A stretch of 34,904 nucleotides of DNA. Origin: Octopus sinensis. Its lineage: Eukaryota. Made by a program: the position numbers and the translations under genes. The notes beneath the pieces are model-generated. The model was given only the letters and a program-made list of their open reading frames with translations, did no database searches and was not told the DNA's origin. Shown here piece by piece: positions 1-34,904 of this stretch (its first letter is position 1; every line of letters begins with the position of its first letter). The DNA is taken from assembly GCF_006345805.1 (NCBI RefSeq), contig NW_021835542.1, positions 1 to 34,904 on the forward strand, in the 5' to 3' direction.

Positions 1-799
1 CTCAGGTTGTTTTCATGCACTTGGGACACTATTATCTCGTTTCTGGCTAACAAATGGTTGCAGCTAAATGTATACATTTTATTTATCCAATATATGACAA
101 AATTAATTTAATAAAGAGTTCAAGGCCGAAACATTGATCTAATATCCTCCAAAGGAGATATTAGTCCTTTCTCGAAAAAGTACCACTCTAGAAATGAATA
201 TTGTATGTCGTGCATTGTTACAAATTCCTAGTTTGGATCGACTAGCAGTAATCTGCATCAGGATGACCTTGTATACTGAACAGCTGAAAAAACTTGCAAA
301 ATTATATGCCAGGTCAGTTTGCAACAACTGAAGTTAAATAGACCATGTTGGGTACACTTCTTTTTGAAGTTAATGTTACTTATGTAGATATCTGCAAGAG
401 AATCTCACTGGATTCCGAGTAACAAAATATTTCCAGCAAGATTTACCCCTTTAAGAGCACCTGACTATATAGCCAGCCGAAAATATTTTTGGTTTAGACG
501 ACAACGTGAATTCACGCACATCTCATTAGTACATTTGGAAACACATTTCAGTTTGTAAATAGTTGTGTTTACACCCAACATTATTTGGTGCGATATCTGA
601 GCTCTGCGAATTTTGGGAGATATTTTTTTCTACATTGTTTTCTTTGGCAATGTTTTTCAAGTTTTAAAATGGATAACAGTTTCATGCAATCAAGCAGTGA
701 ATCTGATTGAGAAGTTTTCAACGGAAGATACAAGAAATTGAACACCATACAAGTGAAAAACAAAAGCATGTGCTGTATCAAAATGATTTAAAACTATTT

Positions 800-1640
800 T
801 TACAAACAATTTTTTCAGAAGAACTGGACCTACTCATATGTGGAGTACCAACTTCAATCCATAATTTAAAATCAGACCTGTCATCAAATGCATAAAACGA
901 CTCTACAACCCAGTACATACATGTAGTGATGCTGCTGTGTAAGGTTCAGCGCACATGCCAGAATGGGATTGCTTCCAGTTGGCCACCGGAAGTCTTCCCT
1001 GCGCATGTGCGGGGAAACTGACCCCTAAAACGCTGTTTCCTCATTCATCCTTTCTGGCCCTAACAGCCCTCGAGAACGGACGTGTACTGGCAGTCTCTGT
1101 GGAGTTCATACCAGCCAAGCAGCGAACCACGACGAATCATTTCGACCAACAAACAGAATCAGTACTACAGATTCGGCTGTCGGTTTCCCCTCCAAGAACA
1201 CGTACACCAGTCCTACATTACAACGAAAAATAAACACCATTACTTGCTGTGTTCGTAGACAACCTGACTTGTCTGTTATTTTTAAACTAAAATTGAAGGT
1301 GACGGGATCAGATCGGACACCCCTCCAGTGATACCGAATCCAATCCTGTTAATACCTATCCGTTGATAAAGGCAGAATACATTTCCTATGATATATGCCA
1401 GAAAACCACAAAGTAGGGAATCAAAGTCTGGAAGATTTGTGAAGCAAATATGGGGTACTGCTGTGGTATAGTTATAATTCAGAAAGAAGAGAAATGATCT
1501 AAGTCAGCATGGCCTAGGGCACAATGATTTGGAATTTATCACTTCCATACCATAACCAGACTGTATATCTTTTGACCAATTTTTTAGTTTAGTCAAACAT
1601 GTGTGGATATAATTGCGACACATACACATGTGCTAAGTAG
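800..1640 (+). pseudogene. piggyBac (PGBD4-like) transposase fossil, N-terminal/catalytic half, interrupted by a solo LTR
   Basis: Manual translation across frameshifts and stops gives FFRRTGP (~811), LYNP (~901), then after the LTR YLSVD-KGRIHFL*YMP, K*GIKVWKICEANMGYCC, HGLGHN, FDQFFSLV and DTYTCA (~1617-1634). These follow the piggyBac motifs SIDE..FKGR..QY.P.KP.KWGIK.W..C...GY, GLG, DNFF and CGT in order. Confidence 0.85.
922..1352 (+). mobile_element. Solo LTR (Ty3/gypsy-like), older degenerate copy
   Basis: Starts TGTAGTGATGC and ends CACCCCTCCAGTG..ATCCTGTTA(A), like the element at 16830-17601. AATAAA at 1229. It interrupts the piggyBac frame between YNP and YLSVD. The 4-bp TSD is imperfect (ATAC/ATAC or TACA/TACC depending on the boundary chosen). 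Confidence 0.7.
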
Positions 1641-1845
1641 TGACCTGGATATTGGGAATCATAAGGAAATGACACCATTGCTGGAAGCCGTCTCCGGGGC
1701 CCACACCTCGGAATTATCCATAAACTAATCATACATGGTGCAAATGTAATGCTGTCGACAATGATGGTAATAATTGTTTACCCCTCTCCATAATAAAAAA
1801 GAGAGGTTCCATTCTGAGGTGGAAACCATTCCCATTTTAGATGAG
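1641..1845 (+). pseudogene. Founder ankyrin-repeat exon fragment (5'-truncated, frameshifted); resembles octopus MIB2-like ankyrin proteins
   Basis: Reads DLDIGNHKEMTPLLEAVSGAH-LGIIHKLIIHGANVNAVDNDGNNCL.LSIIKKERFHSEVETIPILDE followed by GTAAGT. The ankyrin consensus (TPL..A...H.......L...GA.VN..D..G...LH) is clear. Indels of +2 (~1705) and -1 (~1749). The MIB2-like family assignment is from recall only. Confidence 0.8.
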
Positions 1846-4800
1846 GTAAGTTTTTAAAATTGATTTGTGAATATGTGTGTGTGTGGTTGGCATTAGGAAG
1901 GGCATGCAACCGCAGAAACTATGCCATAAGAAAATAACACCATTGCTGGAAGCCGTCTCCGGGGCCCACCTCGGAATTATCCATAAACTAATCATACATG
2001 GTGCAAATGTAAATGCTGTCGACAATGATGGTAATAATTGTTTACATAGCTTCCATAATAAAGAAAGAGATGTTCTATTCTGAGGTGGAAAAAATTCCCA
2101 TTTTAGATAAGGTAAGTTCTTAAAATTGTTTGTGAATATGTGTGTAGTTGGCATTAGGAAGGGCATGCAACCGCAGATACTATGCCATAAGAAAATAACA
2201 CCATTGCTGGACGCCGTCTCCGGGGCCCACCTCGGAATTATCCATAAAATTATCATACATGGTGCAAATATGAATGCCAACGACAATGATGGTAATAATT
2301 GTTTACACCTCTCCATAATAAAGAAAGAGATGTTTTATTCTGAGGTGGAAAATATTCCCATTTTAGATGAGGTAAGTTTTTAAAATTGTTTGTGAATATG
2401 TGTGTGTGTGGTTGGCATTAGGAAGGGCATGCAACCACAGAAACTATGCCATAAGAAAATAACACCATTTCTGGAAGCCGTCTTCGGGGCCCACCTCGAG
2501 ATTATCCATAAACTCATCATACATGGTGCAAATATGAATGCCGTTGACAATGATGGTAATAATTGTTTACACCTCTCCATAATAAAAAAAGAGATGTTCC
2601 ATTCTGAGGTGGAAACCATTCCCATTGTAGATGAGGTAAGTTTTTAAAATTGTTTGTGAATATGTGTGTGTGGTTGGCATTAGGAAGGGCATGCAACCGC
2701 AGAAACTTTGCCATAAGAAAATAACACCATTTCTGGAAGCCGTCTCCGGGGCCCACCTCGGAATTATCCATAAATTATCATACATGGTGCAAATATGAAT
2801 GCAACGACAATGATGGTAATAATTGTTTACACCTCTCCATAATAAAGAAAGAGATGTTCCATTCTGAGGAGGAGCATATTCCCATTTTAGATGAGGTAAG
2901 TTTTTAAAATTGTTTGTGAATATGTGTGTGTGGTTGGCATTAGGAAGGGCATGCAACCACAGAAACTATGCCATAAGAAAATAACACCATTGCTGGAAGC
3001 CGTCTCCGGGCCCACCTCGGAATTATCCATAAACTCATAATACATGGTGCAAATATGGATGCCAACGACAATGATGGTAATAATTGTTTACACCTCTCCA
3101 TAATAAAGAAAGAGATGTTTTATTCTGAGGTGGAAAATATTCCCATTTTAGATGAGGTAAGTTTTTAAAATTGTTTGTGAATATGTGTGTGTGGTTGGCA
3201 TTAGGAAGGGCATGCAACTGCAGAAACTATGCCATAAGAAAATAACAACCATTTCTGGAAGCAGTCTCCGGGCCCACCTCGGAATTATCCATAAAATTAT
3301 CATACATGGTGCAAATGAATGCCAACGACAATGATGGTAATAATTGTTTACATCTCTCCAATATAAAAAAGAGATGTTCTATTCTGAGGTGGAAACCATT
3401 CCCATTTTAGATGAGGTAAGCTTTTAAAATTGTTTGTAAAATATGTGTGTGTGGTTGGCATTAGGAAGGGCATGCAACCGCAGAAACTATGCCATACAAA
3501 ATAACACCATTGCTGGAAGCCGTCTCCGGGGCCCACCTCGAATTATCCATAAACTCATCATACATGGTGCAAATGTAAATGCTGTCGACAATGATGGTAA
3601 TAATTGTTTACATCTCTCCATAATAAAAAAAGAGATGTTCCATTCTGAGGTGGAAACCATTCCCATTTTAGATGAGGTAAGTTCTTAAAATTGTTTGTGA
3701 ATATGTGTGTGTGGTTGGCATTAGGAAGGGCATGCAACCGCAGAAACTATGCCATAAGAAAATAACACCATTTCTGGAAGCCGTCTCCGGGGCCCACCTC
3801 GGAATTATCCATAAACTTATCATACATGGTGCAAATGTAAATGCTGTCGACAATGATGGTAATAATTGTTTACACCTCTCCATAATAAAAAAAGAGATGT
3901 TCCATTCTGAGGTGGAAAATATTCCCATTTTAGATGAGGTAAGTTCTTAAAATTGTTTGTGAATGTGTGTGTGTGGTTGGCATTAGGAAGGGCATGCAAC
4001 CGCAGAAACTATGCCATAAGAAAATAACACCATTGCTGGAAGCCGTCTCCGGGGCCCACCTCGGAATTATCCATAAACTAATCATACATGGTGCAAATAT
4101 GAATGCCAACGACAATGATGGTAATAATTGTTTACACCTCTCCATAATAAAAAAAGAGAGGTTCCATTCTGAGGAGGAACATATTCCCATTTTAGATGAG
4201 GTAAGTTTTTAAAATTGTTTGTGAATATGTGTGTGTGTGGTTGGCATTAGGAAGGGCATGCAACCGCAGAAACTATGCCATAAGAAAATAACACCATTGC
4301 TGGAAGCCGTCTCCGGGGCCCACCTCGGAATTATCCATAAAATTATCATACATGGTGCAAATGTAAATGTTGTCGACAATGATGGTAATAATTGTTTACC
4401 CCTCTCCATAATAAAAAAAGAGAGGTTCCATTCTGAGGAGGAACATATTCCCATTTTAGATGAGGTAAGTTTTTAAAATTGTTTGTGAATATGTGTGTGT
4501 GTGGTTGGCATTAGGAAGGGTATGCAATGCGCAGAAACTATGCCATAAGAAAATAACACCATTGCTGGAAGCCGTCTCCGGGGCCCACCTCGGAATTATC
4601 CATAAAATATCATACATGGTGCAAATGTAAATGTTGTCGACAATGATGGTAATAATGTTTACCCCTCTCCATAATAAAAAAAGAGAGGTTCCATTCTGAG
4701 GAGAACATATTCCCATTTTAGATGAGGTAAGTTTTTAAAATTGTTTGTGAATATGTGTGTGTGTGGTTGGCATTAGGAAGGGCATACAACCGCAGAAACT

Positions 4801-7800
4801 ATGCCATAAGAAAATAACACCATTGCTGGAAGCCGTCTCCGGGGCCCACCACGGAATTATCCATAAAATTATCATATATGGTGCAAATGTAAATGTTGTC
4901 GACAATGATGGTAATAATTGTTTACCCCTCTCCATAATAAAAAAAGAGATGTTCCATTCTGAGGAGGAACATATTCCCATTTTAGATGAGGTAAGTTTTT
5001 AAAATTGTTTGTGAATATGTGTGTGTGTGGTTGGCATTAGGAAGGGCATACAACCGCAGAAACTATGCCATAAGAAAATAACACCATTGCTGGAAGCCGT
5101 CTCCGGGGCCCACCACGGAATTATCCATAAAATTATCATATATGGTGCAAATGTAAATGTTGTCGACAATGATGGTAATAATTGTTTACCCCTCTCCATA
5201 ATAAAAAAAGAGAGGTTCCATTCTGAGGAGGAACATATTCCCATTTTAGATGAGGTAAGTTTTTAAAATTGTTTGTGAATATGTGTGTGTGGTTGGCATT
5301 AGGAAGGGCATACAACCGCAGAAACTATGCCATAAGAAAATAACACCATTGCTGGAAGCCGTCTCCGGGGCCCACCACGGAATTATCCATAAAATTATCA
5401 TATATGGTGCAAATGTAAATGTTGTCGACAATGATGGTAATAATTGTTTACCCCTCTCCATAATAAAAAAAGAGATGTTCCATTCTGAGGAGGAACATAT
5501 TCCCGAAAATAACACCATTGCTGGAAGCCGTCTCCGGGGCCCACCACGGAATTATCCATAAAATTATCATATATGGTGCAAATGTAAATGTTGTCGACAA
5601 TGATGGTAATAATTGTTTACCCCTCTCCATAATAAAAAAAGAGAGGTTCCATTCTGAGGAGGAACATGTTCCCATTTTAGATGAGGTAAGTTTTTAAAAT
5701 TGTTTGTGAATATGTGTGTGTGTGGTTGGCATTAGGAAGGGCATACAACCGCAGAAACTATGCCATAAGAAAATAACACCATTGCTGGAAGCCGTCTCCG
5801 GGGCCCACCACGGAATTATCCATAAAATTATCATATATGGTGCAAATGTAAATGTTGTCGACAATGATGGTAATAATTGTTTACCCCTCTCCATAATAAA
5901 AAAAGAGAGGTTCCATTCTGAGTTGGAAACCATTCCCATTTTAGATGAGGTAAGTTTTTAAAATTGTTTGTGAATATGTGTGTGTGTGGTTGGCATTAGG
6001 AGGACATGCAACCGCAGAAACTATGCCATAAGAAAATAACACCATTGCTGGAAGCCGTCTCCGGGGCCCACCTCGGAATTATCCATAAAATTATCATACA
6101 TGGTGCAAATGTAAATGTTGTCGACAATGATGGTAATAATTGTTTACCCCTCTCCATAATAAAAAAAGAGAGGTTCCATTCTGAGGAGGAACATATTCCC
6201 ATTTTAGATGAGGTAAGTTTTTAAAATTGTTTGTGAATATGTGTGTGTGTGGTTGGCATTAGGAAGGGCATGCAACCGCAGAAACTATGCCATAAGAAAA
6301 TAACACCATTGCTGTAAGCTGTCTCCGGGCCCCCCCCTCGGAATTATCCATAAACTCATCATACATGGTGCAAATATGAATGCTGTCGACAATGATGGTA
6401 ATAATTGTTTACCCCTCTCCATAATAAAGAAAGAGATGTTCCATTCTGAGGTGGAAAATATTCCCATTTTAGATGAGGTAAGTTCTTAAAATTGCTTGTG
6501 AATATGTGTGTGTGGTTGGCATTAGGAAGGGCATGCAACCGCAGAAACTATGCCATAAGAAAAATAACACCATTGCTTGAAGCCGTCTCCGGGGCCCACC
6601 TCGGAATTATCCATAAAATTATCATACATGGTGCAAATGTAAATGTTGTCGACAATGATGGTAATAATTGTTTACCCCTCTCGATAATAAAAAAAGAGAG
6701 GTTCCATTCTGAGGAGGAACATATTCCCATTTTAGATGAGGTAAGTTTTTAAAATTTTGTTTGTGAATATGTGTGTGTGGTTTGCATTAGGAAGGGCATG
6801 CAACCGCAGAAACTATGCCATAAGAAAATAACACCATTGCTGGAAGCCGTCTCCGGGGCCCACCTCGGAATTATCCATAAAATTATCATACATGGTGCAA
6901 ATGTAAATGTTGTCGACAATGATGGTAATAATTGTTTACCCCTCTCCATAATAAAAAAAGAGAGGTTCCATTCTGAGGAGGAACATATTCCCATTTTAGA
7001 TGAGGTAAGTTTTTAAAATTGTTTGTGAATATGTGTGTGTGTGGTTGGCATTAGGAAGGACATGCAACCGCAGAAACTATGCCATAAGAAAATAACACCA
7101 TTGCTGGAAGCCGTCTCCGGGGCCCACCTCGGAATTATCCATAAAATTATCATACATGGTGCAAATGTAAATGTTGTCGACAATGATGGTAATAATTGTT
7201 TACCCCTCTCCATAATAAAAAAAGAGATGTTCTATTCTGAGTTGGAAACCATTCCCATTTTAGATGAGGTAAGTTTTTAAAATTGTTTGTGAATATGTGT
7301 GTGTGTGGTTGGCATTAGGAAGGACATGCAACCGCAGAAACTATGCCATAAGAAAATAACACCATTGCTGGAAGCCGTCTCCGGGGCCCACCTCGGAATT
7401 ATCCATAAAATTATCATACATGGTGCAAATGTAAATGTTGTCGACAATGATGGTAATAATTGTTTACCCCTCTCCATAATAAAAAAAGAGAGGTTCCATT
7501 CTGAGGAGGAACATATTCCCATTTTAGATGAGGTAAGTTTTTAAAATTGTTTGTGAATATGTGTGTGTGTGGTTGGCATTAGGAAGGGCATGCAACCGCA
7601 GAAACTATGCCATAAGAAAATAACACCATTGCTGGAAGCTGTCTCCGGGGCCCACCTCGGAATTATCCATAAACTCATCATACATGGTGCAAATATGAAT
7701 GCTGTCGACAATGATGGTAATAATTGTTTACACCTCTCCATAATAAAGAAAGAGATGTTCTATTCTGAGGTGGAAAATATTCCCATTTTAGATGAGGTAA

Positions 7801-9695
7801 GTTTTTAAAATTGTTTGTGAATATGTGTGTGTGGTTGGCATTAGGAAGGGCATGCAACCGCAGATACTATGCCATAAGAAAATAACACCATTGCTTGAAG
7901 CCGTCTCCGGGGCCCACCTCGGAATTATCCATAAACTCATCATACATGGTGCAAATATGAATGCTGTCGACAATGATGGTAATAATTGTTTACATCTCTC
8001 CATAATTAAGAAAGAGATGTTCCATTCTGAGGTGGAAAATATTCCCATTTTAGATGAGGTAAGTTCTTAAAATTGCTTGTGAATATGTGTGTGTGGTTGG
8101 CATTAGGAAGGGCATGCAACCGCAGAAACTATGCCATAAGAAAAATAACACCATTGCTTGAAGCCGTCTCCGGGGCCCACCTCGGAATTATCCATAAACT
8201 CATCATACATGGTGCAAATGTAAATGCTGTCGACAATGATGGTAATAATTGTTTACACCTCTCCATAATAGAGATGTTCCATTCTGAGGTGAAAATATTC
8301 CCATTTTAGATGAGGTAAGTTTTTAAAATTGTTTGTGAATATGTGTGCGTGTGGTTGGCATTAGGAAGGGCATGCAACCGCAGAAACTATGCCATAAGAA
8401 AATAACACCATTGCCGGAAGCCGTCACTGGGGCCCACCTCGGAATTATCCATAAACTTATCATACATGGTGCAAATATGAATGCTGTCGACTATGATGGT
8501 AATAATTGTTTACACCTCTCCATAATAAAAAAAGAGATGTACCATTCTGAGGTGGAAAATATTCCCATTTTAGATGAGGTAAGTTCTTAAAATTGTTTGT
8601 GAATATGTGTGTGTGGTTGGCATTAGGAAGGGCATGCAACCGCAGAAACTACGCCATAAGAAAAATAACACCATTGCTTGAAGCCGTCTCCGGGGCCCAC
8701 CTCGGAATTATCCATAAACTCATCATACATGGTGCAAATATGAATGCCGTCGACAATGATGGTAATAATTGTTTACACCTCTCCATAATAAAAAAAGAGA
8801 TGTTCTATTCTGAGGTGGAAAATATTCCAATTTTAGATGAGGTAAGTTCTTAAAATTGTTTGTGAATATGTGTGTGTGTGGTTGGCATTAGGAAGGGCAT
8901 GCAACCGCAGAAACTATGCCATAAGAAAATAACACCATTGCTGGAAGCCGTCTCCGGGGCCCACCTCGAAATTATCCATAAACTCATCATACATGGTGCA
9001 AATGTAAATGCTCTCGACAATGATGGTAATAATTGTTTACACCTCTCCATAATAAAAAAAGAGATGTTCCATTCTGAGGTGGAAACCATTCCCATTTTAG
9101 ATGAGGTAAGTTTTTAAAATTGTTTGTGAATATGTGTGCGTGTGGTTGGCATTAGGAAGGGCATGCAACCGCAGAAACTTTGCCATAAGAAAATAACACC
9201 ATTTCTGGAAGCCGTCTCGGGGCCCACCTCGGAATTATCCATAAACTTATCGTACATGGTGCAAATATGAATGCCAACGACAATGATGGTAATATTGTTT
9301 ACACCTCTCCATAATAAAGAAAGAGATGTTCCATTCTGAGGTGGAAACCATTCCCATTTTAGATGAGGTAAGTTTTTAAAATTGTTTGTGTGGTTGGCAT
9401 TAGGAAGGGCATGCAACCGCAGAAACTATGCCATAAGAAAATAACACCATTGCTGGAAGCCGTCACTGGGGCCCACCTCGGAATTATCCATAAAATTATC
9501 ATACATGGTGCAAATATGAATGCCAACGACAATGATGGCGATAATTGTTTACCCCTCTCCATAATAAAGAAAGAGATGTTCTATTCTGAGGTGGAAACCA
9601 TTCCCATTTTAGATGAGGTAAGTTTTTAAAATTGTTTGTGAATATGTGTGTGTGGTTGGCATTAGGAAGGGCATGCAACCGCAGAAACTATGCCA
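1660..9695 (+). repeat. Tandem array of 31 ankyrin-exon/donor/RTE-fragment units (~262-264 bp; 30 donors plus one internally deleted copy)
   Basis: (G/A)AG|GTAAG donors recur from 1846 to ~9618 at ~262-264 bp spacing. Repeated 81-aa ORFs in the track read ...KITPLLEAVSGAHLGIIHK(L/I)IIHGAN(V/M)N..DNDGNNCL(H/P)LSIIKKE..SE..IPILDE. Unit length varies mainly through (GT)n. Confidence 0.97.
4270..4464 (+). pseudogene. Representative open ankyrin cassette (195 nt, 65 codons) between CAG and GTAAGT
   Basis: CCGCAG|AAACTATGC...GATGAG|GTAAGT. The frame is open with phase 0 at both ends; about 17 of 31 units are open in this way. There is no evidence of expression. Confidence 0.55.
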
Positions 9696-9800
9696 AAACT
9701 GGCAATTGGTGCCTGAGCAGCTCTGCAGCTGCCCAGCTTCTACCGAACTATCCAACCCATGCCAGCATAGAAAACGAATTAAAAATGATGATGAGGAGGA
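9652..9800 (+). mobile_element. RTE-LINE 3' end (or RTE-partner SINE tail); complete version of the fragment carried in each array unit
   Basis: GTGGTTGGCATTAGGAAGGGCAT...CCAACCCATGCCAGCATAGAAAACG..ATGATGATG. The same sequence terminates the RTE ORF2 remnant at ~20590-20753. Confidence 0.8.
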
Positions 9801-10489
9801 TGTGTGTATGTGTGAGTGAGAGAAATAGAGAAACAGGCAGATATTGTTGGCTATTTTCTTTCACTCCCATCCACTTCTCTTCCTTTAGTATTAAATAGTT
9901 CAGTTTCCCCTGATAGCACTAGTTGTATTATGTAACTAACAATATTCCATCTTCTTTCACCTTCAAAAGCATGGCCACTGCACTGTAAAGAATGTAACCC
10001 ATCTTAAATATGTGTCATGTAAACACTGCTATCACTGTATGAAGGAGAGGTGACCAACGACAGAGATAAGTCTTTAAATTTAAGAAAGAGAAATTCACAA
10101 ACTGTTTTAAATATCGAATTTCAAGTTAAACGAGTTGAACTGTGTTAATTGCTAGAAAGCATACTTCATTATTCTTTTTCAAAGAAAGGAAAAGGAAAAT
10201 AAATTTGTTTATGGACAATTAAATTTAAAGAAAACATACTCATGGAATTCGAAGAAAGTTTCTTTTATCAGTATGACAATGAATATATAACTGAGTTTAT
10301 TCAAAGTTGATAATTAGGGTTCCAAATATTGCCAGGGATTGGACTGTGTGTATATTGACTACAGTAATACCCCTTGCAATGATTGTAAAGAAGGGAGATG
10401 TGAGGAGAATGAATTTACATTAAGATGTGTGCACAAAAGTGCAATGTCCCGAGATTGTATGTATGATGATGTAACTAGACAGATAGTCT

Positions 10490-10628
10490 AGAGGCCCTTT
10501 GTTACCAACAAAGATAGCTCTCTGAACTTTGCCCTGCTTAATCTTATTCTAGCAGCTATGCTCTTGGCGCATCCACCTCCACTACTGACCTGATTACCTA
10601 GATAACAGTAGCTATCAACCACTTCTAG

Positions 10629-10630
<2 letters not shown>
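10490..10630 (-). mobile_element. RTE-clade LINE ORF2 fragment (C-terminal to RT)
   Basis: The reverse strand reads LEVVDSYCYLGNQVSSGGGCAKSIAARIRLSRAKFRELSLLVTKGL, matching the RTE motif E.V..F.YLG......RI.....F..L. Confidence 0.8.

Positions 10631-10632
<2 letters not shown>

Positions 10633-10677
<45 letters not shown>
10633..10677. repeat. (TA)n microsatellite
   Basis: Directly visible. Confidence 0.95.
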
Positions 10678-10679
<2 letters not shown>

Positions 10680-11295
10680 TGAATTCGACTTATTGAGTAT
10701 ATATGTGGATGTCCGCTTGCTTTACATGGTACAATCATGGTTGATATAATTATTATTATTATTAATATTAGTGACTTTTTGTGTGGTTATACGGACTGTT
10801 AAATATATATGCCTGCTTCAAATTTAAATGTGAGTGTACATGTATTTCCTTGATGTTGGTTATAGAACTATGAGTTCAATATGGAACATTATTGTGTTTG
10901 TTAATGTATATTGATATATATTGTTTATATTGTATTATTGTGTATATATATATGTGTAGAATTATGAGTGTGTATGCACACATTTTTATATTTATATGTA
11001 AATTTTTTTCATACTTACATTAAATTCTCTGAAGAGGCCGTGAGACATTCTTGTTAATGTCTCATTTATACCTGCTTTATATGGCTAATAGGTTAAATGG
11101 GACATACCTGTCTTCACGGCCGAAACAGCTGTCAGCTACAATGTAAATGTATTTTCTATTTCTATGTCTTGTTATATTTGTAATATATTATGTATAATGT
11201 CATTACTGTTGTGTAATGGTTTAATAAAGTATTGATTGGGTATTATCTGATGGTTGATGATTGATTTAGGTATGTTTCTCCATTTTCTCATTTTG
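10678..11295 (+). mobile_element. Penelope-like element terminal-repeat (pLTR) remnant between (TA)n tracts
   Basis: AT/TG-rich segment bounded by (TA)n and containing a minimal type I hammerhead motif of the kind described for PLE terminal repeats. No PLE ORF seen. Confidence 0.5.
11027..11135 (+). ncRNA. Type I hammerhead ribozyme-like motif
   Basis: CTGAAGA (11029-35); stem II GGCCGTGAGACA/TGTCTTCACGGCC; GAAA (11122-25); C-AGCT-GTC palindromic stem III with GUC cleavage triplet (11131-33); short CT/AG stem I. Confidence 0.7.

Positions 11296-11356
<61 letters not shown>
11296..11356. repeat. Compound (TA)n(TG)n microsatellite
   Basis: Directly visible. Confidence 0.95.
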
Positions 11357-11359
<3 letters not shown>

Positions 11360-11469
11360 GTTTGAAAGACCTCAGCATCTATCCACTGGTAGATCTGATG
11401 GTGTTTATTGTCTGTTGTTGCAGAATTTAAGCAACTCTTTGATTCCCTAATATGTAACGGTCACTACAG

Positions 11470-11730
11470 ATGTGTGTAGAAAGGGATCCTTAGTCGTAGT
11501 GAAGGCAATCTATCTAGGGAGATAACCTTATAATAAATCACTCGGTCCGTAGCTTAGAAATACTGGGTTGACGTCCAGCGGGAACAGCTTTGTTTCATGG
11601 AGGTGGAAAGATCTTCTTTAGTACATGGTTGTACAATGCTTTCCAATGTGCGCAGTAGTGGCGCGCGCACACATTATTAGCCATTTGAAAAGACTATGAG
11701 TCTCGACCATGGTCGAAAATGATGATGATG
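11470..11730 (+). mobile_element. Short structured element ending in a palindrome and (GAT)n tail; probable non-autonomous retroelement
   Basis: TCGACCATGGTCGA palindrome (11703-16) followed by AAATGATGATGATG. Internal hairpin AATGTGCGC..GCGCACACATT. 5' boundary uncertain. Confidence 0.4.
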
Positions 11731-12349
11731 CTAGTAGAAAAGGGTTGTCAGTGGATATGAAAAAAGCAAAATTAAAACAAAAAAAAAGTGAAATAATCCA
11801 AGAGCTGAAAAGAAATCTATCTACCTATGCACAACCATGTGTAGATGAAAACGGCACCCTGTTTGTAAACCTTGATTATAACAGGTACATGGGCAGCGTA
11901 GATCAGCTGAATCAAATAATAAGCTATTATCCAGTTGGTACACTGGGTAATAAATGATGGTGATACCTGGATGTCCTTCCTAACACCAACCACTCCAAGC
12001 GTGTAGCCAACCATTCCAAGAGTGTTCATATTATATAGCAAATCAGGAGGGGCTTGAAAGCAGCGTGACCATCTGCAGCTCCAAGCAACTGTAGCAACAC
12101 AGTTGAGGAAACGTTATTCCTTCAACAAAATAGGACAGAAAGCCAAAGCCTGCCAGAGAGACATCCCTCTCAATTAAGCCAATCTCCACAATAAAAAAAA
12201 ATTAAAAAATTGAGGGTGCCGTGAATGGCTGCATCAACAAAACTCCCAGTGGATGGACAGTTGAAACTTCTTTCCAATGGGCATTTTGCAAGGGCGCAAT
12301 ATGTAGAATGGGATGTTTTACAAGTTTCTATGACAGAAATATTGTGTGA
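11730..12349 (+). pseudogene. piggyBac transposase fossil, C-terminal half including the Cys-rich domain
   Basis: ASRKGLSVDMKKAKLKQK..LSTYAQP..DYNRYMGSVDQLNQIISYYPVG..K*W*YL matches piggyBac NRKG.P, LST, DYN..MGGVD..DQ..SYY and KWW. It then reads GCRE..KTPSGWTVETSFQWAFCKGAICRMGCFTSF, with a stop at 12347-49. Confidence 0.9.
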
Positions 12350-13089
12350 ATATTATTATTATATACCGAATATTACCGTTGATTGTTGAAGTATAAAGAC
12401 GTGTTTTCACTCCTCTCCACGCTGGTCAGCAGCAAGCTTCACAGCTACAAACGAAATTGACCGTCACTTATATTCCTATTCATTCGAAACCACGCGTTTC
12501 TCGACTCGTGAGTAGACTTTTCTTTAACTACAAATTATTTCCAGAAATTTAAGCAAAACTACACACTCTTATGAGAGAGTATTTATTTATATATACACCC
12601 CGTCAACACCTTCTGTTAACTAAAGGATCACCCACCCAATAAAAAATAGAAGAAAAAAAAGAAGAAAAGAAAGAAATTTACTGCAAGCTCATAATTCAAA
12701 TACAATCACATATTTCTAAGTATTCCAGCCAATATTCTGTACAATCTATTCTATTCTACATACTTCTCCCTAAACAAAGAATAAATTTTTTTTTAAATGT
12801 ATGATTACATTTTATAAATATTTTTCAAATTTACTTTGTTTCTACTTTTTATTTGCCTGTAAATTGCAATTTACCTGTAAGGTGACAAGTTCTGATTTAA
12901 CTTCTATTGTAAATCTTTATTATATACATTTTTAAGTATTCATGTATGTGTGCAAGTTTTATAAAAACACAACGGGATTTTTTCAAGCATCGAATGGTTA
13001 AGAGGGCCTATCTGAGTAAAATAGGAAACAAGAGGGTCCACAAGTAAAAAATGGTCGAGAACACCTATTCTAGATGGTTCTTTTGCCAA

Positions 13090-13700
13090 CAACAACCCAT
13101 GCTGCTGACACATGTTTAGAGTACTGCCAGAATTGAAAAACAGTCAGCTACTGTCCAGCAATGATGCCTCCAAAGAAATCCATGTTAAAATCACGGTATA
13201 GCAACAGCTTGTTCATGTGAGAGGCCAAGTAACGGACCAATCACGTAACAGATCCATCAGACATCATTTAACAGAAAACTCTTGGAGCTTCTAAGATATT
13301 CTCTAAACAAGACCTACAAATAGGCACATTTCTGAGCGCCAATTTTTAGTGTGTGGCAACATGCAGCTCAGCTCCATAAACTCTCTTGCTGTTTTTAATA
13401 ATGGTTATCAGAGCTCTTATGCAACTATAAGATTCCGTTAGAGTTGGCCGATATGAATTCAAAGTGTATATTTTCTCCTGTCTTGGCAAGCTTAATTACA
13501 AAGCCTTCTTAATCAACAATTTGTAATAGCTACAGGATTATTTTTCACATTGTATCAAATTCGTTGCAGCAGCTATTTCACAACCAACAAGAAAATTACT
13601 TGTGCAGTGAAATAAATCTCGTTAATTTATCACAGGTGTTGTGCATTCATTACATGCAGAACTGTCAATATTCTGTCATTTCCTATTCATGATAATCCTA
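13090..13700 (-). mobile_element. Highly degenerate CR1/L2-like LINE APE endonuclease remnant
   Basis: Reverse-strand fragments ILTVLHV.NAQHL (~13670-13631), LFVGLV*R and KLLLYRDFNMDF (~13217-13173) occur in the order expected for H.N.RSL, G.IYRPP and GDFN. Confidence 0.4.
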
Positions 13701-15142
13701 CCGGCCATGACATAAGTTTAAGACTGGTTCTCTATAAGAATTGCCTTAAAGCCAATGATCTAATTCTCAGAGCTGAATCTATATCAGAATTAGAGAGAAA
13801 ACGCCAAGTATGGAAGACAGACCGAAAATAGAAGACAATAAATCGGGGTAAATTATTCAATTTCAGGTAAAAGGTAAAAATAAAATTCTTGAGGGAAATG
13901 AGGACTCGTTAGACATAAATTATATAAAAAACGTGTTCCTTGCTATGACAGAAATTTTTCTTCTTCCAACACTGCATCTGTCCAACATAATGGACATGTA
14001 AATAGATTCAATAAACATTTTGAATTCAAAGAATCTATGATTTTCTTCCTTTCAAATAAAGTGGGTAACATTGGCATAAATAGATATATTTTAGGGTAAT
14101 TGGTTAAAAAAGTTCCCAGACCTACAACAATTTGGCTATAAAGCAAATTTAGCAAAGACTCATCACCCACATTGTCTAATCCCTCCCTCAAACCACTTCA
14201 CTCCTCCAATTGAATTTCCTCCCTACTTCAGTTTTTTTTTCCCCGATGGCATTTAACTTGCAGGAGTAACAATATTAACAGTATCAATTTAATTAGTCCC
14301 ATTAGAGCAAAAAAAAAAACAAAAAAAAACCTTACCCACTCTATAGGGTTGCCATGATATGAAAACTAAGGTACTTCCATGCATTGGACAGGCTCTGGGT
14401 TATCAAAACTGTAACCAATGAGATTAACAGGCCTAACAACTTTGAAGAATCTTAATCACTCCTCAACCAAAAATGGCCAGCTGCTTAAGTAAAAGGCTTT
14501 CCTATACACACACACACACAGCATTTGCTGTTTAGCTTACTTTGAAAACTGCAAACAATAAAACCCCTCAAAGCTTTTCTTTATTGCTCTGCAAGTCCAA
14601 TTACCATGGGAAAATGTCCTGGCCATCATCATCATCAAACCTCACACTAAGGTCCTCCTCAAACTATTCAATTTATTCTGATGTTCCAAAAACTCAAAAC
14701 ATGGTAGGAATTGAACTTGTTTACAATATTGTTAACCCTGTTACCCTCATTATATCAATTCTGCTTGAATGGATACAAAAAAGAAAAGATAACAAATGTT
14801 GAAAAAAAAAACAAAAAAAAAACAAAAAAACAAAAAAAACAGTGAAAAGTAACGCCAGGAAGTGCCACAGGTTTCTATCAGCCAAACTAATAAAGAAAAA
14901 AAACAAACAAAAGCTAAAAAAAAAAATAAAAAATATAATAACAAAATGCTTCTTGAAAGCAAAAGTGAAAAGTTTCAATATTCACTCGGATGTTTCTCTT
15001 CTTGCAACAGCTGTTTCCAAATATCCAACTACCAACACTGATACATTTCCAAGGTTGCTGTGCACCTTCAGGATCCGCCAATGCAAAGAATCAAGTAAAG
15101 GTCCCTTCAAAGAGATAATAATAATAATAATAATAATAATAA

Positions 15143-15355
15143 TGGCTTTAAATTTTGCCACAAAGGCAGCAGTTTTAGGGGCAGGGATGAGTCAATTACA
15201 TTCACCCCAGTTTTCAACAGGTATTTATTCTATCAACCCCAAAAGGATGAAAAGCAAAGTCAACCTCAGTACAATTTGAACTCAGAACATAGCGATAGGT
15301 GATATACCACTAAGCATTTTGCCCAGCATGCTAACAATTCTGCCAGCTCACCACC

Positions 15356-15357
<2 letters not shown>
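15143..15357 (-). mobile_element. tRNA-derived SINE family C (MetaSINE-like central domain)
   Basis: Shares CCCCAAAAGGATGAAA.GCAAAGTC..CCTC...ATTTGAACTCAGAA...ATTCTGCCAGCTC.CC with copies at ~15398-15830 (split by an RTE end), 16255-16460, 16485-16632 and 24400-24604. (AAT)n flanks. The MetaSINE name is tentative. Confidence 0.7.
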
Positions 15358-15388
<31 letters not shown>

Positions 15389-15437
15389 TGATAATGATTT
15401 CAAATTTTGGCACAAAGCTAGCAATTTAGAGGGAGGG

Positions 15438-15720
15438 TGCTAGTGGCATATAAAAAGCACCATCCGTTCGTGGACGGTGGCACATTAAAAGCACCATCCG
15501 ATCGTGGCCGTTTGCCAGACTCGTCTGGTACCTGTGCCGGTGGCACGTAAAAAGCACCCACTACACTCATGGAGTGGTTGGCATTAGGAAGGGCATCCAG
15601 CTGTAGAAACATTGCCAGAAACTGGGCCTGGTGCAGCCTTCTGGCTTCCCAGACCCCAGTTGAACCGTCCAACCCATGCTAGCATGGAAAGTGGACGCTA
15701 AACGATGATGATGATGATGA
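15438..15720 (+). mobile_element. 5'-truncated RTE 3' UTR copy
   Basis: GGCACGTAAAAAGCACC repeats, GTGGTTGGCATTAGGAAGGGCATCCAGC, CCATGCTAGCATGG palindrome and (GAT)n tail. Confidence 0.8.
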
Positions 15721-15832
15721 ACCCAGTCCTTATTTTCTCAACCCTGAGAGGATTAAAGGTAAAAATCAACCTTGGTGGAATTTGAGCTCACAACAAAGCC
15801 AGATGAAATATTGTTAAGCATTTTGCCCATCA

Positions 15833-16213
15833 TACTCTTTTACTTGTTTCAGTCATTTGACTGTGGCCATGCTGGAGCACCGCCTTTAGTCGAGCAAATC
15901 GACCCCGGGACTTATTCTTTGTAAGCCCAGTACTTATTCTATCGGTCTCTTTTGCCGAACCGCTAAGTGACGGGGGACGTAAATACACCAGCATCGGTTG
16001 TCAAGCAATGCTAGAGGAACAAACACACACACATATATATACATATATACGACAGGCTTCTTTCAGTTTCCATCTACCAAATTCACTCACAAGGCTTTGG
16101 TCGGCCCGGGGCTATAGCAGAAGACACTTGCCCAAGATGCCACGCAGTGGGACTGAACCCGGAACCATGTGGTTGGTTAGCAAGCTACTTACCACACAGC
16201 CACTCCTGCGCCT
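15833..16213 (-). mobile_element. tRNA-derived SINE family A (CORE-like)
   Basis: Minus-strand head GGCGCAGGAGTGGCTGTGTGGTAAG..GGTTCAGTCCC with A/B-box-like motifs, CTTGGGCAAGT, internal (CA)/(TA) and tail ..GAAACAAGTAAAAGAG. Near-identical copies elsewhere in the window. Confidence 0.9.
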
Positions 16214-16254
16214 AACAATTGCTAACAATTCGGCCAACTTGTTGCCTTGTAACT

Positions 16255-16632
16255 GATGGTTTGAAATTTTGACACAAGACCAGTAGTTTTAGGGAGAGGA
16301 TAATTTGATTACATCAATCCCCAGTACTTGGCTGGTCCATATTTTATTGACCCCTAAAAGCATGAAAAGCAAAACTGACCAGAATGAAATTTGAACCTTG
16401 GACGTAAAACCAGATGAAATACCACTAAGCATGCCAATAATTCTGCCAGCTTGCCCACCTTGTATCATAATAATTATGTTGTTGATTGGTTCAAATTTTG
16501 GCACAAGGCCAACCATTTCGAGGGCAGGGTTCATTGATTACATAAACCCAAGTACTCAATTGGAACTTATCTTTATCAAATCTTGAAAGGATGAAGGGCA
16601 AAATCAACCTTGGCAACATCTGAACTCAGAAA
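16255..16632 (-). mobile_element. Two adjacent degenerate family C SINEs
   Basis: Similar to 15143-15357 and 24400-24604. Confidence 0.65.
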
Positions 16633-16829
16633 GTAGCTACATGTTTGCTGGTGAGAGAGAAAAACTGTATCACAGAAACAATCAGCTGTAAACATGTGTC
16701 ATCATAGCCATGTAGGATAGGCTTTTGCAGAGTGCTGATGACACTACAACAAGAGTCTCCTACATTCAGAATGAGGAGTGCCTTTGGACCAAGCCATTGC
16801 ATTACTTCATTCTGATTTTCTCAAGGTAT

Positions 16830-17601
16830 TGTAGTGATGCCATCTTGGAAATCTCCAGCACGCATGCGCAGAGCTGGATTCTTCCAGGAGGCCTGCCAGA
16901 AGTTCCCTCATGCGCATGCGCAGAGCTGGATTCTTCCGGGAGGCCCGCCAGAAGTTCCCTTATGCGCATGTGCAGAGCTGGATTCTTCCGGGAGGCCCGC
17001 CAGAAGTTCCCTTATGCGCAGAGCTGGATTCTTCCGGGAGGCCCGCCGGAAGTTCCCTCATGCGCATGCACAGAGCTGGATTCTTCCAGGAGGCCCGCCG
17101 GAAGTTCCCTCATGCGCAGAGCTGGATTCTTCCAGGAGGCCCGCCAGAAGTTCCCTCATGCGCAGAGCTGGATTCTTCCGGGAGGCCCGCCAGACGTTTG
17201 CGCATGCGCAGAGCTGGATTCTTCCTGGAGGCCCGCCAGAAGTTCCCTCATGCGCATACGCAGAAAACTAGCAGCAGCGAAATTCCCTTGTATCGTTCTC
17301 TCGAACGCCAGCAGCTGAACAAGACAGTCGTGTTTTATCAGCTCTCTCAAACTGCTACCTCGTGGCGTGTCTCTGCTATGCCTGAACGGACAGGATTTGG
17401 CTCACTCCACTTGACTACTGTGATAAGCTCCTAGGCTGCCGATTCGCCCAGAAAGAAGAATGTATACATTGCGAATCAAGAAATAAATATTTATACTGTT
17501 GAAGTTAAATCGGAAGTCTTGACTCTTTCCTTCGATTAATATTTAATGTAAAAGGATGCGAGCTGCACCCTTCCAGTGCAGGGACCTCCCATCCTGTTAC
17601 A
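16830..17601 (+). mobile_element. Solo LTR (Ty3/gypsy-like) with 4-bp TSD
   Basis: GTAT|TGTAGTGATGC...ATCCTGTTACA|GTAT: TG..CA ends, TSD at 16826-29 and 17602-05, AATAAA at 17482. Confidence 0.85.
16861..17257. repeat. GC-rich minisatellite, 8 units of 46/52 bp, inside the LTR
   Basis: Unit CAGAGCTGGATTCTTCC(A/G)GGAGGCCCGCC(A/G)GAAGTTCCCTCATGCG(CATGCG). It explains the ORFs in all three frames. Confidence 0.95.
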
Positions 17602-17820
17602 GTATTTTCTCAGCAGAGATATTGGGATTGTTTGTCATTGCCTCACTCCAGCTGGATGGAGAGAGGTCCACAGGGAGCTCAGCCATCGTTCAATAGATCT
17701 TGTTTTTAGTCCTACTGGGTGTGACCGATTTCATAAAGAATGTTAATGAAAAAGGGGGATGGGGTGATGGCTAACAGCACAGAAAGGTTAACGAAAACAA
17801 AAAATAAATGATGGATTACA

Positions 17821-18218
17821 TTGTATATATAAAAGTGAGGTTGTGTGCTGTCTGTCTCCTACGATTTAGATTCCTAACTACTCCCACATTTTGCGGTGCA
17901 GTTTAACCAAAACCGGGTATCTTATAGTCGTGATTCATATCGAGCCCTTCTGGGTATTAGTGCGCGTCTACGATGAGTCTACGATTTAAAAAAAAATTTA
18001 CCATCATTTTTTTCCATTTTAATGCATTTTTTCGCTATTATATAAGGGAAATGACTCTAAAAATGTCTACGATGAGTCAACGATTTAAAAAAAAGTTTAC
18101 CATCATTTTTTCCCCATTTTTAATGCATTTTTTTGCTATTTTTCGGCTATAACTCTCTAAAAATGCTTATATAGTTATTTCCATTACAAACCCGTCCAAC
18201 GCCGGGCGATACTGCTAG
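17821..18218 (+). mobile_element. Non-autonomous Helitron
   Basis: 5' TATATATAAAAGTG; internal ~75-100 bp duplication (from ~17966 and ~18065); 3' imperfect GC hairpin CCCG..CGGG (18191-206) and terminal CTAG|T at 18215-19. Confidence 0.8.
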
Positions 18219-19057
18219 TTGTATATATTGGCATCCAATATAATTTCTCGATACCCAGGTATTATGAGAGAAAGAGAGAGAGAGACTAATGACAAGTTAA
18301 GATTTACTACCGAGAGAGAAGAGGCAGGTGAATGATGGGGGAATCACATGGTTTCAGGTTCAGTTCCACTATATGGTACTATAGGCCAAAGCCTTCAACT
18401 AGAGCGTCAATCTGACCAGTGCTTAGGTAGATGGAATCTGAAAAAAGCAGGATATATACACATCTGTGTATATACATGTTTGAGTGAGTGAGTGTGCACG
18501 TGTAGGCTCAGGTGTTTGTATTTTTGCCTCAACACTGTATGACAAATGCAAATAAGCCTTATTCTTAATCTTCCATGCAAACTTATCAGACCATGGGAAA
18601 ATATTAGCTTGTTTGGAGACAGCTAAGAGACGGCGACAAGAGCACCTAACCATATAAATTTCTGCTTCAATGAATTCCGTTTAATCCATGAAGGCAGAGA
18701 AAAGTGGAAGTGAAAATAAAAACAGAAACTCATTTTCTTTCAAAGAGAATAAGCTTTATGCCTTTTTCTTTTTAAAATTACTTATATATTCAATTTGTTT
18801 TATGTTATTAGACAAATAACATTTTGTATTAGTTTTTTGATGTATTGTGTGTTATTGGTTTACACTACATTCCAAAATTTTCATGTAAATACAAAAAAAC
18901 TGATGCTAACATCGTCTTTATATGGGCTATTTGCTACAGTAAAACTAAGTTTTAAAAAACAAAAACAAAACTATTAATTAAATTGAGCATACCTTTTTTT
19001 CAATCTGTGTGTACATGTGTGTATATGTAAAGAGACAGAGAAATACTACCGTGTTAA

Positions 19058-19278
19058 CCCTTTTGTTACCAAACCGGCTGAAACTGGCTCTGGCTCTGTT
19101 GTACAAATGTCTTGTTTTCTTAAGGTTTCAATTAAAATCTTCCACCAAACCTTAGTCACAATTTATGTTCCTAATATAAGCTGAATGATAACTAAGTTAT
19201 TTTACTAAATTCTTTATTATATTTAAAGTAATTGAAAGAAACACAGAACATCTCAAAATAAATACAGTAACGAAAGGG
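19058..19278. mobile_element. piggyBac-type MITE
   Basis: TTAA|CCCTTTTGTTAC...GTAACGAAAGGG|TTAA. A second copy lies at 34145-34762. Confidence 0.9.
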
Positions 19279-19304
19279 TTAATACCATATAACAAAAATT
19301 CTCA

Positions 19305-19532
19305 ACATTATTTACATTAGATGGATATTTGTCCTCATTATGTTTGTTATTAACACAATGTTTCAGATGATATACCCTCCAGCCTTCATCAGGTGTCTTG
19401 GGGAAATTTCGAACCTGGGTTTTCAGTCCTAAGGTATTTTGCGATATTACTATTATTATTATTCATGTCACTGCCTGGAATCGAATTCATAATCTTGGGG
19501 TTAATAGCCCACGCTCTTAACCAATACGCCAT
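19305..19532 (-). mobile_element. tRNA-headed SINE with a hammerhead-like 3' portion
   Basis: Minus strand starts ATGGCGTATTGGTTAAGAGCGTGGGCT...TTCGATTCC (A/B boxes), then (AAT)n, then GACAC-CTGATGA...GAAAC-ATT-GTGTT. Confidence 0.65.
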
Positions 19533-19547
19533 TATTCAAATTATCTC

Positions 19548-20753
19548 AGGCAGATTGTAAGATACCTGTGTGTAAACAGCTATGCTACACAGCAGTGAAA
19601 CATGGGTTGTGACAGCTGAGGACATGCATAGGCTTCAAAGAAATGAAGCCAGTATGCTTCGCTAGATATGCATGCTAATAGAGTGTAAACATCTTGAGAG
19701 AAAAGTCGAGCATAAGAAGCATCAGATGTGATGTGCAAGAGAGACAACTGTGCTGGTATGGTCATGTGATACAGATGGATGAAGACAGCTGTGTAAAGAA
19801 GTGCTAATTTCTGTGGAGGGAACCTGTGGTGGAGGTAGACTCAAGAAGACATGGGATGAGGTGGTGAAGCATGATCTTCCAACTTTGCGCCTCACAGACG
19901 CAATGGATGGAAGCACTCCGTCGGTTACGACGACGAGGGTTCCGGTTGATCTGAATCAACGGAACAGCTTGCTCGTGAAATTAACGTGTAAGTGGCTGAG
20001 CACTCCACAGACACGTTCACCCTTAACGTAGTTCTCGGGGATATTCAGCGTGACACAGAGAGTGACAAGGCCGGCCCTTTGAAATACAGATACAACAGAA
20101 ACAGGAAAAAAGAGTGAGAGAAAGTTGTGGTGAAAGAGTACAGCAGGGATCACCACCATTCCCTGCCGGGGCCTCATGGAGCTTTAGGTGTTTTCACTCA
20201 ATAAAAATTCACAACGCCCGGTCTGGGAATTGAAACCGTGATCTTATGACCGCGAGTCCGCTGCCCTAACCACTGGGCCATTGCGCCTCCACACAGACGC
20301 AATGACTAGTGATGGAAACTTTTGGCAATATGCTGTGCTTGAGAAAACCCGTCAAGCCAACTGAAATCATAGTCATGGCTGATGGTTTGTAACTGGCACC
20401 AATGACAGTGGCACATAAAAAGCACCTTTTGAGTGTTGGGCCTCACAGAGGCAAAGTGGCTGAGCTCCTTTCAAGAGTTGGGTCTCATGAAGACAATGAC
20501 CAAGACCTTTGGCATTATGTCCAGCTTGAGAAGACCCGTCAAGTAAAATCACAACTGTGGCAGATACTAATATCATGCAAATGGTACATAAAAGCACCCA
20601 TTACATTCTCAGAGTAGTTGGCGTTGGGAAGAGCATCCAGCTGTAGAAACCATGCCAAATCAGACTGGAGTCTGGTGCAGCCTTCTAGCTTGCCAGCCCT
20701 GGTCAAACTGTTCAACCCAAGCCAGCATGGACAACAGATGCTAAATGATGATG
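19548..20753 (+). mobile_element. RTE-clade LINE 3' part (ORF2 C-terminus, 3' UTR and (GAT)n), interrupted by a SINE
   Basis: AMLHSSETW..EDMHRLQRNEASMLR, RQLCWYGHV and VEGTCGGGRLKKTWDEVVKHDL match RTE LYGSETW, LRWFGHV and GRP.K.W. The 3' end matches the other (GAT)n-tailed copies. Confidence 0.85.
19906..20291 (-). mobile_element. tRNA-derived SINE with 13-bp TSD
   Basis: TSD CACAGACGCAATG (19893-905 / 20292-304). Minus-strand head GGAGGCGCAATGGCCCAGTGGTTAGGGCAGCGGAC..GGTTTCAATTCCC. Confidence 0.9.
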
Positions 20754-20779
20754 AATCGACCCCAATACTTGTTTCCAGT

Positions 20780-20957
20780 TTTAAAGCAGTGGTGGGAAAC
20801 AAACACAAAGACACACACGACGGTCTTCTTTCAGTTTCCGTCTATCAAATTCACTCACAAAGCTTTGGTTGGCCTGATACTTGCCCAAGGTGAAACACAG
20901 TGGGACTGAACCTAGAAATATGTGGTTGGGAAGCAAGCTTCTTACCACACAGCCATA
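20780..20957 (-). mobile_element. Partial family A SINE
   Basis: CTTCTTTCAGTTTCCGTCT...CTTACCACACAGCCA shared with family A. Confidence 0.7.
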
Positions 20958-21574
20958 TGGACCAAACAGAATCCACTGAAGCAGATTTACAGCCAGATAC
21001 ACTTCCTATTGCAACCAAACATCGCTGCTTGTTTGATAGAGATGATCATTTACAATTAGTTTGCGATGTCAAGACAAGGCAATTATGAGCACACACACAC
21101 ACACGATGGGCTCCTTTCAGTTTCCGTCTAGCACTTACAAGGATTTTTTCAGATTGGGGCTGTAGTAGAAGGCACTTAACCCATGGTGTTACTCAATGGG
21201 GTTGTGCCAGTGCCCATATGATTACAATGTGAATTTCTTAGCCACAGTCATGTCTGTATCCACACACACACAAATGATGAAATACGAGCACAATAATAAT
21301 GAAACCATCAAGCATCAAATCCTGTACTAGACTGGTACTATATAATTTTAGTGACCCCAGAGGGATGAGGAAAGACTAAGTTGACCTCTATGAGATTTGA
21401 ATACAGAATGTAAAAAGAAGAAATACAGCAAGACATTTTGTCCAAGATTTTAATGGTTCAGCCAAGCCACAATTTCTGACTCAGACACAAGGCCAGAAAT
21501 TTAGCTAAGTAAATTGGACCCAGGACTTGACTCGGAACCCTTGTTAATTGAATGACAATAATATTATAGTAATA

Positions 21575-21829
21575 TGCCAGCCTCGCCTGGCCTCCGTGCC
21601 GGTGGCACATAAAAAGCACCATCCGATCGTGGCCGTTTGCCAGACTCGTCTGGCACGTAAAAAGCATCCACTACACTCATGGAGTGATTGGCGTTAGGAA
21701 GGGCATCTAGCCGTAGAAACATTGCCAGATCAAACTGGGCCTGGTGCAGCCTTCTGGCTTCCCAGACCCCAGTTGAACCGTCCAACCCATGCTAGCATGG
21801 AAAGCGGATGCTAAACGATGAACGATGAT
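21575..21829 (+). mobile_element. 5'-truncated RTE 3' UTR copy
   Basis: Near-identical to 15438-15720. Confidence 0.8.
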
Positions 21830-22036
21830 AAGTATATACAAATCAACAACCATGATTGTAGAGTCCAAGAAGTATAAAGTTCCAATTGAGATGAGGATCC
21901 AAGAGAGGAGGAAAAGGAAGTTCGGTCAGGCTGGATCAAACTGCATATAAGTAGATATACATGCTCACACGAATACATTTATAGGTTATGTCTGCAGAGA
22001 TACATTGTGTCCAAGCACTTATAACATGGATACACA

Positions 22037-22439
22037 ACTCTCTTTACTCTTACTTTTTTATTTGTTTCAGTCATTTGACTGTGGCCATGCTGGAGCACTG
22101 CCTTCAGTCGAGCAAATCAACCCCAGGACTTATTCTTTGTAAGCCTAGTACTTATTGTATCGGTCTCTTTTGCAGAACCGCTAAGTTACGGGGACATAAA
22201 CACACCAGCATCGGTTGTCAAGTGATGTCGGGGGGGACAAATACAGACACACGAAGATATATACACACACATACATATATACAACGGGCTTCTTTCAGTT
22301 TCCATCTACCAAATCCACTCACAAGGCTTTGGTCGGCCCAAAGCTATAGTAGAAGACACTTGCCCAAGGTTCCACGCAGTGGGACTGAACCCGGAACCAT
22401 GTGGTTCGTAAGTAAGCTACTTACCACACAGCCACTCCT
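22037..22439 (-). mobile_element. Family A SINE
   Basis: Aligns along its full length with 15833-16213. Confidence 0.9.

Positions 22440-34904: not shown

Follow-up and report, generated by a model that had tools for sequence, protein, structure and literature searches.

A gene fragment and a short LINE-derived element jointly interrupt a decayed piggyBac transposase copy in Octopus sinensis, and the reverse transcriptase of a LINE, not a Helitron, most likely wrote both into place. The region studied is a 34,904-nucleotide stretch of contig NW_021835542.1 (the window). The anatomy of the insert, the donor gene family, the partner LINE, the tail at the right junction, the absence of a target-site duplication (TSD) and the later amplification are established. 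As to mechanism, we favour LINE-primed 5' transduction of unspliced RNA, a reading to which we give about an even chance and whose source copy was not found in the assembly. The event dates, on a rough estimate, to 7-10 million years ago, and what remains is most likely a fossil without function.

Table 1. Features of the interrupted piggyBac copy and its insert in the window.
Feature	Position	Strand	Evidence
Decayed piggyBac (PGBD-type) transposase, 5' part	503..1639	+	Colinear matches, in pieces, to 28 family copies at 65-82% identity; junction alignment
First unit, donor ankyrin exon without its first 5-6 nt	1640..1845	+	16 donor paralogs align from 1640 onward
Tandem array, 31 units of ~262-264 bp	1660..9695	+	Unit and junction comparison
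Donor intron, about 1.2 kb of ~2 kb	9622..11476	+	2.8-5.4% from 9 paralogs over first kb
Penelope-like element, 5'-truncated 3' end	10678..11296	+	1,865 candidates
Bipartite non-autonomous LINE derivative (LINE 5' UTR + last 34 nt)	11476..11730	+	415 candidates; match to intact LINE
Same piggyBac, 3' part (A-S-R-K-G onward)	11729..13001	+	67-85% to family copies

One piggyBac copy is split by the insert

The two piggyBac halves are, as judged by alignment, one element split by the insert. Sequences matching the left flank (to 1639) and the right flank (from 11729) lie 2-3 nt apart in 21 of the 28 other family copies; in the remaining seven the match is lost near 1600-1611. The split proposed in an earlier note on this sequence is thus upheld, and its worry that the halves might come from different families can be put aside, as both align to one family and to its unbroken copy L057, which encodes DDE_Tnp_1_7 (E 6e-82). 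Two family copies display clear terminal inverted repeats and TTAA (TTAA-CCCTTTCG...CGAAAGGG-TTAA). The window copy retains only its 3' end, a probable degenerate repeat plus TTAA (12991-13001, with TTAA at 12998-13001); its 5' end is not recognisable, and the 5' part carries internal deletions and closes with ...TGT GCT A[C]A GTA (C-A-T-V).

Uninterrupted copies read CATVIASRKG at the insertion site, not the CANRKG predicted on rejoining the halves, and all 21 carry four extra codons (TVIA-type) between two TGCTA-like units. Since this holds for every unbroken copy and the allelic chromosome reads TGCTACAGTAG at the same place, the near-repeat flanking the insert is native piggyBac sequence and, with a one-base gap besides, is not the TSD it had been taken for. 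The letters quoted for it (TGCTAAGTAG at 1631-40 and TGCTAGTAG at 11729-37) and for the palindrome at 11703-16 are correct. In the codon check suggested at the time, the codons named for target-primed reverse transcription (TPRT), AGT-AGA, are found in 18/21 unbroken copies, and those named for Helitron capture, AAT-AGA, in 1/21.

The true limits of the insert are 1640 to about 11728, which replaces the proposed cut-out of 1637-11734, and both junctions are bridged by contigs from other sequencing runs. Its size without amplification was computed as 2,283 bp, in agreement with the earlier estimate of about 2.3 kb. Relative to the piggyBac family copies, rather than to an empty orthologous site, ~2 target bases were lost and none duplicated; no TSD was found around the whole insertion. 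No empty orthologous site was seen among the loose ends listed for contigs of other sequencing runs. The first letters of the insert, (A)GTGA, are donor exon sequence. At this left junction a single nucleotide is common to exon and target, a 4-nt CAGT match lies 3 nt off, and a 3-nt AGT stutter is present. On the right, the insert stops precisely where its (TGA)n tail does, and the last TG of this tail is common to the target.

The gene fragment derives from an Ank-RING-DEATH paralog

Paralog alignments identify the gene part as a fragment of an Ank-RING-DEATH (MIB2-like) paralog and confirm that it begins mid-exon (donor exon 213 nt, phase 0) and includes intron sequence. The intron, too, was traced to these paralogs; from the nine compared it differs by 2.8-5.4% over the first kb, with a private stem of 2.4%. 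The exact donor does not stand out: the tree is star-like without a supported sister (9/16 paralogs extractable). The intron in the insert contains, close to where it begins, a repeat with a (TGA)n tail and terminates in ...CAGATGTGTG, and the next annotated donor exon (CCREL...) lies further downstream than this end. A candidate end at a donor stop codon in the last exon (NLSNSL...DV*) was rejected, as annotated proteins continue ILDE-CCREL from an exon further downstream. The left junction displays no homology to the upstream exon, hence no sign of spliced RNA, and with no intron removed nothing proves that the gene piece was copied from RNA. Upstream parent exons lying in cis, which by the earlier note would have refuted the reading, were not seen: the parent protein matches a single exon in the allelic 80 kb.

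The intron's (TA)n harbours a Penelope-like piece, absent from all 17 donor loci. It is contiguous with a 743-aa ORF that has no Pfam match and whose Atlas neighbours (at 0.95-0.96) carry RVT_1/GIY-YIG; hammerhead-like core motifs occur near 11029-11135 (fold z -4.7). No pLTR framing of the gene piece with a TSD was found. As the piece is internal and frames neither insert end, it is a passenger. A Penelope-like piece also marks the left end of a daughter copy, C14.

A short LINE-derived element forms the 3' end

The insert closes with a short element of ~255 bp in the same orientation as the gene piece. It derives by internal deletion from an intact EN+RT LINE (L239/L240), which it matches at 96-97% over nt 1-229 and at 97% over nt 230-264. 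The partner LINE has a 1,051-aa open frame with RVT_1 (PF00078) and Exo_endo_phos (PF03372/PF14529) and a (TGA)n tail, and so combines the RTE-type features of a single ORF, AP endonuclease plus RT, and a microsatellite tail. TSDs of at least 6 nt flank 20/27 short-element copies (24/47 under a stricter rule), mostly starting AT/T and often ATG. Many copies are identical to the family's commonest letters; the window copy differs by 3.7%. The other copies end at (GAT)n, settling a check put forward in the earlier note.

The 5' end varies. Most copies begin ~80 nt inside the LINE 5' end, and a full GGGG start is present in 26/27. The window copy lacks the first three G (stem-loop 11703-16, (TGA)n tail 11719-30), and its GTAG start recurs in two TSD-flanked copies, L016 and L193. 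RNA 5' of the G-run can be carried along, as 70 places have in common a leader up to ~80 nt long; among the non-TSD copies of the 47-copy set no long foreign 5' piece with a convincing distant TSD was found, L190 having a 38-nt leader only. An HDV-like P1/P2/P3 can be drawn at the 5' end as a pattern only, and LINE AGCCC and short-element GGTCC each pair with GGGCT. Rfam returned nothing at threshold on the insert end or the full element, and no ribozyme in the short element.

The exon was amplified in place

The exon was amplified after insertion, and pieces were then copied to two further loci. Each array unit comprises 186 nt of exon, GT, 55-70 nt of intron start ending CAG, and 9 nt, joined to the next through a 2-nt CA microhomology; the window holds 31 units compared with 17 on the allelic chromosome. 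The array junction pattern is confined to the window locus, C10 and C4, and amounts beyond the locus to one 215-bp daughter piece. Rolling-circle amplification is therefore not needed, and the rolling-circle origin once suggested for the array can be dropped, the tandem unit being an internal 264 bp and not the whole insert. The gene-element junction occurs at three places only: the window, the allele and the C14 daughter. The last contains templated repeats, a 4-nt microhomology deletion and a fold-back end, resembling DNA-level copying; a DNA-level route therefore operates at this locus. As to possible conversion of array units by distant paralogs, some codons are shared, though in numbers that chance could produce.

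Per unit, a 195-nt phase-0 candidate exon lies between the donor GT and the CAG from the intronic repeat. It is conceivable, if quite improbable, that the array serves as an exon cassette spliced into a 17-31-fold ankyrin polymer of allele-dependent length, a gene born from the 5' transduction of a ribozyme-dead retroelement, in which case transcripts would join ...GATGAG to AAACTATGCCATAAG. GT and CAG are retained in 44/44 units, the 186-nt frame is open in 17/31 window units, and pN/pS is 0.58 in the array versus 0.42 in donors. Counting against a cassette, these five bases would stay invariant by chance about half the time, and a pyrimidine tract is lacking at the candidate acceptor. Neither a promoter nor a start nor a host gene was found for the array; a host-gene scan of 97 of the 147 candidate frames in 80 kb yielded two hits, a Penelope RT/GIY-YIG and a Zip match below threshold. 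Run X4 (presumed RNA) is uninformative on transcription because flanks and intron are covered alike.

Proposed mechanism and alternatives

In the proposed 5' transduction, the source would be a paralog that the assembly now lacks, with a short element clipped of three G lying in sense within its intron; ATGTGTG, the donor letters directly 5' of the element, would represent the element's old target duplication. Host transcription would have passed through exon and intron into the element, whose clipped 5' end would have spared it the processing, suspected to involve a self-cleaving fold, that normally gives copies their GGGG start. The LINE enzyme would have nicked piggyBac at ...AT^TGCTAG, primed on the tail through the shared TG, and copied ~1.65 kb, halting 5-6 nt short of the exon start; joining of the 5' end via microhomology would account for the ~2 target bases lost. 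A CA-microhomology duplication of 264 bp would then have seeded the array, with growth and shrinkage via unequal exchange, and the Penelope piece would have arrived separately.

The element at the 3' end, the tail at the junction and upstream host sequence in sense constitute the arrangement by which 5' transduction is recognised. Furthermore, the ages of the two parts agree, the element differing by 3.7% from the commonest letters of its family and the intron by 2.8-5.4% from the donors. The donor's ATGTGTG shares the ATG start common in short-element TSDs, a weak clue given that at 20% of randomly chosen intron positions an ATG lies 6-13 nt upstream. None of 16 paralogs carries a short element at the site, and a genome search with a tail-plus-donor pattern returned 8 empty sites only; among SVA transductions there are documented cases in which the source element is missing (PMC12593883). 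Of the TPRT model in the earlier note, reverse transcription of unspliced RNA with a (TGA)n tail stands as the best reading, while its TSD is absent and the source element missing.

A template switch, in which the LINE enzyme began by the same TPRT start and jumped near the element 5' end from free short-element RNA to nascent intron-containing ankyrin pre-mRNA, is rather unlikely but requires no source copy, in keeping with the lack of an element-bearing donor in the assembly. The junction lies 3 nt from the usual element 5' end, and the parts share one orientation, as expected (10.1101/2025.02.02.635956). However, exact microhomology at the switch point is just 1 nt, the three missing G contrast with the full GGGG reached by 26/27 copies, and entry into the RNA must have been mid-intron.

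We regard two-step DNA repair as unlikely: the short element would have entered piggyBac first (or as an unresolved intermediate), with a 5' break patched from ectopic ankyrin genomic DNA and the left TSD and three G removed in the process. This would accommodate the absent TSD, the microhomology and AGT stutter at the left junction, the retained intron and the repair-like features of the C14 daughter (templated repeats, 4-nt microhomology deletion, fold-back end); moreover, a normal 9-bp TSD, if later lost through slippage over 10 nt between AGTA repeats, would leave the same left-junction letters. Against it, capture must land within a few bases of the element 5' end, the ages of gene piece and element agree, and a left break 5-6 nt from the splice acceptor is improbable by chance and presumably easier on RNA. 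A copy considered as an element-in-piggyBac intermediate, L004, was rejected, its match being a chance A-rich extension.

Helitron capture with rolling-circle amplification, the second model of the earlier note, is refuted: a 14-nt palindrome does lie 14 nt before CTAG and a TSD is absent, but the palindrome is the partner LINE's last codons and 3' stem-loop, CTAG stems from piggyBac GCT AGT and leaves no CTRR end with its own hairpin at the A/T boundary, the insert begins GTGA without a 5' TC, other short-element copies end at (GAT)n, and the tandem unit is internal.

Comparison with known systems

The process is already known, and the octopus locus is a well-resolved new case: here a non-mammalian retroelement of SINE size carried along part of a gene, intron sequence included, and the case is fully traceable because donor family, partner LINE, target and later daughters have all been identified. 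A literature search by title or abstract start, with most subscription papers and Repbase/Dfam outside its scope, returned no paper on the locus or element. The case illustrates that intron retention is compatible with retrotransposition, and that finding a hairpin plus CTAG is insufficient for a Helitron call. A very young short element alongside an intact partner LINE makes the 5'-processing idea directly testable in octopus. The locus itself is probably inert; its significance would be much greater if the array were spliced.

SVA/LINE-1 5' transductions, as reported in PMC12593883, likewise place sense upstream host sequence ahead of the retroelement, carry the source TSD and may lack the source in the reference. 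In contrast, the octopus driver, bipartite and 255 bp long, has a (TGA)n and not a poly(A) tail, the 5' piece is ~1.4 kb (reported mean 172 bp), the new site has no TSD and the source was not found. The U6/L1 and mRNA/L1 template-switch chimeras described in 10.1101/2025.02.02.635956 also have non-element RNA 5' of the element in the same orientation, usually with TSDs and involving small RNAs or spliced first exons, whereas in the octopus insert an internal exon is followed by a retained intron that breaks off partway along. Penelope-mediated dispersal of intron-containing genes (PMC3846280) shares the retained intron and a Penelope-like piece in the insert, but the octopus piece is internal and frames neither end. 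Bov-A, RTESINE and WALLSI3 (bipartite RTE-type), as described in PMC5786205, similarly join the 5' UTR and extreme 3' end of a single-ORF EN/RT LINE, with a microsatellite tail and TSDs; the short element differs in being an octopus family whose RTE likeness is judged on ORF domains and tail, and in that most copies start ~80 nt inside the LINE 5' end.

An ankyrin gene fragment inside one piggyBac copy

The left piggyBac flank matches 499 candidate relatives. In 21 of 28 other fetched copies only 2-3 nt separate the alignments of the two flanks (left to 1639, right from 11729); in the remaining 7 the match ends near 1600-1611. Both halves therefore belong to one family and a single transposon is split, as had been proposed. 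An unbroken family copy encodes DDE_Tnp_1_7 (E 6e-82), and TTAA-flanked inverted repeats form the ends of two copies. At the insertion site the family reads TGT GCT ACA GTA ATT GCT AGT AGA AAA GGG (CATVIASRKG), with AGT AGA and not the AAT AGA expected from Helitron-type capture; rejoining the flanks as CANRKG would drop four codons carried by 21/21 unbroken copies. At the flanking near-repeat the allele on contig C10 has TGCTACAGTAG and the window TGCTAAGTAG. The four codons and the C10 reading together indicate that the near-repeat, previously taken as a target site duplication (TSD), and the adjacent CTAG are native to piggyBac. Compared with other family copies, the locus lacks about 2 bases (AT) and duplicates none. 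Later collapse of a normal 9-bp TSD by a 10-nt slip would yield identical letters, so that the insert may originally have had a TSD. No empty orthologous site was found among the matches listed in contigs of other runs.

The ankyrin exon was assigned to the expanded Ank-RING-DEATH (MIB2-like) family, with the closest proteins labelled Octopus sinensis. This large family (about 40 paralogous exon copies, 69-93% identity) lies mostly on contigs C27 and C28 and on unplaced contigs, with members also on C29. Homology search of the insert located the donor family's intron: 16 paralogs align from 1640-1645 through about 11476. The donor exon is 213 nt long, in phase 0, and the insert starts 5-6 nt inside it. 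As the next annotated exon lies far past the break, the insert breaks off ~1.2 kb into an intron of roughly 2 kb. Across 80 kb of C10 a parent protein search matched only this exon; the parent gene is therefore absent in cis, in keeping with a mobilised fragment. The first kb of intron differs by 2.8-5.4% from 9 paralogs (private stem 2.4%), none of which is a supported sister.

The window is the whole of G000:C12013, an unplaced contig in a genome of 2.7 Gb, and, being colinear with chromosome-scale C10 (98.6% over 29 kb), represents an allelic version of that region. Among contigs from other sequencing runs, the left junction is spanned in X4, the gene-element junction in X1 and the tail-piggyBac junction in X4 and X12; the latter two junctions are also present in a C14 copy. 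The array junction is present in X3 and X4. These runs carry four organism labels, so the structure is no assembly artefact. Two further tandem arrays occur on both alleles.

Coordinates of the locus and related copies
Feature	Location	Description
Ankyrin array units	window 1660-9695	31 units (17 on C10)
Penelope-like 3' end	window 10678-11296	core at 11029-11135: CTGAAGA ... GAAA, long closing stem, fold z -4.7
Short element	window 11476-11730	415 candidate copies genome-wide
Tandem array	window 16861-17264	~46-51 bp x 8
Tandem array	window 27137-28757	356 bp x 4.5
Allelic region	C10, 97,125,692-97,157,046
Intact partner LINE (L239)	G000:C7:89191226-89194601	1,051 aa
LINE copy L261	G000:C3:131403522	inverted piece of own 3' end precedes 5' leader
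Daughter copy	G000:C14:39012526-39014930	copy of window 10634-13253, 0.8-1.6% diverged
Array piece	G000:C4:91088412-91088626	215 bp including unit junction, 97%

The short element and its partner LINE

Copies of the short element end in (GAT)n, not at CTAG as Helitron-type capture would have it, and TSDs of at least 6 nt flank 20 of 27 copies (24 of 47 when scored more strictly). In four fetched places only its last 34 nt are present, as the 3' terminus of a LINE ORF whose product closes with ...STTVEQ; one complete LINE copy encodes AP endonuclease and RT in an open frame of 1,051 aa. The element consists of LINE nt 1-229 joined to the LINE's terminal 34 nt, so the palindrome once read as a Helitron hairpin is the LINE 3' stem-loop. 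The element (short copies L009-L030) is very young, 14 of 27 copies being identical to the family's commonest letters, and the LINE has 26,400 candidate fragments; the two probably form an active pair.

A common leader precedes the GGGG start at 70 places (up to ~80 nt in 16 examined), whereas the G-run is the start in 26/27 short copies. A self-cleaving fold at the 5' end would account for this pattern, and the ~80-nt leader suggests 5' self-cleavage. Such a fold can be drawn, with two LINE/short-element differences preserving one helix, and the motif would be HDV-like; Rfam gave no match on the full element. In the window copy, three G belonging to the first helix are missing.

Mechanism of insertion

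The right junction is the short element's tail, sharing two bases with the target; gene piece and element are co-oriented, and their ages match (element 3.7%, intron 2.4-3.4%). Together these point to one LINE-primed event, and a single RNA-templated step is the probable origin of the insert. The earlier proposal of target-primed retrotransposition with a tail was thus broadly right, save for its TSD. With the calibration in PMC13282606 (0.09 = 25 My), insertion would date to roughly 7-10 My.

Within such a step, 5' transduction is, with moderate confidence, the leading explanation of the join between gene and element: the donor letters ATGTGTG before the element resemble the family's TSD, and clipped copies with TSDs (L016, L193), the kind expected to remain joined to host RNA, exist. 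Counting against it, a source copy is absent from the 16 paralogs and from two genome-wide pattern searches, and chance alone would supply the ATG clue in 20% of cases. Switching of the LINE enzyme onto ankyrin pre-mRNA is a tentative alternative; template switching is treated in 10.1101/2025.02.02.635956, and PMC3774820 notes a putative R2 template jump. Capture of ankyrin gene sequence during DNA repair is a further, rather unlikely alternative. Helitron capture is refuted, CTAG belonging to piggyBac and the hairpin to the LINE.

Later history and possible function of the array

The Penelope-like 3' end lies inside the intron's (TA)n and is absent from 17 donor loci; its core is presumably hammerhead-like, with no Rfam match. 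Array units differ by a mean of 5.7% and form mosaic haplotypes, and the two alleles have matching units near both ends, which indicates unequal exchange in place. All 43 places with the array junction lie in the window, on C10 or in the C4 piece; an imperfect direct repeat of 11-12 nt borders the C4 piece. The C14 daughter carries a 198-nt microhomology deletion; its left end, with a templated repeat, falls at the (TA)n of the Penelope piece, and its right end is a 15-nt fold-back, with no TSD seen around the copy.

Each unit holds a potential spliced exon of 195 nt, in frame, with GT and CAG preserved in 44/44 units; since only 10 of 69 intron sites vary, five invariant splice bases are unremarkable. 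The frame is open in 17 window and 9 C10 units, the others having indels of 1-2 nt, frequently within homopolymers, which could reflect read errors. pN/pS is 0.58 in array units vs 0.42 in donors, with 20 synonymous to 42 non-synonymous distinct changes (p 0.04; open-frame units only, transition bias uncorrected). No host gene was found in 97 of 147 candidate frames scanned over 80 kb. A spliced exon cassette would seem very improbable from these sequences, and we read the locus as a fossil. Separately, the exon part of units is 6.5% diverse vs 2.2-2.6% for the intron part, a value also above the distance between insert and donor introns. A like excess (5.3%) is seen among donor exons. Mutation hotspots, conversion or diversifying selection may contribute.

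Comparison with known systems

In the gene captures described in PMC3846280 the captured sequence is framed by pLTRs, whereas the octopus Penelope-like piece is internal. Lost source elements are known for SVA transductions (PMC12593883), and the source of the octopus insert was likewise not found. An expressed octopus RTE (PMC9115989) has a different length from the partner LINE. The bipartite non-autonomous design, described mainly for RTE LINEs in PMC5786205, is shared by the octopus short element, a putative RTE member.
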